Shown piece by piece: positions 1 through 64,000 of a stretch of 64,000 bases of DNA. The position numbers and the translations under genes were made by a program. Numbering within the stretch: position 1 is the stretch's first letter; each line of letters opens with the position of its first letter. Origin of the DNA: a virus (lineage: Duplodnaviria > Caudoviricetes); IMG/VR virus record IMGVR_UViG_3300026077_000001. One strand, given 5' to 3'. The notes under the pieces were generated by a model that worked only from the letters and a program-made list of their open reading frames with translations, was not told where the DNA came from and did no database searches.

Positions 1-1
1 T

Positions 2-1303
2 GATGCAGTAAAAGGTAGAATACGTGAGGAGTTTGAAAACGTACTCTCACTCCTCGATTTTGATAGACGAGCATACGATATCTTCCGTAGATGGTATATC
101 GATGGTCGTCTTTTTTATCATAAGATGATTAATCCTGAGAAACCTCAGGAAGGACTTACGGAATTGAGATACATCGACCCCCGTAAGATTAAAAAGGTCA
201 TTGAGTTTGACAAACCTAAAGATAAGTTGTCACCTACTGACCCACAGGAAGCAACACTTGTACCAAAGTCTGTTGAGTATTACATATATGCTCCTAAAGG
301 ACTGAAAGGATTTGAGAATCGTGGTATAAAAATTGCACCTGACGCTATATGTTTTGTCCACTCAGGACAATTAGATATGCAGCGTAACCATGTGTTATCA
401 CACATGCATAAGAGTATTAAAGCACTCAATCAACTCCGCATGATTGAGGATAGTCTGGTAATTTACCGTCTATCTCGTGCTCCAGAGCGTAGAATTTTCT
501 ATATTGATGTAGGAAATCTTCCTAAGCAGAAGGCAGAGCAGTACCTCCGTGAGGTCATGTCTCGTTATAGGAATAAGTTAGTATATAATGCTGACACTGG
601 AGAGATTAGAGACGATAAAAAATTCATGTCTATGCTAGAGGACTTCTGGCTTCCTAGACGTGAGGGTGGAAGAGGCACAGAAATCTCTACACTACCAGGT
701 GGACAGAATTTAGGAGAGTTGGAAGATGTTAAGTACTTCCAGAAGAAGCTTTATCGCTCTCTTAATGTACCAGAGTCACGTTTAGAATCTGATAGTGCAT
801 TCAACGTAGGACGTAGTGCAGAAATCACACGTGATGAGGTAAAATTCCAGAAGTTTGTAGTAAGACTTCGTAAAAAGTTTGGCGATTTATTTAATGACCT
901 ACTTAAGACTCAGTTAGTTCTCAAGGGTGTACTCAGTCTTGATGAATGGGAAGAGTATAAGGAGCACATTCAATACGATTTTGTTGCTGACAACTACTTT
1001 AGTGAGTTGAAAGAGCAAGAGATTATGAATGAGCGTATGGCTCTTGTCGCACAGATGGATCCTTTCGCTGGTAAATACTTCTCGTTAGAGTATATGCGTC
1101 GTCAAATACTCAAGCAGACTGACCAAGAGTTTAAGGATATCCAGAAAGAGATGGATGCAGAGATTAAATCAGGTAAACTTGTTGATCCTGTCCTCATGCA
1201 GCAGTTAGAAGTGCAGCAAATGGAGATGTCTCTCATGCCTCCTGAGCCAGATCCTGCGGAACAAGGTATCGATCCCGCAGATTACAAAAAAGGAGATATC
1301 TAA
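2..1303 (+). CDS. g20: Portal vertex protein gp20, 5'-truncated by the window edge
   Basis: Frame is open from nt 2. Contains T4 gp20 motifs YRLSRAPERRIFYIDVGNLP and EDFWLPRREGGRGTEI. Confidence 0.97.
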   Translation, partial: DAVKGRIREEFENVLSLLDFDRRAYDIFRRWYIDGRLFYHKMINPEKPQEGLTELRYIDPRKIKKVIEFDKPKDKLSPTDPQEATLVPKSVEYYIYAPKGLKGFENRGIKIAPDAICFVHSGQLDMQRNHVLSHMHKSIKALNQLRMIEDSLVIYRLSRAPERRIFYIDVGNLPKQKAEQYLREVMSRYRNKLVYNADTGEIRDDKKFMSMLEDFWLPRREGGRGTEISTLPGGQNLGELEDVKYFQKKLYRSLNVPESRLESDSAFNVGRSAEITRDEVKFQKFVVRLRKKFGDLFNDLLKTQLVLKGVLSLDEWEEYKEHIQYDFVADNYFSELKEQEIMNERMALVAQMDPFAGKYFSLEYMRRQILKQTDQEFKDIQKEMDAEIKSGKLVDPVLMQQLEVQQMEMSLMPPEPDPAEQGIDPADYKKGDI

Positions 1304-1306
1304 ATA
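1301..1306 (+). promoter_or_regulatory. T4-type late promoter (TAAATA)
   Basis: TAAATA at the g20 stop, upstream of the head assembly genes. Confidence 0.6.
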
Positions 1307-1327
1307 GTATTATTGACATATATAATT

Positions 1328-1591
1328 ATGCCTACTCAAGTTGCAAGAGATATAGTAAACGCACTGTTTGCAGGACAGAAAGATCTGTCCGATTATGTTG
1401 TTCAAGGTATGAATGCTAAGGCATTAGATGCTATTGACGCTAAGAAACAGGACGTAGGAAAGCAGTTATTTAATCCACAGGAAGACGGTCCTGAAAACAC
1501 CGAGCAACCAGAGGATGCTGCACCACCTGAGGCAACAGCTGAAACAGAAACCGAGGAACCTAAAGATGAAACTGATCAGGGAGGAGATTGA
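1328..1591 (+). CDS. Prohead core protein (gp67/gp68 position)
   Basis: Small acidic ORF between g20 and g21. Call rests on synteny. Confidence 0.65.
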   Translation: MPTQVARDIVNALFAGQKDLSDYVVQGMNAKALDAIDAKKQDVGKQLFNPQEDGPENTEQPEDAAPPEATAETETEEPKDETDQGGD

Positions 1592-2213
1592 AACTGCCAA
1601 AGTAACAATCACCGAAGGTAAGAATGGTAAGAAACACCATTTTATCGAGGGTGTATTTTTGCAGGGGGAGATCAAAAACCGCAATGGTCGGATGTATCCT
1701 ATTTCGACGTTGCAGAGAGAAGCTGCTAACTACAGCACTAAGTACATCGACAAAGGTCGTGCCCTTGGTGAGTTAGGTCATCCTGATGGACCTACTATAA
1801 ATCTTGACCGTGTATCACATCTTATTACATCTCTTAAGCAAGAGGGTAATAATTACGTTGGTAAGGCAAGACTATTGGATACCCCTATGGGTAACATAGC
1901 AAAGAATTTGATTGATGAAGGAGTCAAACTGGGTGTTTCATCCCGTGGACTTGGCACAATCAGAGAAGAACGTGGAGTTAAAGTCGTATGTGATGACTTT
2001 ATGCTCGCCACGGCTGCCGATATAGTGGCAGACCCTTCCGCACCAGACGCTTTTGTGAATGGAATCATGGAAGGAAAGGAATGGATCTATAATAATGGAG
2101 CCGTTCAAGAGCAAACAGTAGAGCAAATTAAAAAAAGAATCGATAATGCTGCGATGAATCAGATGGAAGAGGTAAAACTTTCCGCATTTAACCAGTATTT
2201 AAAAGGTTTGTAA
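1566..2213 (+). CDS. g21: Prohead core protease gp21
   Basis: Motifs NRNGRMYP, ALGELGHP, GVSSRGLG and DIVADPSAPDAFV. Confidence 0.96.
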   Translation: MKLIREEIETAKVTITEGKNGKKHHFIEGVFLQGEIKNRNGRMYPISTLQREAANYSTKYIDKGRALGELGHPDGPTINLDRVSHLITSLKQEGNNYVGKARLLDTPMGNIAKNLIDEGVKLGVSSRGLGTIREERGVKVVCDDFMLATAADIVADPSAPDAFVNGIMEGKEWIYNNGAVQEQTVEQIKKRIDNAAMNQMEEVKLSAFNQYLKGL

Positions 2214-2226
2214 ATATTTGAACTGC

Positions 2227-2232
2227 TAAATA
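2227..2232 (+). promoter_or_regulatory. Late promoter (TAAATA)
   Basis: Intergenic TAAATA upstream of g22. Confidence 0.6.
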
Positions 2233-2270
2233 ATCTATAGCAATCGCAATTAAATTACGGAGAACTTCTA

Positions 2271-3317
2271 ATGTCAGAAGAGACTACAAAAACTCTGAAT
2301 GAATCAAGTGTTACCGCAGGAGCGAAGCCCGCAGAACCCCAAGGAAAGTTGGGACCCGACGGAAGTAGTCTCGCTGGTATCCAAGATTTAGGTGGACCTA
2401 CACCTTTCAATTCAAAACCAGATGACGATAGTAACAAAATGAAGACTATCGCTGGTGGAAACGCACAATCACCAACCACTAAACCATCTGATGCATCCGC
2501 ACAGAAGGCAGAATTTAGTGACAAGGGTGACGTAAAAGCAGGACACGAACCAGAAGGTGACGTGATTGCTGAAAATCCTGTAGAAACAGAGCGTGAAGTT
2601 ATTGAGGTTGACCTCAGTGCTGACGTTGCTGCTCTTACAGAAGGCGAGAACCTATCAGAAGAATTCAAAGAGAAAGCAAAAACTATCTTTGAAGCTGCTG
2701 TAGTTTCTAAGCTAAACGAAGAACTTGACCGTATGCATGAGGACTATGCAAAGGTCTTGTCAGAAGAAATTGAGACTGTGAAGACAGAACTTTCTGAGAA
2801 AGTTGATGACTATCTAACCTATGCTGTTGGACAGTGGATGGAGAAAAACTCCCTCGCTGTTGAAGCTGGTATTAAGGCAGAGATGGGAGAGTCAGTACTT
2901 CACGGACTTAAAAAAGTTTTTGTCGAGAATTACATTGAAATTCCCGACGAAAAAGTTGACCTAGTAGATGACCTACAAGGACAACTCAATAACATGGAAT
3001 CGAAACTCAACGAATCAATTGAAGAAAACGTTGGACTTTCTAAGAAAGTTGGCGGCTATATTAAGAATGGGATTGTGACAGAGATTGCAGAGGGCTTAAG
3101 TCTCTCTCAGAAGGAGAAGCTAGTCTCCCTCGCAGAAGCTGTTGAGTTTGAAAATGAAGATACTTTCAAAGAGAAAGTTTCTACACTACGTGAATCCTAT
3201 TTCTCTACAAAGCCTGAGAAGACTACGGTCTCTGAGGATGTCCAAGTAGAGAACGCACCAGAAAGCGGTAGTGCTATGGAAGCATATGCACAAGCAATCG
3301 CTAGATGGGGCAAATAA
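2271..3317 (+). CDS. g22: Prohead core scaffold protein gp22
   Basis: Motifs LSEEFKEKAKTIFEAAV and KVDDYLTY. Lies between g21 and g23. Confidence 0.95.
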   Translation: MSEETTKTLNESSVTAGAKPAEPQGKLGPDGSSLAGIQDLGGPTPFNSKPDDDSNKMKTIAGGNAQSPTTKPSDASAQKAEFSDKGDVKAGHEPEGDVIAENPVETEREVIEVDLSADVAALTEGENLSEEFKEKAKTIFEAAVVSKLNEELDRMHEDYAKVLSEEIETVKTELSEKVDDYLTYAVGQWMEKNSLAVEAGIKAEMGESVLHGLKKVFVENYIEIPDEKVDLVDDLQGQLNNMESKLNESIEENVGLSKKVGGYIKNGIVTEIAEGLSLSQKEKLVSLAEAVEFENEDTFKEKVSTLRESYFSTKPEKTTVSEDVQVENAPESGSAMEAYAQAIARWGK

Positions 3318-3354
3318 TCCACAATTTCTATTCTTAAACGGAGTCAGTTAACAA

Positions 3355-4722
3355 ATGTTTAACGCAGAATCACTCCAAGAGAAGTGGAACCCTATTCTTG
3401 AGCACTCTGAGCTCGATCCTATTAAGGATACTTATAGAAAAGCGGTTACATCAGTCCTCTTGGAAAACCAAGAAAAGTTTTTGAAAGAAGAGCGTGGTCT
3501 CGTAACTGAGGCAGCACCAACCAACTCATTGGGTGGTACAGGTTATTCAGGTGGCAGTACCGCAACAGGTCCTGTAGCAGGTTTTGACCCAGTTCTTATT
3601 TCACTAATTAGACGCTCGATGCCTAAGCTTATTGCTTATGACATCTGTGGAGTCCAACCGATGACAGGTCCTACTGGACTTATCTTCGCAATGAGATCCA
3701 CAAAAGGCACAAACAGAGATATCAACAACAGTGCAGTTGAAACATTCTTCAACGAAGTTGATACCGAGCATTCATCTGAGAACGATAGCAACGGTCTTGC
3801 ATCTAATACTCAGACAGGAAGCAACCCAGGTCTACTTGCAGACGCTGCTGGTAACTATACCATCGGTGGTCAAGGTATGACTACTGCTCAGTCTGAAGCA
3901 TTGGGTGACGCAGCTAACAACCACTTCAACGAGATGGGATTCTCGATTGAGAAGGTTACTGTTACTGCTAAGTCACGTGCTTTGAAAGCTGAGTACAGTT
4001 TAGAGCTTGCTCAAGACTTGAAGGCAGTTCACGGACTAGACGCTGAGTCTGAATTGGCAAACATCCTCTCAACAGAGGTACTTGCTGAGATCAACCGTGA
4101 AGTTGTAAGAACAGTCTACAAAATTGCTCGCCCAGGTGCACAAAACAACACAGCTACTGCTGGAGTATTCGACCTAGACGTTGACTCTAATGGTAGGTGG
4201 TCAGTTGAAAAATTTAAGGGACTTCTTTTCCAGATTGAAAGAGACATGAATGCCATCGGGCATGAAACTCGTCGTGGAAAGGGCAACATTCTCATCTGCT
4301 CTGCTGATGTAGCGTCTGCTCTCTCAATGGCTGGTGTCCTTGACTACTCTTCTGGACTTGCTAGTGCTGTTAACCCACTAGGAAACGTAGATGACAACTC
4401 TTCTACTCTAGTTGGTACCCTTAATGGACGCATTAAAGTTTATGTTGACCCTTATTCAGCTAACGTAAGTGACAATCACTTCTATGTTTCTGGATACAAA
4501 GGTTCTTCTGCTTATGATGCAGGTCTATTCTATTGTCCTTACGTGCCTCTACAAATGGTCAGAGCCGTAGGTCAAGACACATTCCAACCAAAAATCGGGT
4601 TTAAGACTCGTTACGGAATGGTTGCTAACCCATTTGCTGAAGGTCTTACACAAGGTGTAGGTGCTCTGACAGCTAATGCTAACCGCTACTATAGACGTGT
4701 TAAGGTAACAAACCTAATGTAA
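3355..4722 (+). CDS. g23: Major capsid protein gp23
   Basis: Motifs GVQPMTGPTGLIFAMR, KSRALKAEYSLELAQDLKAVHGLDAE and QPKIGFKTRYG. Confidence 0.99.
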   Translation: MFNAESLQEKWNPILEHSELDPIKDTYRKAVTSVLLENQEKFLKEERGLVTEAAPTNSLGGTGYSGGSTATGPVAGFDPVLISLIRRSMPKLIAYDICGVQPMTGPTGLIFAMRSTKGTNRDINNSAVETFFNEVDTEHSSENDSNGLASNTQTGSNPGLLADAAGNYTIGGQGMTTAQSEALGDAANNHFNEMGFSIEKVTVTAKSRALKAEYSLELAQDLKAVHGLDAESELANILSTEVLAEINREVVRTVYKIARPGAQNNTATAGVFDLDVDSNGRWSVEKFKGLLFQIERDMNAIGHETRRGKGNILICSADVASALSMAGVLDYSSGLASAVNPLGNVDDNSSTLVGTLNGRIKVYVDPYSANVSDNHFYVSGYKGSSAYDAGLFYCPYVPLQMVRAVGQDTFQPKIGFKTRYGMVANPFAEGLTQGVGALTANANRYYRRVKVTNLM

Positions 4723-4743
4723 TTCATATCGAATTCAACACAG

Positions 4744-4769
4744 AGAGACCCTTCGGGGTCTCTTTTTTT
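4744..4769 (+). terminator. Rho-independent terminator after g23
   Basis: AGAGACCC-TTCG-GGGTCTCT followed by a T run. Confidence 0.92.
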
Positions 4770-4810
4770 ATGCTATCATATCTAAATATTAGTGCAGAAT
4801 AGGTATAGCC

Positions 4811-4975
4811 ATGAACGGTAGGCTGACTAAAGTTGAGATGACTTCTAAACTCATGCAACTTAAGAGAGAGTTACACTATAAGTGTGAGATAGGTGAGAAA
4901 GGTAAGTGGGAATGTATAGGTGCCGACAATTATCTAAATAAAGCACTAGACGTACTAGACGAATATTGGATGTAG
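4811..4975 (+). CDS. Small hypothetical protein (54 aa)
   Basis: Translated by hand: MNGRLTKVEMTSK...LDEYWM. Preceded by TAAATA at 4783. Confidence 0.7.
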   Translation: MNGRLTKVEMTSKLMQLKRELHYKCEIGEKGKWECIGADNYLNKALDVLDEYWM

Positions 4976-4991
4976 TGCTATAATATGGAAC

Positions 4992-5306
4992 ATGACAGAA
5001 GAAACAATTAAATCACTATGTTATACTAAAGCAGAAGTTGATGCAATGATTGCAGCTGCTGTCGCAGAAGCACGTGCTATTGATGAAGAGTCCATGCGTA
5101 AGCATAACAGAGATGCTACTATCATCAGCATGATTCTGGGGTTCACATGTCTAGCATTATTTGTAGATGGATTACTTCGTATACTTGGTATCATTCCACC
5201 ATTCGCAGGTCTTGATGTTAATATCATCGATCAGATTGTGGAGAAGGTAAAGATGGAAGTTATACCACAGGTTGAGAAGTATAAAGGATATATACCGAGG
5301 ATATAA
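4992..5306 (+). CDS. Hypothetical membrane protein
   Basis: ORF with a hydrophobic segment IISMILGFTCLALFV. Confidence 0.75.
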   Translation: MTEETIKSLCYTKAEVDAMIAAAVAEARAIDEESMRKHNRDATIISMILGFTCLALFVDGLLRILGIIPPFAGLDVNIIDQIVEKVKMEVIPQVEKYKGYIPRI

Positions 5307-5579
5307 ATGCAAGCATTAATTATTCTCATGTCATTCTTGGATTTTTTATTCTATCCAACTATCTTTGCTACTCTATTTGCTGTAGCAGCAGAGCAGATAG
5401 TTATGAGGATAGATGAGGGAAGATACCAAGGATTGATTATGGGCACTAGGAGACTAAGAAAATTCTTTTGGAGACAGGCACTCATAGTAAATGTGCTATG
5501 GTTTCTTGGTTATGCTATACTAAATATTACAATTGGAAGACAGGCATCACAAATGCCTGATATGATTTGGCAGGGATAA
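5307..5579 (+). CDS. Hypothetical membrane protein
   Basis: Two hydrophobic segments. Abuts both neighbours. Confidence 0.7.
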   Translation: MQALIILMSFLDFLFYPTIFATLFAVAAEQIVMRIDEGRYQGLIMGTRRLRKFFWRQALIVNVLWFLGYAILNITIGRQASQMPDMIWQG

Positions 5580-5580
5580 A

Positions 5581-6270
5581 GTGGTAGATGACATTGCGAG
5601 GTTGATTCGTACCGTTGCTGAGAGCATTACAGGGTATGAGAAAATCGACTGTGAATTTGAATTAATTGAAAAGGGTGAGGACTTTTGGATTAAGAATGAG
5701 ATGTGGAAAGCACCAGGTCTCAGGAAGATTCATCTGGAGACTTGCTATGTAAAGGGATTAGATGTACTACACTGTGTATTCTTCCCTGACTTTGAATATA
5801 ACCTACCTATATTTGGATGTGATGTTATTGCTAGTAAGTATAGAAAGATTACTATCGTTGATGTGTCACCTGTTAGAGGTACGGAGTGGGTATATCCAAA
5901 CATTGCTAAAGCAAGTAATAAGTATAGGTTTAAAGAACCACAGTTGAGACCAGAGTGGGGTGATATCTTCTCTGATTATATGAAGTTTCAACGTCTTAGG
6001 ACAGAGAAGGAGTGTATTGATTTCTATTTGGTACTACGTGAGTATCTTGAGATCTATCGTGATGCTATTGATAAGGCAGAGAAGACAGATTGGATTGATG
6101 CAATGATTGCATTAGATGACCAGATACATTACAGTAACCAACAGAGAAAGAATCAGAAAACCATTGCTACTTTGTCTGCATGGTTCGATAAGGATTGGGC
6201 TATGTCTTACATAAATAATATTTTATTCTGTACCCCTAATGAAAGAGATAGAAGAATTGTGGGAGACTGA
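5581..6270 (+). CDS. pcyA: Ferredoxin-dependent bilin reductase, PcyA-like (copy 1)
   Basis: Motifs RKIHLE, LDVLHCVFFP, PIFGCD and QRKNQKT correspond to the PcyA catalytic segments. Confidence 0.85.
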   Translation: MVDDIARLIRTVAESITGYEKIDCEFELIEKGEDFWIKNEMWKAPGLRKIHLETCYVKGLDVLHCVFFPDFEYNLPIFGCDVIASKYRKITIVDVSPVRGTEWVYPNIAKASNKYRFKEPQLRPEWGDIFSDYMKFQRLRTEKECIDFYLVLREYLEIYRDAIDKAEKTDWIDAMIALDDQIHYSNQQRKNQKTIATLSAWFDKDWAMSYINNILFCTPNERDRRIVGD

Positions 6271-6370
6271 CGAGAAGGAACTTGCCAAAGTCCAAAAGGA
6301 AGGTGGCGATATTCTTTTTGAAGAGGATCCAGTAATGAAATTAAAGTTTAGCGATTATAAATCACCATGA
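6239..6370 (+). CDS. Small hypothetical protein (43 aa)
   Basis: Translated by hand: MKEIEELWETD...DYKSP. Its stop overlaps the next ATG (ATGA). Confidence 0.55.
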   Translation: MKEIEELWETDEKELAKVQKEGGDILFEEDPVMKLKFSDYKSP

Positions 6371-6549
6371 AATTAATTGTATATCCCAGTGGGATAATTG
6401 AAGACGAAACAGGTACTGCTATATACCAGTCATCTGTCTCACAACAACATGCTAGGGAAGTCTTACATGAAACCATTGAGCAGAAAGGTATGACTTTGGT
6501 TGAGGAGTGGGAAATGGATGACGAATCAATAGAAGTAACAGTAGGATGA
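6367..6549 (+). CDS. Hypothetical protein
   Basis: ORF coupled to its neighbours by ATGA overlaps. Confidence 0.65.
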   Translation: MKLIVYPSGIIEDETGTAIYQSSVSQQHAREVLHETIEQKGMTLVEEWEMDDESIEVTVG

Positions 6550-6875
6550 CAGCATGGTTACTATTAGCAGCGATGTTATTTCTTACAGTTAGTACTGTAA
6601 GGTATTTTGTGATGGTTTATAATTGGAAGGGTGATAAACCTGCTCCTACTAAACCATCTGTTAGTAGTAAACAAATAACTAGACCAGTACATCCTGAGTT
6701 AGTAGATGTCAAACCAGGAGATGAGTTACTTATAGTAAGTTTTAATAAACCTGTAGCTAAAGACCCTCTTCATGCTTCACTACAGAATAGGATTAATGAG
6801 TTAAATGATCCTTGGGATGATGATGATGAAGAAGATGATGGTGACGGAGATGTCCCAGCAATACTAAATAGGTAG
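6546..6875 (+). CDS. DUF2973-like membrane protein (copy 1)
   Basis: N-terminal TM helix, HPELVDVKPGDELL motif and acidic tail. Paralogue at 58436. Confidence 0.6.
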   Translation: MTAWLLLAAMLFLTVSTVRYFVMVYNWKGDKPAPTKPSVSSKQITRPVHPELVDVKPGDELLIVSFNKPVAKDPLHASLQNRINELNDPWDDDDEEDDGDGDVPAILNR

Positions 6876-6892
6876 GAGACCTGCGTGAACTA

Positions 6893-7453
6893 ATGACCAC
6901 TTGGAATAAACAAATAGAGAATAGGAATTTCCTGTCACCGATAGGTTTCAAATTCACATTGGCAAAATTTCCAAAGGTGAGTTACTTCTGTCAGGCTGCT
7001 AATATTCCTTCAATGAATTTAAACATTCAGCAGCAACCTACACCATTTAGGGCACTGCCAATGGAAGGTTTTATTGAGTATGACCCTTTAAATATATCAT
7101 TCTTAATCGATGAAGACCTAGAAAACTTTATGATTATCCATAACTGGATACGTGGTTTAGGTACACCCGATGGATATGCAGACAGAGTACGCTATAATGA
7201 GAGGATGAAGACCGTACTTAATATGCCAGACCAAGATAAGTATGGTGATGCTACTCTAATAGTCCTTAATAGTAACTTCAAAGCAAACTTTGAGGTAGTG
7301 TTTAAGGATTTGTATCCCATGTCTATCTCAGCACTGGAGTTTAATGCTTCAGTTGATGGCACAGAGTATGCAATGGGTCAAGTATCCTTTAAATATACTG
7401 GATACGAAGTAAGGACAGCAGATACTAGCGAGAAAGTTACTAAATTATCATGA
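6893..7453 (+). CDS. g3: Tail completion / tube terminator gp3-like protein
   Basis: NRNFLSPIGFKF...FCQAANIP motif. Lies upstream of uvsY. Confidence 0.85.
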   Translation: MTTWNKQIENRNFLSPIGFKFTLAKFPKVSYFCQAANIPSMNLNIQQQPTPFRALPMEGFIEYDPLNISFLIDEDLENFMIIHNWIRGLGTPDGYADRVRYNERMKTVLNMPDQDKYGDATLIVLNSNFKANFEVVFKDLYPMSISALEFNASVDGTEYAMGQVSFKYTGYEVRTADTSEKVTKLS

Positions 7454-7734
7454 GTGGTTATACTAAGGAGGACATCAAAAGGATATTAGGATCCTCTTGG
7501 CCTACCATGCCTGAAGACCATGAGACTGGTAATGAATTGAGAAAGAGAAAAGGTAGAGAGATGAGGGCAGGGAAGAGACCTTACCCTGTATATGGGGCAA
7601 AGAAAACTGGTCCCAACTTTGATGAGAATGGTAAATACATTTACCCAGAAGGGTCAGGTTTTAGGTATACTGATTACTTAAGAGATAATCCTGATTCAAC
7701 TGAAGCAAGTTGTTATGGAAACAAAGTATCATGA
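7450..7734 (+). CDS. Hypothetical protein (copy 1)
   Basis: N-terminal half is nearly identical to the ORF at 63703. Confidence 0.75.
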   Translation: MSGYTKEDIKRILGSSWPTMPEDHETGNELRKRKGREMRAGKRPYPVYGAKKTGPNFDENGKYIYPEGSGFRYTDYLRDNPDSTEASCYGNKVS

Positions 7735-8174
7735 ATTTGGAAAAAATTGAGGAGTTGTGGGCAAAAGATTCTGAGGCATTCTTTGACCACAGGGAGTTAC
7801 CTGAGTTGCTTGCCAACGATAGTATGGAAACACCCCGACTCCATGCAAAATATTTGCAATTATATAATGAGTTTAAACTCATGCTCTCTGATGCTGAGGT
7901 TAAATACAGTAAGACATATAAAGAGAAGTGGTTATATTACAACGGTAAAGCACCTGCATCTGTCTACGCAGAGAAACCTTTTGACCTTAAGGTACTAAAA
8001 GGTGACCTTGACATGTTCATAGACAGCGACCCTGAAGTGGCCAAGGTGAAACAGAAAAAAGATTACTTAGAAACTTGTATAAATTGTATTGATAGGATTC
8101 TTAAGCAGATTGACTCACGTGGATTTGCTATCAAGAACACTATCGAAATTGTAAAGTATTATGGCATCAGGTGA
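7731..8174 (+). CDS. uvsY: Recombination mediator UvsY
   Basis: Motifs LHAKYL, KWLYYNGKA and SRGFAIKNTIE. Adjacent to uvsW. Confidence 0.92.
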   Translation: MNLEKIEELWAKDSEAFFDHRELPELLANDSMETPRLHAKYLQLYNEFKLMLSDAEVKYSKTYKEKWLYYNGKAPASVYAEKPFDLKVLKGDLDMFIDSDPEVAKVKQKKDYLETCINCIDRILKQIDSRGFAIKNTIEIVKYYGIR

Positions 8175-9628
8175 CTACTATAATAAAAAAGAATGAAGTC
8201 TTTTTGAAGGTAGAAGCGGAAGCTCACCTTCATAAAGAATTGTCTGAGCACTTCTGCTTTGAAGTTCCTGGTGCAAAGTATATGCCAGCAGTCAAACGTA
8301 GGTATTGGGACGGTAAGATTCGTCTATACTCTCCTGGCACTGGTGAAATCTACGTTGGTCTCTATGAGTATCTACTTCACTACCTAGAAGATAAAGGGTA
8401 CCATTATAATGTAGAGACTGATGAAGTATATGGACACCCTAATGAGGTAAATGACAATGTTACACCTGAAAGCGTTGCGACTTTTGTTCGTGCTCTTCAA
8501 TTACCATTCAGGATACGTGATTACCAATTGCGAGGACTTTACCAAGCAATTAAATTTCATCGCAAACTACTACTATCGCCCACAGGATCTGGAAAATCAC
8601 TCATAATCTATACCTTGGTACGTTGGCACCTTCAATTTAATAGGGAGGTACTAATCATTGTTCCTACTGTCTCTCTTGTAGAACAGTTGTATAAGGATTT
8701 TATAGAGTATGGTTGGTATGTCGAGGATATTGTTCATAAGATTAAAGGAGGTACAGAAAAATATGTCAGTAATCCAGTCATTATATCAACTTGGCAGAGC
8801 ATTTACAAGGAACCCAGTAAGTTCTTTGAACGTTTTGATGTCATTATCGGGGATGAAGCACATCTGTATAAAGCTAAATCACTCACGAGCATCCTTACGA
8901 AGTGTCGTGATGCGAAGTATAAGGTCGGTCTAACTGGTACCTTAGATGGTCTTGAGAGTCACCAACTTGTCCTAGAAGGATTGTTTGGTAGGGTTGATAG
9001 GGTAACTAAAACCATTGACTTGATGGAGAAAGGACAACTGTCAGACCTTAAGGTGCGGGTACTACTACTCAAGCATGGGTATGTTCCTTTTGATTCTTAT
9101 CAACAGGAGATGGATTACATCTGCTCACACACCAGACGTAGCAACTTCATTGCTAAGTTGGCACTAGACCTAGAAGGTAACACTTTAGTCTTATTTAATT
9201 ACATAGAAAAGCATGGTGATCCCTTATGGGAGATCATAAATAATAGAGTAGAGGAGAATCGTAAGATTTTCTTTATACACGGAGGAGTAGATGCAGTAGA
9301 AAGGGAAGAGGCTCGTAAGATTTGCGAAACTCAAAAGGATGCTATAATATTGGCATCATACGGAACCTTCTCAACTGGTATCAACATCCGTAATCTACAT
9401 AATGTAATCTTCGCATCACCTAGTAAGTCTAGGGTGAGGAATCTACAGTCTATCGGTAGGGTATTAAGGAAGGGTGAGAATAAATCTCAAGCTGTCCTAT
9501 ATGATATTGCTGATGACTGTCATAGAGGTTCATCATATAATTATACTTTCAGACACTTAGTTGAGAGAATGAAAATCTATGATGAAGAAGGTTTTGACTA
9601 TGAAGTAATTAAGGTAAATCTTAAATGA
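8171..9628 (+). CDS. uvsW: SF2 DNA helicase UvsW
   Basis: Walker A SPTGSGKS, DEAH box, GLTGT and LQSIGRVLR. Confidence 0.97.
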   Translation: MTTIIKKNEVFLKVEAEAHLHKELSEHFCFEVPGAKYMPAVKRRYWDGKIRLYSPGTGEIYVGLYEYLLHYLEDKGYHYNVETDEVYGHPNEVNDNVTPESVATFVRALQLPFRIRDYQLRGLYQAIKFHRKLLLSPTGSGKSLIIYTLVRWHLQFNREVLIIVPTVSLVEQLYKDFIEYGWYVEDIVHKIKGGTEKYVSNPVIISTWQSIYKEPSKFFERFDVIIGDEAHLYKAKSLTSILTKCRDAKYKVGLTGTLDGLESHQLVLEGLFGRVDRVTKTIDLMEKGQLSDLKVRVLLLKHGYVPFDSYQQEMDYICSHTRRSNFIAKLALDLEGNTLVLFNYIEKHGDPLWEIINNRVEENRKIFFIHGGVDAVEREEARKICETQKDAIILASYGTFSTGINIRNLHNVIFASPSKSRVRNLQSIGRVLRKGENKSQAVLYDIADDCHRGSSYNYTFRHLVERMKIYDEEGFDYEVIKVNLK

Positions 9629-10062
9629 GTATCAATTACATCAAACACGAACAAGAATTCTACGGAGTATGTAAACTCATCTCTGGAGAAACAATCATCG
9701 GTTCAATGATTGCAACCGAAGAAGATAATGAACCAGGTGTTACTCTCCTATATGTTTCAGATCCTGCTGTTGCACAGCAACATTCTGTTGAGAAGGATGG
9801 ACAGATGGGTATGGCAGTTGGATTTATTAAGTGGATGATGTGGTCTAGTGAGGATTTTTATATAATTGAAGAGAAAGATATACTCACTGTTGCTCCTATG
9901 TCTATGGAGTCCATACTTATGTACAAGATGTGGTTGCGTAAGGAATGTGGTGGGGAAAAGAATGATAATGCAGTAGATGTTAATAAGAATATGGGTCTAG
10001 TTGGTAAGGTATCAGACGCTAGAAAGAAGTTGGAAGACATCTGGAAAATGTCTTCGGGTTGA
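9625..10062 (+). CDS. Conserved T4-like hypothetical protein (possibly Sm-like fold)
   Basis: KLISGETIIG motif. Lies between uvsW and g55. Confidence 0.65.
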   Translation: MSINYIKHEQEFYGVCKLISGETIIGSMIATEEDNEPGVTLLYVSDPAVAQQHSVEKDGQMGMAVGFIKWMMWSSEDFYIIEEKDILTVAPMSMESILMYKMWLRKECGGEKNDNAVDVNKNMGLVGKVSDARKKLEDIWKMSSG

Positions 10063-10087
10063 CGAGCGACTTAATATATCTTATAAT
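10059..10087 (+). promoter_or_regulatory. Sigma70-type promoter upstream of g55
   Basis: TTGACG-N17-TATAAT. Confidence 0.8.
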
Positions 10088-10120
10088 ATAAAATATGCGA
10101 AAAGGATAACTGTGAGAAAA

Positions 10121-10588
10121 ATGTCACCTAAAAGAAAACAACACTACGTTGATAATAAAAAGTTTCTCGCAGAGATAACTAAGTATCGTCAAGATGTAGA
10201 AGAAGCTAAACGTTTAGACAAACCAAAACCAAGGATAACACACTACTTGGCAGAGTGTTTCTTAAAGATAGCAACACACTTATCATATAGACCTAACTTT
10301 ATTAACTATATGTTTAAGGAGGATATGATATCCGATGGTGTCGAGAATTGTGTTCAGTATATTGATAATTTTAATCCAGAGAAGAGCAAGAATCCATTCG
10401 CATACTTCACACAGATAATTTATTACGCTTTCTTAAGAAGGATAGCGAAAGAGAAGAGACAGATGGATATACGTGATAAGATAATTGAGAAGTCAGGATA
10501 TGATCAAGTGTTCCATAGCGATACCAATGATGACCATGCTGAAATGAACAGCATCAAAGGACGTATTGAAACAAGTATGAGGAACTGA
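10121..10588 (+). CDS. g55: Late-transcription sigma factor gp55
   Basis: Motifs HYVDNKKF, HLSYRPNFINY and NPFAYFTQIIYYAF. Confidence 0.96.
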   Translation: MSPKRKQHYVDNKKFLAEITKYRQDVEEAKRLDKPKPRITHYLAECFLKIATHLSYRPNFINYMFKEDMISDGVENCVQYIDNFNPEKSKNPFAYFTQIIYYAFLRRIAKEKRQMDIRDKIIEKSGYDQVFHSDTNDDHAEMNSIKGRIETSMRN

Positions 10589-11625
10589 TGAGTAATGTCC
10601 TCATAATTACGGACCAACACTTTGGAGTCCGTAACGATAATCAACATTACGTTGAGAGATATAGAAAATTTTATACAGAGAAGGTACTACCTACCATTGA
10701 TAAAGAAGGTATTACTGAGATACTAAATCTTGGAGACACCTTTGATAGAAGGAAGGGTGTTAACTTCCACTCTCTTGAAGCAGCAAAGGAGATGTGGTTT
10801 AGACCTCTACAAGATAGAGGAATTAAACAGACTATTCTACTAGGTAACCATGACATCTATTTCAAGAATACTCTCCGTGTTAATTCCCCTGAGCTTCTTC
10901 TTGGGGAGTTTGATAATATTGAGATCATTTATTGTCCAGGTGAGAGGCTTATAGGTGGCGAGAAGATGATGCTTGTCCCTTGGATTTGTGATGAGAATAG
11001 GGAAGCAACATTTGAAGCAATTGCAGATACAGATGCCAAGTATTGTATGGGTCATCTGGAATTAAAAGGATTTAATCCTATTCCTGGTGTCACTATGACA
11101 CATGGTGATGATGCTTCTGATTTTTCTAAGTTTGATATGGTATGCTCAGGACATTTCCACTGTAAAAGTCAGAAAGGAAACGTTACTTACCTAGGTAATC
11201 CATGTCAGTTGTACTGGAATGACTTTGGTAGTGACCGAGGATTCCACATCCTAAATACTTCTACACAAAAGTTAAAATTTTATAGGAATCCATACGATAC
11301 TTTCCAGAAAATCTATTATAAAGACGATATTAAATTAACTCCACACATGCTTAAGAAGTTGGAGGGTACTTATGTTAAACTTATTGTAGAACAGAAAGAG
11401 GATCAAGTTAAATTTGACCAAGTATGCAGAAGATTACAAGCAGTAGACTTAGCAGACCTTAAAATTATTGAGGACATGTCATATGATTTGGCAGATGATA
11501 CTGGTTGGGATGCTGAGGTAGAAGATACACTAACCATACTTGAATCATGTGTAGCAGAATTTGATAATAAAGATAAGATATTTGGAATACTCAAGTCGTT
11601 ATACATGGAAGCACAAGAGGTATGA
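10588..11625 (+). CDS. g47: Recombination nuclease subunit gp47 (Mre11/SbcD-like)
   Basis: Metallophosphoesterase motifs TDQHFG, LGDTFD, GNHD and GHFH. Confidence 0.95.
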   Translation: MSNVLIITDQHFGVRNDNQHYVERYRKFYTEKVLPTIDKEGITEILNLGDTFDRRKGVNFHSLEAAKEMWFRPLQDRGIKQTILLGNHDIYFKNTLRVNSPELLLGEFDNIEIIYCPGERLIGGEKMMLVPWICDENREATFEAIADTDAKYCMGHLELKGFNPIPGVTMTHGDDASDFSKFDMVCSGHFHCKSQKGNVTYLGNPCQLYWNDFGSDRGFHILNTSTQKLKFYRNPYDTFQKIYYKDDIKLTPHMLKKLEGTYVKLIVEQKEDQVKFDQVCRRLQAVDLADLKIIEDMSYDLADDTGWDAEVEDTLTILESCVAEFDNKDKIFGILKSLYMEAQEV

Positions 11626-11897
11626 TGTTTATCCTGACAGATAATAAAACTAATGGAGTATATGCTGTCAGAGATGATAAGACTGTGGAGCGTGTTGTTC
11701 AGATATTCCTTGACAAAGACGATGCTACACGTTATTATGATATGTTGAAGGCCATTGATTACCCTCGACTACTTGATGTAACTGAGGTTGAAGAAGACCA
11801 AGTAAAAGAGAATTGTAAATTGCATGGGTATGCCTTTACAATCATCTCACCTGATGAAGTTGTAGTACCGCCACAAACTAAGAATGATCACTTTTGA
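11622..11897 (+). CDS. Hypothetical protein
   Basis: ORF overlapping the ends of g47 and g46. Confidence 0.7.
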   Translation: MMFILTDNKTNGVYAVRDDKTVERVVQIFLDKDDATRYYDMLKAIDYPRLLDVTEVEEDQVKENCKLHGYAFTIISPDEVVVPPQTKNDHF

Positions 11898-13545
11898 AAA
11901 GATTCGTTGGAAGAATTTCCTTGCCACTGGCAACACATTTACACAAGTAAATATTACCGAGTCTTCATCCCATCTTGTAGTGGGTGCTAATGGTGCAGGT
12001 AAGTCCACGATGTTGGATGCCCTGTGCTTTGTTTTGTTCGATAGACCCTTTCGTAAAATCACAAAGTCACAGTTAGTTAACAGTATTAATGAACGTGACA
12101 CTATAGTGGAGATTGAATTTACTATTGGGAGTACATACTATAAGATTATCCGAGGTAGAAAACCAAATGTATTTGAAATTTATAGAAACGGTACATTACT
12201 TGACCAAGATGCTGCAACAAAAGACTACCAGAAGTACCTTGAAACAAACATACTCAAACTCAACTTCAAGTCATTCACACAGGTTGTCATCCTTGGTTCA
12301 TCCACATTTGTCCCCTTCATGCAACTCAACGCACCTGTCCGTAGAGAAGTTATCGAAGATTTACTCGACATCCAGGTCTTCTCAAGAATGAATAACCTGT
12401 TGAAAGACAGAGTTAAAGGAGCAAGAGATATTATTAAAGACTGTGAGCATGAGTTGAAACTTGCAGGACAACAGGTAGAGATGCAAGAGAAGTCTATCCT
12501 TAGTATGGAGAAGATTAACTCAGAGAATAAGCAAGTAGCATGGAATCGAATGTCTGACATCAAGAAAACGATGTCAGGTAATGAGGCACAGCATACTAGA
12601 TTGACTGATAAACTTGTAGGTATGCAAGAGATTCAATTCAGATATGATGAGATGAAGGATATGCGTGTCAAGATTAAGCATAACCTAGACAAAGCAGAGA
12701 AAGATTTAAAATTCTATTGGGAGAATGATAACTGTCCTACTTGTAATCAGGTGTTAATGGACAAGAGTGAGTTAATTGATGGTGCTACTGGTAGACAAGA
12801 GAGGTTTAAGAATGGTCTAGCAACTATTACAGACGCACTTAACCGTGCTAATACAACTATAGAAGAATTTAAAGGTGTAGTAGAGGAAATAAACGGTATC
12901 ACACACGAAAATAAGAGTCTAAAGAAGGAAATGAAGAGACTCACTAAGCAAGTTGAAGAAGATACACCTGATATTGACAGTGAAAAGTTACAGTTACTTG
13001 AATTTAAGAATCTTTTAGGGGATACAGAGGAGAGATGTGCTAAAGTTAATGAAGATTACGGTGATTTACAGGTAGTTGGGTCACTATTAAAGGACAGTGG
13101 CATTAAATCTAAGATTATATCTAAGTTTATCCCTATAATTAACCAATTAATCAATAAATATCTACAGTCGATGGACTTCTACATCAATTTCACCCTTGAT
13201 GAGGAGTTTAATGAGGTTATTAAGAGTAGATTTCGTGATGAATTCTCTTATGCGTCCTTCTCAGAGGGAGAGAAGCAGAAAATTGACCTAGCACTCCTCT
13301 TTACATGGAGAGAGATAGCAAGACTCAAGAATTCTTCTGCTACTAACCTTCTTATACTGGATGAGGTCTTTGATTCATCCCTAGATGACGCTAGTACTGA
13401 TGAATTACTCAAGATTCTTAAGAGTCTGGGTAAGAATGTTAATTTATTTGTCATTTCTCACAAAGGTGAGCTACTTCTTGATAAATTTGAGAAAACCCTA
13501 CGTTTTGAGAAGGTCAATGATTTTTCCAAACTGGCAGCATCATAG
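11884..13545 (+). CDS. g46: Recombination ATPase gp46 (Rad50/SbcC-like)
   Basis: Walker A GANGAGKS, zinc hook CPTC, signature FSEGEK and Walker B LILDEVFD. Confidence 0.97.
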   Translation: MITFEKIRWKNFLATGNTFTQVNITESSSHLVVGANGAGKSTMLDALCFVLFDRPFRKITKSQLVNSINERDTIVEIEFTIGSTYYKIIRGRKPNVFEIYRNGTLLDQDAATKDYQKYLETNILKLNFKSFTQVVILGSSTFVPFMQLNAPVRREVIEDLLDIQVFSRMNNLLKDRVKGARDIIKDCEHELKLAGQQVEMQEKSILSMEKINSENKQVAWNRMSDIKKTMSGNEAQHTRLTDKLVGMQEIQFRYDEMKDMRVKIKHNLDKAEKDLKFYWENDNCPTCNQVLMDKSELIDGATGRQERFKNGLATITDALNRANTTIEEFKGVVEEINGITHENKSLKKEMKRLTKQVEEDTPDIDSEKLQLLEFKNLLGDTEERCAKVNEDYGDLQVVGSLLKDSGIKSKIISKFIPIINQLINKYLQSMDFYINFTLDEEFNEVIKSRFRDEFSYASFSEGEKQKIDLALLFTWREIARLKNSSATNLLILDEVFDSSLDDASTDELLKILKSLGKNVNLFVISHKGELLLDKFEKTLRFEKVNDFSKLAAS

Positions 13546-13708
13546 TAAGAAGGATGCTAAACGTCATCTCAAGCCGCAGGCACTACGGTCTGCACGAGAG
13601 AGGCGAAGACACTTGAAGAAGTGTCTACTAAACCCTCCCAAGCGGAGGGTTTCCTATTATACTATTAATATACACACGAGATTACATGACAAATCGCTTT
13701 CAATATAA
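13517..13708 (+). CDS. Small basic hypothetical protein
   Basis: PNWQHHSKKDAKRHLKPQALR motif, of a kind I recall from cyanomyoviruses. Confidence 0.6.
   Translation: MIFPNWQHHSKKDAKRHLKPQALRSARERRRHLKKCLLNPPKRRVSYYTINIHTRLHDKSLSI
13630..13652 (+). terminator. Strong hairpin, possible terminator
   Basis: AAACCCTCC-CAAGC-GGAGGGTTT with only a short T tract. Confidence 0.4.
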
Positions 13709-15923
13709 CGAGGTCAAGGGAGCACTAGCAAAGTTGCTTGCAACAGAAAACCTCCTCGTCGAACATAGGGATTGCGAGACTGCATCATTCAATGTTGACA
13801 CAAGAGTACTAACATTACCATTGTGGGACTGCTCAGACCGTGTATACAACATGTTGGTTGGACATGAGGTCGGGCATGCACTGTTTACACCCACTGAGGA
13901 CTGGACTGATGTAGCAAAATCCCTTCCCAAGTCATACATTAACGTAACTGAAGACGCACGTATCGAAAAACTAATGAAGAGGAAGTTTCCTGGTCTTCAG
14001 AAGGATTTCTATCAAGGTTATCAACAACTAGACCAAAAAGATTTCTTTGGTATCAGAGATGAGGATACTAATACCCTCAAGTTGATTGATAGAATCAATC
14101 TTTACTTTAAAATTGGTGCATATGCACTTATCCCCTTCGATGACTCTGAGATACCCCTCAGAGACCTTACAGGTGCTGCTGAGACCTTTGAGGAAGCATT
14201 GAAGGCAGCACTAGCAATATATGAATATGAAAATGAGCAGCAGAAAGAGCAAGAATCTCTAGGCACTGCTGAATCAGGTGATACAGAAGACTTCTCACTC
14301 AACGATTTGGTTGGTGGTAAGGAAGGTCAGGAAGGTGAGGAAGAGTCTGATGATGCAGACCAACCTGCAACACCTCAGCAACGTCCTAATCAAGAAGCTG
14401 CTGACCTAGAGACTCCTTCTTACGAGCAAGAAAACGAGGAGACTCAACAGAGACAAGGTGGTGAGTCAAGTGAATCATTGACTGCTCAGAATCTTGAGTC
14501 TGCACTAAAAGATATGATGCAGCAAAATAATTCTGGATACCAACCAGTTTACATGGAGATTGATAACATTGATATCAATCAAGTAGTTGTTAGTCCTCAG
14601 AGGATTCATGAAGAGACTGAAAAATTCTATCAGTCAGAGCAATTCACTAACCCTAGTCACTACTACCACACATGTAATGACTTCTCATATGTGGACGGTG
14701 AGTTTAACAAATTCAAACGTGACTCTAATCGTGAAGTAAACTACCTCACTAAAGAGTTTGAAATGAAGAAGTCTGCTGCTGCATATGCACGTGCATCTGT
14801 TTCTAGGACTGGTATCCTTGACACACAGAAACTTCACACATATAAATGGAATAATGACATCTTTAAGAAGGTTACTACCATTCCTGATGGTAAGAATCAT
14901 GGTCTTCTATTCCTACTAGACTGGTCAGGTAGTATGTCTGAGTGTATCCTTGACACATACAAGCAACTACTAGCACTATGCTTCTTCTGTAGGAAAACAC
15001 AGATTCCTTTCGAGGTATATGCATTCGTAAATGATGGTCACTGGTCTGAAGGTTACACGGAAAACTATGAAGGTCGTCCAAATACATTACATATAGACCA
15101 ACACTTCCATCTCCTTAACTTCTTGAGTAGTAAACTTAACAACCAAGATTTTGATACTTATGCTAAGGATATCTGGAGAGTTTGTATGTCAATCGACAGT
15201 CGTTACGGTCAAAGTTTCAAACTATTCCGTAGACAGATGCAAGATGGACTCCTAGAGAAGTGGCCTGATATTCCTGACAGAATTCCTCAGCATATGTCAC
15301 TCGGTGGCACTCCATTGAATGAAGCAATTGCATGTTTCCAGACTATCATTCCAAAATTCCAACAGGAATATAATCTTGAGAAGTGCCATGTAAGTATCCT
15401 ATCTGATGGTGAAGCACAGTGGTCTAATATGTGGAGAAAATCCATTCAAAAGAACTACGCTACTGGTGAAGAGGAGGAAATGGTACATCGTGCATCTATC
15501 GGTTACTCAACTCAGTTGAGAGATCGTAAGAAAGGTAGAGTCTATGGTAATGGTAATGGTGACGATAGGGATATTACTAAGCAACTTCTCATGTATATGA
15601 AGGGTAAGTTTCCTCACTGTAACTTCTTAGGTTTCCGTATTGCTAATCCACGTGAGGTTACCAACTACTTGGGTAGAGAACTTGAGCGTAGTGAGTATGT
15701 TAAGAAGTATAAGGAGTGGACTAAAAACAAAACTGTTGGTGTTAGTATATTAGGGTATCAAGAGATTTACTTTTTCTCCCATAAGATTCTAAATACTGAC
15801 GTTGAGTTTGAAGTTGATGAAGATGCAACTAAGGGACAGATTAAAAATGCATTTAAGAAATCCCTAAAAGCAAAAGCAAACAACAAGAAGATTCTTTCTT
15901 CCTTTATCACACAAATTGCATGA
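13686..15923 (+). CDS. CobT-like protein: HExxH peptidase-like N-terminus, acidic linker, vWA C-terminus
   Basis: GHEVGH, MIDAS motif LLDWSGSM, LGGTPLNEA and ILSDG. Confidence 0.85.
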   Translation: MTNRFQYNEVKGALAKLLATENLLVEHRDCETASFNVDTRVLTLPLWDCSDRVYNMLVGHEVGHALFTPTEDWTDVAKSLPKSYINVTEDARIEKLMKRKFPGLQKDFYQGYQQLDQKDFFGIRDEDTNTLKLIDRINLYFKIGAYALIPFDDSEIPLRDLTGAAETFEEALKAALAIYEYENEQQKEQESLGTAESGDTEDFSLNDLVGGKEGQEGEEESDDADQPATPQQRPNQEAADLETPSYEQENEETQQRQGGESSESLTAQNLESALKDMMQQNNSGYQPVYMEIDNIDINQVVVSPQRIHEETEKFYQSEQFTNPSHYYHTCNDFSYVDGEFNKFKRDSNREVNYLTKEFEMKKSAAAYARASVSRTGILDTQKLHTYKWNNDIFKKVTTIPDGKNHGLLFLLDWSGSMSECILDTYKQLLALCFFCRKTQIPFEVYAFVNDGHWSEGYTENYEGRPNTLHIDQHFHLLNFLSSKLNNQDFDTYAKDIWRVCMSIDSRYGQSFKLFRRQMQDGLLEKWPDIPDRIPQHMSLGGTPLNEAIACFQTIIPKFQQEYNLEKCHVSILSDGEAQWSNMWRKSIQKNYATGEEEEMVHRASIGYSTQLRDRKKGRVYGNGNGDDRDITKQLLMYMKGKFPHCNFLGFRIANPREVTNYLGRELERSEYVKKYKEWTKNKTVGVSILGYQEIYFFSHKILNTDVEFEVDEDATKGQIKNAFKKSLKAKANNKKILSSFITQIA

Positions 15924-16444
15924 ATATCTTTGCTGTAGATGAGGATCCTGCACTAGCAGCATTCTCTCTACCAGACAAACACATTGTTAAGATGCCATTA
16001 GAGACCACGCAAATGATTGCGTTGGTCTTTTCTAAGTGGTATTGGAATAAAGGACCTGTATTGAAGAAGGATGGCACTCCTTATAAGACAGAGAAGGGTG
16101 CCTTCCGTAATCACCCATGTACCAAATGGGCAGCAAAGAATGACCATAACTTTCAATGGTTGTTACAGCATGGTATCTCGTTATGTAATGAGTATGAGTC
16201 TCGGTATGGTAAGAAACACGCATGTGAAACAAGTATTAGGATAGCAGGTCTTATACAGATGGAAGCAGGTTGTCCAGAGAAACATAGTCCATTCGTTAGG
16301 GCAATGCCTTTAGAGTTTCAGACTCTTAAATGTAGTACTGTTGAAGCATATAGATTATATGTTGCAAGTAAGCCATGGGTTCACGATAATTACAAGCGTG
16401 TGCCAGATAACAAACCGTCCTGGTTGTCCACCACTTTAGTCTAA
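15920..16444 (+). CDS. Pyrimidine-dimer DNA glycosylase / DenV-family-like protein
   Basis: Motifs MNIF...DKHIVKMPLETTQM and HPCTKW. Confidence 0.6.
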   Translation: MNIFAVDEDPALAAFSLPDKHIVKMPLETTQMIALVFSKWYWNKGPVLKKDGTPYKTEKGAFRNHPCTKWAAKNDHNFQWLLQHGISLCNEYESRYGKKHACETSIRIAGLIQMEAGCPEKHSPFVRAMPLEFQTLKCSTVEAYRLYVASKPWVHDNYKRVPDNKPSWLSTTLV

Positions 16445-16484
16445 ACCTGTGTATAATAATAGTATAAACAAATTAAACGATTCA

Positions 16485-17579
16485 ATGCCAGTTAAAGTAT
16501 CAGTCACCCCAGAAGACTTGAGAGATTATCTAGTAGGTGAGTTCGGTACTGATGTTAAGACCGAGCAACTACTAAAAGCCTGTGACCATTTCGGTCTTGC
16601 ATACCAAACGGTAACAAAATATTTGCTACAATATAAGGTGAAGCGAGGAGTCTGGAATTTGACAGTAGAAGAAGCACGTCAGCAACTTGAGCAGACAGTG
16701 ACCCTTGTATCACCTGAGGTTAAGAATTTGGTACCAGAGAAAGATCCAAACTACGTACCATTCGGAAACTTCAATGACTTGAAGAAGATTATTAATAGTA
16801 AAATCTTCTATCCTATTTTTGTTACTGGATTGTCTGGTAACGGAAAGACCTTCTCTGTGGAGCAAGCATGTGCTCAAACAAAGAGGGATTTAATTCGTGT
16901 AAACATTACAGTGGAGACTGATGAAGACGATCTTATTGGTGGTTTCCGTCTTGTTGATGGCAACACCGTCTGGCATAACGGCCCAGTCATCGAAGCCCTT
17001 GAGCGAGGTTCAGTCTTGCTCCTTGACGAGATCGACCTTGCCTCTAACAAAATTCTCTGCCTTCAGAGTATCCTTGAAGGAAATGGAGTTTTTCTTAAAA
17101 AGGTTGGAAGATTCGTTAAGCCAAGAGACGGATTTACCGTCATCGCAACCGCAAATACTAAAGGTAAGGGTTCAGACGACGGAAGATTTATTGGAACTAA
17201 CGTGCTCAATGAAGCCTTCCTTGAAAGATTCCCCATAACTTTCGAGCAAGAGTATGCATCTCCTAAGACAGAGACAAGAATGCTCAACAACTACTGTAAA
17301 GAGTTGAATTGCTGTGATGAAAAGTACATTTCTAACTTGACATCATGGGCAGACATCATCCGTAAGACCTTTAATGAGGGTGGAGTGGATGAAGTTATCT
17401 CTACACGTCGTCTTGTGCATATCATCCGTGCCTTTGCTATCTTTAAAGATAGAGTTAAGGCAATCAAGGTGTGCTTGAATCGTTTTGATGACGAGACAAA
17501 GCAGTCATTCCTTGAGTTGTATGATAAGATAGACAATGAGGTAGACATCGAAAACCTTGACAACATTCTAGCCACGTGA
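16485..17579 (+). CDS. cobS: CobS/MoxR-type AAA+ ATPase
   Basis: Walker A GLSGNGKT, Walker B LLLDEID, ATANTKGKG and LNEAFLERF. Confidence 0.92.
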   Translation: MPVKVSVTPEDLRDYLVGEFGTDVKTEQLLKACDHFGLAYQTVTKYLLQYKVKRGVWNLTVEEARQQLEQTVTLVSPEVKNLVPEKDPNYVPFGNFNDLKKIINSKIFYPIFVTGLSGNGKTFSVEQACAQTKRDLIRVNITVETDEDDLIGGFRLVDGNTVWHNGPVIEALERGSVLLLDEIDLASNKILCLQSILEGNGVFLKKVGRFVKPRDGFTVIATANTKGKGSDDGRFIGTNVLNEAFLERFPITFEQEYASPKTETRMLNNYCKELNCCDEKYISNLTSWADIIRKTFNEGGVDEVISTRRLVHIIRAFAIFKDRVKAIKVCLNRFDDETKQSFLELYDKIDNEVDIENLDNILAT

Positions 17580-17583
17580 TATC

Positions 17584-17898
17584 ATGAAATACAGAGAAGA
17601 TGATACGATTAAAGTCGTATCAGATTATATCTCTCAGACATATCGAAGTCATTACTCTAATGATGAAAAGGGGATTCAAACTTTGGATCTCCTTGAATCA
17701 ATCGGGACAGCAGAGCAATTCTGTCAGTCCAATATCATTAAGTATGCATCTCGGTACAAAAAGAAGAGTCAGCATAAGAGTGATGTGCTAAAAATCATTC
17801 ACTATGCTATACTATTATATTATTTCTCAGGTACGTCGTACCCTGATGACAAACCAGTCCAAATTGGCACCCCTCCGTCTTTGATTGATTACGAATGA
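17584..17898 (+). CDS. DUF3310-like hypothetical protein
   Basis: HYS...FCQSNIIKYASRYKKK motif. Confidence 0.6.
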   Translation: MKYREDDTIKVVSDYISQTYRSHYSNDEKGIQTLDLLESIGTAEQFCQSNIIKYASRYKKKSQHKSDVLKIIHYAILLYYFSGTSYPDDKPVQIGTPPSLIDYE

Positions 17899-18614
17899 CA
17901 CAACTACAGAATTTTAGAACAGTAAAATTGAGTAAGAAGACTGTTGATTTGCTGCGTAACTTCAGCACAATCAATAAGTCTGTCCTTATCCCCCAAGGTA
18001 AACTTCTTGAGACTATTTCAGTTAACAAGAATATTATTGCGATGACATCTATTCAAGAATTTATTCCTGAGCAGATGGCAATCTATGATTTACCTTTGTT
18101 CCTTGGAGCATTGTCTCTGTTTAAGGAACCAGTCCTTAATTTCCCTGATGATAAGAGGGTAATCATCTTTGATGAGGAGACTAAGGGTAAGACAGTATTC
18201 TATTACAGTGACCCTGAGATCATTGTAACTCCACCAGATTTTAATGGTGACCTTCCTGATAAGGAACTTCACTTTGACCTTCCTCAACAGGACATTCAAC
18301 AACTGTTGCAAGCAGCGAAGGTGTATGGGGTAGAAGATTTGTGTGTCTATGGATTTGAAGGTGAGTATAGTGTATGTGTTAAGGACAAGAAGAATGATAC
18401 TTCTAATGTCTTCTCACTACCACTGAAGAAAGTCACGTTTGAAAGACCTTCGGAGATGAATGATGAGCGTCGTAACTTCTGCTATTGTTTCAAAGTTGAA
18501 AACTTGAAACTAAGTGATGGTAGTTACCATGTTACAATAAGTAAGAAGAATATTGCAGCGTTTATTTCATTGACTCATAATGACCTCTCTTACTACATTG
18601 CCTTGGAGCCTTAA
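17895..18614 (+). CDS. g45: Sliding clamp gp45
   Basis: Motifs LLRNFSTINKS, IYDLPLFL and YYIALE. Confidence 0.93.
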   Translation: MTQLQNFRTVKLSKKTVDLLRNFSTINKSVLIPQGKLLETISVNKNIIAMTSIQEFIPEQMAIYDLPLFLGALSLFKEPVLNFPDDKRVIIFDEETKGKTVFYYSDPEIIVTPPDFNGDLPDKELHFDLPQQDIQQLLQAAKVYGVEDLCVYGFEGEYSVCVKDKKNDTSNVFSLPLKKVTFERPSEMNDERRNFCYCFKVENLKLSDGSYHVTISKKNIAAFISLTHNDLSYYIALEP

Positions 18615-19152
18615 GGACGATTTTCTAACTCCTAGTTACCACCGAGAACTCTTAAACTATCTTGGTGGTAATGAGATGGAGTGGTTTTATCAAGCGGATA
18701 TCAGCAGAGGAGCTCTGGCAGATCCTGAGTTAGGTAAGCAAGGATTTAGTCATAATTTTATTAGGGATGATGTACAAATTCAACCCAATCCTGCTACCTC
18801 TTTAATCATGCCACTGGTATTCCAGATTCAAGATTTAATTGGGTGCAGTAATGCACGTATTAGATGCAGAGCAGACATGACCATGTATAATCCTAATGGG
18901 ATTGTCCATCATCCACATGTAGACTTTGAGCACCCACACATGGCATCTATCTATTATGTTAATGACTCTGATGGTGATACTATTCTCTTCAATGAGCAAG
19001 GTGACCAACAAGGGTTAGTAACTCTTACTGAGATGGCAAGGATTAAACCTAAAGCAAACAGACTCCTAGTATTCCAAGGTAGTCACCTACATACAGGGCA
19101 CTCACCTAAGGAACATCCCAACCGCATTATTATTAACACTGATTATGGATAA
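18580..19152 (+). CDS. 2OG-Fe(II) oxygenase-like protein
   Basis: HVD...H triad, YYVNDSDGDT and RIIIN. Confidence 0.75.
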   Translation: MTSLTTLPWSLKDDFLTPSYHRELLNYLGGNEMEWFYQADISRGALADPELGKQGFSHNFIRDDVQIQPNPATSLIMPLVFQIQDLIGCSNARIRCRADMTMYNPNGIVHHPHVDFEHPHMASIYYVNDSDGDTILFNEQGDQQGLVTLTEMARIKPKANRLLVFQGSHLHTGHSPKEHPNRIIINTDYG

Positions 19153-20089
19153 ACTGTTTCTCTGGGTAGAAAAGTATCGACCACAGACAGTAGCGGAGTG
19201 CATTCTCCCTGAGCATACGAAGAAATTGTTTCAAGGATTCATTGACCAAGGTGAATGTCCTAATCTTTTACTGTCAGGGTCGGCAGGTGTAGGTAAAACT
19301 ACGATTGCTAAAGCATTATGTAAAGAATTAGGAGCAGATTTCTATGTCATTAATGGGTCTGATGAAGGTAGATTCCTGGACACTGTACGCAATCAGGCAA
19401 AGACCTTTGCTAGTACTGTTTCTCTTACATCTGGGGCTCGTCACAAGGTTATCATTATTGATGAAGCAGATAATACCACCCCCGACGTACAACTATTACT
19501 TAGAGCATCCATCGAGGAATTCCAGAAGAATTGCAGGTTCATATTCACGTGTAATTATAAAAATAAGGTCATAGAACCCCTCCATAGTAGGTGCTCAGTG
19601 GTCGATTTTTCGGTCAAAGGAGCAGAGAAGAAAGCACTAGCGGAGCAATTCTTTAAAGCAGTTAAGGTTATCCTTGAGATGGAAATGATTTCCTACGAGG
19701 ATAAGGTTGTGGCCGAAGTTGTAATGAAGCACTTCCCAGACTTTAGAAGGACTCTTAATGAGTTACAAAGGTATGCTGCAACTGGTAAGATTGATGCAGG
19801 TATTCTAGGGTCATCAAATGATTTTAGTATTGAAAAGGTAGTAGGTTATCTTAGGAAGAAAGAGTTTACCAACATGAAGAAGTGGGTTGCTCAGAATATG
19901 GATAACGAACCTAAAGTTATCATGCGTAAGTTGTATGATAATCTTTATAACTATCTTAACGCAGGGTCTATTCCCGAAGCAGTCATTATTATATCTGAGT
20001 ATCAATACAAATCTGCATTTGTAGTTGACCAAGAGATTAATATGGTTGCATTCATGACAGAGTTAATGATGAGGTGTGAATTCAAATGA
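19145..20089 (+). CDS. g44: Clamp loader large subunit gp44
   Basis: Motifs WVEKYRP, GSAGVGKT, IIIDEAD and LHSRC. Confidence 0.97.
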   Translation: MDKLFLWVEKYRPQTVAECILPEHTKKLFQGFIDQGECPNLLLSGSAGVGKTTIAKALCKELGADFYVINGSDEGRFLDTVRNQAKTFASTVSLTSGARHKVIIIDEADNTTPDVQLLLRASIEEFQKNCRFIFTCNYKNKVIEPLHSRCSVVDFSVKGAEKKALAEQFFKAVKVILEMEMISYEDKVVAEVVMKHFPDFRRTLNELQRYAATGKIDAGILGSSNDFSIEKVVGYLRKKEFTNMKKWVAQNMDNEPKVIMRKLYDNLYNYLNAGSIPEAVIIISEYQYKSAFVVDQEINMVAFMTELMMRCEFK

Positions 20090-20259
20090 ACCCGAGTAAA
20101 GAAATGATTGAAAATTGGGAGAATGATTACCTCTCTGATGCATTCAATGTCATCAACAAACGTGAGAGGGAGATCCTAGAAGGATCTCCATTGAAATCCC
20201 ATGAAGGCATGGTCTATGGACGCATGTATGCTGAGTGGAAAAATAAATATGAAAGTTAG
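20086..20259 (+). CDS. Small hypothetical protein (57 aa)
   Basis: Translated by hand: MNPSKEMIENW...KNKYES. ATGA-coupled to g44. Confidence 0.65.
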   Translation: MNPSKEMIENWENDYLSDAFNVINKREREILEGSPLKSHEGMVYGRMYAEWKNKYES

Positions 20260-20851
20260 AAAGATATATCCTATAGAAATATATGAATGGAATGATTCAT
20301 GGTTGCATGATTGGGTGCATACATGTAATCAGTTGGTTTGGAAAGAAAGAGGGTCAGGTGTACGTAATGCAGGACCTGACCTGCATAAGATGCCTATGTT
20401 TGATTCATTGACACGGTGGTTTAGTGAGTGTCTAAATGATTTACATAAGCAGAAAAATTATGACTGTGGTGGGTTTAAGATAACATCTATGTGGGCTAAC
20501 CATTATAGACCTGGTACTCAACAAGAAGCACACAGACATGCTAATTCATATTGGTCAGCAGTATATTATCTTACAGGTGGTGCTCCTACAGTATTTTATG
20601 ACCCTCTTATGCAGAGGGCATTAGGTCAGTGGGATATACATACCCTACCTATCATCGCACCTGATGGTGCAGTAGATGACAATGGACCTCAAGTCTATCA
20701 ATCGGATGCAAAGAAGGGTAAACTTATCATCTTCCCTTCATGGTTGGTTCACGACACATGTGTGGCCGATATAGATAGATATAGTATAAGCTTTAATGCT
20801 CTTCCATATGGAAAGATTAATCAAGGCATTGCGAATATAGATGTATTATGA
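20249..20851 (+). CDS. 2OG-Fe(II) oxygenase (TIGR02466-like)
   Basis: HRH motif, SAVYY, FPSWLVH and RYSISFN. Confidence 0.8.
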   Translation: MKVRKIYPIEIYEWNDSWLHDWVHTCNQLVWKERGSGVRNAGPDLHKMPMFDSLTRWFSECLNDLHKQKNYDCGGFKITSMWANHYRPGTQQEAHRHANSYWSAVYYLTGGAPTVFYDPLMQRALGQWDIHTLPIIAPDGAVDDNGPQVYQSDAKKGKLIIFPSWLVHDTCVADIDRYSISFNALPYGKINQGIANIDVL

Positions 20852-21528
20852 GACAGAAGTATACTACTGAGAATTTATTTCCTATCAGATGCTTCTCCTT
20901 TAAGGCAGAACCTGAGTTGAATAATAAGACTCTGGAGGCAGCACAGAATGTAGATTATAGGAATTATAATCTCGATGCAAATGGACGTGGTGGTGTTGGT
21001 ACTACTGATGATATTCAAACACTACCTGAGTTTAGAGACATCATGCGTTGGTTTCAACAGTGTGTGGACACACTACACTTTGACAATGGCTGGTGTTGTG
21101 ATAGAATAATAGTTAATAAAGCGTGGTGTAATCAGTCAAGAGGTGGTTCAGGTCACCATCATGACGCTCACAGACACCCAATGTCTTACCTTAGTGGTAT
21201 CTACTACATGACTGAAGGTGCTCCTACTATTTTCTTAGACCCTGTGGATAAGAGAGAGTGGTCATCATTACATCTTGACGGAGGACCTGGATCCGATTGT
21301 AGATTCTTCTATCATGGAGGACCTGGAGGACTTATTATTTTTCCTAGTTGGTTAGTCCATGCTAGTATAGAGAATGTAGATCCTGTTGATAGATTTTCTA
21401 TTGCATTTAATACATTCCCACAAGGTGATGTTAATATGGGTGGTTGGCAACGACCTATGGTTAACATACCAAAGGTACGTGGTTGGGACATCTTAGGTCC
21501 ATTACCCTTGAAGGATTATAAAAAATGA
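20848..21528 (+). CDS. 2OG-Fe(II) oxygenase (TIGR02466-like)
   Basis: HRHPMSYLSGIYY, FPSWLVH and RFSIAFN. Confidence 0.8.
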   Translation: MRQKYTTENLFPIRCFSFKAEPELNNKTLEAAQNVDYRNYNLDANGRGGVGTTDDIQTLPEFRDIMRWFQQCVDTLHFDNGWCCDRIIVNKAWCNQSRGGSGHHHDAHRHPMSYLSGIYYMTEGAPTIFLDPVDKREWSSLHLDGGPGSDCRFFYHGGPGGLIIFPSWLVHASIENVDPVDRFSIAFNTFPQGDVNMGGWQRPMVNIPKVRGWDILGPLPLKDYKK

Positions 21529-21812
21529 TTTTTTGGATTGGATTCACCCTCATGTTTTTTAATGAGGGATTTGTGATGATGCGACATGTATCACCATTCT
21601 TTGCTAGACTTAGAGATAAGGTGATGAAGAAGTTAGGTGATAAGTTGTGGTGGAGACTGCATGGCACCTTAGATTGGTTATGGATATCATTAGTAACTTG
21701 TGGACTAATAGTCAACTCTCATAGAGTTTTACATATAATGGTATTAGCAACCTTCTGGACACTCGCCTGGTTGATATTTTACTTACCTCGGTGGATTACT
21801 AAAAATGATTGA
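21525..21812 (+). CDS. Small His-containing membrane protein (copy 1)
   Basis: Three hydrophobic segments. Paralogue at 52354. Confidence 0.75.
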   Translation: MIFWIGFTLMFFNEGFVMMRHVSPFFARLRDKVMKKLGDKLWWRLHGTLDWLWISLVTCGLIVNSHRVLHIMVLATFWTLAWLIFYLPRWITKND

Positions 21813-22464
21813 AGAGAAAGAACTACATTATTTCCCTGTTAAAATCATGGAGTATACCGACATCGGTCACTCTCCTGAGTGGGTAAAGGAGTTTATTGAG
21901 TGGGCTAAGTTATTCCCTGCTGGTCAGGATAATTTTCCTGAGGGTGTTATCACATCCAAACCTACACTACACAAAGAAAGGATGCATGATTGTGTAGACC
22001 GCATCATGTTATTCTTTGAGGACTGTCTCGACCAATATGTCGAGAAGTTTAAACTTGATTGCGAAAAGTTAGACATTAGTCTATCATGGTTCAATCACGC
22101 ACCTGCACGAACTGGATGGGGACATCCATTACATCGTCATCCTATGGCATATCTCAGTGCTGTATACTACATTACTGATGGTGCTCCTACAATCTTTGAT
22201 GACCCATGTATTCCTAGGACATACAACACTATGGATATCTGGGAAAATGATAAGATGAAGATGGATGGATGGAATCTAGGCATCAATGAAAAGTATGAAG
22301 CCAATCCTGGTAAACTTATATTGTTTCCCAGTTGGTTGAAACATTTCTCTGGTAGACAACTAGAGGATTTTGATAGATGGACTATTAGTTTCAATGCATT
22401 TCCTTCTGGAAAGATTAATCAAGGTCCACATGGCATGCCACAACTTAACTTAGAAGTATTATGA
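21805..22464 (+). CDS. 2OG-Fe(II) oxygenase (TIGR02466-like)
   Basis: HRHPMAYLSAVYY, FPSWLKH and RWTISFN. Confidence 0.8.
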   Translation: MIEEKELHYFPVKIMEYTDIGHSPEWVKEFIEWAKLFPAGQDNFPEGVITSKPTLHKERMHDCVDRIMLFFEDCLDQYVEKFKLDCEKLDISLSWFNHAPARTGWGHPLHRHPMAYLSAVYYITDGAPTIFDDPCIPRTYNTMDIWENDKMKMDGWNLGINEKYEANPGKLILFPSWLKHFSGRQLEDFDRWTISFNAFPSGKINQGPHGMPQLNLEVL

Positions 22465-23303
22465 AGTATTTGAAGACACCACTCCGTTATCCTGGTGGAA
22501 AATCAAGGGTAGCAAAAGATTTTATTCCACGTTTCCCTAATGATATTAAAGAGTATCGTGAACCATTCGTGGGTGGTGCTTCGGTAGCACTTCTATTCAC
22601 TCAGAAGTATCCTGATGTACCTGTGTGGATTAATGACAAGTATACTTACCTCTATAACTTCTGGGTGCAACTACAGAAGAGAGGTGATGAACTGAGTGAC
22701 GCATTGCGTGAGTATAAGATAGACCATAGCTCAGAGGATAAGGCCAAGGAGTTGTTTAAGGCATCTAAGGAGAATATTAAGACAGAGGAAGATGATTTTG
22801 AGAGAGCATGTCTCTTCTGGATTCTGAATAAGTGTAGTTACTCTGGACTGACAGAGAATAGTTCCTTCAGTGCTACTGCATCACGTCAGAATTTTACTAC
22901 TCGTGGAGCATCAGGTCTTAAGTTTATCTCTAGTCTGATTCAAGACTGGAAGATTACTAACCTTGATTACTCTGAGGTGATGAGTGCTCCTGGTGATGGC
23001 ACATTCATCTACCTAGACCCACCATATCAGATTGGTGTGTATCTCTATGGTAGTAATGCTGAATTGCATAAGTCATTCAACCATGAGGAGTTTGTTAAGG
23101 CATGTGAGGATTGCAAACATGATTGGTTTGTAACTTACAATAACTCTGATACCTTAAAGGAAGCGTATAGTAACTTCCATCAAGAAGAATTTAAAATTAC
23201 CTATGGTATGAAGCATAGGCCAGATAATAAAATGAAGAAGGAGTTACTTGTATGTAACTACGATATTAATCGCACTCCTTTGGAAGCATTATATGGGACA
23301 TGA
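22461..23303 (+). CDS. dam: DNA adenine methyltransferase (D12 class)
   Basis: Motifs LRYPGGKS, EPFVGG and YLDPPY. Confidence 0.92.
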   Translation: MKYLKTPLRYPGGKSRVAKDFIPRFPNDIKEYREPFVGGASVALLFTQKYPDVPVWINDKYTYLYNFWVQLQKRGDELSDALREYKIDHSSEDKAKELFKASKENIKTEEDDFERACLFWILNKCSYSGLTENSSFSATASRQNFTTRGASGLKFISSLIQDWKITNLDYSEVMSAPGDGTFIYLDPPYQIGVYLYGSNAELHKSFNHEEFVKACEDCKHDWFVTYNNSDTLKEAYSNFHQEEFKITYGMKHRPDNKMKKELLVCNYDINRTPLEALYGT

Positions 23304-23940
23304 TAATCTAACACAAGAGTGTGGGGTTAAGGGTGGTGTCATGAATGTACCACTCATAATGTTTGACAATTTCTATAAAGACCCTGATAAGATTAGGGAG
23401 TATGCATTGAGTTTAGACTACGATGTTAAGGGTCATTACCCTGGATCTAGGACTAAACCTCTTAATGAACTAGACCAAGGAATGTTTGAGCAGATGAGTC
23501 TGAAGTTTCTATCCCTCATGACGGATGTTACTACTGGATTTACTGGCACAATTCTCACTCAGTTTCAAAAGATACCACCTATAGATAAAGGTAGTCCATT
23601 TGATAGAGGTTTAATTCATAATGACACTGGTTGTTTCTGTGCTGGCGTGGTATACCTTAATCCTAACCCTGATGATGGGAGTGGTACCTCTCTTTATAAA
23701 TTAGTACCAGATGAGTTTGAAGAGAATCAGTCATATGAAGCACACAATGCACAGTTTAAAACTAGCGTAGAGATTAAAAACGTGTATAATAGATGTATCG
23801 TGTATGATGCTATGGAATGGCATGGACATACAAGTCGATACCAAGAGGGAGAAGACAGGTTAACACAAGTTTTCTTTGTCCAAACCTTCTCTGTTGATGA
23901 AAGAATTGCTTCTAAGAGGTGCTACTCCTATGACATCTAA
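23293..23940 (+). CDS. 2OG-Fe(II) oxygenase-like protein
   Basis: DNFY.DPD, IHND, AGVVYL, WHGH and RLTQVFF. Confidence 0.7.
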   Translation: MGHDNLTQECGVKGGVMNVPLIMFDNFYKDPDKIREYALSLDYDVKGHYPGSRTKPLNELDQGMFEQMSLKFLSLMTDVTTGFTGTILTQFQKIPPIDKGSPFDRGLIHNDTGCFCAGVVYLNPNPDDGSGTSLYKLVPDEFEENQSYEAHNAQFKTSVEIKNVYNRCIVYDAMEWHGHTSRYQEGEDRLTQVFFVQTFSVDERIASKRCYSYDI

Positions 23941-24325
23941 ACATGAATATCCTTTGAAGGATTACCTTAATAGTATCAACCTTAAGACAATGGATATGTC
24001 TGAGGATGAGAGGGCAATGAAGAAGTACCCTGCTTATGTAATTAACAAGTGTCTCAGTGGGTTTGTAGACACAGTAATGCTTGCTAATTATATGAATGCA
24101 TCAGCACATTTAGATAACGACCTTCAGTATCAATATTATATACATAGTGTTAGGAAATCTAAGCGATTTTCTCCTTGGGATAAGAAGTCTAAAGACTGTG
24201 ACCTCGACTTAGTGAAAAGATACTATGGATATAACACTGAGAAAGCTCAGCAAGCGAAAAGAATTTTGACTCAAGATCAAATTGAAGTTATTAAATCTAA
24301 ATTAGATACTGGAGGAAGACAATGA
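23930..24325 (+). CDS. g62: Clamp loader small subunit gp62
   Basis: Motifs LKDYLNSIN, YPAYVINKCLS and VKRYYGYN. Lies upstream of regA. Confidence 0.92.
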   Translation: MTSKHEYPLKDYLNSINLKTMDMSEDERAMKKYPAYVINKCLSGFVDTVMLANYMNASAHLDNDLQYQYYIHSVRKSKRFSPWDKKSKDCDLDLVKRYYGYNTEKAQQAKRILTQDQIEVIKSKLDTGGRQ

Positions 24326-24741
24326 GTGATGAGATCTCGTGGTCTCAAGACATGATGCTAGAAGTTACCCTAAAGGAACCAGATGACTTTCTCAAAGTGA
24401 GGGAGACATTGACTCGTATAGGTGTAGCATCTCGTAAGGAGCGTAAGCTGTATCAGTCTTGTCACATTCTACATAAACGTGGTAAGTATTACATCGTACA
24501 CTTTAAAGAGTTGTTTGCTCTTGATGGTAAGCCTACCAACATCACATCTAATGATGTACAACGTCGCAATCGTATCGCTAAACTACTGTCAGACTGGGGT
24601 CTTGTAGAGATAGTGAATGAATCAGAAGACTTAGCACCTCTTAACCAAATAAAAGTTTTATCCTTTAAAGATAAAGGTGAATGGACACTAGAGTCCAAAT
24701 ATAATATTGGTAAAAAGAAAACACCACAGGAGGTGACTTAG
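24322..24741 (+). CDS. regA: Translational repressor RegA
   Basis: DFLKVRETLTRIG, LYQSCHILHKRG and YIVHFKELF. Confidence 0.97.
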   Translation: MSDEISWSQDMMLEVTLKEPDDFLKVRETLTRIGVASRKERKLYQSCHILHKRGKYYIVHFKELFALDGKPTNITSNDVQRRNRIAKLLSDWGLVEIVNESEDLAPLNQIKVLSFKDKGEWTLESKYNIGKKKTPQEVT

Positions 24742-24742
24742 T

Positions 24743-25153
24743 ATGACTAAGGAAAAAGAAGAAGACTTGACAAAGAAGGGAGTCTTCGGTAAGATAAAGG
24801 ACAAGATCCTACCAGATGAGGACGAGCAAGCTGCAATCATATCTACTTTTGTGAGACTTGGTGTACTTGTTTGGAGTGGTGGAATATTGACGTTAAACTA
24901 CGTCGCTATCCCAGGAGTACCACAACAGAAAATTGATCCGACTTTCATAGCTTCAGTTTTTACAGGGGTTTTGGCGAGTTTTGGGATTCAAACTGCTTCT
25001 AAAAAGGGTGATGGTACCATGAAGATGAATGGTAATGGTACTACTGGTAACGGTAATGGTGGAACAGTTCAGACAATTAAGATTGAGCAGATGCCACTAA
25101 AGATTATCGCTGCTGATATTCCTCCTACATTAGATCCAAAGAAGGACGTGTAG
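24743..25153 (+). CDS. Hypothetical two-TM membrane protein
   Basis: Two hydrophobic helices around [13 protein letters not shown]. Confidence 0.75.
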
Positions 25154-25191
25154 TACTATACATATTATTGTTAATTGTGATACACCATATA

Positions 25192-25488
25192 GTGTCTTAT
25201 TCAGTAACTCTTAAATCACCTGACGGTAGCACCAACACTTTTGAATGTGGTGCTGACGAATACATCCTTGACAAAGCAGAGGAAGAGGGGTATGATATAC
25301 CATTCTCTTGTCGTGCTGGAGCTTGCTCAACTTGTGCAGGCAAAATTGTATCAGGGACAGTAAATCAAGAAGACCAATCCTTTTTGGATGAGGAGCAACT
25401 TGAAGCAGGTTTTGTGCTAACATGTGTAGCATACCCAACCTCTGACCTGGTTATCGAAACAGAGCAGGAAGAGAATTTATATAACTAA
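25192..25488 (+). CDS. petF: Plant-type [2Fe-2S] ferredoxin (copy 1)
   Basis: [15 protein letters not shown]...[11 protein letters not shown] start. Confidence 0.97.
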
Positions 25489-25499
25489 AGGAAACTAAA

Positions 25500-25787
25500 A
25501 TGCAAAAAGTTATCAATGTCATTGCTATTGCGTCTGGCGTTGTATCTCTTACCGTTATTGGCGTTAGCGGTTACGTTTATGTACAAAGGGATGCAATCCT
25601 AGATGGAGTAAAATCTAAAGTCCAAGAAGCAGTCATGGGATCACTAGGTGGATTCGGTGGTACTGGTGCTCTTGAGGGTATTGGTGGAGGTGCTGGCGGT
25701 GCAGTCGGTGACTTCGTTCAACCAACTACCCCTAGTGCATCTGCCCCAGAAGCACCTACTCCTGACTTCGGCACAGTACAACTCTAA
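25500..25787 (+). CDS. Hypothetical protein with N-terminal TM and Gly/Pro-rich tail
   Basis: ORF from the track with a hydrophobic N-terminus. Confidence 0.72.
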   Translation: MQKVINVIAIASGVVSLTVIGVSGYVYVQRDAILDGVKSKVQEAVMGSLGGFGGTGALEGIGGGAGGAVGDFVQPTTPSASAPEAPTPDFGTVQL

Positions 25788-26281
25788 TGATTGAGTTGTT
25801 GGAGAATCCATGCACACCAGAGTATAGAGATTTTAAATCTCTGGTGTTGTCTGATGATTTTCCGTGGTTCTATGAGAAGAATCCAAAGGATAACTTCTCA
25901 TTCTACTCACACGTATTAATAGAGAGACCTCATGATGCTAGAAGGTATCCTATTTCTACATCTCAGTTTACAGACTTAGCAAATGATGTCTTCAACGACA
26001 TCATTAACTATAATAATCTTCAAGTAGATTGCATATATAGAATGAATATTAATGCAGTGCATCCTTGGTTTTATAATCCAGATACTACTGCAACTCATTT
26101 AGACCACGACTTTCCACACAAGAATTTTTTACTTTACCTCACTGATGCAGGTGGGGATACTATATGTGAAGGTCAGTGTCATGAACCTATTGAAGACGAT
26201 GCTATTATATTTGAAGGTGAGCATTGTCATAGGTTTCCTCTTAGAGATAGGAGGGTAGTACTAGTAGCAACTTACAACTAA
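25787..26281 (+). CDS. 2OG-Fe(II) oxygenase-like protein
   Basis: HLDHDFPH, FLLYLTDAGGDT, EHCH and RRVVLV. Confidence 0.68.
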   Translation: MIELLENPCTPEYRDFKSLVLSDDFPWFYEKNPKDNFSFYSHVLIERPHDARRYPISTSQFTDLANDVFNDIINYNNLQVDCIYRMNINAVHPWFYNPDTTATHLDHDFPHKNFLLYLTDAGGDTICEGQCHEPIEDDAIIFEGEHCHRFPLRDRRVVLVATYN

Positions 26282-26541
26282 TGGATTTCCAGAAAGTAAC
26301 AACAGGAGTAACAGCAGCAGCAGTTATAGGTACTGGTGCTACCGTTGGAGTTAACCATCAGATTGATAAGATGAATGACGGTCCTAAGAGGAGACAGGAT
26401 GCTCAGATAGAAGCAATTAGAGAAGTAGTAAGAGAAGAAGTATATCTACAGATTAAAAACGCATGGCCGAAGACATCAGGTCCTGTTAAAGGTCTTATAA
26501 ATCCTACAGCAGATTATAAACAAGAGGTACCCAAGCGGTGA
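26281..26541 (+). CDS. Hypothetical protein
   Basis: ORF coupled to its neighbours, with a hydrophobic N-terminus. Confidence 0.7.
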   Translation: MDFQKVTTGVTAAAVIGTGATVGVNHQIDKMNDGPKRRQDAQIEAIREVVREEVYLQIKNAWPKTSGPVKGLINPTADYKQEVPKR

Positions 26542-27416
26542 CAATACCTAACATTGCTGTACCTGATACTGCTGTACAACCTATTGTAATTAATGCTACA
26601 GGTATCAGGGATATTCGTAATGTCTGGACATGGAGGACAGGTATAAACAATATTCAGATAGCAGAGCTACGCCCTTGGGAGACAACCTCTTCAGTAATTA
26701 CACCTTTAGTACCACCCGTAGTGTTAAGTATCGGTCAACCTATTGTTGACATGCCTGGGTGTGTTAAGGTACATAAGGAGAATGCTAAGAGAGATCCATC
26801 TCGTAATAAGAATTTAGTTAATGATGACCCTAAAGGTAATGTAGTATTATGTGACTCAGGTATGCCATACTATGAGCCACCTAACTATGATGCTAGGGAG
26901 TTAACATGGCAGACAGTATATCAACCACAGGAAGAGGTTGAGGAAGGAGTAGATGTGGGTGATGTAGAGACAGATTTTGAGACACCATCACCACCTGAGA
27001 TACCACCTGAGACTGATGGCACAATAGAGTGTCCTCCACCCAATGCAAGACGCATAGGTGATAGGAATCAGAAGGGTGATGAGCAAGTAAAAGAATATAA
27101 ACTAACACCTGATGGTAAGATCTGTGAGACCATTTGGGAACCAGTACCACCAGTGGAACAGTTTCTACCTACCGTAGGTACAGTAACAACCACAGCAGTC
27201 ATAGCAACAGTCGCAACTACCTCTGCTTTATTTGCAAAACCACTGGCAGATCTCCTATTAAAGGTGATCAAACCAGTGGTTAAGAAGGTTATGACTAAGG
27301 TTAATTCTATTCTTGGTCGTCAGACTCGGAGACCGTCCCGATCTGAAGTGTTGGCAGACCAGTACCGTTTGAAGAAGGGGTTACTTCCACTGAAGAAGAC
27401 TCTGAAGAAGAAGTAG
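26538..27416 (+). CDS. Hypothetical Pro/Cys-containing protein with C-terminal membrane segment and basic tail
   Basis: GCVKVH, LCDSG, CPPP...ICE, then TTAVIATVATTSALF. Confidence 0.78.
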   Translation: MTIPNIAVPDTAVQPIVINATGIRDIRNVWTWRTGINNIQIAELRPWETTSSVITPLVPPVVLSIGQPIVDMPGCVKVHKENAKRDPSRNKNLVNDDPKGNVVLCDSGMPYYEPPNYDARELTWQTVYQPQEEVEEGVDVGDVETDFETPSPPEIPPETDGTIECPPPNARRIGDRNQKGDEQVKEYKLTPDGKICETIWEPVPPVEQFLPTVGTVTTTAVIATVATTSALFAKPLADLLLKVIKPVVKKVMTKVNSILGRQTRRPSRSEVLADQYRLKKGLLPLKKTLKKK

Positions 27417-28251
27417 TAGGTTGAGTCCACTTAGGTTGAGGTAACTGATGCTCGTGTGGAATTATCTGACCACCTGCTGCTGTTACTACAACGTCGGCAC
27501 AAACAGAATGATAAGGACTTGCTGGATGGAAAAATATACCAGCTTTTTTTAATTCTCCACAATTTTTTAACCTAGCTAATTCAAAGTCTAGCCGTTTATT
27601 AGATACTAATTGTTGTTGCATCTCTATCTGAGCAGCAGCTGCCTGATGGCACTGCTTAACTAACTTCCTGTTCAATGGTATAGACAGAGTAGCAGAGAGA
27701 CCTAGGTTTAATGACTGGTTAGCAGACATGTCAGTCCTAACTGGTTTGTACCATGTAGGAGTCATCTTACCACCAGTATTAACTACGTCTGGCACACCAT
27801 CTGGACCATCTATATCCATCTCTATCTGTATATCAGCACCATCTTCAAACCATCTACTACCATCTGCCTTAGTCCTTGTGTCATACCATGACTCCCAAGG
27901 ATAGTTTTTAACAGTGACAGTCTGTTTAGTAGTCTTACCACTGGCATCTGTCAGATTATATTGTGGTTCATCAAAGAAATCGACCCAAGGATCTTTCCGA
28001 GAGTCGGCAAATTGTACATAAGGAGTCACATTAAAGGTACTACCTTGACACTGGACACCACCACCATAGGTGTTGGTTATGTATGGACCTTGTAAAACTT
28101 GTATTGCCTGGTTGGTTACTGAGCCAGAACTATTGGCGATAGGGTTCGCTGTTGCTGATACACCACCCACCTCTGCTCTTGCAGGTAAAGTTTGCACACT
28201 GAGAAGTGCTGCAATTACTGGGTAAACGTACTTGTTGTGTCTGTTACGGAT
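27307..28251 (-). CDS. Hypothetical secreted protein (start uncertain)
   Basis: Signal-peptide-like KYVYPVIAALLSVQTLPARA followed by EVGGVSATANPIANSSG. Contains Cys pairs and a coiled coil. Confidence 0.75.
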   Translation of the reverse strand: MRNRHNKYVYPVIAALLSVQTLPARAEVGGVSATANPIANSSGSVTNQAIQVLQGPYITNTYGGGVQCQGSTFNVTPYVQFADSRKDPWVDFFDEPQYNLTDASGKTTKQTVTVKNYPWESWYDTRTKADGSRWFEDGADIQIEMDIDGPDGVPDVVNTGGKMTPTWYKPVRTDMSANQSLNLGLSATLSIPLNRKLVKQCHQAAAAQIEMQQQLVSNKRLDFELARLKNCGELKKAGIFFHPASPYHSVCADVVVTAAGGQIIPHEHQLPQPKWTQPTTSSSESSSVEVTPSSNGTGLPTLQIGTVSESDDQE

Positions 28252-28697
28252 TTTACGGTGGTGACTCTTTGTATTAGGGTCTGGTTGGTGACCCCTGGTC
28301 CTTGATAGCTTTGTACGAATTGGAAGGCTTCCCCTGGAGTCGTTATCGTAAACGTCCCTGTCGTGTTGAAGTTCAAGTTGTCGTATTGAGAGGTGACTGA
28401 GCCTTGTATTGCTCCGTCCCCTGACCCTACCGTTGGTGTTACTGTTACTGTTGATGTATTCACGTTGGGGTTTAGTGCTGCTCCATCGTTTGAAACGCCT
28501 ACCCCACTCACTGTGTATTCCCATCCTGTCCTCATGTCAATCGAATTTATGGTCTCCGTAATCGTAGACTCAGTTTCCGTGTGGCTCGTCATCGAGCCTT
28601 GTTGGAAGTTTGGTACCACTGGGACCGCCAGGGCAGGTGCAGCAACGACACTTGCACTTACCACAGCAGTCACATATAGGGCAATCCTCTTCTTCAT
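28215..28697 (-). CDS. Hypothetical secreted Thr/Ser-rich protein
   Basis: Signal peptide MKKRIAL...ALA followed by VPVVPNFQQG. Confidence 0.8.
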   Translation of the reverse strand: MKKRIALYVTAVVSASVVAAPALAVPVVPNFQQGSMTSHTETESTITETINSIDMRTGWEYTVSGVGVSNDGAALNPNVNTSTVTVTPTVGSGDGAIQGSVTSQYDNLNFNTTGTFTITTPGEAFQFVQSYQGPGVTNQTLIQRVTTVKSVTDTTSTFTQ

Positions 28698-28708
28698 TAT
28701 GTAGCATC

Positions 28709-29218
28709 CTAGCGAATGGTAACCTCTGTAACGAATTGTCCCGTAGCCGATGTACCAGAACCTCCAGCTGTTAGAGTCATGGCACCTGAACTTAAAATAG
28801 TTCCAGCCAAGGAACCAGCGGTACCAGGGGCAGTGGAGACTACATTACTATAACCAAGCACGTCACCTACGTCCGCAGCAGTGGTCACAATAGCATCACC
28901 AGTAGTTATATTTTGTGTAAAACTATATGCATTTCCTTGGGTTGTCTGTGCTACGTCAGGCAGGGCAAAAGTTGCTACACCTGCTGTGCTGACAGCAGAG
29001 ATGCCACCCAGATCACTAGCTGCACTACCACCAGAAGGTGTAATAGTTGTGCTGACACCAGATCCACTGGTGCTATATGAATTACCTGCTCTTGACACTG
29101 AAGTATAACCCGCATCTACTTGGAGTTGCGTAGAGCTACTAAGTCTATGAGTCAGGTCGGCACGAGCTGCTGTGCCACTCATCAAAATCATACCAAAAAG
29201 CAAGAATGCTTTTTTCAT
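28709..29218 (-). CDS. Hypothetical secreted Ser/Thr/Gly-rich protein
   Basis: Signal peptide MKKAFLLF...ARA followed by DLTH. Confidence 0.8.
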   Translation of the reverse strand: MKKAFLLFGMILMSGTAARADLTHRLSSSTQLQVDAGYTSVSRAGNSYSTSGSGVSTTITPSGGSAASDLGGISAVSTAGVATFALPDVAQTTQGNAYSFTQNITTGDAIVTTAADVGDVLGYSNVVSTAPGTAGSLAGTILSSGAMTLTAGGSGTSATGQFVTEVTIR

Positions 29219-29240
29219 TATTCCTAAGTAGAAGTACTTC

Positions 29241-29246
29241 TATTTA
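29241..29246 (-). promoter_or_regulatory. Late promoter for the minus-strand trio
   Basis: TATTTA on the plus strand is TAAATA on the minus strand, about 22 nt upstream of the ATG at 29218. Confidence 0.6.
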
Positions 29247-29313
29247 GCAAAAACCGTACTGTAACAAATGTACTATTTCGGATACCCCTACTGCTAGTGG
29301 CCAAGGTGTGTGC

Positions 29314-29376
29314 TATAAATATATGTGGATGCCGAAAGGATCCACATAACACAAACTCGCTTACAAAGGAGCTATT
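29314..29376 (+). promoter_or_regulatory. Late promoter and structured 5' leader of hsp20 (ROSE-like)
   Basis: TATAAATA, then hairpin TATGTGGAT-G-CC-GAAA-GG-ATCCACATA, then CTCGCTT able to pair with the SD AAGGAG. Confidence 0.65.
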
Positions 29377-29811
29377 ATGTCTAACATACAAAGGTACCGT
29401 AGTGCTGATCTACCAGCATTAATGGATAAAATTTTTACTAACTCACTAGGGTTGGATGATTACTTCGACAGCTTTAATGCTATGGAAACGTCGAACTATC
29501 CACCCTATAATATTGTTCACATTAATAATCATGAGTCCAGACTAGAGGTTGCACTCGCTGGATTCAAGAAAGATGAGGTTAAGGTATTTACTGAGTATGG
29601 AAAACTACATGTGGAAGGTGTCAAGGACACCCCTAAAGAGACCACCGAGCAGTATTTCCATAGAGGACTCGCAAAGAGAAGCTTTAAACGCTCATGGACT
29701 GTGGCAGAAGACACAGAGGTTATTGATGTTTCATTCGAGGATGGTCTATTGGTAGTTAAACTTGGTAAGGTGGTACCTGAGCACCATGCTCGTAAGGATT
29801 ACCTATCGTGA
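29377..29811 (+). CDS. hsp20: Small heat-shock protein Hsp20
   Basis: NYPPYNI, LEVALAGF, HRGLAKRSF and FEDGLL (alpha-crystallin domain). Confidence 0.96.
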   Translation: MSNIQRYRSADLPALMDKIFTNSLGLDDYFDSFNAMETSNYPPYNIVHINNHESRLEVALAGFKKDEVKVFTEYGKLHVEGVKDTPKETTEQYFHRGLAKRSFKRSWTVAEDTEVIDVSFEDGLLVVKLGKVVPEHHARKDYLS

Positions 29812-29834
29812 AACGAACACCAGGTGAGATAATC

Positions 29835-29996
29835 ATGCACCCCTTATGGATAGGACCTGTGATGGTATTGGGTTTCTTTGTAATGATACAGACCCTTCAT
29901 ACCGTCACCCACTGGAGGATGGAGATAGATGCTGATGCATACTGTCGAAACAATGCTGAGTGGGTGGAGTCACAGACAAACGATGATGATTACTAA
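29835..29996 (+). CDS. Small membrane hypothetical protein
   Basis: MHPLWIGPVMVLGFFVMIQ. Confidence 0.65.
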   Translation: MHPLWIGPVMVLGFFVMIQTLHTVTHWRMEIDADAYCRNNAEWVESQTNDDDY

Positions 29997-30015
29997 CATA
30001 TATAAAATACAACAG

Positions 30016-30039
30016 AAGAGACCCACGGGTCTCTTTTTT
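30016..30039 (+). terminator. Rho-independent terminator
   Basis: AAGAGACC-CACG-GGTCTCTT followed by a T run. Confidence 0.88.
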
Positions 30040-30052
30040 ATTTGGAGTTGAT

Positions 30053-30298
30053 ATGAACATGTATGTTAATTTGTGTACCCAATACACAAATAAGAGCGAT
30101 ACACTCACTGTGGACCTACCACCTGAGTATTCCGATGAATTCATGCAGATGGTGCATGTGTTAGCAGACGAGAGAAATATTTCAGCAAGACGTGCATTTG
30201 TTGACATGGTACGTTATACTTATTACAACCTGTTGGAGGGAACCAATGATAAAAATCGCAAGAATGCAAAACGGGGAAGACGTAGTAGCGGACGTTAA
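30053..30298 (+). CDS. Hypothetical protein
   Basis: ORF preceded by the SD GGAG. Confidence 0.65.
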   Translation: MNMYVNLCTQYTNKSDTLTVDLPPEYSDEFMQMVHVLADERNISARRAFVDMVRYTYYNLLEGTNDKNRKNAKRGRRSSGR

Positions 30299-30677
30299 AG
30301 AAATCCGTGCTAACGAAACCGATACTCAGGCACTTGCGTATGAATTTGAGAATGCTTTTACTGTCTCACTACTACAGTCTAGTAATGATATGTTTCAAGG
30401 TGCTGACAGTTATCAGGATGAGGAACCACCTGACCCTCTCGATTCACTGAGTGACCTAAGGTTACAATTCTTTCCTTGGTCTCCTCTTAGCACAGGACGT
30501 AACGTTGTAACACTATTTTCTGTAGTGTCTATGTCCGACCCACACCAGAATGTACTGGAGGGTTATCACAACGCACTTGAAAAGTTAAAATCACTTAAAG
30601 AAACCAATGCTGAAGGTATTACTACTGAAGACAGCCCCAGAGATGTATATTTTGGGGAAGATAACGGAGATGGATGA
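30246..30677 (+). CDS. Conserved T4-like hypothetical protein (possibly Sm-like)
   Basis: MIKIARMQNGEDVVADV...FFPWSP. Lies upstream of g43. Confidence 0.7.
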   Translation: MIKIARMQNGEDVVADVKEIRANETDTQALAYEFENAFTVSLLQSSNDMFQGADSYQDEEPPDPLDSLSDLRLQFFPWSPLSTGRNVVTLFSVVSMSDPHQNVLEGYHNALEKLKSLKETNAEGITTEDSPRDVYFGEDNGDG

Positions 30678-30879
30678 TGAGCCTTCGCTCCTTGTTGACG
30701 AGACCTTCCAAGTGAAGGGCTGTGAGACTGGAGACGGAGTGGATTTGATTCCATACCCCCATTACTCATCCAATAGACACATCTTCTTGACATCCACTGA
30801 TGTTTTGACTATACTGGATCCTTCTCCCCTAGTACAGGAGAGATACAACGAGACTATTGCAAAGCTATCTAAGAAATGA
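30607..30879 (+). CDS. Hypothetical protein
   Basis: ORF whose stop overlaps the g43 start. Confidence 0.65.
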   Translation: MLKVLLLKTAPEMYILGKITEMDDEPSLLVDETFQVKGCETGDGVDLIPYPHYSSNRHIFLTSTDVLTILDPSPLVQERYNETIAKLSKK

Positions 30880-33365
30880 GTGACTTTTATACCAATCTGG
30901 TTCTTCTGGGAGATGATATTCTCTACAGAGGTTATGAAGATGGCCAACCAGTGCAGTATCGTGAGAAGTCACATCCAGTCTTGTATTTCGTACCTCAGTC
31001 TCAGTCCAAACCATCCAAGTATAAAACCTTGGATGGTAGGAAAGCATATCGAAAGCAATTCGATGGTGCTAGAGAGGCACGTGACACTCTCAAGCAGTAT
31101 GAAGGTGCTGCTGGTTTAGAGGTGCATGGGTATGAGAGATTCATCTATCAGCACATAGGACAGAAGTTTCCTAGTGATATAGATTATGACATGTCTAAGA
31201 TGAAAATCTATACGATTGACATTGAGGTAGCATGTGAAAATGGATTCCCTGATGTAGAAGCATGTCAAGAAGAGATGCTTTGTATCACTATTAAAGACTT
31301 TAATACTAAGAAGATTATTACATGGGGCACACGAGAGTATAATTCTGAGCATGAGTATCGTGTCTTCTGGAAGGAGCATGAGATGCTTGAGGACTTTGTT
31401 AACTGGTGGGCACAGAATACTCCTGACATTATTACAGGATGGAACTGTAACCTATATGATATCCCTTATATTTGTCGAAGAGTAGAGAAAATCTTAGGTG
31501 AGAAGTGGAAGAAAGCACTGTCACCTTGGAAGATGGTTAGGGATAGAGAGATAGTTATTCGTGGTAGAAAGAATCTGGCATACAATGTAGTCGGGGTTAA
31601 CATCCTAGACTATCTTGACTTGTACCAGAAGTTTACTTATACAAACCAAGAGTCTTATCGCTTGGATCATATTGCTCATGTTGAGTTGGATGATGCTAAG
31701 TTAGACCACAGTGAGTATGAAAACTTCAAGGACTTCTACACTAATGATTGGGATAGGTTTGTTGAATACAACATCCATGACGTGAATCTTGTTGACCAAT
31801 TGGAAGATAAGATGAAGTTGATTGAATTGGCAGTCACCATGTCCTATGATGCTAAGGTCAACTTTGAGGATGTATATTCTCAGGTAAGGATGTGGGATAC
31901 CCTCATCTATAATGACTTATCAAAGAGGAACATCGTTGTTCCACCACGTGTAACTACAAAGAAGGATGACAAGTATGCAGGAGCCTACGTTAAGGAGCCG
32001 ATTCCTGGCTTATATGATTGGGTGGTCAGTTTTGATCTCAACAGTCTATATCCTCATCTCATTATGCAGTACAACATTAGCCCAGAGACGCTTGTCGAAA
32101 GAAGGCATCCCACCGCCAGTGTTGATGGACTGCTCAACCAAACTGTTTCTGTCGGAGGGGACTATGCTGTGTGTGCCAACGGAGCACAATACCGCAAAGA
32201 CATCCACGGATTTCTCCCAGAGATGATGCAACGCATCTACGATGAGAGGACAATATATAAGAAGCGTATGCTTCATGCAAAGCAAGAGTATGAAACAAAA
32301 CCAACAGACAAACTCAGACGAGACATTGCTAAGTTTAATAACATCCAAATGGCAAGAAAGATCCAACTTAACTCTGCCTACGGTGCTATCGGTAACCAAT
32401 ACTTCAGGTATTACAATCTTGCGAACGCTGAGGCAATCACTCTATCAGGACAAGTCTCAATCCGATGGATAGAAAACAAGGTAAACAAATACCTAAACAA
32501 TGTATTAAAAACTAACGAGAAAGATTATGTTATTGCTAGTGACACTGATAGTATTTACATCCATATGGGTCCTCTGGTACAAGCTGTATTCCCCAGTGGA
32601 GAGAAGGACGATCAGAGTACACTTAGGTTCCTTAAAAAGGTGTGTGATGTGGAACTTGATCGCTATATTGAGAGTGCTTATCAAGAAATGGCAACCTATG
32701 TAAATGCATACGAGCAGAAGATGGTCATGAAGCGAGAGAATATCGCTAACAAGGGTATCTGGACTGCTAAGAAAAGATATATTCTTAACGTATGGAATAG
32801 TGAGGGTGTCCAGTATGAGAAACCTAAACTAAAGATGATGGGTATCGAAGCAGTTAAGTCTTCTACACCTGCACCATGTCGTGTCGCTATTAAAGAAGCA
32901 CTCAATGTTATTATGACTGGTAGTGAGTCTGACACACAGAAATATATCAAGGACTTCCGTGAGAAGTTTGAAGCAATGCCACCAGAGGAAGTAGCATTCC
33001 CACGTGGTTGTAATAATATACAGAAGAATACATCTTCGGCCACTATCTATGGTAAGGGATGCCCTATGCATGTGCGTGGAGCGTTGTTGTACAACTTCCA
33101 CATTAAAAAGAATAAGTTGTACCACAAGTATCCTGTTATCCAAGAGGGTGAGAAGATTAAGTATCTTCATCTACGTACCCCAAACCGAATCAATGAGAAT
33201 ATTATCTCATTCTTTCAAACACTTCCCACCGAGTTTGGGCTTGACAATAGTATAGATTATGATTTACAATTTGAGAAGAGTTTCCTTGCTCCTCTTAAAG
33301 CAATCCTTGATACTATTGGGTGGGAAGCAGAGAAACGTCACACATTAGAGGCACTATGGTCTTAA
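30876..33365 (+). CDS. g43: Family B DNA polymerase gp43
   Basis: Exonuclease DIEV, FDLNSLYP, KIQLNSAYG, ASDTDS and KKRY. Uninterrupted. Confidence 0.99.
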   Translation: MSDFYTNLVLLGDDILYRGYEDGQPVQYREKSHPVLYFVPQSQSKPSKYKTLDGRKAYRKQFDGAREARDTLKQYEGAAGLEVHGYERFIYQHIGQKFPSDIDYDMSKMKIYTIDIEVACENGFPDVEACQEEMLCITIKDFNTKKIITWGTREYNSEHEYRVFWKEHEMLEDFVNWWAQNTPDIITGWNCNLYDIPYICRRVEKILGEKWKKALSPWKMVRDREIVIRGRKNLAYNVVGVNILDYLDLYQKFTYTNQESYRLDHIAHVELDDAKLDHSEYENFKDFYTNDWDRFVEYNIHDVNLVDQLEDKMKLIELAVTMSYDAKVNFEDVYSQVRMWDTLIYNDLSKRNIVVPPRVTTKKDDKYAGAYVKEPIPGLYDWVVSFDLNSLYPHLIMQYNISPETLVERRHPTASVDGLLNQTVSVGGDYAVCANGAQYRKDIHGFLPEMMQRIYDERTIYKKRMLHAKQEYETKPTDKLRRDIAKFNNIQMARKIQLNSAYGAIGNQYFRYYNLANAEAITLSGQVSIRWIENKVNKYLNNVLKTNEKDYVIASDTDSIYIHMGPLVQAVFPSGEKDDQSTLRFLKKVCDVELDRYIESAYQEMATYVNAYEQKMVMKRENIANKGIWTAKKRYILNVWNSEGVQYEKPKLKMMGIEAVKSSTPAPCRVAIKEALNVIMTGSESDTQKYIKDFREKFEAMPPEEVAFPRGCNNIQKNTSSATIYGKGCPMHVRGALLYNFHIKKNKLYHKYPVIQEGEKIKYLHLRTPNRINENIISFFQTLPTEFGLDNSIDYDLQFEKSFLAPLKAILDTIGWEAEKRHTLEALWS

Positions 33366-33622
33366 TATCCTGTCCACCAGTCTATCATTTACCTGGCACA
33401 TGGACTAAATGTAAGGGAGCAGTCATCCCTCACTTCAATCTAACACCTGGTCAGGGGTTTGGTGTATTCATGGGTCTGTTAGTGGTAGCACTAATGATCT
33501 ATGGTCTCTACATGACCTTTGGTAGTGGTGGTAAAGATCTCAGAGATGAGATAGACGAGCATTCTAAGATGCATGAGTTAGGAATAGCACATGGACATAG
33601 CCCAAGAACGAAACACAAATAA
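33356..33622 (+). CDS. psbN: PsbN-like membrane protein with [11 protein letters not shown] extension (copy 1)
   Basis: TM helix followed by [20 protein letters not shown], resembling the PsbN C-terminus. Confidence 0.6.
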
Positions 33623-33624
33623 TT

Positions 33625-34632
33625 ATGAGTTTTCTAAAAGATATTGTCAAGGAGATAGACAATGAATACGCTAGTGTCGTTGCTGATGGTGTTGCTGCTG
33701 GCGATACAAGTGGTTATATCGACACGGGTTCATACATCTTTAACGCACTACTCAGTGGCTCCATCAAAGGTGGGGTTCCAGGAAACAAAATCTCTGCTAT
33801 TGCAGGTGAGTCATCAACAGGCAAAACTTTTTTCTGTCTTGGTATGGTTCAGTCTTTCCTCGAATCTAATCCTGATGCTGGGGTTATTTACTTTGAGTCT
33901 GAAAGTGCGATAAGTAGAGAGTTAATTGAGTCAAGAGGTATTGATTCCAATCGTATGGTATTGGTGCCAGTTAATACTGTCCAAGAGTTTAGGACACAAA
34001 GTATTAAGATTCTTGACAAATATTTGGAACAGAAGGAACAAAAGCCTATGCTTATGGTGTTAGACTCCCTTGGTATGTTGTCTACCTCCAAAGAGATGGA
34101 GGACTCCGAGCAAGGTAAAGAGACACGTGATATGACACGTGCTCAAGTAGTCAAGTCTATCTTCAGAGTGCTGACACTGAAGTTAGGAAAGGCAAACGTG
34201 CCTTTAATTGTGACTAACCATACATATGATGTGGTGGGTGCATATGTGCCGACCAAAGAGATGGGTGGAGGTAGTGGTCTCAAGTATGCTGCCAGTAACA
34301 TCATCTACCTTAGCAAGTCTAAGGAGAAGGATGGGAAGGAAGTAATTGGTAACATTATCAAAGCTAAATTGGTTAAGTCAAGGTCAGCAAAAGAAAATTC
34401 TCAAGTTGCAGTACGATTATTTTATGACGAACGTGGATTGGATCGCTATTACGGATTACTGGAGTTGGGTGAGAAGCACGGAGTTTTTGACCGCAAAGGA
34501 AATAGGATTGTTATCAATGGCGATACTGTTTTCCCTTCGGTCGTTTATAAGAATCCCGATAAATACTTCTCGTCCGAAATCCTACAAGCCCTAGACGAGT
34601 GTGCTGCTAAAGAATTCTCTTATGGAACTTAA
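33625..34632 (+). CDS. uvsX: RecA-like recombinase UvsX
   Basis: Motifs [22 protein letters not shown] and MGGGSG. Confidence 0.96.
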
Positions 34633-35182
34633 AGACTTTATCAAGGTCTACGATGACGTGCTAGACCTTAATCTATGCAGAAATGCTATTGATTTATTTG
34701 AGCATGACACCGAAGTAGTTACTCGTCAAGAAGTACAAGACTTCTGTAAGTTTAACATGTTAAACATGACAGAAGAGACTGAGACGAATAATAAAAAAGA
34801 TTGGACAGTAGTCCATACGCAGGCAATCTATGCTGTTAAACAGTATGGTGAGCAATACATGAAGGAGTTAGACTGTGAGTCATTTTGGCCTAAGGCAAAC
34901 TCCCTAGAGCAGATCAAGATGATTAAGTATGGTAGACAGGATTACTTCAAACGTCACATTGATGTGGGAGATTACCAGTCTGCACGAAGATTTCTTTCTT
35001 ATTTTATTTTCTTGAATGATGTTGTCGAAGGAGGAGAGTTAAAGTTTCCTCTCTTAGACTTGTCAATCCAACCCAAACGTGGTAGGGTTGTCTTATGTCC
35101 GTCCTCATGGCAGTATCCTCATGAATTTGGGGTGCCAAGTAACGACAGTTATATGATAACAACATATCTGCACTACAAATGA
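34622..35182 (+). CDS. 2OG-Fe(II) oxygenase (prolyl-hydroxylase-like)
   Basis: [24 protein letters not shown] and YPH. Confidence 0.8.
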
Positions 35183-36549
35183 CACTAAAGATTGAAGAGA
35201 TTACCCTTAGTAAACTTATCCTCAACGAGAGTTACTGTAGAAAGGTTATGCCTTTCATTAAGAGGGAATACTTTGATGGACATCCTAATGGTGTCTTGTT
35301 TGAAACATTAACAGAGTATGTAAGTAACTTTGATACCAACCCAGAGCCTAATGCTTTGAAGATTGAGGTTGAGAAGAGACGTGACATAACTGAGGATGTA
35401 TATAAGGACATTGAAAGGTTTCTTGATAACTTAGATAGAGACCAATATAATGAAGACTGGCTTGTAGATACCACTGAGAAGTGGTGTAAAGAGCGAGCAA
35501 TATATCTCGCACTGATGGAATCTGTACAGATTGCTGATGGGCAAGACAAAACACGCACAAAGGATGCAATTCCAAGCATCATGTCTGAGGCATTGGGTGT
35601 ATGTTTTGATGATCATGTAGGACACGATTACATACAGGACTCTGATGACAGATATGACTTCTATCACAAGAAGGAAGAGAAGGTTCCCTTTGATCTCGAT
35701 TATTTCAACAAGATTACCAAAGGTGGTTTACCTAACAAGACTCTTAATATCGCACTTGCTGGTACAGGTGTCGGGAAGTCTCTATTCATGTGCCACGTGG
35801 CTAGCTCCATGTTGCTCCAAGGGCGGAACGTACTCTACATTACAATGGAAATGGCAGAGGAGAAAATTGCTGAACGAGTTGATGCCAACCTCTTGGACAT
35901 CCCCATCCAACAACTCAACAGTCCCCTCCTCACAAAAGAAAAGTACTCCTCCAAGTTGCTTCAGTTAAAGAAGAAGACACAAGGTAAGTTAGTAATCAAA
36001 GAATATCCTACAGCGTCTGCACATGTAGGTCATTTTAAGGCACTCTTAAATGAATTGTCATTGAAGAAAGGTTTCAGTCCTGATGCTATCTTCGTTGACT
36101 ACCTAAACATCTGTGCATCAGCTAGATATAAAGGGACTATAGTTAATAGTTACACATATGTCAAAGCAATTGCGGAAGAACTCAGAGGATTGGCAGTGGA
36201 GTTCAATGTACCTATCATCTCTGCAACCCAAACAACTCGTAGTGGGTTTGCTAACAGTGATGTCGATCTTACTGATACCTCTGAGTCATTCGGTCTTCCC
36301 GCTACTGCTGACCTTATGTTTGCTCTTATCAGTACAGAAGATATGGAACAACTCGGACAAATAATGGTCAAGCAGTTGAAGAATAGGTATAATGATCCTA
36401 CAATGTATAAGCGTTTCGTCATAGGTATTGACAGAGCGAAGATGAGGCTGTATGATTGTGAGCAAGCAGCTCAGGATGACATCATCGATGCAGGTGATAT
36501 CGAACCTGTCACACAAACCAAGAATAAATTTGAGGGACTCAAAGTATAA
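35179..36549 (+). CDS. g41: Replicative helicase gp41 (DnaB family)
   Basis: Motifs AGTGVGKS, ITMEMAE, FVDYL, SATQTTR and SESFGLP. Confidence 0.97.
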   Translation: MTLKIEEITLSKLILNESYCRKVMPFIKREYFDGHPNGVLFETLTEYVSNFDTNPEPNALKIEVEKRRDITEDVYKDIERFLDNLDRDQYNEDWLVDTTEKWCKERAIYLALMESVQIADGQDKTRTKDAIPSIMSEALGVCFDDHVGHDYIQDSDDRYDFYHKKEEKVPFDLDYFNKITKGGLPNKTLNIALAGTGVGKSLFMCHVASSMLLQGRNVLYITMEMAEEKIAERVDANLLDIPIQQLNSPLLTKEKYSSKLLQLKKKTQGKLVIKEYPTASAHVGHFKALLNELSLKKGFSPDAIFVDYLNICASARYKGTIVNSYTYVKAIAEELRGLAVEFNVPIISATQTTRSGFANSDVDLTDTSESFGLPATADLMFALISTEDMEQLGQIMVKQLKNRYNDPTMYKRFVIGIDRAKMRLYDCEQAAQDDIIDAGDIEPVTQTKNKFEGLKV

Positions 36550-37211
36550 TGGCAAAGAAATTTACCAATGAACCGCAAGGTAATGATGTGGAAGCAGCAG
36601 CAGAGAAGATTAACTCTGAAGCACGTGACCAGGTAGACAAAGCACAGAAAGATGTTGAGAAGATTAAGGAGGAAACTCCCCAGAAGATTGAAGACTTCGT
36701 TAATGACGACCGAATGGGTAGTGCTCCTAGGTCTAAAGGCATTGCTGCCGACAAGCTTAAAGATAGGGATAACAAGAAGGCAAAGAAGGGTAAGAAACAG
36801 GATAAATTTGAGATAGACCTAGACAACTACATGAAGTTTGTAGATAGGGTTACCTCTGATGCATCAAAAGATTACAATGCTTTGCTGTCTCGTTATGATG
36901 AGTTGCATAAAGCAGGTTGTAAGATTGAAAGACTAGACACTGCTGCATCTGGTATGGCATCAGAGGGTGGTGAGTTTATGGAGATTGTTAAGAAACTTAA
37001 GTTTCAAGGCAAACCATATGACAAGGCAACTAAAGAGCACCTAGAGAAAGAGTTGGGTGACATCATGTGGTATGTTGCACAAGCAGCACTAGCACTTGAC
37101 CTACGTCTTGATGAGGTTATCTATACCAACACTCTTAAGTTGGCAGCAAGATATCCTGGTGAGATGTTTAACGTCCACTACTCAGAAAATAGAGCACCTG
37201 GAGACATTTAA
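36549..37211 (+). CDS. mazG: MazG nucleotide pyrophosphohydrolase with a long charged N-terminal extension
   Basis: EGGEFMEIVKK...ELGDIMWY...NTLKLAARYP. Confidence 0.92.
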   Translation: MAKKFTNEPQGNDVEAAAEKINSEARDQVDKAQKDVEKIKEETPQKIEDFVNDDRMGSAPRSKGIAADKLKDRDNKKAKKGKKQDKFEIDLDNYMKFVDRVTSDASKDYNALLSRYDELHKAGCKIERLDTAASGMASEGGEFMEIVKKLKFQGKPYDKATKEHLEKELGDIMWYVAQAALALDLRLDEVIYTNTLKLAARYPGEMFNVHYSENRAPGDI

Positions 37212-37212
37212 A

Positions 37213-37347
37213 ATGGAACAACTTGATCTTGATAGAATTGCAACTGCACTTGAAAGAATTGCAGAGAAGCTAGACCATCTTCATATAGATGCTATAGATC
37301 ACAATCACGTTGAAGGTGATGTTAACACACACGCTAAAACTTGGTAA
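37213..37347 (+). CDS. Small hypothetical protein
   Basis: MEQLDLDRIATALERIAE. Confidence 0.6.
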   Translation: MEQLDLDRIATALERIAEKLDHLHIDAIDHNHVEGDVNTHAKTW

Positions 37348-37931
37348 TGAATTACATTCATAACAACTTAGGTGCACTTGAACCCCACGAGTGCACCTTT
37401 TTAATTAACTATTTTAAGCAGAACCCAGACAAACAAGTCGAAGGTCTTCTAGGATTTGGTGATTCTATGAGGGTATCTCCAGATGAGAAGAAGTGTACAG
37501 AGATATTTCTTTCATCAAATCTATTAATAGATCAGTTCATTTTTAAACCTGTTGCTAGGGTATTAAAAGAAACTTGTGAAGCATACATCAAAGAGTTTCC
37601 ATTCTTAGATAAGATAGGAGCGTGGCAAATAGCACCTAACTTTAAGATCCAACATTACAAACCAGGTGAAGGATACTTTAAAGAACATTGTGAGAATGAT
37701 GGTGGAACAGATGGTGATGCTGAGTATAGAGTTGTTGCTTGGATGATATATCTAAACACTGTTACTGATGGTGGAGAGACAGTATTCCCTACACAGAATG
37801 AACAGTTTAAACCTAACCGTGGTGATGTATTATTCTGGCCAGCATACTGGACACATCCACATCACGGAGTTGTATCCCCTTCACAAGATAAATATATCTT
37901 GACAGGTTGGTACAACTTTAGTGGCAGATAA
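37347..37931 (+). CDS. 2OG-Fe(II) oxygenase (prolyl-4-hydroxylase-like)
   Basis: HCE, WMIYLNTVTDGGET, WTHPHHG and KYILTGW. Confidence 0.85.
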   Translation: MNYIHNNLGALEPHECTFLINYFKQNPDKQVEGLLGFGDSMRVSPDEKKCTEIFLSSNLLIDQFIFKPVARVLKETCEAYIKEFPFLDKIGAWQIAPNFKIQHYKPGEGYFKEHCENDGGTDGDAEYRVVAWMIYLNTVTDGGETVFPTQNEQFKPNRGDVLFWPAYWTHPHHGVVSPSQDKYILTGWYNFSGR

Positions 37932-38931
37932 GGGAATTACAACACCATCAGCTCGATCTAGACTCATAGAAGATAATCCTGAGTGGAAATCTATTAGGCT
38001 GACATTACTTAAAAATACTTTGATGTATGATAAAACATCGAAGGAGGAGATTAAGTGTACTTGTAGGGAAGGTACTCAGGTCAAAATACAATCACCTAAA
38101 CTAGCTCAGTGTGGTCCAAACAAGAAGTCCAAGTGTGTACTAGCTAAGGTTGGTACTGCTGGACCTGGATATATTATGGTATCACATATACTTAAACCTG
38201 ATATAAAGACTAGGACTACTGATACTAAGAAAGCAGAACGAGCTGCTATGAAACAATTAGATAAAATATTAAAGGAGAAAGTTAAGTGTCTAGGAGAAGC
38301 AACAATATGTACACCTATAGGTAATATTGTAGGTGCTTGTGGTGTTGAAGAACTTAAAGGTACACCTAAAGCAGATTTTGCTATCGTAGATAAGAAGGGT
38401 AAGGAGATATTTTGGATATCACATAAGAAGACAGGTGGTGCAAAAGCATTTCAACAGTATGGTGGTGTGTCTAAGTCAGCAGGAAGGAAGATAGCAATGC
38501 ACGAACAAACACAGAACTTCTTACAACAGACTACTGCGTATGTAGATGATGATCAATTACAAGTACCAGTAATGAAGGAAATAAAGGATGAGAATTTAAT
38601 TCGTATGTCAGTGTTTGGTCCTGATGCAGATGGTAATAGTACAAAATTTGGTAAGAATAATTGTCACGTTTTAGGTCAAGGCAATGCAGTTATGACTTGG
38701 AAAGAAGATAACTGTTGGGATTTGAAATGGGAACATACTGTCTGGAACAATCGTAATGGTGTAGATGCTTTCACGAAAGGTGATGGTTATCAAGCAGTCT
38801 TTGGTGCTACCTTCCGTAAGGATAGAGGATTCACATATCTGGAACAGAAATATAAGGGTGCACGTGTGGGGATTTACCCAAAAGCATTGATGGAAGGTCG
38901 AACTAATGTTATAGTATTAAAGGACGCATAA
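37921..38931 (+). CDS. Hypothetical protein, putative PD-(D/E)xK-like nuclease
   Basis: PKADF...WISHK motif preceded by a beta-rich N-terminal domain. Confidence 0.5.
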   Translation: MADKGITTPSARSRLIEDNPEWKSIRLTLLKNTLMYDKTSKEEIKCTCREGTQVKIQSPKLAQCGPNKKSKCVLAKVGTAGPGYIMVSHILKPDIKTRTTDTKKAERAAMKQLDKILKEKVKCLGEATICTPIGNIVGACGVEELKGTPKADFAIVDKKGKEIFWISHKKTGGAKAFQQYGGVSKSAGRKIAMHEQTQNFLQQTTAYVDDDQLQVPVMKEIKDENLIRMSVFGPDADGNSTKFGKNNCHVLGQGNAVMTWKEDNCWDLKWEHTVWNNRNGVDAFTKGDGYQAVFGATFRKDRGFTYLEQKYKGARVGIYPKALMEGRTNVIVLKDA

Positions 38932-38935
38932 TAAT

Positions 38936-40132
38936 ATGGCTACTAAGAACACCCATCTCGAACACTTAGAAGATGACATCCTAAACCAAGGTTCCAAGGG
39001 TGGTAAGAATGCTATTGCTTTCCTGAAAGAACTAGGAAAGATGTTGACAGAACCCAAGAGTGCTATTACTGTCACTACTAAATGGGATGGAGCACCTGCT
39101 ATTGTATGTGGTGTCAATCCTGAGACAGAAGCGTTCTTTGTGGGAACTAAATCAGTATTCAATAAGACCAATCCTAAGATCATATATGTTGAGAGTGATA
39201 TAGAATTCCACGGTTATAGTGGTGAACTAGCAAAGAAATTAAAACTAGCATTGAAATATCTAAGTACACTTAAGATTAAGGGTGTACTACAGGGTGATAT
39301 GTTATTCAGTAATGGTGATAAGGTTAGGAAGCAAATAGATGGTAAGTCTTGTATTGCTTTCACACCTAATACTATTACCTATTGTGTAGAGAAAGGATCT
39401 GATATCTATAAGGAAGTTAATGCTGCAGAGTTTGGTATTGTATTCCATACAAAATACAGTGGTTCTGATATGGCATCTATGAATGCAGTATTGGGTGATG
39501 TTAGTGGGAGTTTTACTAAGACTGCTAAGGTATTCTCAGGTACTGCTACGTTCAAGGACGTGTCAGGACAGTCAACATTCACACCAAAAGAGAAGACTGC
39601 CTTCAATGCTCAGGTCAATAAGACACACGGATCATTGAAGCAAGCATCTAAGTTCTTAGATATACTTGGTGGCACAGGTGATGGTAGGTTTTTATTCTCT
39701 GCTCTATTCAAACAGTACTTTAACTCTTATGTGAGAACAGGTAAACCAATTACTAACGTACAAAAAGTAGCAGCAGGATTTGAAGGCTTCTATGTCACGC
39801 TATTAGATAAGCAAATTAATTCAGTTAAACAACCTACTACTAAAAAGAAATATCAAAAGATAAAAACAGACGGACAAAAGTTTTTAAAGCAGAATGCAAG
39901 GGCAGTTTATATGACTGTGGCATCCTATATGAACCTAATATCCGCAAAAAATATAGTTATTAAGAAACTTAATGCAGTAAAGAGCGTAGGCACCTATCTC
40001 AAGACTGACAAAGGGTTTAAGGTTACTTCTCCCGAAGGATTTGTGGCAATAAAATCAGGAAAAGCACTCAAACTTGTTGACCGAGTTGAATTTTCCCGTG
40101 CCAACTTCACAATAGAGAAGAACTGGGGGTGA
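38936..40132 (+). CDS. DUF6267-like protein of the ATP-dependent ligase / nucleotidyltransferase superfamily
   Basis: Motifs TKWDG, QGDMLF, EGFVA and KLVDR. Confidence 0.65.
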   Translation: MATKNTHLEHLEDDILNQGSKGGKNAIAFLKELGKMLTEPKSAITVTTKWDGAPAIVCGVNPETEAFFVGTKSVFNKTNPKIIYVESDIEFHGYSGELAKKLKLALKYLSTLKIKGVLQGDMLFSNGDKVRKQIDGKSCIAFTPNTITYCVEKGSDIYKEVNAAEFGIVFHTKYSGSDMASMNAVLGDVSGSFTKTAKVFSGTATFKDVSGQSTFTPKEKTAFNAQVNKTHGSLKQASKFLDILGGTGDGRFLFSALFKQYFNSYVRTGKPITNVQKVAAGFEGFYVTLLDKQINSVKQPTTKKKYQKIKTDGQKFLKQNARAVYMTVASYMNLISAKNIVIKKLNAVKSVGTYLKTDKGFKVTSPEGFVAIKSGKALKLVDRVEFSRANFTIEKNWG

Positions 40133-40138
40133 TAAATA
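40132..40138 (+). promoter_or_regulatory. Late promoter
   Basis: ATAAATA upstream of the cytidylyltransferase-like gene. Confidence 0.6.
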
Positions 40139-40163
40139 ATAAACGACAACCAATTATATTGCG

Positions 40164-41378
40164 ATGAAGTTAAGTCAATTCTTATCTGAGGCACGTACTG
40201 TTGCAGGTGAAGCTGCAGCTAAAAGAGGACTTGCACACGCAGGTCACGGTTACTATGCTGACAGGGCAGGGAACATTGTTGCCAAGTCTGTTGGTGGTGA
40301 GCGTCTTGTAGCTGTAGATAAGAAAGAAGCAGAGGAAGCTACTGTAGGATCAGCACAAGGTGAGGCAGAAGATGCACATCTTCCTGAGAAAGGTGGTGAA
40401 GGTCTAGGACATATCGCATTAACATTTGGTCGTTTTAATCCTCCTACTATTGGACACGAAGCACTCTTAGATAAGGTTGCATCTGAAGGTGCTGATAATT
40501 ACAGGATCTATCCTAGTAGGACAGTGGATAGGAAATCTAATCCACTAGAACCAGAAACAAAGATTCAGTATATGCAATCGATGTTTAAAGAACATTCAGA
40601 AGCCATCGTTAACGATGCTGATATGTCAAACATCTTTAACGTACTGTCTACTCTCAATCAAGAGGGTTATTCTGGTGTCACTATGGTTGTTGGTTCTGAT
40701 CGTGTGTCAGAATTCAAAGGACTTCTTGAGAAATATAATGGTGTTGCATACGAATTCGAAGAACTCGAAGTAGTATCAGGTGGGCAGAGAGATCCCGATG
40801 CCGAAGGTGTTGAGGGTATGTCTGCATCTAAAATGCGTGCGTTTGCTGCTGAAGGAAACCTTGAATCATTTGAACAGGGGTTACCTAAAGGGTTTAGTGA
40901 CGCTAAGAAATTAATGAAAGAAGTTCGTATTGGAATGGGTCTACCACCAGAGGTAGAAGTTGAAGCAATTGAAACTGAACCTAAGAAGAAAAAGGTTACA
41001 GAACTCTGGAAGATTGCACCTAAACTTGCTCAAGAAGATTTGCGTGAAGCATATATATCAGAGCAGGTATTCAGTATCGGTACTTTAGTAGAGCATACAG
41101 ATACTGGTGTCCGTGGTGAAGTGGTACAACGTGGAACTAACTACGCTACCTTTAAAGATGAGCACGGATGGGAATTTAAAGTATGGTTAACTAGTTTAAC
41201 AGAAGTTGCAGATGCTTCAATCAAAAGAGATGACCAATCAAACTTCTCTGCTGATGATGGATCAGGCAACACTTGGAAAGTCGGTACTGATGAGTATAGA
41301 CAAGCAGTTCAAGCACTAACACCTGGTCAAGGTGTAGTGAAGTTCAGTCATTTCCGAAAACAAACCCCTACTAAATAG
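40164..41378 (+). CDS. Cytidylyltransferase-like (HxGH) nucleotidyltransferase
   Basis: TFGRFNPPTIGH, VVGSDRV and MSASKMR. Confidence 0.88.
   Translation: MKLSQFLSEARTVAGEAAAKRGLAHAGHGYYADRAGNIVAKSVGGERLVAVDKKEAEEATVGSAQGEAEDAHLPEKGGEGLGHIALTFGRFNPPTIGHEALLDKVASEGADNYRIYPSRTVDRKSNPLEPETKIQYMQSMFKEHSEAIVNDADMSNIFNVLSTLNQEGYSGVTMVVGSDRVSEFKGLLEKYNGVAYEFEELEVVSGGQRDPDAEGVEGMSASKMRAFAAEGNLESFEQGLPKGFSDAKKLMKEVRIGMGLPPEVEVEAIETEPKKKKVTELWKIAPKLAQEDLREAYISEQVFSIGTLVEHTDTGVRGEVVQRGTNYATFKDEHGWEFKVWLTSLTEVADASIKRDDQSNFSADDGSGNTWKVGTDEYRQAVQALTPGQGVVKFSHFRKQTPTK
41372..41377 (+). promoter_or_regulatory. Late promoter
   Basis: TAAATA at the stop codon, upstream of the ORF at 41400. Confidence 0.55.
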
Positions 41379-41399
41379 TAATTACAAAGAATTAGTCAG

Positions 41400-42791
41400 A
41401 TGGATTTAACTCTTACGTCAAAACTCCTGAAGTATAGTCCTTCAGACGTACAAGCGGTACGTTATACAGTATCTTATGCCAAGAATAACTTTCAAGGTGA
41501 TGCTGTGGATGATTATATTCAAGAGCACTGTAAGTCACGTGCCAAGTTGGAGATAGCAGAGATCTTTTTAGGTGAGACCTCCAATGCAAACACTATTAGT
41601 GCTAAGTCAAGTGCTGCCAGTGGTAAGATTGACAAGATCAAAGAGAAGCCATCGACTGAGGGATCTACTTCCCCTGCAATGAAGTCTATTGAAGCAAAAG
41701 GCGATGCAAAGAAAGTAGGATACAAAGGTGGACTAGAAGGTACTGGTACTAATGTTGTACAGAAAGAAGAGACCGACTGGATCGCTGATGTCGTAGAAGA
41801 ATTAGGTGATGAGTTCGATGAGTTGACTGATGAGGATTTGGAGAATGTTATCCTCGAAGCACTAAGCGAACTAGACTCCGAAGAATTAATTACTGAGGCT
41901 TTAGATTCCTTTGAAGATCTAGAGTTATTAACAGAAGCACCATCAAAGCATTCAGCATTCCCTAATGTTGCAGTGCAGAAACCTCAAAAGGAAAAGCCTG
42001 CACGTGATGCTGGTGCAATTGCTAAGAAGCGTTTATCAGATAAACAGGGATCTAAACCTGCTAAGTCAGATAAACCTAGCCGTATGGCTCGTCTTGGTAA
42101 TGCTGCTAAGAGAGTAGGATCAGCCGTTAAGTCTGGTGCTAAATCAGTAGCTAAAGGTGCAGTTAAAGGTGCGGGTTATGCTACTGGTTTAGCACAACGT
42201 GCGGCTTCAACTACTAAGAAAGAGTTCTCTAAAGGTAGAGAGCGTGGTCTTAAAGGTAGTGGTGCGAAGAAGGCAGTTGCTTCTTCTTCAGGATCTGGAT
42301 CTTCAGGATCTGGTGACACTCCCACTTCAAACTTAGCGAAGACTTCTTCTACAACCACAACAACCACAACAACAGGTGGTGGCGGTGGTTCTGGTGAAAC
42401 AAAACCCAAGAAAAAATCTCTATTACGTCGTGCTGCAGGTGCGATAGGTAGAGGTCTCAAAAAGGTCGTGGGTAAAACCTCACGTGCTGTTTCTAAGGGT
42501 TCCGATAAACTAGCAAGGAAACTTGGAGAAGACTCCACTATGGAAAACAAAGTACAACGTGTTCGTCAGATACTTGCGATGCAAGAAACTGCTGCTCACG
42601 ATAAGAGATCACTAGATGCTAATGCTAACTCTTGGAGAGAGCGTCTTGGTTGGGACTTAGAAGAAGAGAAGACTCCTGAGCAAAAGAAGAAGTCTGATGT
42701 TCTTAAGCAAACCAAAGATCTTACAAACAAAGGTAAGCACAAAGAAGCATCTGCTTTATTCAAAAAACATTTCCCTAACTTTGGTAAATAA
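41400..42791 (+). CDS. Large low-complexity acidic/basic protein, probably head-internal
   Basis: Alternating acidic and Lys/Ala/Gly-rich blocks with several L/I-x-E motifs. Confidence 0.75.
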   Translation: MDLTLTSKLLKYSPSDVQAVRYTVSYAKNNFQGDAVDDYIQEHCKSRAKLEIAEIFLGETSNANTISAKSSAASGKIDKIKEKPSTEGSTSPAMKSIEAKGDAKKVGYKGGLEGTGTNVVQKEETDWIADVVEELGDEFDELTDEDLENVILEALSELDSEELITEALDSFEDLELLTEAPSKHSAFPNVAVQKPQKEKPARDAGAIAKKRLSDKQGSKPAKSDKPSRMARLGNAAKRVGSAVKSGAKSVAKGAVKGAGYATGLAQRAASTTKKEFSKGRERGLKGSGAKKAVASSSGSGSSGSGDTPTSNLAKTSSTTTTTTTTGGGGGSGETKPKKKSLLRRAAGAIGRGLKKVVGKTSRAVSKGSDKLARKLGEDSTMENKVQRVRQILAMQETAAHDKRSLDANANSWRERLGWDLEEEKTPEQKKKSDVLKQTKDLTNKGKHKEASALFKKHFPNFGK

Positions 42792-42793
42792 CT

Positions 42794-43246
42794 ATGGCTA
42801 AAAAGGTGAAGGGTAAAAAAACCACCGTAATTGTTAACCCCAAAAAGGACGATCTAATGAAAGAGGACATCAAAAGATTACTTCGTAGTGAAGTTGATAG
42901 CTTGCGTGAAGCAGCTAAGAAGAAGCTCGATCCTGTAGGGAAGGAAGACAAGGACATCGATAACGATGGTGACAAGGACAACTCTGACACATATCTTCTA
43001 AACAAAAGGAAGAAGATAACTAAAAGTGTCACAGGTAAAACACCCAAGCACCTTTGTGCTAAGTATGTCGAACATAAAGAGTTCGGTGTATGCGAGACCA
43101 TTCCTGGTGCTCACGATCTAGTGGAGCAAGAGGATGGATCTTATAAAGTATTTCATTATGACCTCAAGGATGAGTCAGGTAACCTTTATGAGGACGTATC
43201 TATTGAGGACTTCGAAGTAATAGTAGAGATGGAGCACGCTCACTAA
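42794..43246 (+). CDS. Hypothetical protein with an EF-hand-like loop
   Basis: LDPVGKEDKDIDNDGDKDNSD. Confidence 0.75.
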   Translation: MAKKVKGKKTTVIVNPKKDDLMKEDIKRLLRSEVDSLREAAKKKLDPVGKEDKDIDNDGDKDNSDTYLLNKRKKITKSVTGKTPKHLCAKYVEHKEFGVCETIPGAHDLVEQEDGSYKVFHYDLKDESGNLYEDVSIEDFEVIVEMEHAH

Positions 43247-45042
43247 TGAAAAGTTTTAAATCCTTTAATGAAGCTGTTGCTAACAAGAAGCAATCTGATG
43301 CTATAGCACAAGCAAAGTTAGATCGTAAGTCTGCACTTAAAGTTAAGTCTGTTAAGTACAGAAAGGAGAACAATCAGGTTGGTGACCCTAACTCTAGTGC
43401 ACCTGAACAGAATTTCTCTGAAGCTAAGGTAGATGCTGGTAAGTCTCCTGAAACAAAAGAGAAGGATAGGAACGTACGTAAGTTTGGTGTAAGTCATAAC
43501 GTATCAGGTCACGGTAAACTAAGAAGATCTCTTCATAGGATGAACCGTGGAGATAAAAAGATACCTGGTGATAAGTCTAAATGGATGGAGATGGAAGGGA
43601 AGGATTACGGTATCACTAGGGGAGATGGTAAACCAAAGGGTGTTATGAAAGCATACCTTGATGCCAAAGCAAAGAAATTAAGTAAAGAAAAGGCAGCACA
43701 AAAGCCTGAGTATAGAAACAACCCTGCATTTGGTGATCCATCACATCATTCAAACAGAAAGAACATTAAAGAATTTGTAGGAACAACTATAGCTGGAACT
43801 GCTGGAGCAGCGACTGCAAAGAAAGGTGATAAGGTTCGTAAGGCAGTTGGTTCTGGTGCAGGATATGCAGTAGGTTCCACAGCTGGTCGTGCAGCTGGTG
43901 GTGCAGTTGGTCAAGCAGTAGGTAGAGCAACGGTTCCTATTGTTGGTGGTGCAGTTGGTAAACAGGTAGGTAAAGTAATTGGTGGTACTGCAGGCGGTGT
44001 AGCAGGTGCTGTTGCAGGTAACAAGTTAGCTGGTACATCAAAGAAGAAAGTAAAGGAAGAGGTAGAATTAACTGAAGCTCCTGGAGTTAGTACAGCTATA
44101 TCTCAAGGTGTTAAACAAGGTGGTAAGTGGGCTGTTCGTCAAGGAATAAAAGTTGGTGGTAAACAAGGTGGTTACGCTGTAAAGAAAGCAGGTAAATATG
44201 CAGGACAAGCTGCTAAAGAAACTGCTGTTGAATATGGTAAAGGAGCACTTAAAGGTGCTAAAGAAAGAGCTGGTAAAGCAGGTGAACGTCACGCAAAGAA
44301 TTTAAGTCTGCCACAACAGACAACTAACGAAGGTCTTGCTACTGCAGGTGGATTAACTTATAAAAAGTCTGAAAAACCAGGTAAATTTGAAAAAGCAGGT
44401 AGAGTTGTAGGTGGAATTGGTGGAAGTATTGGTGGCAGTATAGGTGGTGCTGCAGCTGCAGGTGCTGCAGGTAGTGTCGTACCTGTTGCAGGTACTGCTG
44501 CAGGTGGAATTGCAGGAGGAATTGCAGGAGGAGTTGCTGGTGATATAGCTGGCACAAGAACTGGTGGTTCTATAGGTCAAAAAATTGATAAATTAACAGG
44601 TGGAAACAAGAAACCAGTTGCTAAGAAGACTACTGCAGTTACTAAAGAGTCTAAAGACATTGCAGATATACTTGCAAGACTAGAGAAGAAACGTATCAGT
44701 AAGGGTGGAGACGCAAAGGACTCACCACTACCTGCGTTCCGTAAGTATCACGCTGACAAAGATAAGAAGAAGAAAGAAGTAAAAGAAGATGTGATAGGTG
44801 AAGAAGGTTACGATCACTGGAGAGACAAACAACTTGAGAAGTATGGTACTGGGTGGAGATCTAATGACAGACCTAGACCATCATCAGGTGGTGGAAAGCA
44901 CAGTGGTAACGATAAGATGACCAAGAAGAAGAACTCTGACAAGGCATTGGACAGTGTAGTAAGTGACCTCAAGAAAAAATATGGGGACAAAGCTGTGCTA
45001 GTATCAAAGAGAAAGTACAGAGGAGGCAAGAGAGTACAATGA
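43246..45042 (+). CDS. Modular Lys/Gly-rich protein with glycine-zipper segments, probably head-internal
   Basis: N-terminus MKSFKSFNEA, repeated GxxxG segments and modules bounded by Glu motifs. Confidence 0.78.
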   Translation: MKSFKSFNEAVANKKQSDAIAQAKLDRKSALKVKSVKYRKENNQVGDPNSSAPEQNFSEAKVDAGKSPETKEKDRNVRKFGVSHNVSGHGKLRRSLHRMNRGDKKIPGDKSKWMEMEGKDYGITRGDGKPKGVMKAYLDAKAKKLSKEKAAQKPEYRNNPAFGDPSHHSNRKNIKEFVGTTIAGTAGAATAKKGDKVRKAVGSGAGYAVGSTAGRAAGGAVGQAVGRATVPIVGGAVGKQVGKVIGGTAGGVAGAVAGNKLAGTSKKKVKEEVELTEAPGVSTAISQGVKQGGKWAVRQGIKVGGKQGGYAVKKAGKYAGQAAKETAVEYGKGALKGAKERAGKAGERHAKNLSLPQQTTNEGLATAGGLTYKKSEKPGKFEKAGRVVGGIGGSIGGSIGGAAAAGAAGSVVPVAGTAAGGIAGGIAGGVAGDIAGTRTGGSIGQKIDKLTGGNKKPVAKKTTAVTKESKDIADILARLEKKRISKGGDAKDSPLPAFRKYHADKDKKKKEVKEDVIGEEGYDHWRDKQLEKYGTGWRSNDRPRPSSGGGKHSGNDKMTKKKNSDKALDSVVSDLKKKYGDKAVLVSKRKYRGGKRVQ

Positions 45043-45344
45043 GTTGGTTACCCGATGACTTAGGTCCTATGGCTCAATTTGATGAGCGTGTATTAGCACA
45101 GTTCAATGATGCTAAATCAAAGAAGAGGATACAAGATAACGAGGATAAGAATACCGAGCAGAAATTAAAGATGGTGCACGGTAAGAAGAAGGTCGGTAAG
45201 GATTGGAGAAAGTTTAAGTCTGAATTAGATCAGAAAAAAGCAGACGAGAAGAAAAATGCACGTGTAGATAAGAAGAAAGGAGTACGTGCTCTATCAGGTG
45301 GCAAGTGGGGTTACGTTAAGGATGGCAAATTTAAGTCTGATTGA
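45039..45344 (+). CDS. Basic hypothetical protein
   Basis: ORF with ATGA overlap. Confidence 0.7.
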   Translation: MSWLPDDLGPMAQFDERVLAQFNDAKSKKRIQDNEDKNTEQKLKMVHGKKKVGKDWRKFKSELDQKKADEKKNARVDKKKGVRALSGGKWGYVKDGKFKSD

Positions 45345-45376
45345 TCATATATACTTCTAGATAATTGACTAGAGTT

Positions 45377-45565
45377 ATGATTAACTTCTTAATGCCCATT
45401 GCTATTAGCATCATTAACAAAGCTATTGATAGAATACCAGAAGATCTGGATTCTGTTATCAAAGACTTTGTTATTAAGATCCTAAAGAAAGCAGCTGCCA
45501 AGACTGATAATAAGGTTGACGATGAACTCGTTGCTGCAGTCGCTAAGGCACTACTCGAATCTTAG
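45377..45565 (+). CDS. Small amphipathic hypothetical protein
   Basis: MINFLMPIAISII...TDNKVDDELV. Confidence 0.7.
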   Translation: MINFLMPIAISIINKAIDRIPEDLDSVIKDFVIKILKKAAAKTDNKVDDELVAAVAKALLES

Positions 45566-45570
45566 TAGCA

Positions 45571-45578
45571 TATAAATA
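45571..45578 (+). promoter_or_regulatory. Late promoter
   Basis: Exact T4 consensus TATAAATA. Confidence 0.75.
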
Positions 45579-45612
45579 AAACATAGAACAGTACAAATCT
45601 CTGGAGATACCA

Positions 45613-46440
45613 ATGGCAGTCCACGGAAAAATAGATGCTGCAGCCTTTAGTAATACTATAGGGGTCGTTAATGGCGACGCTACAGTAACTAAAAATGCTG
45701 GGGACTCTGTAGTTGTAGGTGATGTGCTAAACATTAGTAGTGTAAACTATATTGTTAAGCAAGTAACTAGCACTACTGCAATAGAATTGCACAAGAATTA
45801 TGCAGGAAGCACAGCAACTGTTGCTGCTGCATCCGTTATAAGGAGAACACCTCCTAAAGCAGTCGCAGAATACGTCATCAAAGGTGGTGACAGTAATTCA
45901 AACTACGACTTAGTTTTTGTTGATACATCTGAAGATGGTATCGCATCAAACAAAACTCGTGGTATCACTGGACCTGGTTGGTGGCTGTATCAAACTTATC
46001 AAACACATAATGGTACTGAACGTCACAAGGCAGAGTGTTTAGTTCCCCTCAAGGTTGCTGCTGGTACAGCAGGTGACTTTGCTCAGGATACTATTGACGC
46101 TGATGTCAACGAGACAATCACAGTCGGTACACAACCTGCTAACTCTACTTCTTCTAGTGGTGCTGGAACATTCGTTGCTGCATTCACAGTGGATCAGTCT
46201 GGTACTAAGGTTTACAAGTGGCAACGTCAGACAGCAAATGCAACTACTCGTTGGGTAGATATTGCTGCTGGTACTGATACTGGTATCACATACGCTGACT
46301 TCACTACAGCAACACTTGCTTACAGTGGACTCGCAGGTACTACACTTAACGGTTATAAGTATCGTTGCGTACTTAACACCAGTAAGGGTGCTGAGACTAA
46401 GTATACCAATGGAGCAGCGACTCTAACATTTGGTAGTTAA
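45613..46440 (+). CDS. Probable virion structural protein with a C-terminal Ig-like domain
   Basis: ITGPGWWLY and QP...YKWQ...YKYRCV Ig-like pattern. Preceded by a late promoter. Confidence 0.7.
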   Translation: MAVHGKIDAAAFSNTIGVVNGDATVTKNAGDSVVVGDVLNISSVNYIVKQVTSTTAIELHKNYAGSTATVAAASVIRRTPPKAVAEYVIKGGDSNSNYDLVFVDTSEDGIASNKTRGITGPGWWLYQTYQTHNGTERHKAECLVPLKVAAGTAGDFAQDTIDADVNETITVGTQPANSTSSSGAGTFVAAFTVDQSGTKVYKWQRQTANATTRWVDIAAGTDTGITYADFTTATLAYSGLAGTTLNGYKYRCVLNTSKGAETKYTNGAATLTFGS

Positions 46441-46456
46441 TTTTATTTAATTTGGT

Positions 46457-46828
46457 ATGAATTTTAGTAATCTCAATGCGGAGAACTTCTTGTTCTTCGC
46501 AATGAAGCATTACGACAACCCCCAGTCTGTGACATACGATGACTTCCTTGAAGATATGATGAGGTTTAAGTATCTCAAAAGACTCTTTGGAAGGTATGTT
46601 AAGACTGGGGTGTTACGTAATCATTTGATCTTGAATCATCTTATAGTACTGTTTAATGTATTTGGTGAGGCAGCGATCCCCCTACTTGTTTATAAACTAG
46701 AGAAACAGTACTGGGATATTCTGAAAACCTATCTGGTGTATATCAATAGATATCCTGAACAAGGATGTGGGACGCTAGATTTTGTAGAGGTCGATCCCAT
46801 AGTAAGTAAACAGTTATCGGAACTATAA
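46457..46828 (+). CDS. Conserved T4-like hypothetical protein
   Basis: FAMKHYDNPQ...RFKYLKRLF...LILNHLIVLFNVFG. Confidence 0.8.
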   Translation: MNFSNLNAENFLFFAMKHYDNPQSVTYDDFLEDMMRFKYLKRLFGRYVKTGVLRNHLILNHLIVLFNVFGEAAIPLLVYKLEKQYWDILKTYLVYINRYPEQGCGTLDFVEVDPIVSKQLSEL

Positions 46829-47502
46829 TGAATCTAACTGACAAAGTTAAGCAAGGAATTGACAATGCCATACTAGAGAGACTAGGTGGTAAAGGTTACT
46901 CTAGGAAAGCCACTGGAGGTGGAGGTGACTGGGAAGATTCAGACAGAGGTGAAGGTAATAAGGCAACTAGAAGAGCAGGTGGTAAGGTAAAGGTAAAGAG
47001 TCCTACCTACATTGCTCACGTTAAGAATAAAAAGTTGAAGGAGGATGCTCCTACAATGAGTGCAGGTTCAGATCCTGCAGGTTTTAGTAACGATGCTGAT
47101 AATAATGGTCCTGTTGCAGGAGTAGATCAACCTTTAGGTGGTACACAGAAACAACCTAGTGGTAAGGGAGCAAAGAAAGCACTTAAGTATAAGTGTAAGA
47201 AGAGTAAAGACGGTGTGAATGAAATTGATTGTCGTGTTAAGAGTAATGTAAAAGAGGGAAGACAACCTGATGATGCTGCATCATCTGGTAACCCACGGTA
47301 CTTACCATTCAAAGTCAGGTGTGATAGTCCTACCTGTCCTGGATGTATGGAGTTTATATACTATGGTAAGTCACCTGCTGAGGTAAAGATTGAACTCAGA
47401 AAGATATACAGACCAGAGAGACTAAAGCATTTAACAATTACTAGGGTATACCCTGCTGATGTATTGAAGTACTACTGGGATAAGCGTAGGGCAGCAATGT
47501 AA
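46828..47502 (+). CDS. Hypothetical modular protein
   Basis: Basic modules bounded by ILE, LKE and VKE motifs. Confidence 0.7.
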   Translation: MNLTDKVKQGIDNAILERLGGKGYSRKATGGGGDWEDSDRGEGNKATRRAGGKVKVKSPTYIAHVKNKKLKEDAPTMSAGSDPAGFSNDADNNGPVAGVDQPLGGTQKQPSGKGAKKALKYKCKKSKDGVNEIDCRVKSNVKEGRQPDDAASSGNPRYLPFKVRCDSPTCPGCMEFIYYGKSPAEVKIELRKIYRPERLKHLTITRVYPADVLKYYWDKRRAAM

Positions 47503-47888
47503 TGTCAGATATAAATGGAGCAATACTGGAGCGACTGGAAAAGGTCGTTGATAAACTCTCCGAGAACTCTTCTAAGATGGGGGAGTTACTTGCTGTTCAT
47601 AATGAGAAGTTAGATAAACAGGATAGAATTGATGCTGTACTCTTTGAAAAGATAGAGTCAGTTCATAGAGAAATTAATAGGAGATCAGATGAGATCAAGA
47701 AAGGATGTGAACGAGACATACGAAAGGTCGATGACCGTCTTCGCACGATGGAAAAGAAGATGTGGTCTATTTTTGGTGCTCTTTCTATTATATCTGTCAT
47801 CGTTAGTCCAATCGGACAATCGGTCCTCAGGAACTTGACAGAAACTACTCCACCATCTATAGTAAATTCAGGCGATATGATTATGTGA
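47502..47888 (+). CDS. Coiled-coil protein with a C-terminal TM helix
   Basis: LLAVHNEKL...MEKKMWSIFGALSII. Confidence 0.75.
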   Translation: MSDINGAILERLEKVVDKLSENSSKMGELLAVHNEKLDKQDRIDAVLFEKIESVHREINRRSDEIKKGCERDIRKVDDRLRTMEKKMWSIFGALSIISVIVSPIGQSVLRNLTETTPPSIVNSGDMIM

Positions 47889-48877
47889 GTTACATTGACA
47901 TCAAGTACGCTCGCCTAGTAGGTGGACGACTTGATAAATTCAAAGAAAAGAAATCAGGACTATACAACTTCCGTTGTCCTTACTGTGGTGACTCAGAGAA
48001 GCACAAGAGTAAGGCACGGGGGTATTTTTTTCTCAAGCAGAACGATTTAATATACAAGTGTCATAACTGTGGTGTTGGTAGAACACTAGGTAACTTCCTC
48101 AAAGATCACGCACGTGATTTGTTTGATGAGTTTGTGTTGGAAAGATATAAAGAAGGACTAACAGGTAAGCATAGGAGGGCACCAAATCCTATAATCAAAA
48201 CATCAAAACCAAAGTTTAAAACTAGTACTAACCTCCCAAATATTGCATCGCTAAATAAAGAACATCCAGCACGTGAATATCTTGAGCAACGTAAGATTCC
48301 AATCGACAAATTGGAACATTTGTATTACGCTGATCACTTCAAACAGTATGTAAACTCGGTAAAACAAACCTTCGATAGTTTGAAGAATGATCAACCCCGA
48401 ATCATCATCCCTCTTAAGGATGAGGATGGTAGTATGTTCGGGTTACAAGGGAGATCTTTAGATCCTATTTCGAAGTTACGTTATATAACTATTATCTTTA
48501 ACGAGGACAAACCCAAACTCTTCGGTCTCGACCGCATTAATTATGAAGAACCCATTTACATCGTCGAAGGACCAATCGACTCGCTCTTCTTGGTCAATTC
48601 CGTTGCGATGGCTGGGTCTGATGTTAATATTAGGTCGCTTGGTTGGAGCGATTATATTTGGGTTTATGATAACGAGCCTCGGAACAAACAAATCGTTGAT
48701 CGAATCGAAGCAGCCATCGATAGAGGAGATCAAGTAGTTATCTGGCCAGATGGAATTGTTGAAAAGGACATCAATGATATGGTGTTGGGTGGACAAAATG
48801 TGCAGAATCTAGTACAATCAAATACGTACAAAGGACTGCAAGCAAAATTAAAACTATCACAGTGGAAAAAAGTATGA
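47885..48877 (+). CDS. g61: DNA primase gp61
   Basis: Zinc finger CPYCGDS...CHNC, TOPRIM motif VEGPIDSLF, YDNEPRN and KDINDM. Confidence 0.96.
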   Translation: MSYIDIKYARLVGGRLDKFKEKKSGLYNFRCPYCGDSEKHKSKARGYFFLKQNDLIYKCHNCGVGRTLGNFLKDHARDLFDEFVLERYKEGLTGKHRRAPNPIIKTSKPKFKTSTNLPNIASLNKEHPAREYLEQRKIPIDKLEHLYYADHFKQYVNSVKQTFDSLKNDQPRIIIPLKDEDGSMFGLQGRSLDPISKLRYITIIFNEDKPKLFGLDRINYEEPIYIVEGPIDSLFLVNSVAMAGSDVNIRSLGWSDYIWVYDNEPRNKQIVDRIEAAIDRGDQVVIWPDGIVEKDINDMVLGGQNVQNLVQSNTYKGLQAKLKLSQWKKV

Positions 48878-51216
48878 ACGGAGGAATGAAAGTAATTAAG
48901 AGGGATGGTAGCATCGAACCTCTTACTCTTGATAAGATTCACAGGATGTGTGAATTTTCTTGCGAAGATCTGGCAGGTGTATCTGCAAGTCAGATTGAAA
49001 TGAATGCCAATCTACAATTCTTTGATGGCATTAAATCCTCAGAGATACAACAGATACTAATCAGGTCAGCGAGTGATCTTATTAGTACTGAGACACCCAA
49101 CTATCAGTACGTAGCAGCACGTCTGTTACTATTTGATATACGCAGAGAAGTATTTCCTGGTTGGGCAGATGAAACAGGTTACACACACCTTAAAGACCAC
49201 GTAGAGAAGTGTGTTGAAGATGGTGTATATGATTCTAGTATCATAGATAAGTATAGTGAAGGTGAGTGGAATCTAATCAATGGTTTCATAGATCACCAAC
49301 GTGATTATGGATTCACGTTTGCAGGTCTCCGTCAGATTGTTGACAAGTATCTTGTTCAAGATAGATCAACTGGAACTCTCTATGAGACCCCACAATATAT
49401 GTACATAATGGTAGCAGCAACGCTGTTCCAGAATTACCCCACAGAAACGAGACTTGATTATGTCAGACGCTACTACACCGCCACCTCCAAAGGAAAGATC
49501 AACATCCCAACACCAGTCCTCGCAGGCGTTCGAACCCCCATTCGTCAATTTGCAAGTTGTGTTCTGGTTGATGCTGATGACACCCTCGATAGTATCTTTA
49601 GCAGCGATATGGCTATTGGCAAATATGTCGCTCAAAGGGCAGGAATTGGTATCAACGCAGGTAGGATCAGGGGTATCAACAGTAAAATCAGGGGTGGAGA
49701 AGTTCAGCACACAGGTGTTGTCCCCTTCCTTAAAAAGTTCGAAAGCACTGTTAGATGTTGTACTCAGAACGGTATTAGAGGTGGGTCAGCGACAGTCCAC
49801 TTCCCCATCTGGCACCAAGAAATAGAGGACATCCTTGTACTTAAAAATAACAAAGGCACAGAAGACAATCGTGTTAGAAAGCTCGACTACAGTATCCAAG
49901 TTAGCGAGCTCTTCTACCAGAGGTTCATTGAGGATAAAGAGATATCTCTCTTTAGTCCTAACACCGTTCCAGGTTTGTATGAATCTTTTGGCACTGATAG
50001 TTTTAATGAACTTTACGAACGATATGAAAAGGATGAATCAATACCTAAGAAGACTATCAAGGCACAAGAATTAATCATTGATCTCTTAAAGGAGAGAGCA
50101 GAGACAGGTCGTATCTACATTATGAATATCGACCATTGTAATACACATAGTTCATTCAAAGATAAAGTTTATATGAGTAACCTCTGTCAGGAGATTACTC
50201 TACCTACAGATCCTATTCAACATATTGATGATGGTGATGCTGAGATTGCTTTGTGTATACTATCTGCTATCAATGTAGGTAAGTTAACTAAGAACTTAGA
50301 TGAGTTAGAAGAACTCTGTGACCTCTCTGTAAGGGGTCTAGAAGAACTTATAGACTACCAAAACTATCCTGTTGCTGCTGCTGAACGTAGTACTAAAAAC
50401 AGACGGTCTCTAGGCATAGGATTCATAGGATTAGCACATTACCTAGCAAAGAATGGTGTCAAATATAATGATCAAGAAGCATATGATTTAGTCCATCAGT
50501 TGACAGAAGCATTCCAATACTTCTTACTTAAGTCATCTAATGAACTTGCTAAAGAGAAAGGTTCTTGTGATGGTTTCGAACGTACCAAATATTACGATGG
50601 CATACTACCAATTGATACATATAAACAGGAAGTAGATGAGATTACTGAACCATCTTACAAATATGATTGGAATAGTTTACGGACATCTATCACAACCCAC
50701 GGTCTTAGGCACTCAACACTGTCCGCACAAATGCCTTCGGAGAGCAGTTCCATTGTGTCAAACGCAACAAATGGAATCGAGCCACCTAGAGACTACTTGT
50801 CCGTTAAAAAATCAAAGAAAGGACCCCTTAAGCAGATTGTTCCTGGGTTTCCCCACCTAAAGAACAAGTACACATTGCTATGGGATATGGAATCCAATGA
50901 GGGTTACATAAAGATCGTAGCAGTAATGCAGAAGTTTTTCGACCAAGCAATCAGTGGTAACTGGAGTTATAATCCAGAGAACTATCCTGATAACGAAGTC
51001 CCTATGCAAGTAATGGCTATGGACTGGTTAACCACATATAGATATGGATGGAAGACTTCTTATTATCAAAACACATATGATGCTAAGAAGGACGTTGACG
51101 AACCTTCACATCCAATAGGATGGAAGGATAACATTTCAGAAGGAGAGCAATCTCTTGATGAACTAATTAATGAACTCGCTACTGTGGAGGATGACTGTGA
51201 GTCCTGCAAAATCTGA
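48874..51216 (+). CDS. nrdA: Class Ia ribonucleotide reductase alpha subunit
   Basis: ATP cone VIKRDG, PTPVLAG, QFASC, SNLCQEI, MPSESSS and C-terminal CESC. Confidence 0.98.
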   Translation: MNGGMKVIKRDGSIEPLTLDKIHRMCEFSCEDLAGVSASQIEMNANLQFFDGIKSSEIQQILIRSASDLISTETPNYQYVAARLLLFDIRREVFPGWADETGYTHLKDHVEKCVEDGVYDSSIIDKYSEGEWNLINGFIDHQRDYGFTFAGLRQIVDKYLVQDRSTGTLYETPQYMYIMVAATLFQNYPTETRLDYVRRYYTATSKGKINIPTPVLAGVRTPIRQFASCVLVDADDTLDSIFSSDMAIGKYVAQRAGIGINAGRIRGINSKIRGGEVQHTGVVPFLKKFESTVRCCTQNGIRGGSATVHFPIWHQEIEDILVLKNNKGTEDNRVRKLDYSIQVSELFYQRFIEDKEISLFSPNTVPGLYESFGTDSFNELYERYEKDESIPKKTIKAQELIIDLLKERAETGRIYIMNIDHCNTHSSFKDKVYMSNLCQEITLPTDPIQHIDDGDAEIALCILSAINVGKLTKNLDELEELCDLSVRGLEELIDYQNYPVAAAERSTKNRRSLGIGFIGLAHYLAKNGVKYNDQEAYDLVHQLTEAFQYFLLKSSNELAKEKGSCDGFERTKYYDGILPIDTYKQEVDEITEPSYKYDWNSLRTSITTHGLRHSTLSAQMPSESSSIVSNATNGIEPPRDYLSVKKSKKGPLKQIVPGFPHLKNKYTLLWDMESNEGYIKIVAVMQKFFDQAISGNWSYNPENYPDNEVPMQVMAMDWLTTYRYGWKTSYYQNTYDAKKDVDEPSHPIGWKDNISEGEQSLDELINELATVEDDCESCKI

Positions 51217-52357
51217 TGTCCAAGGTGTGACTGTATTCAATCGTGAGAATCACGACAATACTAAACAACCAATGTTCTTTGGTAAACCCTTGGGTGTACA
51301 GAGGTACGATGAGTACAAGTACCCTGTATTTGATAAGTTAACAACACAAATGTTAGGTTATTTCTGGAGACCTGAAGAAGTTTCATTACAGAAAGACAGA
51401 GCAGACTATACACAGTTAACTTCAGCACAAAAACATATATTTACAAGCAATTTAAAGTACCAGATACTACTTGACTCAGTACAAGGACGTGCACCTGGTA
51501 TGGCATTCTTACCTTACGTAGCACTACCTGAACTAGAAGGTGCTATGAATGTATGGCAGTTTATGGAGACTATCCATAGCAGATCATACACTTATATTAT
51601 TAAGAACGTATACCCAGATCCATCAGAGGTCTTCGATACTATTCTTGAAGATGAAAGGATTATGTCACGTGCAGAGTCAGTCACTAGAGCATATGATGAG
51701 TTCATTCAACTTGCAAGTGAGTGGGGTCAGAGTAATAACTGGAGAGACGATTGGCGAGATCATATCAATGCACAATGGACTAAGAAAGATCTAAAACGTG
51801 CATTGTATCGTGCAATTATGAATGTTAATATCCTTGAGGGTATTAGATTCTACGTATCATTTGCTTGTAGCTTTGCCTTCGGTGAACTAAAGTTTATGGA
51901 AGGAAGTGCAAAGATCATTAGTTTAATTTCACGAGATGAGTCACAGCATCTTGTACTCACACAACAGATCCTAAAGTATTGGGATCAAGGTGATGATCCT
52001 GTGATGAATGAGATTATTGAAGAGGAAAAGGATAACGTAATCAATATGTTTAAGAACGCAGTCGAAGAGGAGAAGGAGTGGGCAGAGTATCTCTTTAAAG
52101 ATGGTACTATGATTGGTCTTAATGCTAGACTGCTAGAGAAATATGTTGAGTGGATTGCTAACAAGCGTATGAAAGCAGTAGGTATTGCACCTATCTACGA
52201 TGTACCTGCACGTAACAATCCATTACCTTGGACAGAGCATTGGTTGAACTCTAAAGGTCAACAGAATGCACCACAGGAAACAGAGATTGAATCTTATGTT
52301 GTCGGTGGTATCAAACAAGACGTTAAGAAGGACACTTTCTCAGGATTTAAGTTATGA
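51191..52357 (+). CDS. nrdB: Class Ia ribonucleotide reductase beta subunit
   Basis: FWRPEEV, DSVQGR, ETIHSRSY, EGIRFY and RDESQH. Confidence 0.98.
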   Translation: MTVSPAKSDVQGVTVFNRENHDNTKQPMFFGKPLGVQRYDEYKYPVFDKLTTQMLGYFWRPEEVSLQKDRADYTQLTSAQKHIFTSNLKYQILLDSVQGRAPGMAFLPYVALPELEGAMNVWQFMETIHSRSYTYIIKNVYPDPSEVFDTILEDERIMSRAESVTRAYDEFIQLASEWGQSNNWRDDWRDHINAQWTKKDLKRALYRAIMNVNILEGIRFYVSFACSFAFGELKFMEGSAKIISLISRDESQHLVLTQQILKYWDQGDDPVMNEIIEEEKDNVINMFKNAVEEEKEWAEYLFKDGTMIGLNARLLEKYVEWIANKRMKAVGIAPIYDVPARNNPLPWTEHWLNSKGQQNAPQETEIESYVVGGIKQDVKKDTFSGFKL

Positions 52358-52635
52358 TTTTTTGGATTGGATTCTTCGTTATGTTTTTTAACGAAGGTTT
52401 TGTTATGATGAGACACGTGTCACCTTGGTTTGCAAGACGTAGACAAGGTTTCATTGATAAATTTGGTGAGAATATATGGTATAGGTTCCACGGTACATTA
52501 GATTATGTTTGGATGGGACTAGTCACACTAGGATTAATAGTTAACTCTCACAGAGTACTACACATAATGGTGTTACTAACATTCTGGACTTTAGCTTGGA
52601 TGATATTTTATCTACCGAGGTGGATCAAGAGATGA
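52354..52635 (+). CDS. Small His-containing membrane protein (copy 2)
   Basis: Paralogue of the ORF at 21525. Confidence 0.75.
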   Translation: MIFWIGFFVMFFNEGFVMMRHVSPWFARRRQGFIDKFGENIWYRFHGTLDYVWMGLVTLGLIVNSHRVLHIMVLLTFWTLAWMIFYLPRWIKR

Positions 52636-53192
52636 CTTCTTATGTAAATCTTACTCTACCTATTTTTGAGTTTATATTACCTCAGAAATGTATTGATGAA
52701 GCAAATGAAGTCATTGATAACTGGAAACAATCAGGTGAACCTGCACCAGAAATATCAAACGTAAGAGCAAAACAAACGCAGTGTAACCTACAGATGCCTA
52801 AGACTGTAGAGTTCACTGCTTTATGTTGTAAGATGATATCTAATCTAGTTTATAATGCTGGTGGTAGAGTCTATGGAGGACTCAATGATGGCACCAATGA
52901 TATAGAATACATTGCACGTGACTGTTGGGGTATTGATTATTCTCCTGGAGATTATACTGTACCTCACAATCATTTTCCAGCAGACTTCTCTGCTGTAGGA
53001 TTCTTAAAACTAGAAGAGGGATGTTCCCCTGTTAGATTTCACGGTGCAGGTATGTTTATGGACTGTACTTTCCAACCATCAGAGAGACAGTTAATTATAT
53101 TTGATGGCAAGATTCTTCATAGTGTTCCACCTACTTCTGCTGAACGTAGAGTGGTAGCATTAAATTTGTTTAAAGAACCAGGTACTTATTAA
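52632..53192 (+). CDS. 2OG-Fe(II) oxygenase-like protein (TIGR02466-like)
   Basis: PHNHFP, ILHSVP and RRVVALN. Confidence 0.72.
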   Translation: MTSYVNLTLPIFEFILPQKCIDEANEVIDNWKQSGEPAPEISNVRAKQTQCNLQMPKTVEFTALCCKMISNLVYNAGGRVYGGLNDGTNDIEYIARDCWGIDYSPGDYTVPHNHFPADFSAVGFLKLEEGCSPVRFHGAGMFMDCTFQPSERQLIIFDGKILHSVPPTSAERRVVALNLFKEPGTY

Positions 53193-53824
53193 TGTTTTAC
53201 ATAGGTGAGGTTCCTAAGTCTATTAGTGAACCAGTTAAAGCAAGGTTACTACACAACCCTTATTGGCCTTGGTTTATGCAAACAGAAACCACGTCATACG
53301 ATAAGGAGTTTAGTACCTCTATACCTGATGAATTATCAAGTGAGAACCCACAGTTTATGCACACTGTACTCAATACATTAGGTGAGATAGTATCACCTGA
53401 TGGGTATGAGAGAGTATGTGAACCAGTGTGGAAGTGGATAGTATCTAACACAGAGATGCCTGAGTTCGCAGACTTCAGAAGAATAAAAATTAATCTTGCA
53501 CCTAGAAGAGAATCTAATACCCTCTACCATACTCCTCACGTTGACTTTGACCAACCACACTGGACTATCATTTACTATGTGAATGACTCTGATGGTCCAA
53601 CATTCTTCTTCAAACAAAGGTACGATGGTACCAGACAAAAATTACAAATAGAACAGAAGATTGAACCTAGACAGGGTAGGTTCGTTCTGTTTGATGGATT
53701 GCAGTATCACACGAGTAGCAATCCGCAATACAATGATATGAGATGCGTAATCAATTTCAATTACACCTCAAGTTCCTCCGACAACTTAAACAGGAGCTTA
53801 GACGTGAACCCAGAGAACCATTGA
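53192..53824 (+). CDS. 2OG-Fe(II) oxygenase-like protein
   Basis: PHVD, YYVNDSDGPT, QYHTSS and RCVINFN. Related to the ORF at 18580. Confidence 0.75.
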   Translation: MFYIGEVPKSISEPVKARLLHNPYWPWFMQTETTSYDKEFSTSIPDELSSENPQFMHTVLNTLGEIVSPDGYERVCEPVWKWIVSNTEMPEFADFRRIKINLAPRRESNTLYHTPHVDFDQPHWTIIYYVNDSDGPTFFFKQRYDGTRQKLQIEQKIEPRQGRFVLFDGLQYHTSSNPQYNDMRCVINFNYTSSSSDNLNRSLDVNPENH

Positions 53825-53889
53825 CACCTGACTTTTATAAGAAGATGCATAAGTTAAAACCAAAAGGTTCACGCAGATACAAAAAGTAG
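53743..53889 (+). CDS. Small basic hypothetical protein (48 aa)
   Basis: Translated by hand: MRNQFQLHLKFLRQLKQEL...RRYKK. Overlaps the previous ORF by 82 nt. Confidence 0.5.
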   Translation: MRNQFQLHLKFLRQLKQELRREPREPLTPDFYKKMHKLKPKGSRRYKK

Positions 53890-53940
53890 TTTTAGCTACA
53901 AAAGTTGCTAAATAGTTGTGCATATGCTAACATATGCATA

Positions 53941-53976
53941 CGTTCGCCCTTCGGGGTGCAAGTAGGTCACGGAACG
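53941..53976 (+). ncRNA. Glutamine-riboswitch-like aptamer 1 (glnA / Downstream-peptide type)
   Basis: P1 CGTTC/GAACG, P2 GCCC-TTCG-GGGT and GCAAGTA linker. Confidence 0.7.
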
Positions 53977-53979
53977 GAG

Positions 53980-54156
53980 CGTTCATCCTGATGATTCCTA
54001 TTCTATTAGCCACTTCTATATCTTGTTCTGATGCTAATGTTCTTATCGATAAGATAAACACATTTAATGTTGATGAAGAAGTACGTGCTGAAATGATTCA
54101 GGTCGTAAAGGAAGAGGTAGACTGGTGTAATTGGGACGCAAATGTCTGAAGGAACG
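53980..54156 (+). ncRNA. Glutamine-riboswitch-like aptamer 2, split by an ORF in its P2 loop
   Basis: 5' half CGTTCATCCT (53980-53989), 3' half GGGACGCAAATGTCTGAAGGAACG (54133-54156). Confidence 0.6.
53991..54149 (+). CDS. Small protein (52 aa) nested in the riboswitch loop
   Basis: MIPILLATSISCSDAN...WCNWDANV, with SD GGAG upstream. Confidence 0.7.
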   Translation: MIPILLATSISCSDANVLIDKINTFNVDEEVRAEMIQVVKEEVDWCNWDANV

Positions 54157-54189
54157 GGGCTAAAAATCCTACTACTTTGGAGTAAAACA

Positions 54190-54324
54190 ATGGCAAAAGT
54201 CATCTACCGTGGTGTCGAGTACGACACTAAAGAGTACAACGCTAAGGTTCTCGATGAGAATTCAAAGCGTAACAGACACGATCTAATGTATCGTGGACTG
54301 AAGGTTCAAAAAGCATACGCTTAA
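54190..54324 (+). CDS. DUF4278-like peptide
   Basis: Two YRG motifs (VIYRGVEY and LMYRGLKV), SD GGAG. Confidence 0.8.
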   Translation: MAKVIYRGVEYDTKEYNAKVLDENSKRNRHDLMYRGLKVQKAYA

Positions 54325-54362
54325 CCTGTACCACCGACTTAGAACAGTCTATGTCAGTAATC

Positions 54363-54392
54363 AAAGAGATCCCTTGATGGATCTCTTTTTTT
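54363..54392 (+). terminator. Rho-independent terminator
   Basis: AAAGAGATCC-CTTGAT-GGATCTCTTT followed by a T run. Confidence 0.88.
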
Positions 54393-54425
54393 GTGGTAAT
54401 ATATAATCTAAAGATATAAGCACCT

Positions 54426-55097
54426 ATGAAACTATTCCTCGACTGTTCGGATCCTGATCTTATAGGTCACGCACTTGAAACTGGTCTTGTGGATGGTGTT
54501 ACCACTAACCCAACTCTGATGAAGAAGTTGGGACAAGATCCACAAGAAGTTATTAAACGTATTGCAGAGATGTTTCCTTGGGATGCATCCATATCTGCTG
54601 AAGTTGTTGGTCAGAATGCTGACGAGATGCTAGAGATGGCATCCCAGTACATTAGGATCGCACCTAACATTACTATTAAACTACCTTGCTCACGTGAGGG
54701 ATTGATTGCTTGTGGTGATCTAACTGGTGATGATATTTCAACCAATGTTACTCTAGTATTTTCTCCTGCACAAGCAGTTCTTGCTGCTAAGGCAGGTGCT
54801 AGTTACATCTCACCTTTCATAGGAAGGGTTGCAGATCAATACTGGGATGGACTATCTCTTATAAAAGATATCCGTAAAATTTATGATCGTAATGATGTTA
54901 CAACTCAAATCCTTGCTGCAAGTATTAGGAACCCCATTGATGTACCCAATGCCTTTGGAGTGGGTGCTGACGTATGTACTTTACCGTACGACATATTCAA
55001 CAAACTATTTGACCATTGTTTAACTACAGCAGGTCTTGAAGCCTTTGATAAAGATTGGGCACAACTAATGGAAGATTTACTACCTGAAGATGAGTGA
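54426..55097 (+). CDS. talC: Transaldolase TalC (FSA family)
   Basis: DGVTTNPTL, ITIKLP, TNVTLVFS, YISPFIGR and ILAASIR. Confidence 0.97.
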   Translation: MKLFLDCSDPDLIGHALETGLVDGVTTNPTLMKKLGQDPQEVIKRIAEMFPWDASISAEVVGQNADEMLEMASQYIRIAPNITIKLPCSREGLIACGDLTGDDISTNVTLVFSPAQAVLAAKAGASYISPFIGRVADQYWDGLSLIKDIRKIYDRNDVTTQILAASIRNPIDVPNAFGVGADVCTLPYDIFNKLFDHCLTTAGLEAFDKDWAQLMEDLLPEDE

Positions 55098-55590
55098 ACT
55101 AAAAGAATTACTAAGAGAGTATGCCTATAAGAAGGGAGAATTTGTTCTCTCTTCTGGTATGACTAGTCAGCATTATGTTAATTGCAAACCATTGATCCTT
55201 ACATCTGTAGGATTGAATCTTGTTTGTGATGAGATGCTTAAGTACATTGACACTGCCTGTGTAGCAGGTCTTACCCTAGGTGCTGACCCATTAGTGTCAG
55301 GTCTAGTGGTGAAAGGAAAGAGTGGTTTGATTATTAGGAAGGAACCTAAAGGACACGGTACTGCATCACAAGTAGAAGGACCATTACCTCCAATAGGAAC
55401 TACCATTACTGTTGTAGAAGATGTCACCACTACAGGTGGATCATCACTCAAAGCAGTTCAAGTCCTAAGAGATCTAGAGTACCACGTTGATCGTGTTGTT
55501 ACAATCGTTGACAGAGAAGACTGTGCTAAGGATAGGTTCTTGACAGAGGGTGTAGAATTAAAGAGTCTTATAACCCTTAGTGAATTATGA
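55090..55590 (+). CDS. pyrE: Orotate phosphoribosyltransferase
   Basis: FVLSSG...YVNCK, RKEPKGHG and PRPP-binding loop VVEDVTTTGGS. Confidence 0.93.
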   Translation: MSELKELLREYAYKKGEFVLSSGMTSQHYVNCKPLILTSVGLNLVCDEMLKYIDTACVAGLTLGADPLVSGLVVKGKSGLIIRKEPKGHGTASQVEGPLPPIGTTITVVEDVTTTGGSSLKAVQVLRDLEYHVDRVVTIVDREDCAKDRFLTEGVELKSLITLSEL

Positions 55591-55691
55591 AGAGTGATAC
55601 TCTCTTGAAGATCTACCTAGCAGCTAAGGTTAGGAAGAAACCTAAGTACTCACCCCCTCGCAAGTCACACAACGTGGCTTTATATGGATGA
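55587..55691 (+). CDS. Tiny basic hypothetical protein (34 aa)
   Basis: Translated by hand: MKSDTLLKIY...HNVALYG. ATGA-coupled on both sides. Confidence 0.55.
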   Translation: MKSDTLLKIYLAAKVRKKPKYSPPRKSHNVALYG

Positions 55692-55855
55692 AGTGGCAAG
55701 TAAAGTTCTTGTACGAAGGTACAGAGTATGCTATGGTAGTAGAAACTTCCTTCAAACACGAGGCTAATAAGTTAGCTAAGACTATGGTAAGGAAGATAGA
55801 CGGTATCAACATTGAACCTATTGGAGAACCTACATTATGGACAGAGAAAGAGTAA
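55688..55855 (+). CDS. Small hypothetical protein (55 aa)
   Basis: Translated by hand: MKWQVKFLYEG...WTEKE. Confidence 0.6.
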   Translation: MKWQVKFLYEGTEYAMVVETSFKHEANKLAKTMVRKIDGINIEPIGEPTLWTEKE

Positions 55856-55980
55856 AGGAAATTATCAGGCAACTGAAAACCATCACCTTCGAACTTGAAT
55901 CAGAGGTCTGGTCTGACGTGGATAAATACACACAAGGACCAAACATTATGATCGGTGATGACAACGACGGAGAGTACTAA
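55837..55980 (+). CDS. Small hypothetical protein (47 aa)
   Basis: Translated by hand: MDRERVKEII...ELESEVWSD...DGEY. Confidence 0.65.
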   Translation: MDRERVKEIIRQLKTITFELESEVWSDVDKYTQGPNIMIGDDNDGEY

Positions 55981-56422
55981 TGAAAAACCTTTGGAAGGAG
56001 ATTATGAGAACCCCTGGTACTACAAAGGTACAGCTTTCACTTCTGACGATATTGGCGACGAGTTCGGTTTTGTCTACAGGATTACAAATCTCATCACGGG
56101 TCGGCAATACATCGGAAGGAAGTACTTCATCCAACGTAGAAAGCCTAGAGGTGGGGTCAGGCGTGTTTCGTCTGAGAGTGACTGGAAAAAATACTACGGC
56201 AGTTCTCCAGAGCTTACAGCAGACATTAAAGAATTTGGACGGAACTCTTTCAGCAGGGAGATCCTATCTCTACATTCCACAAAAGGAAGAGTAAATTTCG
56301 AAGAGACAAGACAACTGTTTATAAATAACGTTTTAACAGAGGCAGCTTCCGATGGGAATCCTGCCTTTTATAATAGCAACATCCTAGGTAGGTACTACCG
56401 TAAGGATTATTTTAAGGCTTGA
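55955..56422 (+). CDS. GIY-YIG family nuclease-like protein (true start possibly TTG near 55990)
   Basis: GFVYRITN...YIGRK...YYGSS. Confidence 0.75.
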   Translation: MMTTTESTNEKPLEGDYENPWYYKGTAFTSDDIGDEFGFVYRITNLITGRQYIGRKYFIQRRKPRGGVRRVSSESDWKKYYGSSPELTADIKEFGRNSFSREILSLHSTKGRVNFEETRQLFINNVLTEAASDGNPAFYNSNILGRYYRKDYFKA

Positions 56423-56434
56423 AATCGGGATAGG

Positions 56435-56534
56435 TATAAATACTCTGGTATGCTGACAATAGTATAGGTATAATTACCGAACCTTGACAAAGTGTCAGGG
56501 AATGCTATATATTATTGTTACGTTTCTTAACAAA
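56435..56534 (+). promoter_or_regulatory. Stacked hli promoters: late TATAAATA, sigma70 TTGACA/TATATA and an HLR1-like box
   Basis: TATAAATA at 56435, TTGACA at 56484, TGcTATATA at 56503-56511, GTTACGTT-N2-TTAACAAA at 56517-56534. Confidence 0.65.
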
Positions 56535-56537
56535 CGA

Positions 56538-56753
56538 ATGACAACTTCCACAAATTCAGTTGGTAGGTATACTACCACCGAATATGGCAAGCAGAATATA
56601 TTTGCTGCTGAGCCAGAGATGTCCTACGTAGAAAACTACGAAGGATATGGGAAGAATGCCGAGCAACTCAATGGTCGCCTAGCGATGATTGGATTCTTTG
56701 CTTTAGTACATAACTACATCTTATTCGGTGCAGTTATTCCAGGCATCTTCTAA
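56538..56753 (+). CDS. hli: High-light-inducible protein
   Basis: AEQLNGRLAMIGF...IPGIF. Confidence 0.95.
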   Translation: MTTSTNSVGRYTTTEYGKQNIFAAEPEMSYVENYEGYGKNAEQLNGRLAMIGFFALVHNYILFGAVIPGIF

Positions 56754-56825
56754 GACTATAGGTCTTTACACCACGAGCATAAGCTCGTCACTTTTAACCC
56801 TCAAATCTAAAAAGGAGCAAAAACA

Positions 56826-56933
56826 ATGACACCAGAAGCAGAAAAGTTTAATGGTTGGGCAGCAATGATTGGATTCGTTGCAGCATTCGGAGCATACGCA
56901 ACCACAGGTCAAATCATCCCAGGTATATTCTAA
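56826..56933 (+). CDS. hli: High-light-inducible protein (35 aa)
   Basis: Translated by hand: MTPEAEKFNGWAAMIGFVAAFGAYATTGQIIPGIF, SD AAGGAG. Confidence 0.93.
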   Translation: MTPEAEKFNGWAAMIGFVAAFGAYATTGQIIPGIF

Positions 56934-57043
56934 TGAGTAACGACACTCAAGCAGATATCTGGTTCAGAGCAAACGGAAGGTTCACTATGGTGGCTTTCTG
57001 GGTAGGGATAGCTCTGTACACGAAGTACACTTACTTCAGTTAA
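56933..57043 (+). CDS. hli: Divergent HLIP-like peptide
   Basis: WFRANGRFTMVAF. Confidence 0.65.
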   Translation: MSNDTQADIWFRANGRFTMVAFWVGIALYTKYTYFS

Positions 57044-57046
57044 ACA

Positions 57047-57238
57047 ATGGGTGATCTAGCAGTCAACGAAATATCACCCTTCGTTGCTGTCCTCTGGGTT
57101 TTATATCCAATGGCAGCACTTGTATTCATTGAGTTGTTACTCCGAGCATTGGGTAATGATGATGACGATGATACATCTGGAGGTAAGGGTATACGTGTTA
57201 CTCAGATGCAACCTGTAACGGTACCATCAGGAGCGTAA
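57047..57238 (+). CDS. Small membrane protein with poly-Asp
   Basis: TM helix followed by NDDDDDTSGGKG. Confidence 0.7.
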   Translation: MGDLAVNEISPFVAVLWVLYPMAALVFIELLLRALGNDDDDDTSGGKGIRVTQMQPVTVPSGA

Positions 57239-57239
57239 A

Positions 57240-57317
57240 ATGTATCAAGCACTATTTTTGTTAACTGTAATTGCCTATGTTTGGATCCCAAGCATCAGTC
57301 AGTTCGCTTACCAATGA
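57240..57317 (+). CDS. Tiny membrane peptide (25 aa)
   Basis: Translated by hand: MYQALFLLTVIAYVWIPSISQFAYQ, SD AGGAG. Confidence 0.55.
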   Translation: MYQALFLLTVIAYVWIPSISQFAYQ

Positions 57318-57415
57318 CATTCAACAGAATAATGATGAGTCCCTATAGGGATCTTATTGAATTTGGTTTTCTAGTTTCAATTGGAATCACTGCTGGTTCT
57401 ATGGGTCTAGTATAA
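57314..57415 (+). CDS. Tiny membrane peptide (33 aa)
   Basis: Translated by hand: MTFNRIMMSPYRDLIEFGFLVSIGITAGSMGLV. Confidence 0.55.
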   Translation: MTFNRIMMSPYRDLIEFGFLVSIGITAGSMGLV

Positions 57416-57424
57416 TCAAGATAC

Positions 57425-57454
57425 AAAAACCTTCTCTTAACGAGGAGGTTTTTT
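57425..57454 (+). terminator. Rho-independent terminator (possibly bidirectional)
   Basis: AAAAACCTTCTC-TTAAC-GAGGAGGTTTTT. Confidence 0.8.
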
Positions 57455-57492
57455 GATGCTATAATAAATAACAATGAATTGTTTTATATTCA

Positions 57493-57783
57493 ATGGCGAC
57501 TGTAACTTTTAAAGCAACAGATGGTTCGACAGAATCATTTGAGTGTGCTGCAGACGAGTACATACTTGATGCTGCTGAAGAAGCAGGTATCGACCATCCT
57601 TATTCTTGTAGAGCAGGTGCTTGTAGCACGTGTGCAGGTAAGGTAATAGAAGGTACAGTTAATCAAGAAGATCAATCCTTCTTAGATGAAGAACAGATAG
57701 AAAAAGGTTTCGTACTAACGTGCGTAGCATATCCTCTATCTGATGTCACTATTCTGACTGAACAGGAGGAGCATCTTTACTAA
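57493..57783 (+). CDS. petF: Plant-type [2Fe-2S] ferredoxin (copy 2)
   Basis: [15 protein letters not shown]...VLTCVAYP. Confidence 0.97.
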
Positions 57784-57932
57784 TGGATGAACATCACGTA
57801 AATGATCTATGGGAAGATATGGATCGTCTGAATTCTCTTTATGAAGAATTAATGTGGGACCACGAGGACGAGTTGCAATTTACTATCGAAGGTAATAAGA
57901 TAGTGATAACAAACAAATCTATAGAAGAATGA
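57783..57932 (+). CDS. Small acidic hypothetical protein (49 aa)
   Basis: Translated by hand: [13 protein letters not shown]...SIEE. Confidence 0.6.
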   Translation: MDEHHVNDLWEDMDRLNSLYEELMWDHEDELQFTIEGNKIVITNKSIEE

Positions 57933-58099
57933 AACGAACTTACAGTTTACAACTTGAAGAGAAACCAGATCACTGGATCACTTTAAGGAAGTATTGTGGA
58001 CTGTCTGAAACTAAAGCAAACTTCTATATAAATCTTTGTAACTTTGGTAAAGACTACGTTCCCTATTACAAAAATGTGAGGATGATTAATGACTTATAA
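57929..58099 (+). CDS. Small hypothetical protein (56 aa)
   Basis: Translated by hand: MKRTYSLQLEE...MINDL. Confidence 0.55.
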   Translation: MKRTYSLQLEEKPDHWITLRKYCGLSETKANFYINLCNFGKDYVPYYKNVRMINDL

Positions 58100-58364
58100 A
58101 ATCACAGATGAAATCCTTGACCTACGTAAACGATGTTTACAGGACTGCGTTGATCGCAAAGGGTTGCTAGACTATAATGACTATGCCTTTTGTGATTGGG
58201 TCATAGATTCAGGAGAATATAAACAACTCAGAGAGGATGAGATCTGTTTCAGGTCTGACCTCGCAAGTTTATACATTAAATGGTATTACAATGCCAGACC
58301 AAAATCGCAAACAAACACGGAAAGCAGCGAAGAAAATCATCCGCTTGGCAAAAGAACATCCTGA
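58089..58364 (+). CDS. Hypothetical protein
   Basis: ORF from the track. Confidence 0.55.
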   Translation: MTYKITDEILDLRKRCLQDCVDRKGLLDYNDYAFCDWVIDSGEYKQLREDEICFRSDLASLYIKWYYNARPKSQTNTESSEENHPLGKRTS

Positions 58365-58443
58365 TTGGTATACCAAACAAGATGTTTACTATGCAAAGAT
58401 GATTAAGAAACAAACTAAAAAAGACAAACCTAAAGATGATTGA
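58291..58443 (+). CDS. Small basic hypothetical protein
   Basis: RKAAKKIIRLAKEHPDWY. Confidence 0.65.
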   Translation: MPDQNRKQTRKAAKKIIRLAKEHPDWYTKQDVYYAKMIKKQTKKDKPKDD

Positions 58444-58783
58444 GTGGTTATTCCTAGCATTTATGTTCACCCTGTTCATTCTCGCATTGAGATTGATGTC
58501 ACAGGGATGGGATGCTGCACAGCAATTAGGTAGTGGAAAAATTGTAGAGTCAACAACTCAGGTAACACGACCACCTCATCCAGAAATGAAGGATGTACAA
58601 CCAGGTGAAGAGTTAATGGTCGTACAATTTACTCCCGACGAGGAGTTCAAAAGAAAAGTACTGACATCGGATTCTAATTTACAACAGTCCCTTAAGGAAC
58701 GTATCAATGATCTCAATGATCCGTGGTATGATGACGAGGATGATGACGATGACGGTGACGTTCCAGCAATTATTAAACGCTAA
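58436..58783 (+). CDS. DUF2973-like membrane protein (copy 2)
   Basis: HPEMKDVQPGEELMVV and RINDLNDPW...DGDVPAI. Paralogue of the ORF at 6546. Confidence 0.65.
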   Translation: MIEWLFLAFMFTLFILALRLMSQGWDAAQQLGSGKIVESTTQVTRPPHPEMKDVQPGEELMVVQFTPDEEFKRKVLTSDSNLQQSLKERINDLNDPWYDDEDDDDDGDVPAIIKR

Positions 58784-59031
58784 TGATTTTTTTATCTTGC
58801 CCACCAGTGTATCACTTACCTGGTACTTGGACTAAGTGTAAAACACCTCTAGTCAATCACCTAACTTTGACACCTGATCAAGGGTTCATACTATTTTTAG
58901 TATTATTTACTCTCACCTTAGTGGGTGTTGGTATATACAGTACCTTTGGTCCTGGTAAAAAGAAACTTAGGGATCCTATTGATGAACACTCTAAGCTTCA
59001 CGAGCTTGGCATTGCACATCGTCACGACTAA
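58783..59031 (+). CDS. psbN: PsbN-like membrane protein (copy 2)
   Basis: VGVGIYSTFGPGKKKLRDPIDEH. Confidence 0.68.
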   Translation: MIFLSCPPVYHLPGTWTKCKTPLVNHLTLTPDQGFILFLVLFTLTLVGVGIYSTFGPGKKKLRDPIDEHSKLHELGIAHRHD

Positions 59032-59055
59032 ATAAAATTAGTTTCACTTCTTACT

Positions 59056-59352
59056 ATGACAAACTCACAGCCTGATCCTGTAACAGGTCAGAACATTAAT
59101 ATAGATATTGGTAATGCTGCTGACACTTTCACAGTGGATACTAGTAATCTAGATTTAGGTGTTGATCCTGCGTATCAAACTGATCCATTGGCATACGTGC
59201 CACCAGTTGATCCACGTCTCAACGAAATCCATCAGCACTTACACGAGATCAATCAGAAAGTTGATCATATATTAGAGCATTTACATCAACCTCTTACTGG
59301 TACAGTAACGATTGATTGTCCACCTAAGACCCCTGCAGGTCTAGAAGAGTAA
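59056..59352 (+). CDS. Hypothetical protein with a His-rich coiled coil
   Basis: ORF following TAAATA at 59029. Confidence 0.7.
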   Translation: MTNSQPDPVTGQNINIDIGNAADTFTVDTSNLDLGVDPAYQTDPLAYVPPVDPRLNEIHQHLHEINQKVDHILEHLHQPLTGTVTIDCPPKTPAGLEE

Positions 59353-59603
59353 TGCCCTTACCAGAGATTCCTTATGATGAATGGTTTGATAACAGAATAA
59401 ACCCATTAGATCTTATGCCAATAGCAACAGACGAACCATTAGACACATCACCATCAGAGATTCAACCACCTGGTGTTGATCAGGAACCTGAAGAAACAAT
59501 ACACGAGAAGATGTATAGGATTGCTACTGATAAGTACAATCCTTTCTCTGTAGGAGGAACAGAGCAGTTGGGTGGCGGTTCAGAAACCGTCCACAAGGCT
59601 TGA
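59352..59603 (+). CDS. Hypothetical protein
   Basis: MPLPEIPYDEWF...IHEKMYRIAT. Confidence 0.68.
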   Translation: MPLPEIPYDEWFDNRINPLDLMPIATDEPLDTSPSEIQPPGVDQEPEETIHEKMYRIATDKYNPFSVGGTEQLGGGSETVHKA

Positions 59604-59634
59604 CAAAGTGCTTAACATTTTGTTACTATAAATA
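59600..59634 (+). promoter_or_regulatory. psbA promoter: sigma70 -35/-10, HLR1-like box and late promoter
   Basis: TTGACA at 59600, TTAACATT-N2-GTTACTAT at 59612-59629, TATAAATA at 59627. Confidence 0.7.
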
Positions 59635-59640
59635 TATCGG

Positions 59641-59712
59641 GTGAGGGTTTCCTCATCTTTTTCATCTTACCCCTAACCAAGACCACGGGGATTCCCGAAA
59701 GGGATTAGTCTT
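59641..59712 (+). ncRNA. Structured psbA 5' leader with a pseudoknot (PhotoRC-II-like)
   Basis: CCCC/GGGG and AAGAC/GTCTT interleaved stems plus a TCCC-GAAA-GGGA hairpin. Confidence 0.5.
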
Positions 59713-59749
59713 TTCATATCTGTTCACTTTAAACGTTCTCTTAATTCAG

Positions 59750-60832
59750 ATGACAACTCTTTCAAGAAAGGAGCAAGGTCTACTGTCAGGATGGAGCGAG
59801 TTTTGTGAGTGGGTTACAAGTACAAACAACCGCATTTATGTTGGTTGGTTTGGAGTTTTAATGATTCCTTGCTTGTTAGCTGCTGCTACTTGCTTTATCG
59901 TGGCGTTCATCGCTGCTCCTCCCGTAGATATCGACGGGATCCGTGAACCAGTTGCTGGTTCATTTATGTATGGTAACAACATCATCTCTGGTGCTGTCGT
60001 TCCATCCTCTAACGCTATCGGACTACACTTCTACCCTATATGGGAAGCTGCCACACTAGATGAGTGGTTGTATAACGGAGGTCCATATCAGTTAGTAATC
60101 TTCCACTTCCTTATTGGAATCTCTGCCTATATGGGTAGACAGTGGGAGTTATCATACCGTTTAGGTATGCGTCCTTGGATCTGTGTAGCATATTCTGCTC
60201 CAGTATCTGCTGCATTCGCAGTCTTCTTAGTTTATCCTTTCGGTCAGGGATCTTTCTCTGATGGTATGCCTCTAGGTATATCAGGTACGTTCAACTTTAT
60301 GTTCGTATTCCAAGCAGAACATAATATCTTGATGCATCCATTCCATATGGCAGGTGTCGCAGGTATGTTCGGAGGAGCACTATTCTCTGCTATGCACGGT
60401 TCACTTGTTACCTCTTCTCTTATCAGAGAAACAACTGGGTTAGACTCTCAGAACTATGGTTACAAGTTCGGACAAGAAGAAGAAACATACAACATAGTTG
60501 CTGCACACGGTTACTTTGGAAGACTTATATTCCAGTATGCTTCATTCAATAACTCAAGAAGTTTACACTTCTTCCTTGCAACATTCCCAGTTGTTTGTGT
60601 ATGGTTAACCTCTATGGGTATCTGTACAATGGCATTCAACTTGAATGGATTTAACTTCAACCAGTCGGTTGTAGATACAAATGGAAAGGTAGTTCCTACT
60701 TGGGGTGACGTTCTTAACAGAGCAAACTTAGGTATGGAAGTAATGCACGAGCGTAATGCTCACAACTTCCCTCTTGATCTTGCTGCTGCTGAGACATCTG
60801 AAGTTGCACTTGTTGCTCCTTCAGTTGGATAA
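59750..60832 (+). CDS. psbA: Photosystem II D1 protein
   Basis: 360-aa D1 with [16 protein letters not shown] and [14 protein letters not shown]. No intron. Confidence 0.99.
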
Positions 60833-61167
60833 TGAAAATTAAACGACTCAAGCACTGTAAGTTATCCCAGATGAAATTCTTCTACTGGGATGAACCATCA
60901 GATGATTCGATATATAGAGGGAGTAATACTCCCTCTTTTTTTATGGAAACTTCTAATTTCTATAGCGATGATCGCTTGAGAGAATCAACTGTTATAAACA
61001 ATGAATTCTATGGTGAAGGATACAATGTATTATGTGCAGAGTATGATACTCCTCCACCCAAAACTACTAAGCAATACTATGAACGCATTGCTAGTACTGT
61101 AACCAAACAATTTTTACACCTTCAGGATGCAGAGAATTTTGCTGAAGACTGGGTACTACGACGATGA
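60832..61167 (+). CDS. Hypothetical protein (possibly two fused genes; alternative start at 60943)
   Basis: ORF contains an internal terminator. Confidence 0.55.
   Translation: MKIKRLKHCKLSQMKFFYWDEPSDDSIYRGSNTPSFFMETSNFYSDDRLRESTVINNEFYGEGYNVLCAEYDTPPPKTTKQYYERIASTVTKQFLHLQDAENFAEDWVLRR
60916..60942 (+). terminator. Rho-independent terminator downstream of psbA
   Basis: AGAGGGAG-TAATA-CTCCCTCT followed by a T run. Confidence 0.85.
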
Positions 61168-61631
61168 TTTTTAAACTTATACCTTCAGACGATCCCCTAC
61201 TACACAAGAAAATAAAGAAGTGTAGTTATAATTTAGATCGAAAAGAATTAGCCTCTGAATTAGCAGAGAATATGTTCCATCACAATGGGGTGGGACTGTC
61301 TGCTAATCAAATAGGTATAAATGAACGTGCGTTTGTTATGATGACAGACGTAGAGACACAAGCAACCTTAGTTCTATTCAATCCTAAGATTCTTAAGGAG
61401 TCTGTGGTTGAACACGTAATGGAAGAGGGTTGCTTATCATATCCAGGACAGACAGTAAAAGTACAACGTCCTTATGCTGTGACAGTTAAATATGAGGACG
61501 TTGATAAGAAGATACATAAAACTAAAATGTCTGGTATAACTGCTCGTATATTTCAGCACGAGTATGATCATATGGAAGGCATCGACTTCACACAACGTGC
61601 AAGTTGGAATTCTATTAAACAAAATCTATGA
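61164..61631 (+). CDS. def: Peptide deformylase
   Basis: GVGLSANQIG, EGCLS and QHEYDHMEG. Confidence 0.96.
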   Translation: MIFKLIPSDDPLLHKKIKKCSYNLDRKELASELAENMFHHNGVGLSANQIGINERAFVMMTDVETQATLVLFNPKILKESVVEHVMEEGCLSYPGQTVKVQRPYAVTVKYEDVDKKIHKTKMSGITARIFQHEYDHMEGIDFTQRASWNSIKQNL

Positions 61632-61933
61632 AGATTGATACACAAGGGATGAGTGGTCCTATTGATCCTAACTACGTAGGAAAACCACTAGAGCAACAGC
61701 AGAGGGAACTTCCTAGAGCAACTATCAAACCTAACAGGTTGTTCACTGAGACTTATGTCAAAGAGTTAAAGATTCTACTGAATGAGGTACTGGATGAACG
61801 TGAAGGTAAGATGGACTACGTATCTTACTTTGATACAAAATGTTTCAGTTACTTGGTAGGAGATGAAGAACCTGCTTACAAATCTAAAGATGTTGTGCTA
61901 GAATCTGAATACAAACCAAGTTACTACCAATAG
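61628..61933 (+). CDS. Hypothetical protein
   Basis: MKIDTQGMSGP...ELKILLNEVLDER. Confidence 0.68.
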   Translation: MKIDTQGMSGPIDPNYVGKPLEQQQRELPRATIKPNRLFTETYVKELKILLNEVLDEREGKMDYVSYFDTKCFSYLVGDEEPAYKSKDVVLESEYKPSYYQ

Positions 61934-61934
61934 T

Positions 61935-62018
61935 ATGCACCTAATTATTATGGGTGTCAGTATCTTATTGATCTGCACCATCATTTGTTATCTGGTACTT
62001 TATAATCCACACAACTAA
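61935..62018 (+). CDS. Tiny membrane peptide (27 aa)
   Basis: Translated by hand: MHLIIMGVSILLICTIICYLVLYNPHN. Stop overlaps the purN ATG. Confidence 0.55.
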   Translation: MHLIIMGVSILLICTIICYLVLYNPHN

Positions 62019-62539
62019 TGAGACTAGGAATAATGTGTTCGGGCGAAGGATCAAACTTCGAGAACATAGTACACTCTTGTCCTAATCATCAGGTTGTTCT
62101 GATGGTTTACAATAAAAAACATTGCGGTGCTAAGAAGAGAGCAGACAGACTTGACATCCCTTCTGTTCGCATCGCTAGTAAGAATGAGGATGACATCATC
62201 AAAATCTTTGATGCATATAATGTTGACCTCATCGTTATGGCAGGGTGGATGAGAGTTGTCAGCAAGAAATTTGTTGAAGCTTTTCCAGGGCGAATAATTA
62301 ATTTACACCCCTCCCTCCTACCAAAGTACAAAGGATTGCACGCTATAGAGCAAGCAATCCAAGCAGGTGAAGCAGAGACTGGTTGTTCTGTACACTTTGT
62401 TACTGAAGAGTTAGACTCTGGACAAGTGATCAAGCAACAGTCAGTACCTATTTTACCTGACGATACTGTAGAGACTGTCACTAGAGCAGTCCAACAATGT
62501 GAACACCAACTTTTACCACTCGTTATTAATTCATTATGA
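62018..62539 (+). CDS. purN: Phosphoribosylglycinamide formyltransferase
   Basis: SGEGSNF, MAGWMR, INLHPSLLPKYKG, GCSVHFV and LDSG. Confidence 0.96.
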   Translation: MRLGIMCSGEGSNFENIVHSCPNHQVVLMVYNKKHCGAKKRADRLDIPSVRIASKNEDDIIKIFDAYNVDLIVMAGWMRVVSKKFVEAFPGRIINLHPSLLPKYKGLHAIEQAIQAGEAETGCSVHFVTEELDSGQVIKQQSVPILPDDTVETVTRAVQQCEHQLLPLVINSL

Positions 62540-62727
62540 CTGAAGCAAAGGATTTAATTGCTCCACCAGAAGTAGAGACACACGGATCTCTATCTGTTGT
62601 AGTACCGATGGAAGATATGAAAGATATAATTCAACAACTATGGAAGTCACGTTCCACTGAGAAAAGATGTGGAGAGTTGTATAATAAATACAAAGAGCTC
62701 ACAACTTTTGATGATGATAGTAAGTGA
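62536..62727 (+). CDS. Hypothetical protein
   Basis: ORF with ATGA overlap. Confidence 0.62.
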   Translation: MTEAKDLIAPPEVETHGSLSVVVPMEDMKDIIQQLWKSRSTEKRCGELYNKYKELTTFDDDSK

Positions 62728-63391
62728 TGTTGCTGACATAATTCGTAGTGCAGTTAAGACACTACCCATTACTAAGATGGAGTGTGACTTCCCTGAGATT
62801 CATAAGGATGATGTCACTATAGTTAATGAGATGTGGCATTGTCCTGGTCTTCGTAAGTTGCATCTAGAGACAGGTCGCACTAATAATCTTGAGGTATTAC
62901 ACTGTGTATTGTATCCTGATCCTGCTTATCCTATCCCTATTTTCGGATGTGATATTGTTGCAAATGATAAGGTTGTCACTGCAGCAATAGTAGATGTAAG
63001 TCCTGTAAGACATCTTAATCAGATTGATATCTATCCAGCAGTCACAAAGATTAGTAATAGATTTCAGTTTAAAGAAAGTAGAGCACTACCACTGTGGAGT
63101 GACGATATATTCTCACCACACTGTAAGTTTATGAGATTGAGAACGTATAATGAGAGGATAGATTACTGTGAATTACTATCACAACTGTTGACTGTATACT
63201 GTGGTCTAGTAGAGCAAGCAGAGTTAGATACTGATTGGGTTAATACTATGTTGAGGTTAGACGATCAAATATATTATTGTAAGCAGCAGAAAAAGAATCA
63301 GAAGACAATCGCCGTGCTATCTAGATGGTTTGATCCCCTATGGGCAAGGAATTATATCGATACAATATTATTTGACGAACCAAGAATGTAA
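62711..63391 (+). CDS. pcyA: Phycocyanobilin:ferredoxin oxidoreductase, PcyA-like (copy 2)
   Basis: RKLHLE, LEVLHCVLYP, PIFGCDIVA, AAIVDVSP and QKKNQKT. Confidence 0.9.
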   Translation: MMIVSDVADIIRSAVKTLPITKMECDFPEIHKDDVTIVNEMWHCPGLRKLHLETGRTNNLEVLHCVLYPDPAYPIPIFGCDIVANDKVVTAAIVDVSPVRHLNQIDIYPAVTKISNRFQFKESRALPLWSDDIFSPHCKFMRLRTYNERIDYCELLSQLLTVYCGLVEQAELDTDWVNTMLRLDDQIYYCKQQKKNQKTIAVLSRWFDPLWARNYIDTILFDEPRM

Positions 63392-63425
63392 TAAGGTTAA
63401 ATAATATTACTAATAAGGATATTTT

Positions 63426-63725
63426 ATGCTCTCTACTCAATATCGTCTGCGTTTAGAAGCAATTTGTAAAGACATTGCTGCTGGCACAGAAGTTAGTCTG
63501 GAAGATATGATCTGGGCTGACAAACTAGCAAAGTCAAACACATCTGCTAGAGGTATGTTAAGTAAAGCACGAAGACTATCGATAGATCCAACAGATTCTT
63601 TTCTGAATGAGTTGAACATAGGTGACCCCGATTCAACTCAACACCGAAGGGGTTTCGGAGATCCACAAGACGTGGTAGATTGGTTCCATCAAGAGAGGTC
63701 TGATGACTGGAGACAAAGAGATTAA
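63426..63725 (+). CDS. Cyanophage-type hypothetical protein
   Basis: MLSTQYRLRLEAIC...DMIWADKLAK...WFHQERSDDWRQRD. Confidence 0.75.
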   Translation: MLSTQYRLRLEAICKDIAAGTEVSLEDMIWADKLAKSNTSARGMLSKARRLSIDPTDSFLNELNIGDPDSTQHRRGFGDPQDVVDWFHQERSDDWRQRD

Positions 63726-63996
63726 AGGTTACACCAGAGAGGATATCAAAAGGATCTTAGGATCCTCTTGGCCTACTATGCCTGAAGATCACGAGACTGG
63801 TAATGATGAAAGGAAGAGAAAGGGTAGGGAGATGAGAGCAGGGTTGAGACCATACCCTACATACCCTGCAAAGAAAGTTGGTCCTCAATTTGATGAGGAT
63901 GGAAAATATATCTACCCACCAGGTTCAGGATTTAATTGGATGGAGAAAATAGATCCTAATTCTCCTTGGAATTGCACAGGTGGTAAGGTATCCTAA
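63703..63996 (+). CDS. Hypothetical protein (copy 2)
   Basis: Paralogue of the ORF at 7450. Confidence 0.75.
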   Translation: MTGDKEIKGYTREDIKRILGSSWPTMPEDHETGNDERKRKGREMRAGLRPYPTYPAKKVGPQFDEDGKYIYPPGSGFNWMEKIDPNSPWNCTGGKVS

Positions 63997-64000
63997 CTAA

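Follow-up and report, generated by a model that had tools for sequence, protein, structure and literature searches.

The locus described here is best explained, taken as a whole, as a self-contained cassette by which a T4-like cyanophage reads nitrogen status, an interpretation that we consider probable. In this cassette a putative NtcA-type box and a late promoter would come first, then a 5' hairpin and a glutamine riboswitch made of two interlaced sensors, and finally a DUF4278 (IF17-like) gene with a terminator behind it. The riboswitch itself probably consists of two glutamine-sensor cores, one folded inside the other, with four conserved half-sites that pair in a nested fashion and with a whole protein-coding gene in the loop of one of the aptamer stems. 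All the coordinates below refer to the plus strand of the window (the whole stretch of viral DNA that was analyzed, 64,000 nucleotides long). Judged from sequence comparison, the features found at this locus are far beyond chance.

Part of the cassette was matched by 215 phage records, and its architecture is common to more than 150 unique viral elements. An equivalent layout appears in the phages ACG-2014b, P-TIM40, S-P4, Syn30, P-SSM7, S-SSM7 and P-RSM4 and in more than 200 IMG/VR contigs. A scan of genome contigs, swamped by chance matches, contained five genuine elements, all of them on MAG contigs that look like phage. The comparisons that follow were carried out with 159 unique elements parsed from marine viral contigs and cyanomyovirus genomes, 97 of them ORF-bearing and 62 compact (the motif AAGUA was fixed in the search patterns, so that it is obligatory in every parsed element). 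All the sequence features listed in the original prediction are present in the window where it placed them and are conserved in this set; the covariation and the ORF conservation in other cyanophages that it proposed to look for were both found.

The cassette starts with a putative NtcA-type box (GTA-N8-TAC, 53886-53899), located 23 nt upstream of a TAN3T-type -10 element (TATGCT, 53923-28). The same GTAN8TAC pattern was present in 176 of 232 unique regions upstream of homologous cassettes, where 7.7 were expected, mostly 57-62 nt upstream of C1 (the first nucleotide of the aptamer core). Between the box and the -10 element there is a T4-type late-promoter-like TAAATA (53909-53914). This hexamer was seen at 31-34 nt upstream of C1 in about one third of the 232 unique upstream regions (103/232 when counted anywhere) and also at individually inspected phage loci. 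Immediately 5' of the riboswitch lies a perfect 8-bp hairpin, TGCATATG-CTAA-CATATGCA (53919-53938), which could be a stem-loop at the 5' end of the late transcript or else a palindrome spanning the -10 region. At the equivalent site, 193 of the 232 unique homologues have a stable hairpin (<= -4 kcal/mol), although their sequences differ. Metatranscriptome contigs from four studies cover 53932-54294 at 100% identity, with a depth of ca. 27 over this interval vs. 2 just upstream. At the other end, the cassette is closed by an intrinsic terminator (54363-88, or 54363-54395 in full), with a 10-bp stem followed by a T run.

In the nested fold, the outer aptamer (53941-69 with 54143-57) is type-I-like. 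Its P1/PK is made by the 5' strand CGUUC (53941-53945) and by 54152-56, as indicated by Infernal with compact homologues, by RNAalifold and by linchpin covariation. The same three lines of evidence define the outer 3' strand GGAACGG (G35-G41, 54151-54157), whose last base is the linchpin G. The P2 hairpin (53946-53957) has a G6.U17 pair, a CCC/GGG stem and a UUCG loop. It covaries richly in the homologues (UCCC/GGGA, UCUC/GAGA, UCAGAG/CUCUGA, GUAUGA/UCAUAC and others), and the G6/U17 of the window, in place of A6/C17, is also seen in two of them (L046 and L081). In ca. 35 loci, among them P-RSM4, the outer P2 loop holds an ORF too. Then come the linking strand U17-G18-C19 and the E-loop strand AAGUA (53957-53964), with C19 (53959) pairing with the linchpin G at 54157, and the 5' strand of P3, GGUCA (53965-53969). 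The latter pairs with UGUCU (54143-47) through G.U, G-C, U.U, C-G and A-U, that is, four out of five pairs with one U.U mismatch. The segment comprising the 3' strand of P3 and the GAA strand of the E-loop (54143-54150) holds the stop codon UGA (54147-49) of the nested gene, and [GA]AAGG is retained even in compact, ORF-less elements.

The inner aptamer (53971-85 with 54130-39) forms the "loop" of P3 and is circularly permuted. It begins with its own 3' strand GGAACGG (G35-G41), supported by inner linchpin covariation, and a 2-nt join AG (53971-53979). This leads directly into the 5' strand CGUUC plus A6 (53980-53985), which pairs with the adjoining GAACG (53972-76) according to RNAalifold on 15 compact homologues and to the logic of the linchpins. 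The inner P2 is made of UCCUGAU (53986-53992), which includes the A and the U of the start codon of the nested gene, and of AUUGGGA (54130-36), seven base pairs in total. The latter strand continues into the linking strand C17-G18-C19 (CGC, 54137-39), this whole stretch (54130-54139) encoding N-W-D-A, and the inner C19 pairs with G41 at 53977. A permuted core of this kind, closed by a 2-nt join beside the linchpin, has no solved structural precedent.

One indication of this topology comes from the covariation of the linchpins. In the nested register the outer linchpin is a standard pair in 159/159 unique elements (101 with C-G, 58 with G-C) and the inner one, ls2:N41(1), is paired in 91% of them. 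When the same 159 elements are read side by side, the two linchpins are standard in just 62% and 59%. Both would be mismatched side by side in the 48 unique elements of the (G,G,C,C) class and in the 3 of the (C,C,G,G) class. The (C,G,C,G) class, to which the window belongs, makes up 57% of the unique elements and fits both folds. Pairs 1, 2, 4 and 5 of P3 are 97-100% standard across the homologues, with compensatory changes such as AGUCG/CGACU, AUUCG/CGAAU, AAUCG/CGAUU and AGUCA/UGACU. With compact homologues, the Infernal alignment to RF01739 spans both units at 39.6-43.6 bits (cut-off 35), and RNAalifold (15 compact homologues) predicted the outer P1 and P2, the inner hairpin and the inner P2. 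The long-range helices were missing from the single-sequence MFE fold of 53936-54200. Computed energies for the two competing schemes were alike (-13.8 vs. -14.6 kcal/mol), and thermodynamics cannot therefore choose between them.

These similar energies, together with the 57% of unique elements (window included) compatible with both folds and with the fact that the distal halves are transcribed 150-200 nt after their partners, would suit an RNA that exchanges topologies. A side-by-side or partial fold would form during transcription and the nested one later, and the exchange, rather than a simple stabilization by the ligand, would set the output. We regard this as rather unlikely; no proper side-by-side linchpin can form in the (G,G,C,C) class or in the (C,C,G,G) class and, because of them, a side-by-side intermediate is no conserved requirement.

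A permanent side-by-side arrangement, which was the topology proposed in the original prediction, appears less probable still. Such an arrangement would consist of a complete compact glutamine-II-like unit at 53941-76 (CGTTC-GCCC-TTCG-GGGT-...-GAACG) and of a second one, split by the ORF, that would start with CGTTCATCCT (53980-89) and finish with GGGACGCAAATGTCTGAAGGAACG (54133-56), each unit having its own P1/PK and linchpin. The window sequence by itself is compatible with such a fold, since both of its linchpins are C:G in either reading and the energies do not discriminate. Besides, the best Rfam match in the window comes from the compact unit taken alone (RF01704, Glutamine-II, 53938-85, 18.2 bits, E 0.004-0.04, below the gathering threshold of 33), and elements of this type have been counted as tandem doublets in the literature (PMC9481103). 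Against it stand the two mismatched classes and the lower fraction of paired linchpins among the homologues, as well as the covariation of P3, which runs between the two units. In addition, the E-loop halves AAGUA and GAA sit on different "tandem units", so that no single unit has both strands, and both Infernal and RNAalifold pick the nested fold. The evidence is thus better accommodated by the interlaced arrangement, in which 53941-45 pairs with the GAACG at 54152-56 and the GAACG at 53972-76 pairs with the CGUUC at 53980-84. What had been taken for a first aptamer would then be the outer 5' half plus the inner 3' strand.

That the element is a relative of the glutamine riboswitches, as had been proposed, is supported by its natural compact homologues, which score 35.5-43.6 bits against RF01739 (type 1, threshold 35). 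At the gathering threshold there were no Rfam matches in the whole window, and RF01739 itself aligned only to a local piece (53939-80, 15.1 bits). The outer aptamer measures 217 nt with a 175-nt insert, which is beyond the span of cmscan, and it goes undetected by the RF01739 model because the P3 loop holds a whole aptamer plus a gene. The structural features of RF01739 that were looked for are all present in the window, namely P1 CGUUC/GAACG, the P2 hairpin, the AAGUA/GAA E-loop flanking P3 (three-way junction) and the long-range linchpin, which joins base three of the linking strand to the base that follows GAACG and is paired in 159/159 unique elements in the nested register. The H-type pseudoknot typical of RF01704, where the loop of a local P2 hairpin contains GGAACGG, is absent; neither GGAACGG strand sits within a conserved local hairpin, and the strands that flank them pair across the element to make P3. 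The core nucleotides and the linchpin of the Glutamine-II riboswitch have been defined (Huang 2019, PMC6698751). The pocket nucleotides (C1:G40, G2:C39 with G18, C19:G41 and G35-A38) are invariant or covary correctly, even at synonymous codon sites, and both cores have every nucleotide that touches the ligand in the solved structures of glutamine-I and glutamine-II. From this conservation we infer that both cores bind L-glutamine. It is very improbable that the half-sites have lost glutamine sensing and that the long-range stems just bracket small genes (coupling or limiting their translation, or guiding RNA processing), as might be thought from the sub-threshold Rfam scores of the window and from the start codons found inside the bracketing stems of at least three unrelated-looking ORF families, given the state of the pocket and glutamine-contact nucleotides, their retention at synonymous sites, a DUF4278 association that is the one of validated glutamine riboswitches and the compact homologues scoring above the RF01739 threshold.

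The gene enclosed by the inner P2 (53991-54149, from ATG 53991 to TGA 54147-49) codes for 52 aa ending in W-D-A-N-V and belongs to phrog_504, "T4-like GC 430" (E 3.9e-15). The stem that brackets it, UCCUGAU/AUUGGGA, covaries over 140-210 nt in the 97 unique ORF-bearing elements. Its first four positions retain at least 97% standard pairs, the fourth with four different pair types, and its mean contiguous length is 5.76 bp, vs. 4.10 +/- 0.15 with shuffled partners. The comparative evidence shows this ORF to be a real gene under protein-level selection. Codon-position entropies in 81 unique ORFs fit coding sequence; in the body of the ORF the synonymous sites are free to vary and two Cys are invariant. 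Homologues of the protein form 1,419 clusters. A chance ORF was rejected by the codon statistics, by these homologous clusters and by the GGAG join being limited to ORF-bearing elements. This join (GAG, giving the GGAG SD) occurs in 59/97 ORF-bearing vs. 0/62 compact elements (Fisher 6e-18). AF2 predicts a helical hairpin (mean pLDDT 82) with two conserved Cys, and a Foldseek search against PDB and BFVD returned just uncharacterized cyanophage homologues and generic helical hairpins.

The existence of a whole protein gene in the hairpin loop of an aptamer, a central claim of the original prediction, is thus upheld by stem covariation, codon statistics and phrog_504 membership, and so is the overlap of its signals with the aptamer. 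Its SD (GGAG, 53976-79) is made of G40, G41, A and G of the inner core, with a long spacing of 11 nt to the AUG, which lies in the inner P2, so that both signals are aptamer nucleotides. The last five codons and the stop are at the same time inner P2, linking strand, P3 and E-loop. Only these last codons are frozen by the RNA, the third-position entropy being 0 in those for W, D and A. A constraint by the protein on these terminal codons was rejected, since the outer-loop ORF of P-RSM4 reads this aptamer sequence in another frame. In the searchable literature we have found no description of this architecture, with a gene enclosed by an aptamer stem, for any riboswitch, in keeping with what had been anticipated.

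The DUF4278-type gene expected downstream is also there (54190-54324, 44 aa), starting 33 nt 3' of the outer aptamer and followed by the terminator mentioned above. Its match to PF14105 (23.2 bits, E 9.2e-5) is just below the Pfam gathering cut-off of 25.3, but the YRG...YRG pattern is present, the ORF matches phrog_5049 (E 1.8e-19) and both P-TIM40 and S-SSM5 have homologues of it with a DUF4278 annotation. Comparison with relatives points to an expression platform at 54158-54182, made of an anti-SD (GCUAAA, 54159-64), a conserved UACUACUU motif and an SD (GGAG, 54179-82). The proposal that this SD can be occluded holds clearly for the relatives, where the bases adjoining the linchpin pair with it (CUCUUUA/UAAGGAG, CCUAAA/UUUAGG) and the mean anti-SD/SD duplex is -4.88 kcal/mol within the same locus vs. 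-3.88 across loci (p 1.6e-7). In the window it holds only weakly, with a best duplex of -3.1 kcal/mol. For the UACUACUU motif no partner emerged from a mutual-information scan, and RNAalifold detected no conserved local structure between the outer aptamer and the DUF4278 start.

How such an RNA could work may be sketched as follows. The inner domain would bring the strands of P3 together and only then could the outer core close, so that the two cores would behave as a single, cooperative sensor. When glutamine is high, folding would bury the ribosome binding site of the nested gene, and the outer linchpin would be pulled away from the adjoining anti-SD, turning on DUF4278 translation in the manner demonstrated for the host gifB and Prochlorococcus leaders. 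Host glutamine riboswitches are known to turn on the translation of DUF4278 and gifB (Klahn 2018, PMC6212724). At low glutamine the cores would open and the nested gene would be translated, and ribosomes travelling as far as its stop, within the E-loop, would prevent both cores from folding and leave DUF4278 off. The two-stage circuit envisaged originally, with ribosomes unfolding an aptamer, is plausible. More tentatively, a single mRNA might be a glutamine-operated toggle between two proteins, with ribosome traffic as a second input and closed cores releasing the DUF4278 SD. If this were true, the phage would, with its NtcA-type promoter, read 2-oxoglutarate at transcription and glutamine at translation, and up to three products could be sorted in phages with ORFs in both loops.

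Riboswitch aptamers are usually seen as compact, non-coding domains that precede their target genes. In this element the fold that binds the ligand would have to assemble across a translated gene, with translation and metabolite sensing competing for the same nucleotides. Surveys of phages have provided very few riboswitches (McCown 2017 and Buchholz 2022, two each), a near-absence that would be explained by split elements escaping covariance-model scans. The cassette also suggests that phages control nitrogen assimilation in the host by means of IF17-like peptides and of the large family of small two-Cys proteins (1,419 clusters) to which the nested product belongs.

Among the known systems, RF01739 (the Synechocystis gifB leader, Klahn 2018; structure in Ren 2015) has, as the phage element, P1 CGUUC/GAACG followed by the P2 hairpin, a linking strand forming a long-range linchpin and an AAGUA/GAA E-loop stacked on P3. 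It also precedes a DUF4278/IF17-type gene, and its anti-SD starts at or beside the linchpin. The phage element differs in its P3 loop, which is a second aptamer plus a gene (ca. 175 nt) instead of a short cap, and the linchpin of the window is C:G, as in type 2, while in other phage clades it is G:C; the two linchpin states may trace to few evolutionary events. With RF01704 (Huang 2019) it shares the CGUUCA-hairpin-CGC ... GGAACGG core, the C19:G41 linchpin, the same pocket nucleotides and the association with short YRG/DUF4278 peptides of marine picocyanobacteria. Unlike RF01704, it lacks a local P2 hairpin around the GGAACGG strand, and its inner core is permuted, with the 3' strand first and a 2-3 nt join to the 5' strand.

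The 157 doublets and 4 triplets of glutamine riboswitches reported by Sherlock et al. 2022 (PMC9481103) resemble the phage element in having two homologous ligand-binding cores per leader, from which a steeper, cooperative response is expected. However, the doublets were described as serial units with separate platforms ("pseudo-cooperative"), without mention of genes in the loops, whereas the phage units would be interlaced and share helix P3, with a gene in the loop and with the linking strand of each tandem repeat unit pairing with the 3' strand of the other. What have been called "tandem" glutamine riboswitches thus appear here as one interlaced, partly circularly permuted double sensor and not as two serial units. 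The physical coupling of two domains is a feature in common with the tandem glycine riboswitch. Structured RNAs with ORFs in their peripheral loops do exist, namely the group I and II introns (with homing-endonuclease or maturase ORFs) and tmRNA. They are like the phage element in that a coding sequence is tolerated in a hairpin loop and the fold must form across the ORF, but introns are ribozymes and tmRNA a rescue RNA, whereas the phage element is a putative metabolite sensor. In the latter, the SD, the start, the last codons and the stop of the nested gene are nucleotides of the aptamer core, and translation and sensing would therefore be mutually exclusive by construction.

The window comes from a T4-like cyanomyovirus. 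On its plus strand the cassette opens with a late-promoter-like TAAATA (53909-14) and a perfect hairpin of 8 bp (53919-38), followed by the unit CGUUC-GCCC-UUCG-GGGU-GCAAGUAGGUCAC-GGAACG (53941-76), by CGUUCAUCCU three bases later (53980-89) and by GGGACGCAAAUGUCUGAAGGAACGGGG (54133-59). A frame of 52 codons runs from ATG 53991 to W-D-A-N-V-TGA, with the stop at 54147-49, and after it come a Shine-Dalgarno (SD) sequence GGAG (54179-82), a DUF4278-type ORF of 44 codons (54190-54324) and a terminator (54363-88). Every feature listed in the original prediction was found in place. The 44-aa product matched DUF4278 with an E value of 9.2e-5 and 23.2 bits, slightly under the cut-off of 25.3, and also phrog_5049. 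Just 5' of its SD lies a conserved motif, (C)UACUACUU (54170-54178), for which a search among the homologues found no covarying partner. The upstream neighbours are two adjacent genes of the 2OG-Fe(II) oxygenase family (PF13759 and PF13640, 52596-53824), a place taken in most relatives by nrdB and small ORFs, and the next gene on the 3' side (54426-55097) is annotated as talC in relatives.

Along its whole length the 52-aa product matched phrog_504 (E 3.9e-15), and no Pfam family matched it. In the body of 81 unique nested ORFs, variability peaks at the third codon position and is lowest at the second. Two cysteines are invariant, and third-position entropy falls to zero in the 3'-end W, D and A codons, despite the synonymous options available for D and A. 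This pattern marks the nested ORF as a true coding sequence, with an overlapping RNA element holding its final codons constant. Between the two units, a G-A-G join creates a GGAG SD in 59 of the 97 ORF-bearing elements and in none of the 62 compact ones (Fisher 6e-18). The protein was modelled as a two-helix hairpin (AlphaFold2, 55-sequence alignment, mean pLDDT 82), and fold searches with this model returned only uncharacterised cyanophage proteins.

This architecture is widespread in cyanomyoviruses. A blastn search against phage genomes gave 215 records matching part of the cassette, all of them cyanophages or marine viruses, tblastn located the nested protein in 65 cyanophage genomes, and a profile search retrieved 1,419 homologous protein clusters, all unnamed. 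ACG-2014b, P-TIM40, S-P4, Syn30, P-SSM7 and S-SSM7 share one order: the compact unit comes first, then CGUUCAUCC(N)-AUG, the ORF itself (53-60 codons), GGGACGCA-N-GAC-UGA/UAA-AGGAACGG and the DUF4278-type gene. Three pattern scans of IMG/VR added more than 250 loci, and the parsed set comprised 159 unique elements, 97 of them with an ORF-sized insert; both covariation and conservation of the ORF, which the original prediction had proposed to look for in other cyanophages, are present in it. The cassette also appeared on five contigs of metagenome-assembled genomes (L153, L160, L202, L222 and L225 in genome_contigs) labelled Synechococcus (a 194-kb contig, the size of a phage genome) and Rhodospirillaceae, which are probably phage contigs binned into MAGs. 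One viral contig (L016) carries, besides a compact nested glutamine element, a PhotoRC-II RNA (RF01717, 57.1 bits, 1021-1116).

In the 97 ORF-bearing elements the strand 3' of CGUUCA pairs with the strand 5' of CGC, 140-210 nt away. Pairs 1-4 of this gene-spanning stem are standard in 97-100%, with pair 3 alternating between C-G (73) and U-A (24) and pair 4 among C-G (45), A-U (23), U-A (18) and U.G (8). The contiguous stem averages 5.76 bp, whereas 2000 shuffles of the partner strands gave 4.10 +/- 0.15 and never exceeded 4.64; the window has a 7-bp version, UCCUGAU / AUUGGGA. The A of the start codon is usually inside the stem, and often the whole codon is. In about 25 loci the two halves are linked by a loop of only 10-26 nt, that is, natural loop-deleted versions.

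How the two units combine is a separate matter. They could be two aptamers standing side by side, each with its own linking strand and linchpin, or a single outer aptamer enclosing an inner one. Both linchpins of the window are C:G, so that the window alone fits either topology, and it is the family that decides. The nested fold is favoured on five grounds. Infernal recognised in compact homologues a single RF01739 aptamer spanning both units (43.6 bits in L016, 40.3 in L045 and 39.6 in L032), in which the first CGUUC pairs with the last GAACG as P1, the first hairpin is P2, unit one contributes AAGUA and unit two GAAGG, and P3 is AGU.../...ACU, with the intervening sequence as an insert. The E-loop strands are always on different units, AAGUA after the first CGC and [GA]AA before the last GGAACG, also in elements devoid of ORF. 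The bases 3' of AAGUA and 5' of [GA]AAGG, forming P3, are complementary and covary (AGUCG/CGACU, AUUCG/CGAAU, AAUCG/CGAUU, AGUCA/UGACU, GGACGG/CCGCCC, AGCCAACU/AGUUUGCU), with pairs 1, 2, 4 and 5 standard in 97-100%. Among the 159 elements, pair 3 (53967/54145 in the window, U.U) is U-A in 70 and a mismatched C.A in 71, perhaps as a conserved non-canonical pairing. An independent RNAalifold prediction from 15 compact elements gave the outer P1 and P2, a short hairpin (GAACG-NNN-CGUUC) and the P2 of the inner core.

The decisive test among the five is the covariation of the linchpin, which in solved structures is C19:G41 in glutamine-II and an equivalent G:C in glutamine-I (Huang 2019, PMC6698751). 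In the nested fold, the outer linchpin joins base 3 of linking strand 1 to the nucleotide just 3' of the second GAACG and is paired in 159/159 elements (C-G 101, G-C 58); the inner one joins base 3 of linking strand 2 to the nucleotide just 3' of the first GAACG and is paired in 91%, a figure that takes in the reciprocal (C,C,G,G) class. The side-by-side linchpins are paired in only 62% and 59% of the same 159 elements, and both are mismatched in 48 (G,G,C,C) plus 3 (C,C,G,G). The original prediction of a gene in an aptamer loop was right, as codon variability, the phrog_504 match and the covarying stem all indicate, and its side-by-side topology was wrong. On this comparative evidence, the outer aptamer forms a type-I-like junction of three helices, and its P3 ends in a second core that is circularly permuted, with the strand order 3' pseudoknot strand, join of 2-3 nt, 5' strand, P2 and linking strand. 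The inner P2 loop houses the nested gene and, in other phages, the outer P2 loop houses a second one.

In the nested fold, the outer core of the window comprises C1-C5 (53941-45), G6 (53946), P2 (CCC with GGG, 53947-49 / 53954-56), U17-G18-C19 (53957-59), the E-loop strands AAGUA (53960-64) and GAA (54148-50), the two strands of P3 (53965-69 / 54143-47) and G35-G41 (54151-57). The inner core comprises G35-G41 (53971-77), the join AG (53978-79), C1-C5 (53980-84), A6 (53985), P2 (53986-92 / 54130-36) and C17-G18-C19 (54137-39). Glutamine-pocket nucleotides are complete in both (C1:G40, G2:C39 with G18, U3/U4:A38/A37 with G35, C5:G36 and the linchpin); the outer core has G6/U17 in place of A6/C17, a variant also seen in L046 and L081.

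Genes in the outer loop are exemplified by P-RSM4, where the first unit is split too. Here CGUUCAUCCA-AUG starts a 68-codon ORF (phrog_6471; 308-535 of the locus) that terminates in the conserved AAGUAA, read in a different frame, and UCCA/UGGA replaces UCCC/GGGA in the stem. About 35 IMG/VR loci have a further ORF of 61-75 codons in this hairpin. The outer-loop genes belong to phrog_6471 and related two-Cys families, with the ATG 10 nt after C1, no SD and the stop codon in or near AAGUAA. One ORF type was found in the outer loop of L013 and L123 and in the inner loop of L055 and L127. Another variant is an insert of about 30 nt after the outer GGAACGG (GGAUC, a hairpin with a GAAA loop, AGAAGG) that resembles a third E-loop/P3-like piece and appears in Syn30 (L004, about 815-860), L012, L040, L048, L059, L075, L094, L100, L104, L107, L108, L115 and L120.

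In relatives, the stretch directly 3' of the outer linchpin is complementary to the DUF4278 SD: the G:C-linchpin clade matches C41-UCUUUA to UAAGGAG, and many C:G-linchpin elements match CCUAAA to UUUAGG. Same-locus duplexes average -4.88 versus -3.88 kcal/mol for cross-locus ones (p 1.6e-7, inflated by relatedness); that of the window is weak (-3.1 kcal/mol). Upstream, TAAATA and the covarying hairpin are conserved among 232 unique homologous leaders, 176 of which carry GTA-N8-TAC versus 7.7 expected, mostly 57-62 nt upstream of C1. The window has such a candidate NtcA-type box, GTAGTTTTAGCTAC (53886-99), and 23 nt after it a TAN3T-type -10 element, TATGCT (53923-28), a spacing that corresponds to that of NtcA-activated promoters, with putative binding. 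Marine metatranscriptome contigs from four studies cover 53932-54294 with zero differences (100% identity), at a k-mer depth of about 27 versus 2 just upstream, and one contig of 360 nt starts at 53932. This fits a transcript starting near the riboswitch and running through both genes, with the limits that contigs do not prove ends and that DNA carry-over is possible. With contigs of relatives, the match is confined to the two conserved half-site blocks, and the ORF between them differs.

Sequence comparison bears out the nested fold, the gene in its loop and the use of core nucleotides as translation signals of that gene. By analogy with validated relatives, both cores would bind glutamine, which would turn on translation of DUF4278. 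From the anatomy, P3 and hence the outer core would form only once the inner core has closed, which would make a cooperative two-ligand sensor. The closed inner core would bury the SD (G40-G41-A-G) and AUG of the nested gene. Ribosomes on this gene would run through P2 and the linking strand of the inner core, then through P3, before reaching a stop codon in the E-loop, thus covering the outer GGAACGG and blocking the folding of both cores. The simplest outcome, which we put forward tentatively as somewhat less than an even bet, would be reciprocal expression, low glutamine giving the nested protein and high glutamine the IF17-like peptide.

The element is clearly homologous to glutamine riboswitches and would work like them. 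The outer core has the structure that defines type I, and the inner one departs from the glutamine-II definition by its lack of a local P2 and its permuted strand order. In the window neither core reaches Rfam score thresholds: the whole stretch gave zero matches at gathering thresholds, and in E-value mode only the compact stretch 53938-85 matched, with 18.2 bits to glutamine-II (cut-off 33) and 15.1 to glutamine-I (cut-off 35), so that the element cannot be classed by Rfam score. The outer P3 insert, of about 175 nt in the window, causes cmscan to miss it, and such inserts probably also account for the low phage counts in published surveys, only two glutamine riboswitches (PMC5473149, PMC9004378). 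The literature searched, outside which Ames & Breaker 2011 falls, did not describe units that are interlaced or permuted, or loops that contain genes. In the gifB model of Klahn et al. (PMC6212724), the linchpin base and its neighbours are postulated to block the ribosome-binding site until glutamine binds, the same arrangement as in the phage relatives; host gifB is NtcA-repressed, whereas the spacing of the phage box looks activator-type. The architecture is a new form within a known riboswitch class, and its regulatory logic is putative.
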